Assembly (NCBI GenBank): GCA_951406725.2
Contig: OX597826.1
Coordinates: 51,708,001 to 51,772,000, forward strand
Length of the DNA stretch: 64,000 nucleotides
DNA from: Octopus vulgaris
Taxonomy: Eukaryota
Direction of reading: 5' to 3'
Part shown: piece by piece, positions 1 to 64,000 of the stretch
Layout: every line of letters begins with the position of its first letter
How positions within the stretch are numbered: the first letter of the stretch is position 1
Notes under the pieces: generated by a model
Told to the model about the DNA's origin: nothing
The model's database searches: none
What the model saw: the letters and a program-made list of their open reading frames with translations, nothing else
Position numbers and translations under genes: made by a program

Positions 1-60
1 CTTTCCCAAAATGGCTGCCCTTGTGGCAAAATTTGAAATCATTATTATTAAGGCAGCTAA

Positions 61-196
61 GGCAGCGAGCTAGCAGAATAGATTGCACGCTGGGCTAAAT
101 ACTTAGCGGCAGTTCGTCCGTCTTCGTGGTCTGATTTCAAATGCGGCCGAGGTTCACTTTACAATTCTCTTTTCGGTGTCGATAAAATAAGTACGA
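61..196 (+). mobile_element. Degraded tRNA-derived SINE (family with Meta-domain-like core)
   Basis: Head ggcagcgagctagcagaa...ttcaaatgcggccgaggttcactt...gtcgataaaataagtac. Related copies occur at 17260, 17445, 28048, 59668 and 63420. The family assignment is from memory. Confidence 0.6.
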
Positions 197-514
197 ATTG
201 AACTGCTAACATTTGAAATTATTATTTTGATAAAGGCAAGAAGCTGAGAGAATAATTAGCGCGTCAGACAAAATGCTTTACTACATTTCATGCAGTTCCT
301 AAGGTTTTGAATTGAAATAATACACGCATACGGGAAAGCCTACTTTTCTCTGTCCAGGGCTTATATGCCCCATTATTAGATTATTTTCTTTAGTCATTTG
401 CACGGTGATCTCTATAAGCTTTAAGCCTAGAAATAATACCATATATATATACGTACATAATCCAATTATATGTATATGTACATAACTCCATTATATATAT
501 ATATATATATATAT

Positions 515-790
515 TGCTATATTTCGGAATGGTCATTTTGCCAGTTTAGCCAATAAAAACACACGCACTATATATTTGATGTTACTTTGCTTCAGTGTTA
601 TTTATTTTTTACATTAATCTTAATCTTATTTCGGCCAGAGATCTTTCGTCACACTCCTGTAACCGCATCAGTGGTCCTTTGTTTTCTTCTTTCTTATTTG
701 TGTCTCCCCTTACTAACCGTTATTGGCTAAACTGGCAAATTGACCATTCCGAAATATAACAATATCTGTTTCACATAAAAAAATCTTGCA
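515..790 (-). mobile_element. Short PLE-derived element with ~45-bp inverted arms and a hammerhead-like motif, between (TA)n tracts
   Basis: tatttcggaatggtcattttgccagtttagccaataa (~520-556) is inverted at ~720-756 with one mismatch. (TA)n lies on both sides. Confidence 0.65.
633..677 (-). ncRNA. Minimal type I hammerhead ribozyme, variant core
   Basis: Minus strand reads ggacca CUGAUGC g guuaca-ggag-ugugac GAAA GAUC UC uggcc. It has a 6-bp stem II and palindromic stem III (AGAUCU). The core deviates from CUGANGA. Confidence 0.55.
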
Positions 791-808
791 CAACAAATAT
801 ATAAACGT

Positions 809-863
<55 letters not shown>

Positions 864-1517
864 AATTAGATATTGATATTAATAACTGTGGTGCATATAT
901 AATATCGTAGCTATGACGAGCTTCTTTAGCGTAATTTGTACATCAACTCACCTATGAGTAGTATTTGTATTAAACGTAACAGGGTCGGTTGAAACAAGGT
1001 GACAAAACAATAAATGAATAGCATTTATCTAATCAATATCGTTATCTTTCTCAATAAATATGGTTTAACGTAGTATATTCAGGTGTGGTCATGTTAATTG
1101 TTATTTAAAAGTTATTAACTTCTGACAGTTAGATTACAAATATGTATAATATGACGTTGCTATGTGGACAGGAAAATTATCAACTGCAAACAAAAAAACA
1201 AAAAGTAAAAATAAGAGTAAAAACTTACAACCTAATGGAATTAGGCGTTTTTATGTGGTTGCACAGTATCTGAGGGTGTGGTCGGAAATGAACTTTTGCA
1301 AATTAAGCTAATTTTTTTTCTTGGTTTATATTTTATGTAATATTTTAGAATAGTCTCATGAAGGGATGGCGTTATCTAAGAATGTACTGGTTCAATACCT
1401 AATATATTTTGGGGTGGTTAATATCCATAAAATAACAACGGGTTTATATATCATATGAGGATATGTACGTATGTACTTGTAATTTCATGTAAATAATTGT
1501 GAATGTCCCTGTGTGTC

Positions 1518-1612
<95 letters not shown>

Positions 1613-2235
1613 ATATATATACATATATATGTACATGTGTTTATGTATATATGTGTATGTATCTATCTATCTATATATATATATATATTTATAAATACAT
1701 ACATATATATATATATATGTACATGTGTATATATTTTTATATGTATGTGTGTATATATCTATATATACTGAATCTACAGATGAATGTATGATCGCGTGAT
1801 TGCAAATATATGTGTAATTTTATATATAGATGTGTTTTTCTCAGTTTTTATATATAAAATACAAATATAATTGAATTCCTCACCTCATTCATATTGTAGT
1901 TTATTCACATTTAATTTAATCTACAATCTCTATTTACTTACTCTTCGTTACCCTAATTATATTTGCATACTATATCTTACGCATAACAAACCTGTTTCCC
2001 CATCACCTAGACATATACGATTACTAATCAAAAACAGTATTATTCAGGCTGCCGTGATGTTTCAAATAACTAACACATAAAATATCGAAGGGTATATTCT
2101 TACTCCTCTGGAGTGATTTAGCTCAGAAATATGACTAGTATTTTAAAAATTTCGCTAAGCTCAATTGAAACAGCTTTAAGGGATAATGATCGATTTTTTG
2201 CTGAAAATAAACCCTTAACTTTAATATCCCCATTT

Positions 2236-2336
2236 CTTCTTCTTCTTCTTCTTCTTCTTCTTCTTCTTCTTCTTCTTCTTCTTCTTCTTCTTCTTCTTCT
2301 TCTTCTTCTTCTTCTTCTTCTTCTTCTTCTTCTTCT

Positions 2337-2384
<48 letters not shown>

Positions 2385-2425
2385 TTATATATATATATAT
2401 ATATGATCAACTGCATGTATATATG

Positions 2426-2500
<75 letters not shown>
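2236..2500. repeat. Compound microsatellite (CTT)n-(CT)n-(TA)n
   Basis: Directly visible; the source of the poly-L and poly-E ORFs. Confidence 0.95.
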
Positions 2501-2503
<3 letters not shown>

Positions 2504-2990
2504 TAGTTGAATGAATTATCTTAGTATGGATAATTCGGTTAACCGATACTTGGGTAGCAAATTCACGTCAGAAAAACACGGTTGAAGCTACATGCCAAGG
2601 GCAGAGATCACGTGCTTTCGTGTGGAAATTTGTGTGTTTTTTTAATACAAATAAATGAAAGAATGGATTTGAACGACGATTTAACAAAATTCCTTTATTC
2701 TCGACATATGTTTCGAAGGCTGCATATTCCTAATTTCGAAGGAATAAGGGGTGCATTATGCCGCCTTCTCATCAGGAAAAACAAGGAACTTATGTCAGCA
2801 TCAAGATGAACAAAAACTCTTAGATGACTGCCCACACGGAGCCCATAGCGATAATGAGTGTTTCTTTAAAATATTCCGTTATAAGCAGTGACGTAAAAAA
2901 TGGTTGGTTGAATGTAGAAGATTCTAGAAAGTTCAAGGGTTCAAACAAGGTTGGCGGAGAGAGGTCTAAGAATAGGAAGGTGACAGGGTG
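2501..2990 (-). mobile_element. Hammerhead-containing PLE/retrozyme-like element abutting (TA)n
   Basis: Begins immediately after (TA)n and contains the intact hammerhead at 2688-2790. The right boundary is approximate. Confidence 0.55.
2688..2790 (-). ncRNA. Type I hammerhead ribozyme (intact core)
   Basis: Minus strand reads aguuccuuguuuuuc CUGAUGA gaaggc...gccuuc GAAA CAUAUG UC gagaauaaaggaauu. Stem I has 13 pairs with a 2x2 internal loop, stem III is the palindrome ACAUAUGU, and the triplet is GUC. Predicted cut between 2703 and 2702. Confidence 0.85.
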
Positions 2991-3679
2991 CATATATATA
3001 TATATCAGTAAAAAATAAACGGCCGGTTACACGCCGGACTGCTCCAATCTGGCCTGCCCCAAGAAAATCTACGCCAAGAGCACTAGATTATTTGGAAGAA
3101 TGTATATGAAAATAAGGACGAAAAAATGGAGAAATATCATACAAAAACAAATACAAACAACAAGACAATTACAACAGTTATCTTTCGACTAAAGACGAAT
3201 TGAATGAAGCTGTCGTGTGTGGACTGAAGCCATACGGCAGGAACATAAGTGATGAAAGTCATGGGAAGGAATATAAGAGTTGCTACACGGGTAGAAGTCG
3301 AACCAAGAAAGAAAGGTCAGGCTTGGCGGAACACCGGTCACGTGGAAGGAGAAGAGAGATGTAGGGGGCCGACGGATTGAAGAATTAGGGAGGGACGAGA
3401 AAGAGAGGAAAAGAAAGGGAAGGGAAATCCTACCATACTCTATGTCTAGGTACGATAGTATAGAACTCACAGTGACATAAGCAACACTGAAGGCATCAAT
3501 TGTTGATTGGTAGGATGCTTTTTATATGTAAGTGCCAAATCAACTTTCAACCATAGATCCGAACCTTTGGGTGGCGCTTCCACCAATGGAGTTTATTAAA
3601 TATATATATATATATATATGCATATGTGAGTACAAGTGTGTGACTGTGGGCGTGTGGGTGTGTGAATAGGATTATCATA

Positions 3680-4200
3680 TTAATCTACTGCGGCTTTATA
3701 TTTTGAAAGTCTATATTTCGAAAATGCTGTCGTCTCTAGTAATTTACTAATGCTTTTTTCCTTGTGTTTTGGTTTGTCTAACATTATATGAATGTAATTT
3801 GACATATTATGTTTCCATATGTTGTGACTGTAAATCTTATTCTTGAATATTCGTAACGCGAATGTCATCTGTGTGTTAGTCGTATTAATGCTGTTCCAGC
3901 GTCTTAAAACTGGTGAATCATGATTATTTCTGTCTGTGAAGGATTTTCAAAATATATTCTATGCAGACTTCTGATGTCTGGAAAGATAATAATATTACTT
4001 CGTGTTTTTTGTTTTACAAAATTGCTGATGTTTGTAGTAAAGATGGTGGTTTCATTGTTTGAGTTATTGATCCTGTGATATCATGCATTTATGTGTAGTT
4101 TGGGCAAATGTTTAAGTTCAATTATTTTGCTCTGAATATTTTGGCAAAACTCTTGGCTATTTAGGGATTTTAAAATAAGTTTCCTGAAGAACAATACCTT
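3680..4200 (-). mobile_element. Heavily decayed PLE linker/GIY-YIG remnant
   Basis: Fragmentary minus-strand translation (IRLTHRMT...HIMLDKPK...RLSKYK) loosely resembles the PLE endonuclease C-terminus. Many stops and frameshifts. Confidence 0.35.
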
Positions 4201-6188
4201 TTAATTTAACCCGATAACTTTCACAAAATTTGAAACATTATTTCCCTCTATTAACGGATTTGTATCGTTTAATCGGCGTTCAATCAATGCCCAAAGCGTG
4301 TTTCGGTGCTTATTATATTCGCGATTCCCTTATCCAGTGTGTAATACCATTTATATGTTGAGAGGATGTCAATAGCGGATGTCTAGCTGCATAAGCGAGT
4401 TCAGTCTCCTTCATTAGCTGACCACAAGCATGTGATAAACATATGCACGCTTTTTCTTTCTGTAAAGTGCACTTTAGTTTTTTACTGCATAAAACATGAT
4501 TCTTTATCTAGCGGTGATAAATTTGACTCAAAATCTTTGTTGATTTGCTTTTTTTTTTTTGCATACTGGATGAAACAAATCAGGAACACGTAATTACGAA
4601 ACTGATCGACTATAAGCGGTACCATTTTACTGATCTAAGTCAGATAAAATTAAGACGAGTCATCTTCGAGGTTTAAAGAGAAAACTAAATATCTTGTGTT
4701 GTTGACCTCTACCTCAGTGAGCTAAACTCTCTGTCGAATGGCAGCCTTCTATATCGAATAACGTATCAAGTGAAATTTATCTATGAAAATATATATCGTA
4801 TTCGATACTTGAAAATAGTATGAATTGTTGGATTGTAATGTCTCAGCAAAGTATAATTATATTTCACAGCAGGAGAACAGGACAATTGTCTATAAATTAT
4901 GACAATAAACATTATATTTAATATTCGCCAGAATTTGAAAATATGGAAAGAGAAATTCTCAATGATAAACAGTAGGCAGCTTTTACCACAGAGTTAATAT
5001 AAAAGGGAGAGAGGGAGAGAGAGAGAGAGAGAGGCACAGAGGAACAGATCGGGGTGGGGAGAGGGAGAGAAAGAGTGCCATAAAAACATCGAAATTAGAT
5101 TATAAAATTAACGTCTCGTATATATGTAAATACGCACATTCTTGCTTGAGTTACACCTATACCTATATGAATTTATAAGAGTATATATATATATATATAT
5201 ATATACATCCATATCTATCTATAAACATCAATATCTATCTGTATATATGTATATACATTATACATATATATCTATACATATATATATGTATATACATATC
5301 TATACACTCACATATATATATATACATTCATATATACGTATATATATATATACACACACACACACACATATATATATGTATATATATGTGTGTGTGTATG
5401 TATGTAAGTATGTATATCTACACACACATATATATATATATATATTCATATATACATACACATATGTATATACATGCACACATACATATATATTATTATA
5501 TATAACGAGATATTTTATAGACTCAACTAAATTTAAATTTTTTCTATATTGAAATAAAATATGCAGTTTAGTAAAGAAAAACACATAATTTACTTTATTT
5601 CTCTACATTTTCTATTACTATTTGATTGCAACATTTTACTTTATTGTTATATTTTATAACAGTTCTTGAGTGTCTGTCTGTGCGTGCTTGCGCTTCGATA
5701 TGATTTCTTTTTATTATTCAATTAAGTCCACATTGTAATTTGTAGCGCTAAACCACGTACATTGTGCATTGCTGTAAATATTTTGCTTATACATACATAC
5801 ATACATACATACATACATACATACATACATACATACGTACATACATACATACATACATACATACATACATTCATCAAAACAGGAGGCTGGAAAAATATTT
5901 TGGCGTTATTTATTCCACACACATATATATATATATATATGTGTGTGTATATATATATATATGTTTATATATATATATATATATATATATAGCGGCCATG
6001 CTGGGGCACCACAGCTGAATGAGCTACACTAATATCTGAATCCACCTCTGATACGTGTATATATATATATATATATATGTGTATATATATGTATATATAT
6101 ATGTGTGTGTGTATATATGTAAACATACATATACACCCCCTCGTGTATGTGTATGTTTATATACATATATATGTATATATATATATAT

Positions 6189-6253
<65 letters not shown>

Positions 6254-6426
6254 CTGTATATACATATATAATTTCCCTTATGTAACGTGTTATATACTCG
6301 TTATACCTCTGCTCGTTGTCACTTCTTATTGTCCTGGGCGACTAAACATCCTCAGAATGATGCATGCCCTCAAACATTCGAACTTCTATACCCGGAAACC
6401 CACCCTCTAAAGATAAAAAACTACAA

Positions 6427-6484
<58 letters not shown>

Positions 6485-6832
6485 TATATTACATCTTATA
6501 TTTTGAACAAAAAGTTCCACGCTGTTTCTAAGTAAATGATGTGTAATTTAACTTTTAGGATAACGCACAAAACTTTTGAAGCGGATGCATTTGAACTTAC
6601 ATCAAGAGAAACAACTACAAACTTTACAAACTTCTAATGTGGTTGCTGTTTACACAGTGGCGCCAACCATATTATATTCCTTTATCAGCTCAGCCACTAA
6701 ATGACGACATAAACGTAGTTAAATACTGATCTGGTCACTGTAAGCGGCCATGCCACAAGCGGTTTAGAGACTAAACTATTAACTCAATTAGCAATACGTA
6801 TAAATCGTTTATGGAATATGAAATAATAAATT

Positions 6833-7169
6833 CTTTACTCTTTTACTTGTTTCAGTCATTTGACTGTGGTGATGCTGGAGCAACGCCTTTAGTCGAGCAA
6901 ATCGACCCCAGGACTTATTCTTTGTACGCCTAGTACTTATTTTAACGGTATATTATGCCGAACCGCTAAGTTACGGGGACGTAAACAGACCAGATTTGGT
7001 TGTCAAGCGATGTTGTGGGGACAAACACAGACACACAAACGTATACACATACATACATATATAAATATATACATATATACGGCGGGCTTCTTTCAGTTTC
7101 CGTCTACCAAATCCACTCACAAGGCTTTGGTCGGCCCTAGGCTACATTAGAATACACTTGCCCAAGGTG
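6833..7169 (-). mobile_element. Abundant tRNA/CORE-type SINE, 5'-truncated
   Basis: tttacttgtttcagtcatttgactg...gaaccgctaagttacggggacg...ttccgtctaccaaatccactcacaagg; matches the full copies at 38987 and 59021. Confidence 0.85.
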
Positions 7170-7357
7170 ACAAATTCGTACCTTCATATTGACGCATGGA
7201 ACGTTAAAGAAATATAATGAGCAATATTTCAATTTTATTGATGGCTTCGACCGACAACTCTCGGTATGGTTCAGAGTTATTATCGAAGAAAAGAGTTTAC
7301 GCTAATTGTTCAAGCCATGCTGCAAGAAACACTTATTTATTCTGCAAAACGTAATTG

Positions 7358-7578
7358 AGAGGGCGCATAACTTAATGGTCAGAAGTTTGCACGCGAGGTC
7401 GTGGTTTCAGCTCTTGGATCGGATGGTCCGTTGTGTTCTTGTGCAAAGCACTTCCTCTCCGTGCACCTATTCAGACAACGTCAGTTTGATATGAGGAAGC
7501 AGTGACTTTTGATCCCTATAGACAAAACGTTTGTGCTGCAAGAAATTTCTGAAGCGTCTTTCTCGGACCACGAGTAAC

Positions 7579-7580
<2 letters not shown>
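7358..7580 (+). mobile_element. Degraded tRNA-derived SINE (second family)
   Basis: A/B-box-like head followed by gttgtgttcttgtgcaaagcactt; similar to 60770-60980. Confidence 0.45.
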
Positions 7581-7622
<42 letters not shown>

Positions 7623-7628
<6 letters not shown>

Positions 7629-7730
7629 CATTTTATAAAGGGCTTAGTAAAATAAATTACTTTGCCACATACTGAGTTCAATATGTGGCAAAGTAATTTA
7701 TTTTACTAAGCCCTTTATAAAATGTAATAT
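7623..7730. repeat. Perfect 49-bp inverted repeat with 10-nt spacer, in an insert between (TA)n tracts
   Basis: 7623-7671 is the exact reverse complement of 7682-7730. Confidence 0.95.
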
Positions 7731-7816
7731 TTTGAATTCGCCTTAAATGGTCCCTTTACATACTGAATACTTGGTGAAATTGATTAATAATTAATTAATT
7801 TTACCCTCAATTGTTG

Positions 7817-7860
<44 letters not shown>

Positions 7861-9726
7861 GGTGTATGTGTGTGTTTATCTAAACCATTGTGGCTATGTG
7901 TTTGGTAGGTAGCATTATCACTCTCCGTTAGACTGTATGTTTATATTCCTAACAATATGTATCTCTGGTTTAGATATTGTGCAGATTTTAAAATTAAGTG
8001 GTTAATTAAAACTTATGGTGATAGCTCTAAAATTACAATTATCATTTAAAAAAATCATCCAATTAAAGTTTCAGATTTTATGAATTCAGAAATTAATAAA
8101 TGAAAAAATAACAAAACAAAACAATAAACAACAATAACAACAGCAGCAAGAGTGTATTGAACTCAATAATTAAAGAATAATACAATAAAAATAGAAGTGA
8201 AACAGATTCTAAAGGGTGAAACATCGGTATCTACGTTGTATTAGAAAATTCCACTGATGTTGGCATTTATCTTTTCTGGTTGTTCCCTAACACAATAACC
8301 TCATATCCCCGCTTCTCTTTATCATTAAGGAGCAATATCTAGATTTCCTCTTGGTTCTGAAGACTTACGTAATAGTTGTCACCTGAATGGGAAGATTGAT
8401 TTCCTTCCCGCGCGTCATTGATTTATCTCTTTCATTTTCTCTGTATTTTACTCATTCTAGCATTAGAAGCTACTTGCCGCACTACGCTTATCCTTCATGA
8501 ATGTGGGATTCACCGTGGCAGACCAGACGCATTCTCATAGAATTGGTGGAAAGAGAATGGGTGTGATTTGCCTTCTAGTCGTCAGATGCTGATTCTAAGT
8601 ACGGGGTGAACATTTCGGTTTCCCAGCTGGTAAACGAAATTTTGTGGGTGCAATAATGCCTGGCTTCTTGCATTATTGTTGTACGATCAACTGCTGATCT
8701 CCACTCTCTCTAGTCTTCATTCTTCTCTTACTGCCATGTGTTCAACACCTGTACTTTCCGATCCGATTCATATGGTTTTCGTCAGCACTCAGGAGACACT
8801 ACAGCTTTGGGATGGCTTTGCGATTTTCGGAAATATTCATGATCGGCCTTGGATTGTTTTGTTTTTCACTTGGGTTACCCTTGTTGACTATAGGATTACG
8901 ACCAATATCACTGCAAATGACTTTAGCTGTGTGTGAACCATGCATCCAACGACCTCATATATTGTTGCTCAAGAAGTTGGACAAACTTGTCGAACTTCAT
9001 CTGAGCCTGTCACGCTTTCATATAATCTCATGTACCCTTTGTTGAACGATGTAAACAAGATTATTCCTCATATTTTGCCACAGCTTCCTTCAGCTGCTGC
9101 TGCACATTTTTTTATGGGGTTGTGTAACTGAAACCGTTGATTCTGCGAGAAGCATGAGTATTTCTCTTTGTCTGTTGCTATTCCTTCTATTAAATCATCA
9201 AGGAATGAGTCAGATGTCCTGAAATTCTGTTCTATATTAATTTTTGTTTCTTTTTCTGAGAAGTGAAACTAAGTTATAAATTACAATTTGACAGGCGACC
9301 TTAGTAAAAAGTTTCCTACAATTGCTGCAGTCTTTGTTGTCGGTTGGTTTTTATGAGATTTCTCTATGGCCTGTGTAGTGCCGATGTTTTTGTTTGTAGA
9401 AGTGTTGCTAATTTTCTTTTTCTTTTCCTATATTTAATTTGTGAAATTTATGTCCGAGTTTACAAAATTTTCGAAGATCTGTTCAAAATTCTTGCGGTCG
9501 TGTTGGCAAGAAAAAAAAAGAAAGACATATTGTTACACCATGAACCGAATATTTACAAAATATTAAATACAAAACGCATCTAGCTGTAGGCCAAATTTGT
9601 TTTTATGGGTAAATGGAACAAAAATGTTCACGCCTAATTATCTCGCTTACACCAGAAATGATATTTCTAGCTCGATAATACTAGACACGTCCGCTTCTCT
9701 GAAAACAATATAATAATAACAAAGTT

Positions 9727-9727
9727 G

Positions 9728-9783
<56 letters not shown>

Positions 9784-9805
9784 GCTACTACTACTGCTAC
9801 TGCTG

Positions 9806-9872
<67 letters not shown>

Positions 9873-9928
9873 AACCACCACCACCGCCACCAATACTATC
9901 ATGACTACTACTACTACTACTACTGCTG

Positions 9929-9980
<52 letters not shown>

Positions 9981-10030
9981 CAACAGCAACAACAACAACA
10001 ATAAGAAGAAGGCGAAGAAGAAGAAAAAGA
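9727..10030. repeat. (CTA)n/(CAA)n/(GAA)n trinucleotide tract
   Basis: Directly visible. Confidence 0.95.
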
Positions 10031-11184
10031 TGAAGAATACTTTGCTTTGCTTGTACCGTTCTCCTATTTTTTATATTTTAAAAGCTTTTATTGGAAATGT
10101 TATATGTTTAGAATGTTGTATGTTTAGACTGTTCGAGAAATATAACTGACAATCTTTTATGTTGCACTTTCATTATTGTATCACGCGGAGCAAAATTCCC
10201 TCTCAAAACAGATTGGTGATATAATCATTTATTGCAAGCCTGTCGCTTCTGGAAATCAAGCCTATATCACGTATTCCGATCCATTTCTGACAAAATGTTG
10301 TTTCTTGTGAGCCTAGATTGTTTCGAAGACTCTAACATATCATTCTTCGTTTATTATAAAGATAGCGGGGAGGAACAACTTTAAGTAAAGTGAAAATATT
10401 TACTGTTTTCTTTTCCACGCAGAAATAAGTACATTTTCTAAATTATTTTTGTCATGTTAAAGGGAGAAATATAAAAAAAAAATATACATTCATTTCATGG
10501 CCATTTAAATGTGCTATTAGATTACCAAACGCGCGCACACATACACACAAACAGAGGCACGCATACACACGCACTCACGTATTCGTCCATGAGTGTGTGC
10601 GCATTGTGATAGCGGTCGGTTCTGCGTAATTGTTTTTCAGTATTATTATTTTTTTCCTTTCATATGCCAAAAACGATTTGGAAAATGTACTTTCGTTCTC
10701 CGCGGCAAAAGAAAATATTGATATTTCCAATTCCCAAACATACATACATTTAAATGAATGTATATGTGCAGGCATACATATTACTTGCCTACGCACATAT
10801 ATAACTATGTATGCATGTATGTATGTATGTATGTATGTATGTATGTATGTATGTATGTATGTATGTATGTATGTATGTATGTATGTATGTATGTATGTAT
10901 GTATGTATCTATCTATCTATCTACCTATCTATATATCTACATATAGTCACCGCAATAGTTGTGTGCATAAAATGTGTGCTTCGTGATCATGTGGTTTCGA
11001 ATTCAGTGACCCTCCGCGGAAAGTAGCTTCTTCTATATCCCCAGACGACCCGTACACTGTGAGTAAGTTTGGAAACTGTGGAAGACTCGCGTGTGTATAA
11101 AGTATATATATATATATATATATATATGATGGATTCTCTTGTCATGAACAAAAAATGAGGATTTAATAAAATAAAGCGTTAATC

Positions 11185-11480
11185 CTGTACTATAGACACG
11201 AATGTGTACCTTGAGGCCTGCTGGTGTGTTGTAAACCTTTTGGCAAATGGCATAAGTTGAGGACTCAGTTTGCTTGAAAGCTTTTGGATCAATTGTGTTT
11301 TCTTGAATAGAGAGCAAGGCCTGCTTCGTGCCATAAATCCACAATGAAGATGAAGGTTTCCATCTAGAGGAGCATCGTTTTTCCAGCTGCCTTCATATTT
11401 GCACGATGTTGGTCTCGATGTTGGAGTCGACTTTGCTCAAGTTTTTGAACTGGCGTCCTGCGTTCTAATGCTTTTTTTAT
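11185..11480 (-). mobile_element. LINE 3' remnant with C-terminal zinc-finger-like motif (RTE-like)
   Basis: Minus ORF contains ICQKVYNTPAGLKVHIR, resembling the C2H2 motif that ends some RTE-clade ORF2 proteins. Confidence 0.4.
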
Positions 11481-11482
11481 AG

Positions 11483-11519
<37 letters not shown>

Positions 11520-12356
11520 ATGAAGTAGAAAGATTCAATTGAGAATCTAATAACTTATTTATATTATAATATGACATAATATACTATCAGTATAATATAA
11601 GATAACATTTAAAGTCATTAAAGAAACCAAAAGTGCCAACAATTGGTTTCGACTTATATACATTATTTGATTATAAACAATTCATATCGATTTATATAAA
11701 TCTCTTCAGAGCTTTGGATTTAAAGACAGACGAAATTCCGTGTGAAAGGACATCAGGATTGTAAAAAAGTAATTCAAATGCTTATCTCTATGAGCGTGAG
11801 CGTTAACTTTTCAACTACTTAACAATTACAACTAAAAAAAAAATGAAAAGAACAATAAAATTATAATGGACAAAAGAATTAAGTAAATAGGATCTACAAC
11901 TATCGAAAGATATTTCTATATATCTAAAATAATATTAATCCAATTTCGTTTTCGTCGAAGACAATCTATGGCTATTGTAATAACATACAACAGTAATATA
12001 TAGGTATATAAATTAAGTATCAGGGTCTTACTTAATCTAGGGACTGTAATAAAATGTGTAAATAAATATAAATGATAATATAATATTATACTATATATGG
12101 TAATATATAACAATTCATCTCTTTTATTTAAAATTATCGATATAAAAAAAATGTTTGAAGTAACTAACGAAAAAGAAAATATTATATAAATGGGTACGAA
12201 ATGTTTATAAATCAAATAATATATATAAGTTGAAACAAATAGTTGGCTCTTTTGGTTTTTTAATGTTTTTTTCGGTTATATTGTATTATATTCATAATAT
12301 ATTATGTAATATCATAATATAAATAAATTACTGGGTTATCAATTGAATCTGGCTAC
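11520..12356 (-). mobile_element. Old PLE-derived element with ~175-bp degenerate inverted arms
   Basis: 11525-11700 is approximately the reverse complement of 12181-12356 (e.g. agattcaattga/tcaattgaatct). Begins at (TA)n. Confidence 0.65.
11627..11717 (-). ncRNA. Decayed hammerhead ribozyme
   Basis: Minus strand reads ccaaagcu CUGAAGA gauuuauaua...uauauaaguc GAAA CCAAUUG UU ggcacuuuugg. Core and 10-bp stem II are intact; stems I and III are degenerate. Confidence 0.55.
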
Positions 12357-12475
12357 CTAATTTCTTTGCAATTGGCATTATACTCCTATGTATGTGGTAT
12401 TCAACTGAAGTACCAATGAACTGGATGTCTTGCACCCCCCATTTGAAGGAATTCCTTTCCTTAGTTTGTTACTTC

Positions 12476-12562
<87 letters not shown>

Positions 12563-13086
12563 TATATATATATATACGCTCATAGCTGTGTGTATGTGTA
12601 TGTGTATGCGTGCGTGTGTTTGTATTTGTCACCACATCAAAGTTCCACATACATGATAATCTACATACTTAAGATTTACATACATGTCAGCTTCGTAAGT
12701 AATCACTCATTGATTGGTTCAAAACAGAATTCAGACCCCCTCTCAACACACTTCCTCCTTTTCTATATTTACCAATCACATTTTAAACATGCATGAAACT
12801 CTTCAACCTCACAGACGTTACGCCAGATTTCTTGCTACAAGTTTCTGCCTCTTCACTAACACTTGTCCTCTCAGCTCAGTCTAGTTTCGGCTCTTTTCTG
12901 TCGGCTGTCTTTAGTTTTCTTCTCTTTAATAATTTAAACAACTATTATAAAACGTCCTCTTCATTGGTAAACAAATACTTGTGTCAAAACCATTCATAAC
13001 ATCTAAGACATAGATATAAACAAGTTATATATCATGTCTTTTACATTTTCTCTCACTGTGTTTATACATATATAAATATATATATG

Positions 13087-13141
<55 letters not shown>

Positions 13142-13320
13142 CTGTGTGTGTGTGTCTGCGTGTGTGTGTGTATGAGAGGTTTTGATATCCAGAAGATTCC
13201 AAATGGCAGGTAAGACTATAAGTTCTACAGAAGAATCGTAGTTAGACTCCAGGTTTGATGATAGTAAGAGTGAGGAGACTAATGCGGTCGAGGAGTGAGG
13301 AGTCCCACAAACAACACATT

Positions 13321-13362
<42 letters not shown>

Positions 13363-13364
<2 letters not shown>

Positions 13365-13738
13365 TCAGTAAAAACAACTAAGATTCAAGGGAGTTCCAAT
13401 GAATTCACATGAATGCGGTACTTAACTTAGATGTACCAGAAATCTATATAGTATTAACCATAAAATAATGTGGGGTGATTATAAACAAGAAAAAAGCAAC
13501 AAGAATGGATTAGTTGTTCAGTACAATTGTTTCATACGAAGAACAGCTTTATTAAAAGCTGCAAATATTGCAGCAAATACAAATGTCCCGTATTCAACAG
13601 CCAAAACACATATGAGTTTTCCAAACATCCTAGGGGGTGAGGCTACACTCATGAAGTATCGAAGAGAGTTCTATAAAAAGCAAAGTTAGATTGGAAGCAG
13701 ACTTCAAAAGTTATCTAATGATGCACAGTTTTATAAAA

Positions 13739-13745
<7 letters not shown>
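13363..13745 (-). mobile_element. PLE-derived insert between (TA)n tracts
   Basis: Unique sequence flanked by (TA)n on both sides, carrying a hammerhead-like motif. Confidence 0.5.
13516..13606 (-). ncRNA. Hammerhead-like motif with one core substitution
   Basis: Minus strand reads uuugg CUGUUGA auacg...cguau GAAA CAAUUG UA cugaa. Stem III is the palindrome ACAAUUGU; the core has A6->U. Confidence 0.55.
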
Positions 13746-13831
<86 letters not shown>

Positions 13832-13940
13832 TGTATATATATATATATACACAATACTCATAGTGATATTCACTTAAAATTATTACGATCTAACAAGGTG
13901 CATCATTTTAAATACCTACTGCATCTTAATTGCATAGACA

Positions 13941-14017
<77 letters not shown>

Positions 14018-14045
14018 CTTATTGTTAAGCATATACTTATGTACA

Positions 14046-14262
14046 TGTTGTGTGGACGCGCCCAGACGAAGAAGTAAGCTTCTCCCTCTATAACTGGACG
14101 TCTGGGTGACGTGATGTACATGGTAAAAGGACCAAAATATGAACACAGAAGGCATTTAAACCAATAAAAAAAAGAGAGATACCAAAACCCAAGAGAGGCT
14201 AGCCCAATAGGTATATATAAAGGGAGAAGTCTCCTTCATCGTCTGGGGGCGTCCACACAACA
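14046..14262. mobile_element. 217-bp MITE-like element with ~42-bp TIRs (TGTTG...CAACA)
   Basis: tgttgtgtggacgcgcccagacgaagaag..cttctccct versus agggagaag..ccttcatcgtctgggggcgtccacacaaca. Flanks are gtaca and ataca (near 5-bp TSD). Confidence 0.7.
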
Positions 14263-14616
14263 ATACATACATGTATGTGTGTATGTGTCTCTCTAATACA
14301 TTCATTCATACATACATGCATGCATACATACATACGTACATACATACATACATACATAATACATACATAATACATACATACATATGCACGTACGTACGTA
14401 TGTATGCATGTATGCATGTATGTATAAATGTATGGGGAGTCTCAGTTTAGGCTACATGAATAAATTCTTGTAATATGCATGTACATATGTAGGTATACAT
14501 GTATGTATGCATGTACGCATGTATATATGCATACTTGTATGTATGCATGTGAGCATGATGGTATGTATCTAGATATGTAAGAATGCATGTATGCAATCAT
14601 ATATGGGCTTGGTTCC

Positions 14617-14675
<59 letters not shown>

Positions 14676-15331
14676 CATGCATATTCGATTGGAAGATATG
14701 AACACACATTTACACCCCCCACTCTCTCTCTCTGTCTCTCTTTTCTCTAATTTCCCCCTCTCTGTCCTAATCTCACCATAATGGACATCCGTGCACGCAC
14801 ATACAGAAACGCGCGCGCATTTATGAGTTTACTAACGTATGCGAGTGAAATATTCCTACTATACGACAAAACAGGAATGTCATTAATTCCGAACTGCAAT
14901 TTTAGAACGCTACATTGAAATCTGTTGCAGAGTCGATATACATGATATCGCAGTGCGTGGCACGTGCAATTAGAGGTAATTGAATCTAATTTTATGCAAT
15001 ATCATAACAGTTATTTTTTTGTAAATCACTGAAATTAAATTCACACGCCAACGCGATAATGTCCAACGAGTTTCAATAATGAGTAAGCAATAACCAGGAA
15101 TAAATAAGTGCCAAGAATAAATAACAGTGAAAAGATAGCAGGAAGACGGGGGGGGGGTGAAAATTAGTGCCGTAGGATTTATCACACCATCGACAATGAC
15201 AAGTGGTTAGCATTATTATCCAAATATATAATGCTTAATAATGGGTTTGGCTTTATACGTACATGCATACACACACACGCATACATATATATATATACAT
15301 ACATTAATATATGTATATATATATATACATT

Positions 15332-15364
<33 letters not shown>

Positions 15365-15378
15365 TATATATACACATA

Positions 15379-15450
<72 letters not shown>

Positions 15451-15599
15451 GGTGGCCCTTAACAATAGGTAATTTTCCAAAAGTTTAAATTTAACGGTAA
15501 TCTTGTTACAATCAACAAAAAAAGGTGGTGTGTAAAATTTCTGCTCAGTCGGACACACGCACACACTCACACACACACACATACACACACACACACGCG

Positions 15600-15633
<34 letters not shown>

Positions 15634-15661
15634 CACACACACACAAAGACACACACACACA

Positions 15662-15820
15662 GAAACGGTCTGTTTCCAGTTTCCGTCTACCAAATGCACT
15701 CACAAGGCTTTTGTCAGCTCAAGGTCATAGTTGCAGATTTCTGCCCAAGGTGCCACCTCTAGTGGGACTCAACACGGAACCATCATGTCCTAGGGAAGCA
15801 GATTTCTTACCACACGGCCA
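15662..15820 (-). mobile_element. tRNA/CORE-type SINE head fragment
   Basis: ttccgtctaccaaatgcactcacaagg...cccaaggtgccac...ttaccacacggcc. Confidence 0.75.
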
Positions 15821-16744
15821 CGTCTGCGCCCATGTTGTTGACGTCGTAATAGACTAGTTCGAAGGAACATGATATATTCCTTTTATAACGGTTTAACTAC
15901 AATCAGATAAAGCTATAAACAATAGCTAACAAGGTAATTGAACTCATGACACCAACAACATTTTTCCTGGTAAGAATAAATTTCCGAACTGGATAAAGAA
16001 ATTCGATGGATTGCTTTAATCCAGTGGTAGACGCCTTTCACTCTTATAGATATGGTTTCGCGTCTCACAGGCACCCATCGAATATTTTTGCTCAAAGGCT
16101 TTTTAAAGACCAATATTTATACACTATTCTTCATAACTTTATCTGTTTCGACTTAAACCGTTCCAAAAGAGATTTATATATATTTAAATATGTAAGCATC
16201 GTTGCATGATTGAAGAGTTCATTACTCAAAGCTTTGGCCGTTTGTCTCCTAAAATAGACTTAGATCGACGAACATCTTGCATAGAAATCCCAAAATAAAA
16301 TATGTGTTCGTAGGTCGTGTGACATTTAATCTGTTGCATCACTTTTACCATAGCACTTAGTCCTTTGAAGAACTTTAGTAAAGTCAACAATTACAAAACC
16401 CCGTACCACATCAGTGAGTATCATTTTTCCTTCATCTGATCATTCTCAGAAGATCAAGAATGCTTTATGAATGTCTTTCCTCTTTGTACTATGCAAAAAA
16501 TGTTATTAATCGCATTTCAACTTACTTGTTGAGGGCAGAGAAGTACACGACGTTGTTATTATTTAACAAAGAGATTTATAGTAACTGTAAATTTACATAC
16601 ATACATACACACATGCATACAGACATATATACATACATGTGTGTGTGTGTGTGTGTGTGTATGTGTCTTCCTTTCTCTTTCATTAAATCTCCCTCCGTCT
16701 GTCTCTTTGTCTTCTATATATAAGCGTGTGCGCATGTCTATATA

Positions 16745-16797
<53 letters not shown>

Positions 16798-17259
16798 CAA
16801 TCTATTTCTCGTTTTGTTTCTGCAGATCAATTGTTGTTACAATATCGTGATAGTTAAAGAAATAAAATCAAGTGACATCTGTCGCAGAGGCTTTTGAAAT
16901 CACATTCTGATAATAATAATAAAAGAAATATGTTTTTCCTTTACAACATTTAATTAGACTTCAACAAAGACCTGCCGTTGGGTAAATGCTGAGCAATTAT
17001 AGAAAGAAATGCATCAAAACGTAATCCAATGCTGCAGACTTTGTTGATGCCATATTCCTATTAATAGAGTTTTCCATAAGTCAAGACTGCAGGTTAAATA
17101 ACCTCTCATATAAATTTAATATTAAGTATTCTGTTATTCCCTGAATGATAGAATACTTCATTAAAATTGGAACGTAGAAGAATAAGGGCTCTAACAAAAT
17201 CCTAATAATCGTTTAACCACGCTCTATAAAGTATTCATTATTATTATTGTTGCTAGTTA

Positions 17260-17595
17260 AGGTGACGAGCAGGCAGACTCGCTAGCACGCCAGGAATAAT
17301 ACTTAGCAGGGCTTCAACTGTCTTCGTGTTTTGAGTTCAATACCCTTTTGGTATCGATGAAATAAGTACCTGTTTAGGACTGAGGCCGATGAAATTGATG
17401 AGCACCCTCCTCCAAAATTGTTGGCGTCATGCTATATTAGCTCCAAATTTTTGGCACAAGGCCAGCAACTTCGATGGGGATGTAAGTCAATTATATCGAT
17501 CCTAGTGTTCAATTGGTACTTATTTTATGGACCCCGAAATAATGAAAGTCAAGGTCGAGCTCGACGGAATTTGAATTCAGAACGTAAAGACGGCA
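17260..17595. mobile_element. Two degraded Meta-domain-like SINE pieces, tail to tail
   Basis: A plus copy at 17260-17430 (ggtatcgatgaaataagtacc) and a minus copy at 17445-17595 (aattggtactttatt...cggaatttgaattcagaacgtaaag). Confidence 0.6.
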
Positions 17596-19441
17596 TGCAA
17601 CTTAAAGTTTATCAGGCTTATAGAAACCTAGCTCGTGTAGCTGAGGTAGATGCCTGGGCCGGAATCAAACTGTTTTAAATAATAATAACACATACATATA
17701 TATACATACATATATACATACATACACACATACACACATACACACATACATATATACATATATACATATATACATACAGAGAGAGAGAGAGAGAGAAAGA
17801 AAGGAAGAAAGAAAGTAAGAAAGAAAGAGGAAGAGAGAGAGGGAAAGAGAGAGATAGAGAGTGATAGATAGTATTACATTTGTATTTGTATATGTCTACT
17901 TCTACAATGCTGAGATCACAATATTTACTCAAAACTGATAGTGCGTGAAATTTGCGTCAGCAGAGGTTTAATCACAATCTATTGAGGAGGGCAAACAATT
18001 AAATTGTTCATTAGTTAATTAATCTAAAATCAACAGTCCGTTCAGATTCATAAAATATATACACCAAGTTCAAAACTTTTAACTGAATACGAAATAATAT
18101 GCCAGCAAGGCTTTATAATTTGTTCCTGTATTCGGTTGAAAAATAATCCATTTAGGCGAGTATATAACGAAAAGCATTTTATTAAAACTAGGCATTTGGG
18201 AGGATGTATCTCGTGATTATATTGAAAATACAATGTCCATTCAGTTTAATGTTTAATCTAATCCGCTGATATTTCACAGTGTTAAATTGACGACTTAACA
18301 TGACGAATATCTCTTTGCGAGAATTCTAACAGAATATTGACACGGTGAAATTGAATTCTTATTTGAAGAAGAACTGAATTCAGCATTTATTCTCGGAAGT
18401 TCTCGAGAAATCGAGTTCTTCAAGAAATTAAATTCTAAAGAACTCGATCTCTGATTCTGAAAATAAAATTATTCTTCCTTTCTTTTGGCATGAACGAGTG
18501 ATGTGATATATATTAATTCAATATATCTTGATATCAACGTTTTACTTAGCAGTACATTTTCGGTGGAAATCTTATCAGGATTACTATGGCAACTTTTATT
18601 TTAAGATCTTACACATGTTCGCTGATGTCGTGAAGAATCATATTACTTCATAAATATATCAGGGTTAGATTTAAACGGAGAAAACGAACTCAGTAGTCGG
18701 TGAAAAAAAAAAGCATAAAGGATAAAAGATGTGGAAGAAATCAAGGAGAATACGAATATTAAGTAGGCGAGGAAAAAAATAATGCTGAAGAAGAAGATTG
18801 ATGATGACGACAATAACAACAGCAACAACAACGACAACAACAACAGCAACAACAACAACAATAATAATGAGATGAAGAAGATATTCGAAATACTGATGCT
18901 TATGAGAATTGTGACTATGATAATAAAAGCTGCTGGAAATATAAGATTGACGACATATTTTAATCTGGTTAGGATTGAAAGTGATATAGTTCCTCTGAAT
19001 ATATTTACTTTCATAGGATTATACACATGTGTGTGTGTGTGAGAGAGAGAGAGATAGTGTGTGCGTGTGCGTGTGTGTGTATGAATGTGTGTGCGTATAG
19101 CTTATAGAAGTCTAAAATGCGCGTACAAATAATATTATCAAAGGCAATAATACTTTTAAAAAAAGAAAACAAATCTCCGAGCGTATAAGAAACAGGCACT
19201 TAAGTTGAAATCAAAAGTGTGATATCATGCTTTGATTTGATCCAAGTGTGTTAATTTCGTTTATACTAGGAGCTAAGAATGTGAATACGGTGGAAATGAA
19301 ATAAAAAAAAAAGGAAAAACAAGACAAAACTAAAAAAAACGATGTATCATGTGTTCTTGCACTAGAATGTCGCGATCGTACACACACACACACACACACA
19401 CATACACAGATAATATATTTACACATGCATACATACATACA

Positions 19442-19472
<31 letters not shown>

Positions 19473-20921
19473 GTATACATGCATATGCATACATACATAT
19501 GTATGTATATACATACATACATACCGCAATGCGAAGCGACAAGTCGCGTTTGCCGTGGGAGATTATTAATTGAAAATACGATGAATACTATCTCCAGCTT
19601 TAAAGCCACAACTATCAGCCTTGTTAAATAACTGGTTAATCATTAGATGAATTAACTGAAGGATCCTTTTATACAAGATCGTAGTGATTTTCAACTGAAA
19701 CTTGAATTTACCATGCAGAGAGTTACCAGAAACAACGTGGCTGGATACTACATCAGCAACACAGTCGCAGAACAGAATGAAAACAACAGCTCAACAGTTA
19801 AACAGATTCTTTCTAGCTGAAGAAATGCGATAGAATAAATTACTCTAAAGACACTCAAGGGCGATGGATTATGTATATCATCCAAAACTTGTTATACCAT
19901 TCCGCCTAACAAATTTCACTCAATCCTGAATTTGACCTTGCCTTTGGTTAAAATACCCGAATTATCACACTTTAGGAGTGAATACATAACCATCTGAATG
20001 ATTTGACCATGCTGCACTATTGACCACAATGAACTAGTAGGTGCATTTAAATATGGGAATACGATACATGCCCTCGTTAAAATAACTTTAATTTCCTCAT
20101 TAAAATTATTCTATAAAGGAATGATATAATTCAGGTAGATGCATAATTATTCAGCAAAAGAAATAACAAGTATACCGCAAATATAGGTCAGATGTATATA
20201 AAATCTTCCCCGAGGGGAATTTAACACGTGTTTGACTCCTCCACTAACTCATCTCTGGTGTGATCTGAATTCAGAGCGTAATATAAGCAAATGTTAATAC
20301 TGGAAGTTAATAATTATGACACAATATTTCGGCCGGCGTGCTAGCGTTTTTGCCAGTTCATCGCTTTATCATATCCTTCTTATTGGTTCTAAGAGACATT
20401 GGAAATATGTATTTAAAAAGAGAAAGTCTAATATGTGTTCATCGTTAAGCTCTATTTCTATTTTACATCTCAGCTCTAAATAATATAAATACATAATTAT
20501 GCTTCGTGCACTAAATTATTTTCATGTTTACTTATAAGATTTCATTTTGGTAAATACACGGAATCAATGAATTGAATGATTTACTGATTCCGTGTGGAAT
20601 ATAGCAATGACAGTAGATCAGATAATTGTAATTTATATGCAAATGATAGGCACTTTAGTTCAAATATATTAGCTCACCAAATGAAATATTGCTAATCATC
20701 AATGCTAATTACTAATTTATGCAAATATGACCATTAATGTGTGGATATATACCTACATATATGTGAATATATATAAGCATCTGTATAATATGTATATTTT
20801 GTGTGTATCTCTCTCTCTCTCTCTTTCTATATATCTATATACACACACACATATATATATGTGTGTATATACATACATACAAGCATACATACATACATAC
20901 ATACATACATACATACATACA

Positions 20922-20981
<60 letters not shown>

Positions 20982-21299
20982 CGTATGCATGTATGCAAAT
21001 ATGTGCGTATGTGTGTTTGAATTATTGGAGACAAAGTAAAATAGGCTTAAGTCTATGGTGGTAGAGATTAGTACAATTTTGCAATCTAAAACTGACACTT
21101 GTTGCATGTATATTGTATGTTTGTGAATTATTTTACTAATTCGCATTGACTGCACTTTTACGTTTGACTCACAAACACACACACACACAGACACACATAC
21201 ACACACACAAACACACACACGTATGTATAATGAGGCATTTATCGGTGAGTCTTGTGTACGAGTTAGTGATCTAGAAATCTTCTTCCTTTTGACTGAGCC

Positions 21300-22250
21300 C
21301 ATTTATTTAGACTTCTGGCCGAAACTTATCTAAGCCTGAAAGTAAGTATGTAAGTATCCCTACAATATTACTGGTGTTTAATATATGTTAGTATTGTATT
21401 ACTAATTCTTTTGTGATTACAGGGAGACTCGAAATTTGGGCAAAATTTGAACTTGATGCGCGTGATAAGGATATTGCGATATTCAAAATTATATTATAAA
21501 GCTTGGCCTTCGTATTGTGTTGTTTTCTTTTTTGTGTGTCTAAACAAGGGAGGTGTTGTTGCTAAGCCTCGGCTCTTGAAATTATTCTGATTGAGGGTTT
21601 TGTGTCTTCTGTGTTTCAAACCATATCTGGGTTGATCGATAGCTCTCTTTTGTACGAATTTTTCTAAGAGCGAGAGAGTTTTGTATCTTCAGTTGACTTT
21701 ATATATTTTACACTACTTCAACGATTGATTATTCGGATAACTGTGCTTGCAATGGTTTTGATGGAACTGGGGTCTTTAGATCGTTGACAGGATATGTTGG
21801 ATAAACTTTGGTGTTTACTACATATAAGGATTATTGATGCAACTGTACCCAACTTGCATAGTTTTATCATTTAAATAGTTTGGAAAATTTATGCACCTTG
21901 AGAAAGGACTTCCAGGCTAGATTTATGATGTTCTTGGGAATATTGAATTTCCCATTGTTATAAGGAAGTGTGAATAGGATTACATTACAACTAAAGTTTT
22001 GGTTTCGTTAAATTGTACGTTCCCCGTTTGTAGTTAAACATAATTTTGTCTCTGAATTCAATATTCCCCAATCTTTCTTGCAGGCTTCTTTAGCACTCTT
22101 TAATGTTCCTTCTCTAGAAATGTTGGCAGCACTTCTAATTATGTGGGTCACAAGATAATGGTATCTATATAATCATGCAGATGTCCTGATTGGCTTGAGT
22201 TTTGTCTATATAAAAGTACTTTATAGTTATCTTAAATGTGAATTCATGTT
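21300..22250 (-). mobile_element. Penelope-like element RT-thumb/GIY-YIG remnant (pseudogenised)
   Basis: Minus-strand pieces SCNVILFTLPYNN...KSFLKVHKFSKLFK..MQVGYSCINN and RLSNNTSLFRHTKK match recalled PLE motifs (IIWFNPPYS...HKIFNRNT.KISYSC; RL.NH..SFRH). Confidence 0.65.
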
Positions 22251-22942
22251 TTGAGGTATAAAGAGATGACTAGCAGCTAACTAGCATAACATCTTTAGGC
22301 ATAATAACATTAATCTCTAGGCCTTTAAAATGATAATATAGTCTTGATTTTATCTAAGGTGCTATAAATATTTAGGCTGTTATATCTATCACTCCTATAT
22401 CCAGTGTATAAAATTCGTATCTATGCTGATTAAGGATTAAAAATACAGTCACCACGCAATCTTTCATTCTGGCAAACTCTGCCCATAATGACATAAAATA
22501 TATCATCAGTATTTTTAACCGATGCAATATTTTTGTTGAAATGCAGTCACTTCCGATCAACGACAGTTATGTACATGTAATTATGTAGATTATATCTATA
22601 TCGTTATCTCAGTATTGTGTTGTCCCCTTCAAAACCCAAGCCGTTGATGGAAATTAACGGAAAAACATTCAAACATATTTAGCTGAAAGATATTTGCACC
22701 TATTTTCATTTCTAATATTAGTAACGAAGTTGAACAACTGTAAATGATAAAACTAGATATAAATTTACTCGGCTCGATACTGTTAAAAAGAAAAGAAGAA
22801 AAAATTCATTGAGCTATATTTCTCATACGATTTCCATTTTCTGTTATTTCCAATTATGTCTGAGAGTTCACGTGTATCTACTATATACCTATGTCTATGG
22901 ACGTATCTATATGCTCGTGTTTACGTATCAAGGTATATCTCT

Positions 22943-23150
22943 TACACTTACTTGTTTCAGTCATTTGACTGCGGCCATACTGGAGCACCGCCTTTAGTCG
23001 AGCAAATCGACCCCAGGACTTATTCTTTGTAAGCCCAGTACTTATTCTATCGGTTTCTTTTCCGAACCGCTAAGTGACGGCGACGTAAACACATTAGCAT
23101 CGGTTGTCAAGCGATGCTAGGGGGACAAACACAGACACACAAACATACAC
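22943..23150 (-). mobile_element. tRNA/CORE-type SINE 3' half
   Basis: cttgtttcagtcatttgactgcggccatactggagcaccgcc...gggacaaacacagacacac. Confidence 0.85.
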
Positions 23151-23166
23151 ACATATATATATATAT

Positions 23167-23267
<101 letters not shown>

Positions 23268-23447
23268 CAAACACACGCACACACAGACATCTCAAAAGTA
23301 AATAGAGAATCCTCCTCATTTCAAGCGCACACACACATTTATCAATCCTTAGGGCTTCTGGTTTGTAAGATTCTTGTGAATTCGTGTGCTGAAACAAATA
23401 TTGTTGGCGTAAAGATACTTCCAGGTCACGACCAATATATGTGATGT

Positions 23448-23492
<45 letters not shown>

Positions 23493-24659
23493 TGCGTGTG
23501 TGCGTGTGTATATGAGTGTGTGTGTATTTGTGTGTATGTGTGTGTATGCGCATGTGCGTGTGTATACCCTTGAAGAATGGCAACGGTGTCCTACACTCTT
23601 ACTGAAAAGAAAAGCAAACTATCAGCAATCTGAAGTAATCTGAACTACGGCGACAAATTTAGACCTAGAGACGCGTCATTTTATTTGCCTGCCTCATAGA
23701 AAGTGTGGCCGAAGCTAGTGATATGACTCCATTGAAAGCAACATAAAAGTAGCTGCCTGCTACTGCTTCAGTTTTCTTTTGTATCAAATACAAACACTCA
23801 TGCAATAATACACAAATTTACATATATACTTAAGAGTCATTCGTGCATTCTTTAAATGCAGTTATCATTGACATTTACTCTCGAGTATTACAATTTGTAG
23901 TTAGACATTTACATTTATCTGTGCAAGTAAAATATGTCAAAAACGAACTGATAAAATTGCTGAGATGTTCGTAAGAAGGATATCAAAATTTGATCGCAGC
24001 TTCTGAACTACAAAAGTGAAATGGCACAATTAAAATATGATATTGATTTCGGATTACTGTAAACGTAACAAACGGGTGTGAAATTGGCTTAGTATTCGTA
24101 AATATATGAAAAGAGCAATTAGATGGAAAGTCAATTAAAAAAATACATGCCATATTGTCAATATTAATAGATGATAGATAACAGCTCCGCCGGGCTAAGC
24201 AATATTAATCACATGATAAAAACAAAGAATGCTTTGAATTACAGATTTAAGTTAGGATTCACTGTGACGGAATGAATATGCCTTATTTGAAATGAATTAT
24301 TTGCAGTAGCTGAAACAGAATGGCTGATTTATCGCTTTTATCCTATCAAGAGCTCGCCACTCTTCAGTTAAATTTCCTGCTGGCGTTGCCTTGCTGTCTG
24401 TTGAAATTCATATCTGAAAGGCACTTTCTTATCCATTAACATTTAAGATACCACTTCTTAATCAGGATTGGGTAATGCATTAGAAAAGTGTACAACGTCA
24501 TGTGGAAAACAGTAGCAAAGCTCAATGTAAATTACATGCATACATGGTAAAAGAGAGAAACAAAAAAAATCGCAGTGATTAAGAACGCGAAGTCAGCCAT
24601 TGAAATAGAATTGATAAAACCTGAATATGAATTTCAATAATTATTATAGGAAGTCAGCA

Positions 24660-24660
24660 A

Positions 24661-24700
<40 letters not shown>

Positions 24701-24731
24701 GCTACTACTACTACTACTGCTACGCTACTAC

Positions 24732-24766
<35 letters not shown>

Positions 24767-24793
24767 ATGCTGCTGCTGCTGCTGTTACTACTG

Positions 24794-24856
<63 letters not shown>

Positions 24857-24880
24857 ATAATAATAATAATAATAATAACA
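24660..24880. repeat. (CTA)n/(CTG)n/(TAA)n compound microsatellite
   Basis: Directly visible. Confidence 0.95.
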
Positions 24881-26011
24881 ATTTAGCTCAAGAAGTCTCT
24901 CCCAGTAACGACAGGCACCACAAACTATGTACAAAACAAATCCCTAATAATTTTACAGCTGTACCATTAACTTCGCATTGCAGCTAGAAAAAACCGCCAG
25001 GAACAAGCCATTGGGTAATAACTCCAATCCTTTTCCTTTATGTAACTGCTTTAATCCCATAACGTTTTCGCTGTCCGTCTTTGCCTCATAAATCGGCAGC
25101 GTATTGCACAGATGACTGGAGCTACAATAAAATGATACCGAAAACCTACCTCGGTCTAACAATAGTAACTTTCAAATATAAATTCTACTGTCATACAAAT
25201 TCCTTCAGATGCATCAAGAGAATAACAATCATCGGTTTGTCCCCCATCTAAGTGGTCATTAAATATACGTGATCTCATAGAAAATGTTCGACAACGTGAA
25301 TACGTAAGCGTAGGGGGAAACTGCAACCGTTGAACCACAGTGACAGGGTTATATTCCAAAACAAACCACCAAATCTGTGTCTTTCTGCACAGCTTGAAAT
25401 TTTCCAAAAGTCTGATATCAATATCAGTAGCCTGTGCGCAGTTGTAAATGTATACATGAGTACCATAATTTGCATATATATATATATATATATATATATA
25501 CACGCATACATATGATTCTTTTGCAGACATGCATATATATATACACACACGCATACATATGATTCTTTTGCAGACATGCATATATATAAACGTATTAATG
25601 TGGCTATACATAAGTATATATGTGCAGTAATGTGCTTTTCTGGTTATAGATTTTTTTCGAAATACTTTTCATTGGTTATCATATTTTTATATTTTTACGA
25701 TATGTTTTTGAAACTGCCTAGTTATTATAGAATTATTGTGTTTATTTTATATTTATATACTGGTATATCTTGTGTATTCGTGAATAAAAATGTTCAAAAT
25801 TCATGCAGTATATATTTGTATACTTTTTACAAAAGCATATAGTTGTGATGTATAATATATCTGTAAACATATGCGCAGTGGTATATACACACACGTAAAC
25901 ATGCATATGCATGCTGGTTTGGGACATGTATCTATGCATTTGTATATATTAGTGCATTCTTACACATACACACACACACATACATATGTTAGTGTGTATG
26001 TATCTATCTAT

Positions 26012-26043
<32 letters not shown>

Positions 26044-26059
26044 AATACATACATACATA

Positions 26060-26096
<37 letters not shown>

Positions 26097-26829
26097 TGCA
26101 TAACATAAGTATGTGTTTATTCATTTGTATATTTGATGGTATGTGCTAGTCTGTACCAGTTTTGTTAAACATTTGCATCTTGATGCCTCTCTTCCTAACA
26201 TCCCTACCTCCTTTCTACTTTTATTTTATTAAAGTTCACATTACCTATTCCATTAGTCCTGATAGTGTAGAAATAGAAAGCAATAACTTTTTTCCTTAGC
26301 TTCTCTCATACTTTATTTTATTTCTTCTCTAGACGATTTTTACTATTTGATTATTTTCATTTACTTTACAACCATACAGTAAATTTTCGATAATGGCATC
26401 TAGCAAGCAACCAGTGTCCTAAAACAATAGATACTCATAATAGATTCTTCCTAGACCTACATGAAGCTCAATGATCTCTAAAAATCAATTGAATCATTTA
26501 TAATAATTCACTTAACAATTGCATTTAGGCGGTACATTCAGGAAAACCGATTCCCTACACTCGTTCTCTCCCCCCCCACACATATATATCCACATACATA
26601 CACATAAGCATGTACATATACACATATACGCACATACAGAACGGTTTAGTTTCAATCTACGCAAAGACTCTCGTTAGAGTTAAAAAATCTATCAGCTAAG
26701 CAAAACGAAGTTTAGTTATACAGAAAACACGTGTTTTTTCCATATTTCATGCGTTTGTGTATTCATATATATATATATATATATATTATCTATATATCTA
26801 TCTATATACATACATCATACATACATACA

Positions 26830-26911
<82 letters not shown>

Positions 26912-28047
26912 TATATAGAAATATATATTATCTATAGAAATGTATTTTTATCAAAATTTTCCTTAAATATTTTGATGTCTACAATAACGCTTCTATGCTT
27001 TATAGATTTTTCTACTTTTATTTCTATGGAGTCCATCAAGTTTTCCATCAAGGTGTTTTCAGTGGGACCTAAATGGTTCCCACTGCTGTGTGTACAAATA
27101 TGATTCAAAGAACGTGAAATCGATATACGCTCAAAAGATGTGGCTGATTACAAAAGTAGAATCGTATTTATCTAGATATGCACTTTTTGTTCAGTGGCTT
27201 TCTCTCGTGTACATCATGCAGTTTATTTTATTAATATTGAAGCTGTTTGATTTATTGTGTAAATCGAACACGGAATTATTCCCTTTACTATATCAACTTC
27301 GGCAATTCATTGTAGCTATATCTGTAATCATCTCACAAATCTCTGCTCTATGGGTAAACGAAAAACCCTCGACAGTGTCGTTCGACCTGCTTTCAAATAC
27401 CAACAAAATCTTCCTGTAATTATACTTATCCGTTTGTAAAAAGGAGCCACACTGGATGATATTATCTGAGATATATAATAATTAATGGACGCTGTTGGCC
27501 AGAATGTCTTTGATTCTAAGCGAGCTCAAATAGTGCTGAACTTTGTACTAAATGACAACGGTGTTGAAATTTCTGAGAAATTTGATTTTTATCTATTCAG
27601 ATGAAGTGAAATTTTTGAAATTAAATGGTGATTCAGTTTTAGCTCCTCTTTATCTTATTGTTTTACAAGAGTAGAATCATGTCATGTAATACCTATACAG
27701 ACCTTCTACGTAACCTGTCATTGTCGAAAACAGCGTGTTCTACTTCAGCTATGAACTTGGTGTCAAAATAATTGCGGTATCTAAGCATTAACATATATAT
27801 CAGCTCAGGTCAAGTATTTCTTTATATCGACGAAGCATTATCAATTAGAAATAAGTAAATATATCTTTTTTCCTTTTTCTAGCTTGCAATTCAAAGATTT
27901 TAGAAATGGTGAACTTATCGAAGGTTTTTTTTTATGGTAGAAAGTTGGTAGAATTTTGACAAAAAAAAAGGAATAAGCTGAGTGAAATAGAGCTTCATTT
28001 AATTTCGGAAAAATTATTTGTGAGACATGTTGGCTATTATTGATTTA

Positions 28048-28255
28048 AAATTTTGGCTTCAAGCAGAAATTACGGAGCAGCAGTGGGCAAGTCGATTACG
28101 TCGACTCCAATGTGCAACTGGTACTTATCTTATCGATCCCGAACGGATAACATCAAAAGTCGACTCGGCGGAATTTAAACTCGGAACGTAAGACGGACCA
28201 AATGCCAATAAGCGTTTCGCTTGGCATACTAACGAAACTCCCAGTTCGCGCCTTC
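28048..28255 (-). mobile_element. Meta-domain-like SINE
   Basis: ctggtacttatcttatcgatcccgaacggat...gtcgactcggcggaatttaaactcggaacgtaag. Confidence 0.7.
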
Positions 28256-29839
28256 ATGTTGGTCATTAGTAACATGGAAAATAAGTAATTGTTTCCGATT
28301 GACTTATATTCGACTGAAACGTTTCACTTTTTGGTACACTTGACGAATTTCGTGACTATGTTGGTTTCGAAACAATCCAAAAAACACTAGCGGATGATGC
28401 AAATTGGCAGCCAATAAACACTTACCAGAATAATCTTTTGATGAAGTTTCGATTTGGAACAATGTTTTGGTGCTTCAATATATTTCATCCAATGCACGAA
28501 ACGGCATCTGTTGCTGTAGAGTATACGGTTTTCATAACATTTCCCAGGCGGTCAAGAAATTGATCGGTTATATTGTGCAAAAGAAGTGCCGAGCACAATT
28601 CACAGCATCAATGATTTTTTCGGTTTATTTCATTTATCTTCTTTGGTTCCTTTGTCGAGCGCTTTTTGATGTTCGAAATGCAATTTTCAGCTGTTGAATT
28701 ATCAACTTTTAGCTTTGAAAGGTTTTGTGTGTCCGTCTCCCTTTTCCAATCAATGGTTTCTTGATGGTCCTTTAGCCAGTTCCTTTTTGCTTCTTATTGC
28801 CAGTATTTTTCGTTGCTTTGAATTCTATTTTTTACTCACAACGGAGTCGCCCGAATTGGTTCGATTTCCATTTAAATTTGACAGCAAATGATAAACCAGT
28901 AAATAAAAAGAAAACAAACCACAAACCATAAATCTTCATTAGAGCCGAATTCTGCCCTTCAAAGAGATATAATTTATGACGAACATAGTTAAACAAAAAT
29001 ATATTCTAAAATAACTATGAATGCTAATAATAACATATAACCGATTTATTCAATAGTGATCCACTTTTTTTTTATAGGAAGATTCTCTACATGTACATTT
29101 CTCATAAGTTACCTATCAAAACTGTCCAAGCACAAAATTGCATCCTCATCGCTTCTTTGTAGGAATTTGAGCTCATTAATTTGTATTCGTACAACTTTCC
29201 AAAATTAAGAATTTTAAAATCACAATTGCTCTCATAAAAGCAAAAGTCCTCGTTTTCCTTTGTCAATATTTCTAATCTGATTTTAATGAGCTCATCTCCT
29301 TGTATCTTGACATACACGCATATATACTTATGTAAATCTATACATGCATACATATATATATGTGTGTGTGTGTGTGGCGTCATTCAAATATTTTCCTCGT
29401 TGTGTATGGATTTTGTGAATAGTGAAATCGAGCTAGTTATATGAATCAATGTTTTTATAAAAATAATGTAGTTGACTTGGTAATAAATTCGTTTAAGTTT
29501 TAGGTAAATATCTTGTCATAGGTAATCAATATACAGCATTTTTCCACATGATAAGAAATATATAGATATATAAAAAAATGCCGATAAAAAATAGAAATAA
29601 ATCTTGGTTGCTATCGATCATCTGAATTGAGCACAATCTATTGTATATTTTTCTTTTAGCTTCCACTTTGATATACTAGTTAAAATATTCAGTTCTTGTA
29701 TTACAAGTAAAGGTTTTCTGGTCAATCAAAGAGAATGAATCGGCGTATAGGTAGGAATATGCTTTCTAGAAGGCCCCTGTTTCCACTAATCATTATATCA
29801 AACTAAGATATATGCCGAAAAATGATGGAAAATATCACA

Positions 29840-29898
<59 letters not shown>

Positions 29899-29909
29899 TG
29901 ATGATGATG

Positions 29910-29973
<64 letters not shown>

Positions 29974-29984
29974 TGATGATGATG

Positions 29985-30046
<62 letters not shown>
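29840..30046. repeat. (AAT)n(GAT)5(AAT)n(GAT)5(AAT)n compound microsatellite
   Basis: Directly visible. Confidence 0.95.
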
Positions 30047-30047
<1 letters not shown>

Positions 30048-30205
30048 GAATGTGGTTTATTTTTCCCTTACCGCTTTCAGATCATACCCCAACTTTGATT
30101 TCTGTAGTATTTCACTCAATGGGATCATTCGTCCCGCTGGAAGATTCCTCTCTTGACTTTCACCTCTCCTAGTACTTGTTTCCCTATTGTAAATTCCTTT
30201 CTCCA
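30046..30205 (-). mobile_element. Inverted R4/Dong RT fragment
   Basis: Reverse complement (ctaggagaggtgaaagtcaagagaggaatcttccagcgggac^gaatgatcccattgagtgaaatact) aligns to ~32160-32335 with a ~27-bp deletion. Confidence 0.8.
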
Positions 30206-30210
30206 TAATC

Positions 30211-32662
<2,452 letters not shown>

Positions 32663-32994
32663 TTCTCTGGCACTTTTTACATACTATGCTATGTTGTTTT
32701 CTTATGCTCTAATGCTGTGTTCGCATCCAATAAGTCCTCTCTCCCTCTGTTTCCTGGTACATACAGTCTGCCTGTGCTACTTTTTGGGTGGAGTGACCCA
32801 TTTCTAGTTAGCAATTTCCTTGTCTCTCTGTCTAAGCTGTTTCGTTCGTCTACTAGACGGGTCTAGTCTGCGTCCATGTTCATCAAAAAAGAACAATTAC
32901 TTCCGAAATGTAAACCTCTGCACCCATAGCATGAATTTCGTCTTGACGTTTATTTTTTTACCATTTTCTCATCCGTTTCAGGTCGACACATACG

Positions 32995-33099
<105 letters not shown>

Positions 33100-33120
33100 C
33101 CTACCTACCTACCTACCTAC

Positions 33121-33160
<40 letters not shown>

Positions 33161-33493
33161 ATATATTTTAAATATATATATATATGTATGTAAAACAACT
33201 TATATATATGTATATATATGATACATATGCATACATAGAGAGAGAGAGAGAAAGGGGGCTGCGAGAGGGGGAGAGAAATAAGCTGATGCGTCATCCCTGC
33301 TGGCAACTTATTAACTTCTAATGTTAGTTCGAGGAATGAAGCCTCACGTTGAATACCTGTTAAATTTACTTCTGATTGAATGTTATATGTGTCAACGTAA
33401 CAATGTTAAGGGCAACGGTACACTTATATAGTGTATCTCAGGGGGTCGTCTTAAAGAGGTTTGTAATCTTACCGCATCTTTTCAATACAAATG

Positions 33494-34515
33494 CATGAGT
33501 ACTTATATATTCATACAATATTTATTGGCGAAATGAAATGACACCTCCCATGACATTCACAGCGCCGCTAGTAACGGTGTTAAGAGTTTTATAGTTTATA
33601 TTTATTGTGAATATAATGCTTAAACTTGGGAAACGATAATAAATATAGGAAATAACTGTATGACGTTCAAGTAATCATTCCAGCAAAATGATCAAACCAA
33701 CAAAATGTGTTATTACAAAATTGCTTGATAAATAACTTTGGTTTGCCAATCATCAGCTCAATGAAGTTGATACAGTTATGCATAACTGTATCGTAGGAGA
33801 AAAATGAAAGTGAATAGAGTATAAAACAAAAGTAAAAACAAAACAATAGCAGGAATATACAATAAAACAGACGGTTCATGTAGATAAAGACAATATTAGG
33901 GACAAAACGAAAAATGTTCAACATATGTGTAGTTCTATATAAACTAGACGTACAGAAGTGTGAGAGGGGAAACAACAAATCTTAAAATGACTGATTTTTG
34001 AAATACACGTAAATTCGCATATTTTTGCGGACAGTATGATTAAGTAATCGACTGGTACATATTTTGTCAAAACCGCATATAACGAAAGCGAAGTGCACCT
34101 CGGCGGGATGTAACGGCATGTACAGGTATTATTACTACGGGACTCCGTCGGTTACGATCCAGTCAACGGAAGAGACTGCTCGTGAAGTTAAAGTATAAGT
34201 GGCTGAGCATTCCACAGACACGTGTACCCTTAACGTAGTTCTCGGGGAGATTCAGCGTAACACAGTGTGACAATGCTGGCCATTTGAAATACACTAACCA
34301 CTTGGCCACTGCGCATCTACAAGTATTAAGTCACACTGTAAGTAAAACTACCGAAACACAGAGGTATACATATACGCATAAGCAATTAAGTGTATACATG
34401 AGTACTTATGTATTCATACAATATTTATCGGCGAAATTAAAGTGACACCTCCCATGACATTCACAGCGCCGCCAGTAACGGTGTTAAGAGTTTTATAGTT
34501 TATATTTATTGTGAA
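33494..34515. repeat. Pair of ~118-bp direct repeats (33494-33611 and 34397-34515)
   Basis: catgagtactta...gacacctcccatgacattcacagcgccg...gtttatatttattgtgaa occurs twice with about 5 differences. Confidence 0.9.
34135..34320. mobile_element. SINE fragment (third family; related piece at 36395-36482)
   Basis: Shared tcaacggaa...ctcgtga..ttaa.gt..aagtggctgagca.tcca. Confidence 0.55.
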
Positions 34516-36144
34516 AGTAAGTAGCGTACACTACAGGCGACGGATAATAGAAGGATAGGTTTTCGGAATGAAGGAGAAATGCGGTGATGTATAACAATGA
34601 TTGAGAAAAGTACTTGAGAAATCAAAGCTATTCTGTGAAGCAGAAAATGTGGAAGATAATAGATTTGAAAAGAAATACAGATAGAAGGTAATGATAGTGT
34701 GAAGTCAATAAGCATTACCAAAAATACACGGGAAGAACAATTTGAAGAGTATATATTATTTGTTTGGTAAACCCCTCCGTCCGTACCTTTGTATTTGCGT
34801 CCTTGTCTGTTTTATGTAGGCCCATGCGGCCGATAAAGAAAATACTATTCGTTTGGTATTAACGCTTGAGAATTTATTGGTGATTGTAGTTTCTCTCTGT
34901 TTGTTCGTTTACTTGTGTATGTGTGTGTGTGTGTGTGTGTGTGTAGTAAGAGTGTGAAATACTCTACACATCACGTCATTGACTATAGTGTCCCCTTATC
35001 TAACAGTGTTCAGCTCGCGAACACAGATTTTTGCAGAATTTCTATCGGCATCGAAAAGCAGTTTCATTTCCTAAATTGCTTTCTGTTCTTTTACATATCT
35101 CTTTCATGCATACCCCAACGAACCACACATCTGAAATCGTGTGTTGCCGGCATTAACCTCGTTTATTATTCTCACACACAACTAAGATGGAGGTCTCAAA
35201 TGACTACGAGACTTTCCAAATCCTCTCTTTATGCAATAAAGGTTTATTACTTGTTAGACAGTGATATGTTTGAGCAAACGTGCATAAAAATAGAATATTT
35301 TCACACTTTCCTCAGATTTTCCTCTTCATGATATTTAGCTATAATAATCTTCTAAATGTCTAAAAGCTACATGGTCACTCTGCATAATAAATAACTAAAA
35401 CTGCCTCAAATCCGATGCAAGAGTCATTGAGTCTAGACTAAATATTGGAACGACGACGACTGAAATGGTAATTATTATATATGCGTGCTTCATGAGGGGT
35501 GGCACCGAGTTAAAAAACAAGAGATTTCTACGACTTTCTACATCACAAATATGTTTTCCTCTCCTCGGTTTTATTCCACTCTACAAACATATTCACAGCC
35601 ATCTAAAACACTTAACCCTATTCTCTAAAAAATTAGAAATTAATTTTTCTGAAGCTATACGAATTTAATCAATTTTTACGAATGTTATTAACTAGTTTTC
35701 GCCGACGTCGTATTTTAAATTCAGTGCAAAGTATTCTTATGTTGTATCACTCGATATGGAAGGATTTTAATTAAGAATTGTCGAATATCAAGCTCTTCAC
35801 TTGCTATTCAGTTAGTCATTTTATATTGGAATATTTACTTTTATTAACTAATTTGTTTTTTTTTAATGAAATAACTCCCAATATGCCAAATCGTATTGAT
35901 ATTAATAGCATTGCGAAAATTACAGAGAGCTTAACATGTGTGTCAAGTTCAATAAGATGAGGTGGTTTAAGATACAGTATACGTCAGTTTATATATATAT
36001 CGCCATAATGAAACTTAATAATTACTGTCTTTGGGCAGGCGCGAAGCCAAAGACTGATAGTGAGAGATATTATCACTTTAATTACTAGTGTTTATATTAG
36101 AAGCTCCTGAGAGACGTGGGGCAAATTTGAGCCCGATGGGGTTT

Positions 36145-36194
<50 letters not shown>

Positions 36195-36604
36195 GTGTAA
36201 ATTATAGGGAGATGGTACATTTTGGCGCAAATTCGACCAGAATAATATCATCAAGAGATTATTAATATGCATTGTAGTAGCTCACGCTCACGTCCATATG
36301 TATGTAGGTGTGTGTTTGTGTATAGAAATATATATAAAGAGAGATACAGTTTCTCTCTCTCTCTCTCTCTCCCTATATATATATATACATACGTCACTTA
36401 CAACGAAGGGGATTCTAATTGATCCGATCAACGGAACAGCTGGCTCGTGAGATTAACGTGCAAGTGGCTGAGCACTCCAACATACACACACTGATACACA
36501 GACACACACAGACACACACACACACATATATATATATACATATATATATACACATATGTACTAGCACACAAAAATATATATATACGTAAACTAACACATA
36601 TATG

Positions 36605-36646
<42 letters not shown>

Positions 36647-36660
36647 AATACTAGCTGTTC

Positions 36661-36915
36661 TACTTGTTTCAGTCATGTGAACATGGCAATGCTGGAGCAC
36701 CGCCTTTAGTCGAACAAATCGGCCGCAGGATTCATTCTTTGTAATCATTGTACGTACTTTATCAGTGTCTTTTGCCGAACGGCTAAGTTACGGGGACGTA
36801 AACACAGAAACATCGGTTGTCAAGCGATGGTAGGGGTACAAGCACAGACACACATACACATGCGCGCGCACGCGCAAATATACACATATAAAAGACAATC
36901 TTCTTTCTGGTTCCG
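36661..36915 (-). mobile_element. tRNA/CORE-type SINE 3' part
   Basis: tacttgtttcagtcatg...gctggagcaccgcctttagtcg...ctaagttacggggacg. Confidence 0.8.
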
Positions 36916-36919
36916 TGTA

Positions 36920-37205
36920 TGAAATTGCAACACTTAATTGTAGTTCATACACCTATCGTCAACTTTTGTTTTTCTATAAATTTCAACTACGTATATCGCC
37001 ATGTTGATTCGCTAGCTTCTGCACGCAATTTTTTCTCTCCTTGTTTCTCTCCGTGTTTCTTTTCTGTGTATCTTTCTGTTGAAGAGCGTAGGCTCGAAAC
37101 GTAAATGACTTGTTTTATTTATATTCCTGAGCGCCATACTAATACAATTGTTTGTTTGTACTCCACCTGCCTTCGTGTTTTGTTTATTTTCATAAAGCTT
37201 CCCGT
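36920..37205 (+). mobile_element. PLE-type 3' terminal segment with hammerhead-like motif at 37071-37109
   Basis: ucuuu CUGUUGA a gagc-guag-gcuc GAAA CG UA aaugac, with palindromic ACGU and a non-canonical core. Ends at (TA)n. Confidence 0.45.
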
Positions 37206-37429
37206 TATATATATATATATATATATATGCCCAGGCCTATTCTCCATTTTTGTGGGATGGGGTAGCCATAACAAGACACACACCAAACATTCCATTCATT
37301 TCCCAGTTCCAAGAGGCGAATCCCGTTCGATGCTCGAGTCAAGGAATAGAACGCAACGCCCAATATCAGCAGCGGTTCCCGGCAGCATATGCTGGTTTAC
37401 TCCCGCGGCATGATGCTGGTTTCGTACCC

Positions 37430-38885
37430 CTTTCAGTAACATCAAATTCACTCATCTGTCCACTAACACTCTCCAAGCTTTCCTATCATTTATAAACTCT
37501 CCTGCCTCTCACACTGCAACATTTCTAACCACCAAAGCTTGCCGCCCTCCATTCATCCACACCAACTGAGGTCTGCCTCTGGTTCTGCTGCCTACCACTT
37601 CTGCCTTCATCACCACCCTACCATCCGCTCCTCATCCATTATCTACATCTGACCAAATTATCTCAACATTCATCTATCCTTTTGGTTGTTAGTTTTTGTC
37701 TCATTCCTGTTCGCTTCACACCTCATTCCTCATCCTGTCCATCCATGTCACACCAACCATAGCCCTCAGACATCTCATTTCAAACACATATCGTCGCCTC
37801 CTTTTCGTCTCTTTCAGCCCTCACCCCGACTGTGCACCATATAGCATTGTAAGCACAATCACACCCTCATACACACCTCTTTTCGCATTCATACTCAACC
37901 TTTTATCTCTCAGCACACATTTTACAACTCCAAGTATATCATTCCCCTCCCTCTCTTTGTATCTCACTTCCTCAGCCAACACCCCATCCGCCGTAATATG
38001 TGATACTTAAAAACACTCATCTCCTCTAACATCTCACCATTTATACTTACATTCATCCTACCAGACATTCCATCTCTCGAACATCTCGTCACTTAACGCT
38101 TAGCTACATTCACTTTCAGTTTCCTCCCCTCACACGCACTTCTAAACTTCACCACTAGTTTCTTCAGTTGCTCTTTCGAATCTGCCACCAGTGCTGTATC
38201 ATCAGCAGACAACAACTGACTCACCTGCCATTTCTCTCCATTTTATCCTACCAATTGCCCCACCCTATCAAAGGTTCTCGCATTTACCTCTCTCACCACA
38301 TCATCCATATATAAATTAAACAGCCTGGGAGTCATCATACAACCCTGTCTTAAACCCAGCTTCACATCAAACCACTCACTTACTTCACCACCCACTCTCA
38401 CGTACGCCTTAATTTCTCTATAAGAACTCTGAACAGCTCTCAGCAGTCTACCATCTACTCCATACGACCGCAACAGCTGACACATTTCACACCTATCCAC
38501 AGTCATAGGCCTTCTCTAGGTCTATAAAGGCCTAATACACCCCCAACCTTTTGCCAAAAACGTCTCACATATATGCCTTACTACAAATATTTCATCTGCA
38601 CACCCTATTCTACTCCTAAAACCGCACTGCTCCTCCCATAGTACACACTCAGTGTGGTTCCTCACTTTTACAATCAGAATTCTTCCATACAGTTTATCAA
38701 ACACACACAACAAACTTATTGCTCTAAAATTTCCACACTCACATTTATCCCCTTTCCCCTTGCACAGTGCCACTATACAAGCACTAGGCCAGTCCTTCAG
38801 TACTCTTCCAGCCATATAAAAAACATTCATAAGCCTCACAAACCATTCAAATACTGTCACCCTTCCTTTCTTTAGGTATTCTACT
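37430..38885 (-). mobile_element. RTE-clade LINE, 5'-truncated RT and C-terminus, decayed
   Basis: ORFs 38522-39022 (KGKGDKCECGNFRAISLL, EEQCGFR) and 38243-38506 (GLRQGCMMTPRLFNLYMD), plus LLSADDTALVA near 38190-38220. Confidence 0.9.
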
Positions 38886-38986
38886 GTACACTCATACACA
38901 CACACATAAATATATGCATATACACATATAATATGTATATATATATATACTAACAAGTAAACATATATATATATACATGTATATAT

Positions 38987-39123
38987 AGTGGATGTGTGGT
39001 AAGTAGCTTGCTTACGAACCACATGGTTCCGGGTTCAGTCCCGCTGCGTGGCACCTTGGGCAAGTGTCTTCTACTATAGCCTTGTGAGTGGATTTGGTAG
39101 ACGGAAACTGAAAGAAGCCCGTC

Positions 39124-39178
<55 letters not shown>

Positions 39179-39410
39179 CGTGTGTGTGTGCGTGTATGTT
39201 TGTGTGTCTGTGTTTGTCCCCATAGCATTGCTTGACAACCGATGCTGGTGTGTATCTGTCCCCGTCACCTAGCGGTTTGGCAAAAGAGACCGATAGAATA
39301 AGTACTGGGCCTACAAAGAACAAGTCCTGGGATCGAGTTGCTCGATTAAGGGCGGTGCTCCAGCATGGCCACAGTCAAATGACTGAAACAAGTAAAAGAG
39401 TAAAAGAGTA
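38987..39410 (+). mobile_element. Near full-length tRNA/CORE-type SINE
   Basis: A box gtgtggtaag, B box ggttcagtccc, internal (TA)/(TG) tract and (gtaaaaga)n tail. Confidence 0.9.
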
Positions 39411-42400
39411 TACATATATATGTATATATGTATATATATATATATATATATATACAAGTATATATATCTGTATGCATTATTCATAATGTCAATACATATC
39501 AGTTAAAAATATTACATAGCTGATTCAGTACGCTTTCAATGGAAACACTTCAACATGGACACACTCCAACTTACATAGTCTTAGAATGTCGTATACTTCA
39601 TTGTTTATCAATAAACATCGGTCATTTACCTTTGTTTATTTCTCCTGTCTTTCTCTCTCAAACTGTTTCAGTTAACACAAGCAATAATGTTCTGTTTCTA
39701 TCCATATTGTGCACTTCTCTGAAGTCTCTTCTGTGCATCTTGGATGTATCTCCAACAAAATTTCACCTTGTGCCTGCTACTTTGTTTCATATTTACTTAT
39801 TATGGGGAAAAACTATACAAGCCGTAAGGGCTTGTTCTTTAACCTCTCTATTACTGTTTTACTTCGTGTTTTCACTCCAGCCACTGCATGTTTTCATCCC
39901 AACCATTAAACTCACTCAGTTATTATTACATTAACTAGACTCAGCATTAAACAAGAGTGAGGTCTCAGAAGATTACAAAACTTACCTTCCTACACCTCCC
40001 TTTTTGTTATGCCGCTTTCCATTAGCTAGACAAAATTGTTTTAAGGTTGCCACACTTAGAGGTCAAACGGTTTGATTCATTACACTATCTTGCAATCTAA
40101 TTCCATTAACATACACCATAAACTATTTAACTTCAGAGCAAATTATCTGGAGAGGGAAACGCAAACAGCTAATATGTATAAAATGAACTTGCTGCAAAGA
40201 CATCTATTGTGGAATAGGCTTCTCCCTTGACGTATGAAAACTATTACTTTATTCGACTTTATATTGTAAGCCTTTCCAGTCAAAGTCACCAAATATTATT
40301 ATGGTGTTGTTTTCCCCCATTCAATTGCGTTCATATATGCGAGAATGCAATAATACCATAATTAATTTTGAAACTTGATATCACAAACATTCCAATTTAT
40401 ACTTCAGTTGCCTTTAAAAAAATAAAATGGAAGCTTTCCCAATATTAGGTATGTGCAGTTAACCTCCCAGTGTTTTTTGTCAGCTTTATTTATTCTTATT
40501 GTCATTTCATATTAAAGGCATTCATGTTGGTTTATTTGTTCCATTCTATTCAGTTTGCTCCAATTGCTATTTTGGGAAGTTATTTAGTAAAAGTAATATA
40601 ATATAGTTTATTACAGTGTATGGTATCAATATCCGTTAGTCTTGCAAATAATTTCCTACTGCTATGATATAGTTTACCATTATTCTTTATCATTCAATGC
40701 AAATATTGTATATATTATATCTATTTATTGAAAATATACATATATTTTACTTTCTGTTTCAGTTAATATTACTTGATATCAATGCAATATATATGAAATA
40801 TTCAGCAAAGCGTTAAAGTAAATCGGGAAGAGGATAAGCATGGCTCAGTAGTTTCGCTTTGCAATCCTTGGGCCAGTGATCGAGCCTGTTGCATCGTACA
40901 GTGGGGAAGCAGTTACTATTAAAAACCGTGTGAGTGAAATTGGGTGAACGGAAACTGTAGAAACACGTAATGTGTATTAGAACAGCAATTCAGAAAAAAA
41001 TCAGCATATATTACACACGGTGTTATGAAAGTTCTACCACATATCTGTGGTATATTCAGCCAATTACATGTTACAATGTACAGGTCGTTTAATTGACTTA
41101 ACAAATAGAATACACGTCCTCGAAAGCGGAGGCGATTTATTTTCATATTTCGTGTTTCTTCTTTAAAATCTCACCTGTTGAAAATTATTTCCAGAGATAT
41201 AGTAGAGTCGACTCAAGTACTAAAGCAAGACTCTCTAAGAAATTGTGTCGGGACATAACAGTATTACTTGCTGTTGTCATAGTCGAACAACAACAGTTCT
41301 GCTGGAAGTATATAATCTTCTCACCCATCACTATTACACTTTTGACATTATTTATTAGAAACGTGACATTCCTTTTTAAAGCGACTGGGATGCGTATTAA
41401 TTTTGTTATATACATAACCACAATCACATTACAATATGTAGGTAGCTTAATCGATTTAACAACTTCAATACGCTTTCCCGAAAACGAGTAAGGGCCCATT
41501 TTATTATCATATGTCATGTTTTCACTTATAATCTCACCTATATAATATATGCAGGCTGACTCAAGAGGTAACAAAACCAATCAATCACATTTGTGATCAC
41601 CACTGTATTTCAGAGAGCAGCACCTACAAGTTGTAGTTTTTTTTGTTTTATAACTGTGTGTTGGAAAAGGCTAAAGTTTAATTGAATATCGTAATATTAA
41701 AACGTTACATGGAAAATGTTTCTTTTATACTTTCTTTCATTTTTTTACATATACTATATATCATGACGCATTCAGTGAGTTTAAATATATGCATGGCTGT
41801 TAAGCCCTGACACACCTCCACTTTGTTAGGTAATATAAACAATAAATATTGTTTCCAAATCATATTTCCCTAAATTTATTCTTTACAAAATAACGTTAGT
41901 TTGTAATAATTACTCTACATAGTATCAGACTTAGAAAACTACGTGAGTGAAAATGCAGAGTATTTGCATAAATCGATTATTTGTTTAGACTAAATTAAAT
42001 ATTTGGAACAATTCCAAGAACACTACGATAATGTTGTGCAGAACGAACAAGAATAATGGAACAAGAGTAATGGAAAATGTTTTACTAAGTTTTTTTCTTT
42101 CTCTGAGAATGAAGCACAACGCTGATATCAATATCAAGTCTTCTGTGGTTGTACATTAGCAGAAATGTTAGAGTAGAGGACAAATTGGTTTATGTTCCTT
42201 TACTTCTAAGTTTAAATTCTAAATTAGTCGGCTTTACTGTTCTTCTTATTGGTGTCAATAGAAACAAAGCACCAAGCGAGTACTGCATTAACGTAATTGA
42301 TTTTAACCGTACCCGGTTTCTGACCGTTTGCCTATGTCACAAAAAACTTGCTAGTATTGCTGTGTAGTTGAAGAGCTCGCTTTGCAGATTCAGTCGCACT

Positions 42401-42514
42401 GCGCGGTATCTTGGCCAAGTGTTTTGAACTATTGTACTTGGCTGACCAATGCTTTGGCAGTGAAACTGTGGAAGTCTGGTGTATATATGTATATATATAC
42501 ATATATATGTATAT

Positions 42515-42636
42515 TGGCCTGCTCGCTTAGCCAGCGGGGTGGCGTCATTTGAAGGCTAAAACAATGCGAAGCGCATTGTGACCAGCGATATGTAACAACA
42601 GCTGATGGCCTGGTCGGTCACGGTGATCACGGTGAT
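42515..42636 (+). mobile_element. Retroposon 3' tail ending in (cacggtgat)2
   Basis: GC-rich insert within (TA)n ending in a short tandem tail, as seen in RTE-type SINE/LINE 3' ends. Confidence 0.45.
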
Positions 42637-42637
42637 T

Positions 42638-42674
<37 letters not shown>

Positions 42675-42897
42675 TCAATATAGGGTGGCAAAAAAAATTT
42701 TGTAGAATTCTTTTGCCACCAGCGGCCTAGTAGGAAAAAATTAAAATAGTCATAGACCATTTTTAAGTTCAACATCAACAATAAAGGAACGGCCATAATA
42801 GGCCATTCACCCACTAGAAATAACAGCCAAAGCTTCAACCGCAAATAAAAGTTAATTCAGTAAACCAGGAGAAAATTTTAAAAACATTTACCCTGTA

Positions 42898-43004
42898 ATT
42901 TCTTATACGATATACCGTTTCATCTGCTGATTAATGGTAAACTAACCTGATTAAATTAAATCAAGCCAATCTTCCACAGGCCCTCAGATTCTTCAGTAAG
43001 AAAT
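42898..43004 (-). ncRNA. Type I hammerhead ribozyme, array unit 1
   Basis: Minus strand reads auuucuua CUGAAGA aucug...cagau GAAA CGGUAUAUCG UA uaagaaau. It has a perfect 8-bp stem I, extended stem II, quasi-palindromic stem III and a GUA triplet. Predicted cut between 42906 and 42905. Confidence 0.92.
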
Positions 43005-43390
43005 AGCCCAAGACGGAACAGATATTTTCACGAGGCATTTCCGACGTTGCCAAGTTTATATCTGACCTAAAATTTTCAAATCGTCGCACTCGCGCCAAAT
43101 TTATCGGCAGCAAATAAATATAAGCCGTCGATTCCATTACGGAATTAACCAGAAAATTCATAATTAATCAATATAGGGTGGCAAAAAAAATTTTGTAGAA
43201 TTCTTTTGCCACCAGCGGCCTAGTAGGAAAAAATTAAAATAGTCATAGACCATTTTTAAGTTCAACATCAACAATAAAGGAACGGCCATAATAGGCCATT
43301 CACCCACTAGAAATAACAGCCAAAGCTTCAACCGCAAATAAAAGTTAATTCAGTAAACCAGGAGAAAATTTAAAAAACATTTACCCTGTA

Positions 43391-46300
43391 ATTTCTTATA
43401 CGATATACCGTTTCATCTGCTGATTAATGGTAAACTAACCTGATTAAATTAATTCAAGCCAATCTTCCACAGGCCCTCAGATTCTTCAGTAAGAAATAGC
43501 CCAAGACGGAACAGATATTTTCACGAGGCATTTCCGACGTTGCCAAGTTTATATCTGACCTAAAATTTTCAAATCGTCGCACTCGCGCCAAATTTATCGG
43601 CAGCAAATAAATATAAGCCGTCGATTCCATTACGGAATTAACCAGAAAATTCATAATTAATCAATATAGGGTGGCAAAAAAAAATTTTGTAGAATTCTTT
43701 TGCCACCAGCGGCCTAGTAGGAAAAAATTAAAATAGTCATAGACCAATTTTTAAGTTCAACATCAACAATAAAGGAACGGCCATAATAGGCCATTCACCC
43801 ACTAGAAATAACAGCCAAAGCTTCAACCGCAAATAAAAGTTAATTCAGTAAACCAGGAGAAAATTTAAAAAACATTTACCCTGTAATTTCTTATACGATA
43901 TACCGTTTCATCTGCTGATTAATGGTAAACTAACCTGATTAAATTAAATCAAGCCAATCTTCCACAGGCCCTCAGATTCTTCAGTAAGAAATAGCCCAAG
44001 ACGGAACAGATATTTTCACGAGGCATTTCCGACGTTGCCAAGTTTATATCTGACCTAAAATTTTCAAATCGTCGCACTCGCGCCAAATTTATCGGCAGCA
44101 AATAAATAAATATAAGCCGTCAATTCCATTACGGAATTAACCAGAAAATTCATAATTAATCAATATAGGGTGGCAAAAAAAATTTTGTAGAATTCTTTTG
44201 CCACCAGCGGCCTAGTAGGAAAAAATTAAAATAGTCATAGACCATTTTTAAGTTCAACATCAACAATAAAGGAACGGCCATAATAGGCCATTCACCCACT
44301 AGAAATAACAGCCAAAGCTTCAACCGCAAATAAAAGTTAATTCAGTAAACCAGGAGAAAATTTAAAAAACATTTACCCTGTAATTTCTTATACGATATAC
44401 CGTTTCATCTGCTGATTAATGGTAAACTAACCTGATTAAATTAAATCAAGCCAATCTTCCACAGGCCCTCAGATTCTTCAGTAAGAAATAGCCCAAGACG
44501 GAACAGATATTTTCACGAGGCATTTCCGACGTTGCCAAGTTTATATCTGACCTAAAATTTTCAAATCGTCGCACTCGCGCCAAATTTATCGGCCACAAAT
44601 AAATATAAGCCGTCGATTCCATTACGGAATTAACCAGAAAATTCATAATTAATCAATATAGGGTGGCAAAAAAGATTTTGTAGAATTCTTTTGCCACCAG
44701 CGGCCTAGTAGGAAAAAATTAAAATAGTCATAGACCATTTTTAAGTTCAACATCAACAATAAAGGAACGGCCATAATAGGCCATTCACCCACTAGAAATA
44801 ACAGCCAAAGCTTCAACCGCAAATAAAAGTTAATTCAGTAAACCAGGAGAAAATTTTAAAAACATTTACCCTGTAATTTCTTATACGATATACCGTTTCA
44901 TCTGCTGATTAATGGTAAACTAACCTGATTAAATTAAATCAAGCCAATCTTCCACAGGCCCTCAGATTCTTCAGTAAGAAATAGCCCAAGACGGAACAGA
45001 TATTTTCACGAGGCATTTCCGACGTTGCCAAGTTTATATCTGACCTAAAATTTTCAAATCGTCGCACTCGCGCCAAATTTATCGGCAGCAAATAAATATA
45101 AGCCGTCGATTCCATTACGGAATTAACCAGAAAATTCATAATTAATCAATATAGGGTGGCAAAAAAATTTTGTAGAATTCTTTTGCCACCAGCGGCCTAG
45201 TAGGAAAAAATTAAAATAGTCATAGACCATTTTTAAGTTCAACATCAACAATAAAGGAACGGCCATAATAGGCCATTCACCCACTAGAAATAACAGCCAA
45301 AGCTTCAACCGCAAATAAAAGTTAATTCAGTAAACCAGGAGAAAATTTTAAAAACATTTACCCTGTAATTTCTTATACGATATACCGTTTCATCTGCTGA
45401 TTAATGGTAAACTAACCTGATTAAATTAAATCAAGCCAATCTTCCACAGGCCCTCAGATTCTTCAGTAAGAAATAGCCCAAGACGGAACAGATATTTTCA
45501 CGAGGCATTTCCGACGTTGCCAAGTTTATATCTGACCTAAAATTTTCAAATCGTCGCACTCGCGCCAAATTTATCGGCAGCAAATAAATATAAGCCGTCG
45601 ATTCCATTACGGAATTAACCAGAAAATTCATAATTAATCAATATAGGGCTGGCAAAAAAAATTTTGTAGAATTCTTTTGCCACCAGCGGCCTAGTAGGAA
45701 AAAATTAAAATAGTCATAGACCATTTTTAAGTTCAACATCAACAATAAAGGAACGGCCATAATAGGCCATTCACCCACTAGAAATAACAGCCAAAGCTTC
45801 AACCGCAAATAAAAGTTAATTCAGTAAACCAGGAGAAAATTTAAAAAACATTTACCCTGTAATTTCTTATACGATATACCGTTTCATCTGCTGATTAATG
45901 GTAAACTAACCTGATTAAATTAAATCAAGCCAATCTTCCACAGGCCCTCAGATTCTTCAGTAAGAAATAGCCCAAGACGGAACAGATATTTTCACGAGGC
46001 ATTTCCGACGTTGCCAAGTTTATATCTGACCTAAAATTTTCAAATCGTCGCACTCGCGCCAAATTTATCGGCCACAAATAAATATAAGCCGTCGATTCCA
46101 TTACGGAATTAACCAGAAAATTCATAATTAATCAATATAGGGTGGCAAAAAAGATTTTGTAGAATTCTTTTGCCACCAGCGGCCTAGTAGGAAAACATTA
46201 AAATAGTCATAGACCATTTTTAAGTTCAACATCAACAATAAAGAAACGGCCATAATAGGCCATTCACCCACTAGAAATAACAGCCAAAGCTTCAACCGCA

Positions 46301-49300
46301 AATAAAAGTTAATTCAGTAAACCAGGAGAAAATTTTAAAAACATTTACCCTGTAATTTCTTATACGATATACCGTTTCATCTGCTGATTAATGGTAAACT
46401 AACCTGATTAAATTAAATCAAGCCAATCTTCCACAGGCCCTCAGATTCTTCAGTAAGAAATAGCCCAAGACGGAACAGATATTTTCACGAGGCATTTCCG
46501 ACGTTGCCAAGTTTATATCTGACCTAAAATTTTCAAATCGTCGCACTCGCGCCAAATTTATCGGCAGCAAATAAATATAAGCCGTCGATTCCATTACGGA
46601 ATTAACCAGAAAATTCATAATTAATCAATATAGGGTGGCAAAAAAATTTTGTAGAATTCTTTTGCCACCAGCGGCCTAGTAGGAAAAAATTAAAATAGTC
46701 ATAGACCATTTTTAAGTTCAACATCAACAATAAAGGAACGGCCATAATAGGCCATTCACCCACTAGAAATAACAGCCAAAGCTTCAACCGCAAATAAAAG
46801 TTAATTCAGTAAACCAGGAGAAAATTTTAAAAACATTTACCCTGTAATTTCTTATACGATATACCGTTTCATCTGCTGATTAATGGTAAACTAACCTGAT
46901 TAAATTAAATCAAGCCAATCTTCCACAGGCCCTCAGATTCTTCAGTAAGAAATAGCCCAAGACGGAACAGATATTTTCACGAGGCATTTCCGACGTTGCC
47001 AAGTTTATATCTGACCTAAAATTTTCAAATCGTCGCACTCGCGCCAAATTTATCGGCAGCAAATAAATATAAGCCGTCGATTCCATTACGGAATTAACCA
47101 GAAAATTCATAATTAATCAATATAGGGTGGCAAAAAATTTTGTAGAATTCTTTTGCCACCAGCGGCCTAGTAGGAAAAAATTAAAATAGTCATAGACCAT
47201 TTTTAAGTTCAACATCAACAATAAAGGAACGGCCATAATAGGCCATTCACCCACTAGAAATAACAGCCAAAGCTTCAACCGCAAATAAAAGTTAATTCAG
47301 TAAACCAGGAGAAAATTTAAAAAACATTTACCCTGTAATTTCTTATACGATATACCGTTTCATCTGCTGATTAATGGTAAACTAACCTGATTAAATTAAA
47401 TCAAGCCAATCTTCCACAGGCCCTCAGATTCTTCAGTAAGAAATAGCCCAAGACGGAACAGATATTTTCACGAGGCATTTCCGACGTTGCCAAGTTTATA
47501 TCTGACCTAAAATTTTCAAATCGTCGCACTCGCGCCAAATTTATCGGCAGCAAATAAATATAAGCCGTCGATTCCATTACGGAATTAACCAGAAAATTCA
47601 TAATTAATCAATATAGGGTGGCAAAAAAATTTTGTAGAATTCTTTTGCCACCAGCGGCCTAGTAGGAAAAAATTAAAATAGTCATAGACCATTTTTAAGT
47701 TCAACATCAACAATAAAGGAACGGCCATAATAGGCCATTCACCCACTAGAAATAACAGCCAAAGCTTCAACCGCAAATAAAAGTTAATTCAGTAAACCAG
47801 GAGAAAATTTTAAAAACATTTACCCTGTAATTTCTTATACGATATACCGTTTCATCTGCTGATTAATGGTAAACTAACCTGATTAAATTAAATCAAGCCA
47901 ATCTTCCACAGGCCCTCAGATTCTTCAGTAAGAAATAGCCCAAGACGGAACAGATATTTTCACGAGGCATTTCCGACGTTGCCAAGTTTATATCTGACCT
48001 AAAATTTTCAAATCGTCGCACTCGCGCCAAATTTATCGGCAGCAAATAAATATAAGCCGTCGATTCCATTACGGAATTAACCAGAAAATTCATAATTAAT
48101 CAATATAGGGTGGCAAAAAAATTTTGTAGAATTCTTTTGCCACCAGCGGCCTAGTAGGAAAAAATTAAAATAGTCATAGACCATTTTTAAGTTCAACATC
48201 AACAATAAAGGAACGGCCATAATAGGCCATTCACCCACTAGAAATAACAGCCAAAGCTTCAACCGCAAATAAAAGTTAATTCAGTAAACCAGGAGAAAAT
48301 TTAAAAAACATTTACCCTGTAATTTCTTATACGATATACCGTTTCATCTGCTGATTAATGGTAAACTAACCTGATTAAATTAAATCAAGCCAATCTTCCA
48401 CAGGCCCTCAGATTCTTCAGTAAGAAATAGCCCAAGACGGAACAGATATTTTCACGAGGCATTTCCGACGTTGCCAAGTTTATATCTGACCTAAAATTTT
48501 CAAATCGTCGCACTCGCGCCAAATTTATCGGCAGCAAATAAATATAAGCCGTCGATTCCATTACGGAATTAACCAGAAAATTCATAATTAATCAATATAG
48601 GGTGGCAAAAAAAATTTTGTAGGATTCTTTTGCCACCAGCGGCCTAGTAGGAAAAAATTAAAATAGTCATAGACCATTTTTAAGTTCAACATCAACAATA
48701 AAGGAACGGCCATAATAGGCCATTCACCCACTAGAAATAACAGCCAAAGCTTCAACCGCAAATAAAAGTTAATTCAGTAAACCAGGAGAAAATTTAAAAA
48801 ACATTTACCCTGTAATTTCTTATACGATATACCGTTTCATCTGCTGATTAATGGTAAACTAACCTGATTAAATTAAATCAAGCCAATCTTCCACAGGCCC
48901 TCAGATTCTTCAGTAAGAAATAGCCCAAGACGGAACAGATATTTTCACGAGGCATTTCCGACGTTGCCAAGTTTATATCTGACCTAAAATTTTCAAATCG
49001 TCGCACTCGCGCCAAATTTATCGGCAGCAAATAAATATAAGCCGTCGATTCCATTACGGAATTAACCAGAAAATTCATAATTAATCAATATAGGGTGGCA
49101 AAAAAAATTTTGTAGAATTCTTTTGCCACCAGCGGCCTAGTAGGAAAAATTAAAATAGTCATAGACCATTTTTAAGTTCAACATCAACAATAAAGGAACG
49201 GCCATAATAGGCCATTCACCCACTAGAAATAACAGCCAAAGCTTCAACCGCAAATAAAAGTTAATTCAGTAAACCAGGAGAAAATTTTAAAAACATTTAC

Positions 49301-52300
49301 CCTGTAATTTCTTATACGATATACCGTTTCATCTGCTGATTAATGGTAAATTAACCTGATTAAATTAAATCAAGCCAATCTTCCACAGGCCCTCAGATTC
49401 TTCAGTAAGAAATAGCCCAAGACGGAACAGATATTTTCACGAGGCATTTCCGACGTTGCCAAGTTTATATCTGACCTAAAATTTTCAAATCGTCGCACTC
49501 GCGCCAAATTTATCGGCAGCAAATAAATATAAGCCGTCGATTCCATTACGGAATTAACCAGAAAATTCATAATTAATCAATATAGGGTGGCAAAAAAATT
49601 TTGTAGAATTCTTTTGCCACCAGCGGCCTAGTAGGAAAAAATTAAAATAGTCATAGACCATTTTTAAGTTCAACATCAACAATAAAGGAACGGCCATAAT
49701 AGGCCATTCACCCACTAGAAATAACAGCCAAAGCTTCAACCGCAAATAAAAGTTAATTCAGTAAACCAGGAGAAAATTTAAAAAACATTTACCCTGTAAT
49801 TTTTTATACGATATACCGTTTCATCTGCTGATTAATGGTAAACTAACCTGATTAAATTAAATCAAGCCAATCTTCCACAGGCCCTCAGATTCTTCAGTAA
49901 GAAATAGCCCAAGACGGAACAGATATTTTCACGAGGCATTTCCGACGTTGCCAATTTTATATCTGACCTAAAATTTTCAAATCGTCGCACTCGCGCCAAA
50001 TTTATCGGCAGCAAATAAATATAAGCCGTCGATTCCATTACGGAATTAACCAGAAAATTCATAATTAATCAATATAGGGTGGCAAAAAAAATTTTGTAGA
50101 ATTCTTTTGCCACCAGCGGCCTAGTAGGAAAAAATTAAAATAGTCATAGACCAATTTTTAAGTTCAACATCAACAATAAAGGAACGGCCATAATAGGCCA
50201 TTCACCCACTAGAAATAACAGCCAAAGCTTCAACCGCAAATAAAAGTTAATTCAGTAAACCAGGAGAAAATTTTAAAAACATTTACCCTGTAATTTCTTA
50301 TACGATATACCGTTTCATCTGCTGATTAATGGTAAACTAACCTGATTAAATTAAATCAAGCCAATCTTCCACAGGCCCTCAGATTCTTCAGTAAGAAATA
50401 GCCCAAGACGGAACAGATATTTTCACGAGGCATTTCCGACGTTGCCAAGTTTATATCTGACCTAAAATTTTCAAATCGTCGCACTCGCGCCAAATTTATC
50501 GGCAGCAAATAAATATAAGCCGTCGATTCCATTACGGAATTAACCAGAAAATTCATAATTAATCAATATAGGGTGGCAAAAAAAATTTTGTAGAATTCTT
50601 TTGCCACCAGCGGCCTAGTAGGAAAAAATTAAAATATTCATAGACCATTTTTAAGTTCAACATCAACAATAAAGGAACGGCCATAATAGGCCATTCACCC
50701 ACTAGAAATAACAGCCAAAGCTTCAACCGCAAGTAAAAGTTAATTCAGTAAACCAGGAGAAAATTTAAAAAACATTTACCCTGTAATTTCTTATACGATA
50801 TACCGTTTCATCTGCTGATTAATGGTAAACTAACCTGATTAAATTAAATCAAGCCAATCTTCCACAGGCCCTCAGATTCTTCAGTAAGAAATAGCCCAAG
50901 ACGGAACAGATATTTTCACGAGGCATTTCCGACGTTGCCAAGTTTATATCTGACCTAAAATTTTCAAATCGTCGCACTCGCGCCAAATTTATCGGCAGCA
51001 AATAAATATAAGCCGTCGATTCCATTACGGAATTAACCAGAAAATTCATAATTAATCAATATAGGGTGGCAAAAAAATTTTGTAGAATTCTTTTGCCACC
51101 AGCGGCCTAGTAGGAAAAAATTAAAATAGTCATAGACCAATTTTTAAGTTCAACATCAACAATAAAGGAACGGCCATAATAGGCCATTCACCCACTAGAA
51201 ATAACAGCCAAAGCTTCAACCGCAAATAAAAGTTAATTCAGTAAACCAGGAGAAAATTTAAAAAACATTTACCCTGTAATTTCTTATACGATATACCGTT
51301 TCATCTGCTGATTAATGGTAAACTAACCTGATTAAATTAAATCAAGCCAATCTTCCACAGGCCCTCAGATTCTTCAGTAAGAAATAGCCCAAGACGGAAC
51401 AGATATTTTCACGAGGCATTTCCGACGTTGCCAAGTTTATATCTGACCTAAAATTTTCAAATCGTCGCACTCGCGCCAAATTTATCGGCAGCAAATAAAT
51501 ATAAGCCGTCGATTCCATTACGGAATTAACCAGAAAATTCATAATTAATCAATATTGGGTGGCAAAAAAAATTTTGTAGAATTCTTTTGCCACCAGCGGC
51601 CTAGTAGGAAAAAATTAAAATAGTCATAGACCATTTTTAAGTTCAACATCAACAATAAAGGAACGGCCATAATAGGCCATTCACCCACTAGAAATAACAG
51701 CCAAAGCTTCAACCGCAAATAAAAGTTAATTCAGTAAACCAGGAGAAAATTTAAAAAACATTTACCCTGTAATTTCTTATACGATATACCGTTTCATCTG
51801 CTGATTAATGGTAAACTAACCTGATTAAATTAAATCAAGCCAATCTTCCACAGGCCCTCAGATTCTTCAGTAAGAAATAGCCCAAGACGGAACAGATATT
51901 TTCACGAGGCATTTCCGACGTTGCCAAGTTTATATCTGACCTAAAATTTTCAAATCGTCGCACTCGCGCCAAATTTATCGGCAGCAAATAAATATAAGCC
52001 GTCGATTCCATTACGGAATTAACCAGAAAATTCATAATTAATCAATATAGGGTGGCAAAAAAAATTTTGTAGAATTCTTTTGCCACCAGCGGCCTAGTAG
52101 GAAAAAATTAAAATAGTCATAGACCATTTTTAAGTTCAACATCAACAATAAAGGAACGGCCATAATAGGCCATTCACCCACTAGAAATAACAGCCAAAGC
52201 TTCAACGGCAAATAAAAGTTAATTCAGTAAACCAGGAGAAAATTTTAAAAACATTTACCCTGTAATTTCTTATACGATATACCGTTTCATCTGCTGATTA

Positions 52301-52863
52301 ATGGTAAACTAACCTGATTAAATTAAATCAAGCCAATCTTCCACAGGCCCTCAGATTCTTCAGTAAGAAATAGCCCAAGACGGAACAGATATTTTCACGA
52401 GGCATTTCCGACGTTGCCAAGTTTATATCTGACCTAAAATTTTCAAATCGTCGCACTCGCGCCAAATTTATCGGCAGCAAATAAATATAAGCCGTCGATT
52501 CCATTACGGAATTAACCAGAAAATTCATAATTAATCAATATAGGGTGGCAAAAAAATTTTGTAGAATTCTTTTGCCACCAGCGGCCTAGTAGGAAAAAAT
52601 TAAAATAGTCATAGACCATTTTTAAGTTCAACATCAACAATAAAGGAACGGCCATAATAGGCCATTCACCCACTAGAAATAACAGCCAAAGCTTCAACCG
52701 CAAATAAAAGTTAATTCAGTAAACCAGGAGAAAATTTAAAAAACATTTACCCTGTAATTTTTTATACGATATACCGTTTCATCTGCTGATTAATGGTAAA
52801 CTAACCTGATTAAATTAAATCAAGCCAATCTTCCACAGGCCCTCAGATTCTTCAGTAAGAAAT
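43391..52863 (-). ncRNA. Twenty further copies of the same 107-nt hammerhead (units 2-21)
   Basis: Left coordinates: 43391, 43886, 44383, 44876, 45368, 45862, 46355, 46847, 47338, 47830, 48322, 48815, 49307, 49799, 50293, 50786, 51279, 51772, 52265, 52757. Cores are unchanged as far as read. Confidence 0.9.
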
Positions 52864-53203
52864 AGCCCAAGACGGAACAGATATTTTCACGAGGCATTTC
52901 CGACGTTGCCAAGTTTATATCTGACCTAAAATTTTCAAATCGTCGCACTCGCGCCAAATTTATCGGCAGCAAATAAATATAAGCCGTCGATTCCATTACG
53001 GAATTAACCAGAAAATTCATAATTAATCAATATAGGGTGGCAAAAAAAATTTTGTAGAATTCTTTTGCCACCTGGTTTAGTGAATTAACTTTTATTTGCG
53101 GTTGAAGGTTTGGCTGTTATTTCTAGTGAGTGAATGGCCTATTATGGCCGTTCCTTTATTGTTGATATATATATATATATATATATATTAATATATATAT
53201 ATG

Positions 53204-53283
<80 letters not shown>

Positions 53284-55463
53284 CATGTGTGTGTGTGTGT
53301 TGAGAGAGAGAGAGAGAAAGAGGGAGAGATTTATGAAGAAATCTAGAGAACAAAGGAAAAACGAATATGGCATGAACTTCAATAGCTTACAGCTGTTTCT
53401 GCTATAAGATGCAGTAGACTCGTATTTGAATGCCTAAATAATGCCTTATAGCTTCATCGGAGCTTGTCTATATGATTTTGCGTCAAAGGTTTGACAGCCG
53501 GAGCTGGTTTATTTATGTTCCTGTAAGCAAGAGGTTCGGTAAAGGTGGACGATGTAATAGGTAGCAGCCATAGTAGTTCATACTGGGGTCAACTTGCACG
53601 GCTAAACTATTGAAGGTGGTAACCCATCATGTCCGCAGCCTAATGACTGAAACAAGTAAGAAATACAAGATTGGTTGGCTGGTGAGGAAAATATACAGAC
53701 ATTGAAATTCTTCTAACTTACTGTAGAGCGAAATTTTGTAGCTAGAGCAGCCCGGATTTAAAACAACGGAGAGCTGTAATTTTATGTATTGAAAAACAAA
53801 AACGTTATTGTAGGTTTGTGAAAATACAGTGAATATTACAAAAAACAGATTATTTAAAGAGTGAATCTGTCCGAAAGTTAATGTTTGCAAATGAAAGTTT
53901 ATTTTCTCTAAACTAGATTTGAGTAATAGAATTTAGACAACTGTTTGCATCTTCTGAAGATTTAGTAATTAAAATCATTTAGTATGTTTGCAGCTATTTT
54001 ATCCAACGTACTCTTTTCTCATAAAAGTGATGGAGTTGATCTTAGAGATTAAGCTGCTATTCTTAGCAGGTCACCCCACCGAATACAGACTCTTTTATTT
54101 ATTCAATAGTCAAGAAATCGAAGGATTGCCACTGTGAAAGCCGGATGAAGTAACTGAGCATTTTTCTGGAAGATTTATTTCGAAATATTTCTGACCTACT
54201 GCACGGTGACTGCAGTAAAATATTTTATAGCTGATTAGACAATTCGGTGAAAACAGAATATATTTAACTCACAATGATATGTGTACCGAGAGTAGCATAA
54301 AGTTTTTGGCATCTCGTAGAACTTAGTACAATGTAATGAATTTTTTGATCAATGTCTCCTCGAAATACTTCATATTTTCTTATTTTGTTTAAGAAGGTTA
54401 CACAATCTTCTCGCAGACCATTCATGATCATTACTATATGATTGAATCTAGTATCGTGCAGGATCAACTAAACGAAATAGCTTTTGACATCGGCTTCGTT
54501 AGAACCGGTTGTTCAAATATTCATGTTTATGTCTTTCCTTGCGTGCGAAGAAGGCCAGAAAGTCAGCTAATCTTCGTTGAACTGTTTGATCACACCAGTA
54601 ATAATGAAGGCATCACTGCCAGTGTCAAGTTGTGTTAAGAGCTATTATACTGAGCTAGAACTCGTGTACATGATCCAATAAAGTGGACAGTAGTTTCAAT
54701 TAAGTTTTTTCGATATACAATTTCTCTTTTAGATTATTTAAATGAATATACTGTATATTTATACAAATTCAATACCACCCTACCATTTTCTTCAGCTTTA
54801 AATCATGTTTTCTTTCTGTTATGCGTGGAAAATATCCAAATTATAATCAGAAAACTAAGGGACAGGAGGTATTGTTTGTAATCTTCATGAATTTTATCAT
54901 TAAATTCAGTAACATCACTCTTGCATGGAAGTTTATCTCCCTTAGTATTTATGTTTGATGACATGCTTTATTCTACAGGAAGTTTACACACACACACACA
55001 CATACACGCATGTGTATATATGTGGGTATTCACACACACAGAACACACGCACACACACGTAAATATCTCTATATGATTCATTATAGGAACTGACAACTAA
55101 TTAATATAATGAAGGACAGAAGTGAATATGAAATAGAAGCCAAGTGAATAAACCATATCCGGAATGTTTTGAGCGACAGATTCAATTGTTCAAGCAATTT
55201 ATCATTAACAGCACACGTTTCAATTAAACATAATTTATTCATTTATAATTTCCATAGAATTTCAATCGCCTTGAATTTTATTTTAAGCATAATTTGTTTT
55301 GTATTTAGATATTTATTGAATAGAATTATAAATATTTAATTTGACGAGGCGGCATCATATAGCACAGCAAATCATAAATTCGGACAACGATCAACGTCCT
55401 CCTTTCTCAATAGCATTTTCATCTTCTTCCGCCACGTCGTTATCGTCGTCATCATCACCTCCC

Positions 55464-55500
<37 letters not shown>

Positions 55501-55994
55501 GACGTAATTAAATGTATAGCAATTTAATCCACAGCAAACATACAAACAAAAGAAATGAGTCCTTTATTGAGGTCGAGTAAATGGAATTTATCTCTGTTTT
55601 TCAAAAACATTCCATATCAACTTCTTCACAATATATAGTCCACATATCCAATTTTCGGTAATATTTTCTATTCACCAGCGTGTACCTTACAGTATACTAC
55701 ATGTTAGAAACCCTATCGCTGAAGAATGAAATGCAAAAACAACAAGAATTATCACTAAAACAAAACACAAAAATCTAAAAACAATTTTATCTTGTAATAT
55801 CAATCTTTTACATTTTCATTCTTGGAATTTAATTTTGAAACTTTGTGATATAAATCAGCAGTTAAATAAATATGAAGAAAAAAAAAGAATCTTACTTCGT
55901 AGTAGATACATACATATGTATAACTGTACTTATACAACTACGTGTGTGCGCGCGTTTATGTACATATGCATGCATTTGTATGTATACGTATATA

Positions 55995-57229
55995 CAAGGA
56001 GTATTCATTAAAGATTACCCCTGACCCACTTCTCAAGGACTGGGATTAATGAGACTTGGCATAATTATTAGACCATCTCTATATTGCCATCATCAATGGT
56101 GACACACTTCTCCCATCGCTTTATCCAGCTGTGAAGACCTCGTCTGTAGAAGTCGGTAGGTTGCTCTGGAGCCAAGATTTTACTTCGGAAATAAGTTCTT
56201 CATCTTCCGAAAAGTGCTTCCTCTTCAAGAAAGACTTGAAGACTTCATGTTTGGAAATATGTGGTAGTCAGACGGTGCGAGGTCGGGAGAGTAAGGCGGA
56301 TGAAGAAGGATTTCATAGCCGCATTGTGAACTGTGGTGTTGCCTTGGAGGAGGCGGACTCCTTTAGTCAGCATGCCACACATCTCTGTTTTGATGTCATC
56401 TCGCAATTTCTGCAGCAGAGAAGCATAATATGCCCCATTTATTGTGGTTCCCTTTGCCAGAAAATCAATCATCATTACTTCGCGTTGGTCTCAAAAGATT
56501 GTGAGCATCACTTTCCCTGCTGAGGGCTGGAAACAAACTTCTTTGGAGGTGGTGAGTTATCATGCTTCCATTGCTTCGATTAGACTTTAGTCTCAAGATC
56601 ACAGTAATGAACCCATGTTCCATCCTGTGTGATAAGCCTGCTGAAAATATCCTCCTCATTTTCTTGGTATATTGTCGAAAGAGCCTGAGAGCAATTGACT
56701 CGTTTCTGCTTCTGAAAAGAAGTGAGCGTCCGGGGAATTCATCGTGCAGACAAATTCCGCATGTGCAAATGGTCGTGAATGTTTTTTTTCCACGGATCCT
56801 ACCCTTATATTCACTTCTTGGGCTAGTTGCCAAATAGTTATGCGGCGTACTCCAAAATGGCGGCTTCCAATATATGGCTGGTGTCATCATCAATGGCAGA
56901 ATAAGGTCCTTCAGGTAGGAGCCGTTTCCACCGATGTCTGACAACATTGGAACTGGCGATGCTAGTGCTTAACTACGGCATATGATGGTGCATCGTCACC
57001 GTAAACTTCTTTCATCTTATGGAAAGTCTCTTTTGGTGTACGACCTTTTAAGTATAAGAACCTGATCACTGATCTGCATTCGACTGCCTACATTGTAACA
57101 CTTTAGTCCACATCAGCAGCTGCAATTTACAGTGTGACATGAAGAGACATGTATAATTAGACCTTTACAAGTTCCATTTCCTGCGCAAACGGAAGTGGGT
57201 CAAGGGAAATCTTTAGTGAACACGCCTCG
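55995..57229 (-). mobile_element. Full-length degenerate mariner transposon with pseudogenised transposase
   Basis: ~38-bp TIRs (caaggagtattcattaaagattacccctgacccactt / aagtgggtcaagggaaatctttagtgaacacgcctcg) with TA on the left. Minus-strand DGTWVH..ETK..SKQWKH and IDFLAKGTTINGAYYASLL; length ~1.24 kb. Confidence 0.9.
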
Positions 57230-57236
57230 TGTGTGT

Positions 57237-57280
<44 letters not shown>

Positions 57281-57625
57281 CTGGCTTTACGAATTCCTCA
57301 CCAATGACAAATTATATATATATATATATATATATATGACGTTTAATTATCCGAAACAGTGTTTATACCAGCTCGCACTATATGGGCACCTGAAAGTGAA
57401 ATGAAATAGAATAAAATACGATTATGAAAGCAAATCACATGTTTCCACGTCACATTCACTTTCAAGTGTTGATTTTTTTGTTACACAAATACACATATAC
57501 ATTCAAATATATATTATATACTACATGCTTGCATATAAATACACGCATATGCTCACTGATGTATATATTGGTGTATAAATTTCTGTATAGCATGTATCAG
57601 TATGTGTGTGCATATACACACATAC

Positions 57626-57666
<41 letters not shown>

Positions 57667-57787
57667 TGTATATCTATGTGTATGTGCACTGACATCAATA
57701 TATATACGAAGGGAAGCATTCATACGCACATCTTAGAGAAAATTAATTATGCTCTGATACTCACTTCCTACATATAGGAATACCGCA

Positions 57788-57871
<84 letters not shown>

Positions 57872-59020
57872 ATATATAACAAAAATATGCAGAAGTGCAT
57901 ATACAAATTCCTGCTCACTCTTACACCTAATTAGACTAGCATCAGCTATGCTGTAATACATACTACCTATAAATAATCTATAATTTGCAGTATATTTTAA
58001 AACATGTATTATATATTGTTTTAAGATTCTTAATCTAATCTACCGTTTTCTATTTGCGTCATCATCAATTCCTTAGGTATTTGTAATACGTAGTTTATTT
58101 ATAGAGGTCTGCCATATATGGATGCCGGTGTTCTCATGTTGCAGTCTTACCTCAGGTGTAAAATAATTTAATTTTTATTAGATTAGATTCTTCTTTTTAT
58201 TGAAAGGCTACAGTTTTATTTTCCTCTGATAAATGTGAAGTATACTGCTATATGCATACAAACGCACACACACAAACACACACGCACACACATGCTTACA
58301 TCTATTTATTTACTTATCTATCTAGCCATCTCTACACTCGTATATGCTATTTATGGTTTTTCTATGTATATATATATATATATGTATCCCTCTCTGTATG
58401 TATATAAATATATATATAAAGAGAGAGAGTGTGTGGGAGAGACAGAGAGGGAGAGACAGAGAAAGAGAGAGAGAGGGGGAGACAGAGAAAGAGAGAGAGG
58501 GTGAGAGAGGGGAGAGAGGGACAGAGAAGAAACAGAGTAATGTTCTCCGGAAATCTTCTACTATACACTTAGTATTGGTTTTGATTCTGAAGTGTATTAA
58601 ATACAATAAACGGATAATAGAAACGATAATGTAATGCTTATGAGGTAGAGCTGTTACTCGCAAACGAATATGACTTTGTACCAAGCTTTCGTTGATTGAT
58701 TTTGTTGCATATGCAGTCGCAAGGAGAAATCGTTTCCAACATCGTTTCCAACATCCTTGTCTTGATGTAGCGGATCATCGAGAATGAGGGTCAGAAACAG
58801 CAATCAGCTGGTGCTCATTTTTGCTAGGTAGACAGGAGCAGCATTGTACTGCTACAGCAAGCATATTCACTATACATAGATATATATGCAGACATCACAC
58901 TTACATATGATACCTACGTAAGCACAACTATAAGTAGGTTTAATTGTGGTACACGTTGGCATGCACAGAAGTTTTGGTACTAAATACATATTTTAGGCGT
59001 TACACCCCTCTACAGTTCAT

Positions 59021-59414
59021 TTATTCTTTTCCTTGTTTCAGATTTGACTGCGACTATGCTGGAGCACCAAATTAAGTCGTGCAAATCGACCCCAGAACTT
59101 ATTCTCTGTAAGCCTAGTACTTATTCTATCGGTCTTTTTTGTCGAACCGCTACGTTACGGGGAACGTAAACACATCAGCATCGGTTGTCAAGTGATGTTG
59201 GGGAGACAAACACAGGCATACAAACACACACATGCACATACGAAGATATATATAAATACAACGGGCTTCATTCAGTTTCCGTCTACCATATCCACTCAAA
59301 AGGTTTTGGTCGGTCCGAGGTTATAGTAGAAGACACTTGCCCAAGGTCCACGCAGTGGGAATGAACCCGGAACCATGTGGTTGGTAAGCAAGTACTTACC
59401 ACACAGCCACTCCT
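59021..59414 (-). mobile_element. Full-length tRNA/CORE-type SINE
   Basis: Ends ...ttaccacacagccactcc, the reverse complement of the tRNA-like head; body matches 38987-39410. Confidence 0.9.
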
Positions 59415-59667
59415 CGGTTTGCTTTTTTAAATCTCTTCAAAATAATTTAGATAGGAGTTCATTCGTTCTCTTTGATTTTCTACTTGTCTCTTTCTCTATT
59501 TCGCTTTCTTAATCGTTCATGATTTCTTTAAATGTGTGTCGTTTGTAGAATTGCATCATTCCAATGTAGTGTATATTTACACAAGACACAGTTCAATTGT
59601 TCATTACTAATACTTTCCTTGTGATTATGATTTCCTCAGTCACACTCTTAGAAAATCTTGGTTTCAA

Positions 59668-59985
59668 ATATTTGGCACAACGTCAGCAATTTCTTGGGAA
59701 GTGTAAGTGGGTCACATCGACTCCAGTACTTAACGGGTACTTATTTTATAGAACCCCTCCCGAAAGATGGAAAGAAAAGTCGACCTCGTCGAAATTTGAA
59801 CTGAGAACGTAAAGACGGAAAAACGCACCTTCCCCTGCGAGCTAACAATTCTACTAGCTCGCCGCCTTGCTTTCGGACCCATGAAGGACGAGGGATAAAG
59901 TTAACCTCGGAAGAATTTGAACTCCGAACGTAAAGATGGACGAAATTTTGCCCGGCGTGCTTATGATTCTTTCAGCTCACCGCCC
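59668..59985 (-). mobile_element. Two tandem Meta-domain-like SINE fragments
   Basis: aagtcgacctcgtcgaaatttgaactgagaacgtaaagacg and aagttaacctcggaagaatttgaactccgaacgtaaagatg. Confidence 0.65.
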
Positions 59986-60769
59986 TGTGATAAGAAAAAT
60001 AAAATACATATTTTCGTTCGCGTGTATTATTTGACGAAACGAGAAAAATTCCACAAAATAGCTATTTATTTTGTTTTACTTACCATATTTGTGTGGACAA
60101 AAGACGCATGTTTTACCAATAAGATGCTTCAAAGAAATCACCTCGGGTTCTCTATGCATAGCTATACCCCATAAGCTTTAATGCACTAAAAACCTTTTTC
60201 CCTGAATATGCGCTGCTGAAATTCGAGTGCGATGTATATGCCCGTGTGTCTTTTATACTATGAATTAAGTTAATTATTGCGGATGTTGAAATATTTTTAT
60301 GAAAATATTCAAATATTTCCCTACGCTATTTCTCTACTCACACTTTAAGTATTTATTGAAATGATATTCCGATATTTTTTAAATCGAACATGCCTTCTAA
60401 CTCTTTTAGTATTTTCTCTAATTCTGTTTGCGCTGAATTTGTGCATTTTGTTGTATCGCTTCTCTTCCTCATTTATCTTCTCTCATGGTTTCTATGTATG
60501 GAAGTCTTGACAACAGCGTGAAGGGATGGATAAAAATTAATGTTTGTTATGTATACCGAATAGAAAGTATTTTACACTAGATTTCAAATCATTTGTGCAG
60601 TAGGGAAAATCTCAAATGAATAAAAATAGGTTTAATAGAAAGAAAATACAATTGATGTTTTAAAAGTTTTATACGTACTAAAAGTTACCAAACTAAACAA
60701 TATTGGTAGTTCGAGGAATTAGAACAATAAACAAACTGATTTATACCTGGAATAACTGCAGACACTTGA

Positions 60770-60980
60770 GATGTGCGGCTTTAGGGTGTTGGACTCACGA
60801 TCATAAGATTGTAGTTTCGATTCCTGGACCGGGTGATTCGTTGTGATCATGAACAAAACACTTCATTTCACGTTGCGCCAATCCACTCAGCTGACCAAAA
60901 AAATGAGCATTCGTGCGATGGACCAGCGTTCCGTTCGCTGGAAGTATACATGCCAGAGAATCCAGAAAATCCGGAAAGGA
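60770..60980 (+). mobile_element. tRNA-derived SINE (second family)
   Basis: B box gtttcgattcc; later tccactcagctg and gcgatggaccagcgttccgt. Confidence 0.6.
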
Positions 60981-61895
60981 GCATTATCCTTTCTTTGGAG
61001 TTGAATTAAATTTTATTATCAAAAACATTGGGCATACCGACGTTCATTTCACGTGGCAGCAACAAAATGTAATGTTAAAAAAATATATATATATATGTCA
61101 AAAACGTTGCGCATATTAAAAAAAGAACACAAATTGATAGATATGCGTTTATATATGTATACACCGCCGTATATAGACCACCATCTATCTAGCTACACTT
61201 CTCCCTCACTATGTAAATAACATACATGCACATCTCTCTCTGTTTACCTATCTGTCAATCTATCTGTATTTGTAACTGAATATGATATTTGCAGACCCTT
61301 AATTTTGTTACGAAATAATGTACGTACCATTTATATATTTTTATTTTAAAGACAGAATAAAAATAAATTCCTTCTCTTACAAACCTTTCCACACAATTTT
61401 TACAATACTTATTATTTACAATACAATAATTTACAGAATCAAAAAGAATAAAAGGAAAATGATGAAACCAGTATTAAAGAATTTTATAAAAACTGATGCG
61501 AACATATTTTTAAAAAATTTCTAGTTCGTATAGTTCAAACGAAGATAAATTTATATTTTACCTGATATTTTATTTTCTATCATCAATATCAAGTGCATAT
61601 CGTGTTGTCTAATTTGCACTTTATACGTCCTTTAAGTTCCCAAGACAACGAATCAGAAATATTTATGATCTCTTTCTTCTTTTTATCCTTTAAAATTACC
61701 AAATATAGCATGAATCGTTCACCAAGCGGCAATGGACCTCCATTTAATGCACATATATTTGAGTGTATTTCCATGTATGGGTATGTACTTTTAGAGCGGG
61801 AGCCATTTATATTTACATGCTCTCAATCTTTCGCGCGCTCTCGTACCCACACACACACACATGACCACATGCACACATACATAGATTCTTATATA

Positions 61896-61944
<49 letters not shown>

Positions 61945-61951
61945 ATATATA

Positions 61952-62040
<89 letters not shown>

Positions 62041-62043
<3 letters not shown>

Positions 62044-62593
62044 GGCATTATTACACATACATGCCACACGCTAAGAGGGACAATTAGTCATTTCTACCAA
62101 AAAATTTTACTAATCATACCCAATGCAATTTTTCAAAGTAAGACATTTAAAAAATGAATTTAGTCTTGTATCACCTGTGATTTCGTACTTACCGCAGTTG
62201 CGACCGTACTCATCAGCAAGACTGATTCTGAACATATCATAAATAAACGACCCCGTACCGTCAAAGCCGAACAGCTATCTGCTCCACTTCAACGACGCAC
62301 ATGGGGAAGTTTACATATAATACATCCGGTAAATGGCAGGCTTCTTCGAATTGCATTTCGGGTAGGAAAAGTTTTTTCGGAATAAAATTATTTAACAATT
62401 AAGGATAACTTCTTAATAAGGGATCTTAACAAGAAATTATCAGGTAGATAGCGTGAAAAACCTCATAAGAGAAAAATTTCGAAAATAATTCTTTCTTATT
62501 GAACATATTAATTTATATATAGAGGGCATTATTACACATACATGCCACACGCTAAGAGGGACAATTAGTCATTTCTACCAAAAAATTGTTAAA

Positions 62594-62598
<5 letters not shown>
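62041..62598 (-). mobile_element. 481-bp-period hammerhead element: one unit, 66-bp direct repeat and 15-bp inverted tail, in (TA)n
   Basis: 62041-62106 is identical to 62522-62587; 62584-62598 is the reverse complement of 62386-62400. (TA)n on both sides. Confidence 0.85.
62156..62228 (-). ncRNA. Type I hammerhead ribozyme (intact core)
   Basis: Minus strand reads agucuug CUGAUGA guac...guac GAAA UCAC-AG-GUGA UA caagacu. It has a 7-bp stem I and an AUA triplet. Predicted cut between 62169 and 62168. Confidence 0.88.
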
Positions 62599-62639
<41 letters not shown>

Positions 62640-62640
<1 letters not shown>

Positions 62641-63023
62641 GTGTGTGTCTCTGTGTTTGTCCCATCACCACCACTACCACTTCTCTGTGGGTGTGTTTGC
62701 GTCCCCGCAACTTAGCGGTTCGGTAAAAAGGTTTGATAGAATAAGTACCAGGTTTAAAAAATAAGTACTGAGGTCCATTCATTCGATTGAAATAAAAATT
62801 TCAAGGCGGTGCCCCAGCCTGAAACAGGTAAAAGGTATAAAAGATAAAGGATATGTAGTACCTGTGGTAAGTAGCTTGCTTACAAACCACATGGCTCCGG
62901 GTTCAGTCCCACTGCGTGGCATCTTGGGCAAGTGTCTTCTACTATAGCCTCGAGCCGACCAAAGCCTTGTGAGTGGATTCGGTAGACGGAAACTGAAAGA
63001 AGCCCGTCGTATATATATATATG

Positions 63024-63058
<35 letters not shown>

Positions 63059-63253
63059 TTGTGTGTCTGTTTTTGTCCGCCTATCATTGCTTGACAGCCG
63101 ATGCTGATATGTTCATGTCTCTGTCACTTAGCGGTTCGGCAAAAGAGACCAATAGAATAAGTACTAGGCTTAGAAAGAATACGTCCCGGGGTCGATTTGC
63201 TCGACTAAATTTGATGCTCCAGCATGGCCGCAGTCAACTGACTGAAACAAGTA
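62640..63253 (+). mobile_element. Two tRNA/CORE-type SINE copies (3' half 62640-62850; near full 62862-63253)
   Basis: gtggtaagtagcttgct...ggttcagtcccactgcgtggc...actgaaacaagtaa. Confidence 0.85.
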
Positions 63254-63419
63254 ATATATATATATTATATTGTGAGTTGAATTGCATCCTGGCGAAACTT
63301 TACGTTTACTCGTTCTAGGATCGGTAAAATAGAACATCAGACAAATACTGCGTCGGTGATCTTAGTAATCCTCTTTCTTTATAATTGCTGGTTTTGTGTC
63401 TAAATCAGAAATTAAACGC

Positions 63420-63620
63420 AGGGAGATGGCTGAAATGTTAGGGCTTCGGGAAAACCGATTAGAGCTATTTGTTACGGCTATTAATTCAGGGCGTTCAACT
63501 CCTACCATGGTCAACTTTGCCTTTCATCCTTCTGCGGCTGATAAAAAATGGTATCATTCGAGTACTGTGGTCGATGCTGTCGACTAGAACCCTCCTCACA
63601 ATATTGCCAGTCTTGAGTAT
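63420..63620 (+). mobile_element. Degraded Meta-domain-like SINE
   Basis: gtcaactttgcctttcatccttctgcggctgataaaaaatggtatc. Confidence 0.55.
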
Positions 63621-63649
63621 ATATTAGAAATAATAATATAAATATCACC

Positions 63650-63691
63650 CTCCTCCTCCTCGTCATCATCATCATCATCATCATCATAATC

Positions 63692-63723
<32 letters not shown>

Positions 63724-63764
63724 AATAATGATAATAATTATCATTATTATTATATTTATTATTA

Positions 63765-63838
<74 letters not shown>
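63650..63838. repeat. (CAT)n/(AAT)n/(ATT)n microsatellite
   Basis: Directly visible. Confidence 0.95.
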
Positions 63839-64000
63839 TCTCGATTTATCTATCGATTCTACAACTAAAACTATTGATACCACTACAACTACTGCTGCTA
63901 ATGCTAATGCTATTTTTTTATTAAGATTAAAGTTTGCTACAGCTGCAATTAATGCTAATTTAAGTCAATAAATTTGATTATTCAAATACATTACCGCAAT

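Follow-up and report, generated by a model that had tools for sequence, protein, structure and literature searches.

A 64-kb stretch of Octopus vulgaris DNA (the window) contains, at 62041–62598, a short repeat element with a period of 481 nt that is set between two (TA)n tracts. Tracts of this kind make up 3.5% of the window. The target tract at the RNA 3′ end of the element spans 61953–62040 and the one at its other end spans 62598–62639. Between them lie a full non-coding unit of 481 nt on the minus strand (62041–62521; 34% G+C, with strong self-pairing predicted), a second, 5′-truncated unit of 66 nt on the same strand (62522–62587), which forms a partial tandem copy like a pseudo-LTR, and a 15-nt inverted arm on the plus strand (62584–62598). 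Read along the ribozyme strand, the order is inverted arm, 66-nt truncated unit, full unit and TA tract. Because the insertion sits inside (TA)n, a target-site duplication cannot be defined.

The truncated unit repeats, letter for letter, the 66 nt at the RNA 3′ end of the full unit (62041–62106, minus strand), and the identity continues leftwards for another 8 nt (TATATATA), giving 74 nt with 0 mismatches. These 8 nt are the last of the TA tract and also match the unit junction of the element, a likely priming microhomology. The inverted arm is the exact reverse complement of 62386–62400 on the minus strand and is joined to the end of the repeat through a shared AATT (62584–62587). A 15-nt match of this kind arose in 0 of 5000 shuffles, and a match of the 11 nt outside the AATT overlap in 12 of 5000. 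The 481-bp period with its identical terminal direct repeat, and the inverted tail with its AATT microhomology, were reported in a preliminary description of this DNA and are borne out here. The two ends yield a putative proximal start of reverse transcription at 62041 and a candidate distal start at 62386, the latter counted on a circular or tandem template.

Each of these points lies beside a predicted hairpin on the minus strand: a small one at 62044–62065 beside the proximal start, and a long one at 62404–62441 whose end lies some 18 nt to the 5′ side of the distal start. The unit as a whole is predicted to fold more strongly than its shuffles, with z −5.8 in circular form (60 shuffles) and z −6.5 in linear form (0 of 100 shuffles as strong), in line with retrozyme circles, which are described as highly self-paired. 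Its coding capacity is slight. With the unit circularised, its two longest frames from ATG reach 39 and 41 aa, 0 of its 7 frames matched Pfam at E 0.1, and the element contains no open reading frame (ORF) for a reverse transcriptase (RT) and GIY-YIG endonuclease; among 14 other frames scanned in the window, no ORF of a Penelope-like element (PLE) was recognised. Pol III A and B boxes, searched for by consensus, are absent from the element. The motif AGAGGG occurs twice in 62040–62079, 34 nt apart, a spacing close to the classical PLE tail length, and might mark a short PLE-type tail inside the element end. Some relatives of the element carry a tandem duplicate of the small terminal hairpin (loose contig ends at 62050 and 62547).

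Several other features lie in the window, whose wealth of microsatellites and whose retroelement fragments point to animal DNA. Directly to the right of the element, at 62650–63260 on the plus strand, are two SINE-like repeat pieces, 75% alike over 67 nt, which presumably resemble an abundant octopus SINE. Broken ORFs between (AAT)n tracts at 30108–31498 (plus strand) give a weak zf-RVT match (E 0.016) and presumably resemble the C-terminal part of a restriction-like-endonuclease non-LTR retrotransposon. A reverse transcriptase fragment lies at 38522–39034 on the minus strand (Pfam RVT_1, E 0.0014, below the curated cut-off). Finally, a third hammerhead-like motif, at 2698–2780 on the minus strand, has a stem I of 5 bp, a stem II of 6 bp with a long insert and a short palindromic stem III. 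It lies about 200 nt from a (TA)n tract at 2386–2501, shows no similarity to the rest of the window, has six frames nearby without a Pfam match and is possibly the end of another Penelope-type element.

The predicted hammerhead ribozyme

The minus strand of the full unit carries a type I hammerhead with its core at 62223–62162. A stem I of 7 bp is followed by CUGAUGA, a stem II of 4 bp closing a 17-nt insert, GAAA, a stem III of 4 bp and an AUA site, which places the predicted cut between 62169 and 62168; stem I lengthens by another 4 bp, extending the span to 62156–62228. None of 3000 dinucleotide shuffles of the element reproduces the pattern. At the level of sequence, then, the intact hammerhead that the preliminary description had placed at this span stands, but folding and profile searches do not add to it: the best predicted fold (−19.3) is an alternative structure, with the active fold at −17.2, 2.1 kcal/mol above it, and Rfam gave no hammerhead match at the gathering threshold in the window and none among 24 matches to E 10 in 61900–62800. 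Only one of nine predicted Xenopus elements cleaved in vitro (bioRxiv 10.64898/2026.07.22.740005), and the ribozyme of an anole PLE required protein (PMC11167929); an intact hammerhead sequence would not by itself be proof of activity.

The element holds a single CUGANGA, and a scan that covers split-core layouts in part found no second or permuted core in it. Two consecutive complete hammerheads, by which Li et al. recognise an 'active' copy, are therefore not present in this copy, which has one ribozyme.

Relatives in public sequencing runs bear on the stems. In contigs from four runs examined over 62024–62250, five stem substitutions are listed, including two compensatory pairs: 62168 and 62217 covary from G-C to A-U in stem I, and 62186 and 62208 from U-A to C-G in stem II. 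Variants at 62166 and 62206 retain G-U pairing. One contig (depth 5.4) certainly has both compensatory pairs, together with a core change at U4. Each of the four compensatory letters is also among those listed in three other runs, in which no position of the hammerhead core varies at 2% or more. In the runs examined over the whole element, a stem I change at 62164 breaks its pair unless the partner changes as well, and the partner change is absent among the 40 of 93 rows listed.

Two further observations concern the region around the cut. Stem III (62170–62181) is near-palindromic, and one subfamily (loose ends at 62153–62155) has it perfectly palindromic about a single base, a form in which a double-hammerhead fold would be favoured. 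Separately, two contigs match the element only from 62168, the predicted cut, upward (run X4 record 31, with 83 unlike letters beyond that point, and run X5 record 17, with 65); they could stem from insertion primed at a cleaved RNA end or from a subfamily with another downstream part.

Family copies and relation to known elements

Parts of the stretch are present in 20 of the 24 listed sequencing runs, which come from eight studies and bear three organism labels. We examined eight of the 24 by contig. Over the whole element, four runs gave 1470, 1469, 1048 and 56 contigs, and over 62024–62250 the other four gave 1468, 442, 87 and 20, with many variants in both sets. Single contigs reach a depth of 14,778, compared with about 20–60 for others in the same run, a contrast that points to hundreds of family copies or more, summed depth not being a copy number. 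The preliminary description had named a lack of other genomic copies, together with a lack of cleavage, as the outcome that would speak against it; such copies are abundant.

The ends of these copies are informative. The unit-to-unit junction form recurs in other runs (X10), with no listed contig covering an entire unit and no multimer of the family seen among them. At other loci in run X15, among the 24 of 110 loose-end rows and 32 of 2034 pieces listed, contigs start at 62024–62037 behind flanks rich in TA and end at 62073 or 62218, where TA runs follow; the end at 62073 is seen in run X8 too. These ends fit an RNA 3′ end that is fixed and a 5′ truncation that varies. In four runs, 26, 16, 8 and 3 contigs (53 in all) diverge together after 62081, and this sister subfamily has only the last ~45 nt (62035–62081) in common with the family. 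That shared stretch, with the small hairpin at 62044–62065 inside it, is possibly the signal by which the reverse transcriptase recognises its template. We also note a 1032-nt contig (run X10 record 6) that ends in the hammerhead (62156–62235); its 952 unlike letters, on the RNA 3′ side, might derive from flanking DNA or from the main part of a longer element that possibly codes for protein. A search for relatives in metagenomes and viruses gave 0 matches to a 22-nt pattern and six metagenome loci with an 18-nt pattern; all six are alike over just 18–25 nt and were set aside as chance matches.

The element looks like a new family within a known class, the animal retrozymes, and not like a new kind of element. 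Metazoan non-LTR retrozymes, described from coral, mussel and axolotl (PMC7229834, bioRxiv 10.64898/2026.07.22.740005), likewise combine a type I hammerhead with a short, self-paired, non-coding unit of low G+C content and high copy number. They occur as monomers and as arrays, and their mobilisation by PLEs from circular RNA has been proposed. Where the class is expected to have less than 45% G+C and a short non-coding unit, the element has 34% and 481 nt, the latter compared with about 170–400 nt in the invertebrates studied. Li, Clavereau and Pollet (bioRxiv 10.64898/2026.07.22.740005) argue that animal retrozymes are non-autonomous PLE sequences and report that monomers are common. By its sequence features, the octopus element agrees with a metazoan non-LTR retrozyme and would work like a non-autonomous PLE. 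Insertion ends, which we analyse here, are not analysed in the parts of those two papers available to us. More widely, in literature listings with little coverage of subscription papers, no title or opening of an abstract on octopus or cephalopod hammerheads, ribozymes, Penelope elements and retrozymes, or on twin priming or inversion in such elements, contains a description of this family or of retrozyme insertion ends, although the supplements of the preprint may include relevant families.

The published footprint of PLEs consists of a truncated copy before a full copy (the pseudo-LTR), an inverted 5′-truncated copy and (TA)n targets (PMC8557442), and each feature has its counterpart here in the partial tandem, the inverted arm at the 5′ end and the (TA)n target. 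The same pseudo-LTR, inverted arm, AT-rich or (TA)n target and microhomology joins are described for endonuclease-positive (EN+) PLEs such as Penelope/Poseidon, Neptune, Nematis and Naiad (PMC8557442, PMC3846280, PMC11167929). Those elements encode an RT/GIY-YIG protein, whereas the present one has no such ORF and was rejected as an autonomous PLE on that ground. Non-autonomous Chlamys elements, for example MRC1, are also short PLE derivatives with pseudo-LTRs and head-to-tail arrays (PMC8557442); they belong to a green algal clade and are described there without canonical hammerheads, and the likeness is one of description only. Plant LTR retrozymes, as summarised in bioRxiv 10.64898/2026.07.22.740005, are non-coding hammerhead elements with terminal direct repeats as well, but have a type III hammerhead in both LTRs and 4-bp target duplications. 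This identity was ruled out, since the single type I hammerhead of the octopus element lies outside its 66-nt repeat.

The neighbouring array and the putative start points of reverse transcription

A second hammerhead repeat occupies 42667–53167 of the window as an array of 21 units of 493 nt, plus 54 nt of another unit and a 96-nt inverted arm (unit offsets 108–203). Its unit has a sequence different from that of the 481-nt unit, as the preliminary description had stated: the best local alignment has an E value of 0.62. Block shuffles reach the global identity of 51% in 30 of 300 cases and dinucleotide shuffles in 2 of 300; when the ribozyme is left out, 66 of 300 block shuffles do as well as the real pair. 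Homology between the two was rejected as not significant. To call the families independent, as had been done, nevertheless overstates the case, for although no sequence homology was detected, element and array agree in strand, in (TA)n target and in the spacing of their start points.

The inverted arm of the array differs at 3 of 96 sites, compared with 28 of 10,343 sites at which the units depart from their majority (P = 0.002), and units 4 and 7 have variants in common, as do units 5 and 8, which suggests the duplication of a three-unit block. The array has probably changed locally since insertion, unless it was copied from mixed templates. Local change allows growth in place; it does not tie the array to a 1.1-mer ancestor. 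The proposal that a copy like the present one is the seed from which the 21-mer grew is unsupported: the element has one ribozyme and just 66–74 nt of self-homology, and a collapsed array would look identical.

The start points of the two insertions can be compared by their distance from the predicted cut. In the 481-nt element, the downstream distance is 128 nt for the direct arm and 264 nt for the inverted arm, an offset of 136 nt. In the 21-mer, the shorter distance, 132 nt, belongs to the inverted arm and the longer, 239 nt, to the direct arm, an offset of 107 nt. The roles of the arms are thus swapped between two starts at about 130 and 240–265 nt. In each family the distal start comes about 16–18 nt after a long hairpin, the array hairpin being placed like that at 62404–62441, and the proximal start comes after a small one. 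The offsets far exceed the 30–40 bp published for the tails, or start offsets, of EN+ PLEs. The distance of the proximal start from the cut is, by contrast, a point of likeness, at roughly 100 nt in both: in the anole PLE, copying starts 85–92 nt 3′ of the hammerhead cut, by subtraction from the published positions (PMC11167929), and here the figure is 128 nt. Two low-depth contigs of run X5 (records 22 and 23), among 32 of 4059 pieces listed, match from 62389 and 62390 onward, preceded by some 80 unlike letters, and fit a second start near 62386. The case for two starts is suggestive, drawn from two loci and from two contigs with unseen flanks.

Together, these distances raise the tentative idea, which we regard as possible but rather doubtful, that retrozyme families distinct in sequence share one geometry in this genome, with reverse transcription starting about 130 and about 240–265 nt past the cut, each time beside a hairpin, and with either start able to feed the long or the inverted arm.

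Template and proposed insertion route

The element is best read as a 1.14-unit copy of a high-copy, non-coding, 481-nt type I hammerhead repeat, a metazoan non-LTR retrozyme, likely put into (TA)n by the RT and endonuclease of a PLE acting on an RNA that was likely circular or an uncleaved tandem. We give this reading a probability of about 0.8. The RNA 3′ end of the insert lies 128 nt downstream of the predicted cut, and the insert, 547 nt long, runs on through the intact site. A cleaved linear monomer would end after those 128 nt; the template must therefore have been a circle or an uncleaved multimer, or the enzyme must have jumped between templates. If a single linear RNA had served both arms, it would need at least 683 nt with the second start 3′ of the first, or at least 841 nt with the second start 5′ of it. 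Copying of a ligated circle for more than a unit was proposed for PLEs in 2014 (PMC4209133) and for retrozymes in 2020 (PMC7229834). A circle is not required, because uncleaved RNA was the main template of the anole PLE in vitro (PMC11167929).

The route could have been as follows. A source array would be transcribed on the hammerhead strand, and its RNA may, judging from the class, be cut and ligated into a 481-nt circle. Both strands of the TA tract would then be nicked. One strand would prime at 62041, copy through the intact cut site once round and halt 66 nt into the next round, giving the observed product, while the other would prime at the distal start, 62386, and copy 15 nt. The two cDNA ends would finally be joined via AATT, where the overlap is seen. 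Cleavage and extension of both target strands, and internal initiation at two defined sites, are reported for a PLE enzyme (PMC11167929). Because a single ribozyme does not allow release of a monomer by double cleavage, this copy is more likely offspring than source.

Of the alternative accounts, the one that comes closest assigns the inverted arm to ordinary L1-like twin priming at a chance internal AT-rich site, with no second fixed start. Rich in A and T, the site could have paired with a TA end, and inversions made by twin priming show a deletion inside and microhomology at the junction (PMC2837659); a circle, or else an RNA of 841 nt or more, would have to serve as template. Yet the starts of two other contigs fall no more than 4 nt from this site, in both families the starts lie at like distances from the cut, each by a hairpin, and a PLE protein initiates at defined internal sites on both strands (PMC11167929), which leaves chance priming unlikely, if still a serious contender. 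Less probable, and in our view quite unlikely, is that the same family and enzyme inserted a longer array, which was afterwards reduced to 1.14 units, either through recombination of its units or in assembly, so that the locus would be a remnant and neither a record of 1.14 rounds nor a seed. Whole-unit loss would keep both ends, the neighbouring array is terminated in the same way, with 54 nt and an inverted arm next to its 21 units, and the variants shared by its units 4 and 7 and by units 5 and 8 are what unit-level exchange would be expected to leave. On the other hand, pieces shorter than a unit, about 33 and 178 nt long and bounded by TA runs, at other loci indicate that short direct insertions occur, the repeats are identical over 74 nt, which allows little time, and the 21-mer is preserved whole in the same assembly. 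The claim of the preliminary description that reverse transcription went slightly more than once around a circular or tandem RNA accordingly holds for the read-through of the uncut site and is less firm for the figure of exactly 1.14 rounds, given that array collapse would leave the same ends.

That the element is the truncated terminal repeat of an autonomous PLE, and not a free-standing non-coding unit, would accord with the residence of type I hammerheads in PLE terminal repeats (PMC4209133), and the 952 unlike letters of the X10 contig and the 53 contigs that diverge after 62081 could belong to such a longer element. The 481-nt period, however, means a template in which the unit led again into its own end, ORF and Pfam match are absent and the junction form is present in other runs, all of which makes this account very improbable. 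A target-site or chance local duplication around an unrelated 415-nt insert would also leave identical direct repeats flanking an interior, but is largely refuted: coverage of the repeat is among the deepest in the family, other runs show it joined directly to the interior, and unique flanks begin only beyond the TA tracts.

How PLE enzymes make tandem and inverted insertions is stated as an open step in PMC8557442. The retrozyme insertion at this locus offers a clean, short case with readable ends, in which a Penelope-type footprint, read-through of an uncut site and a start spacing common to a neighbouring family occur together. If the shared geometry is true, a Penelope-type enzyme acting as a dimer would prime from both strands of the target on a single RNA circle, the classical 30–40-bp tail would be the short case of a variable spacing between starts, and such insertions would directly record rolling reverse transcription in the genome. 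Should two fixed starts hold genome-wide, they would define minimal RNA signals for an in vitro test of tandem and inverted PLE insertion.
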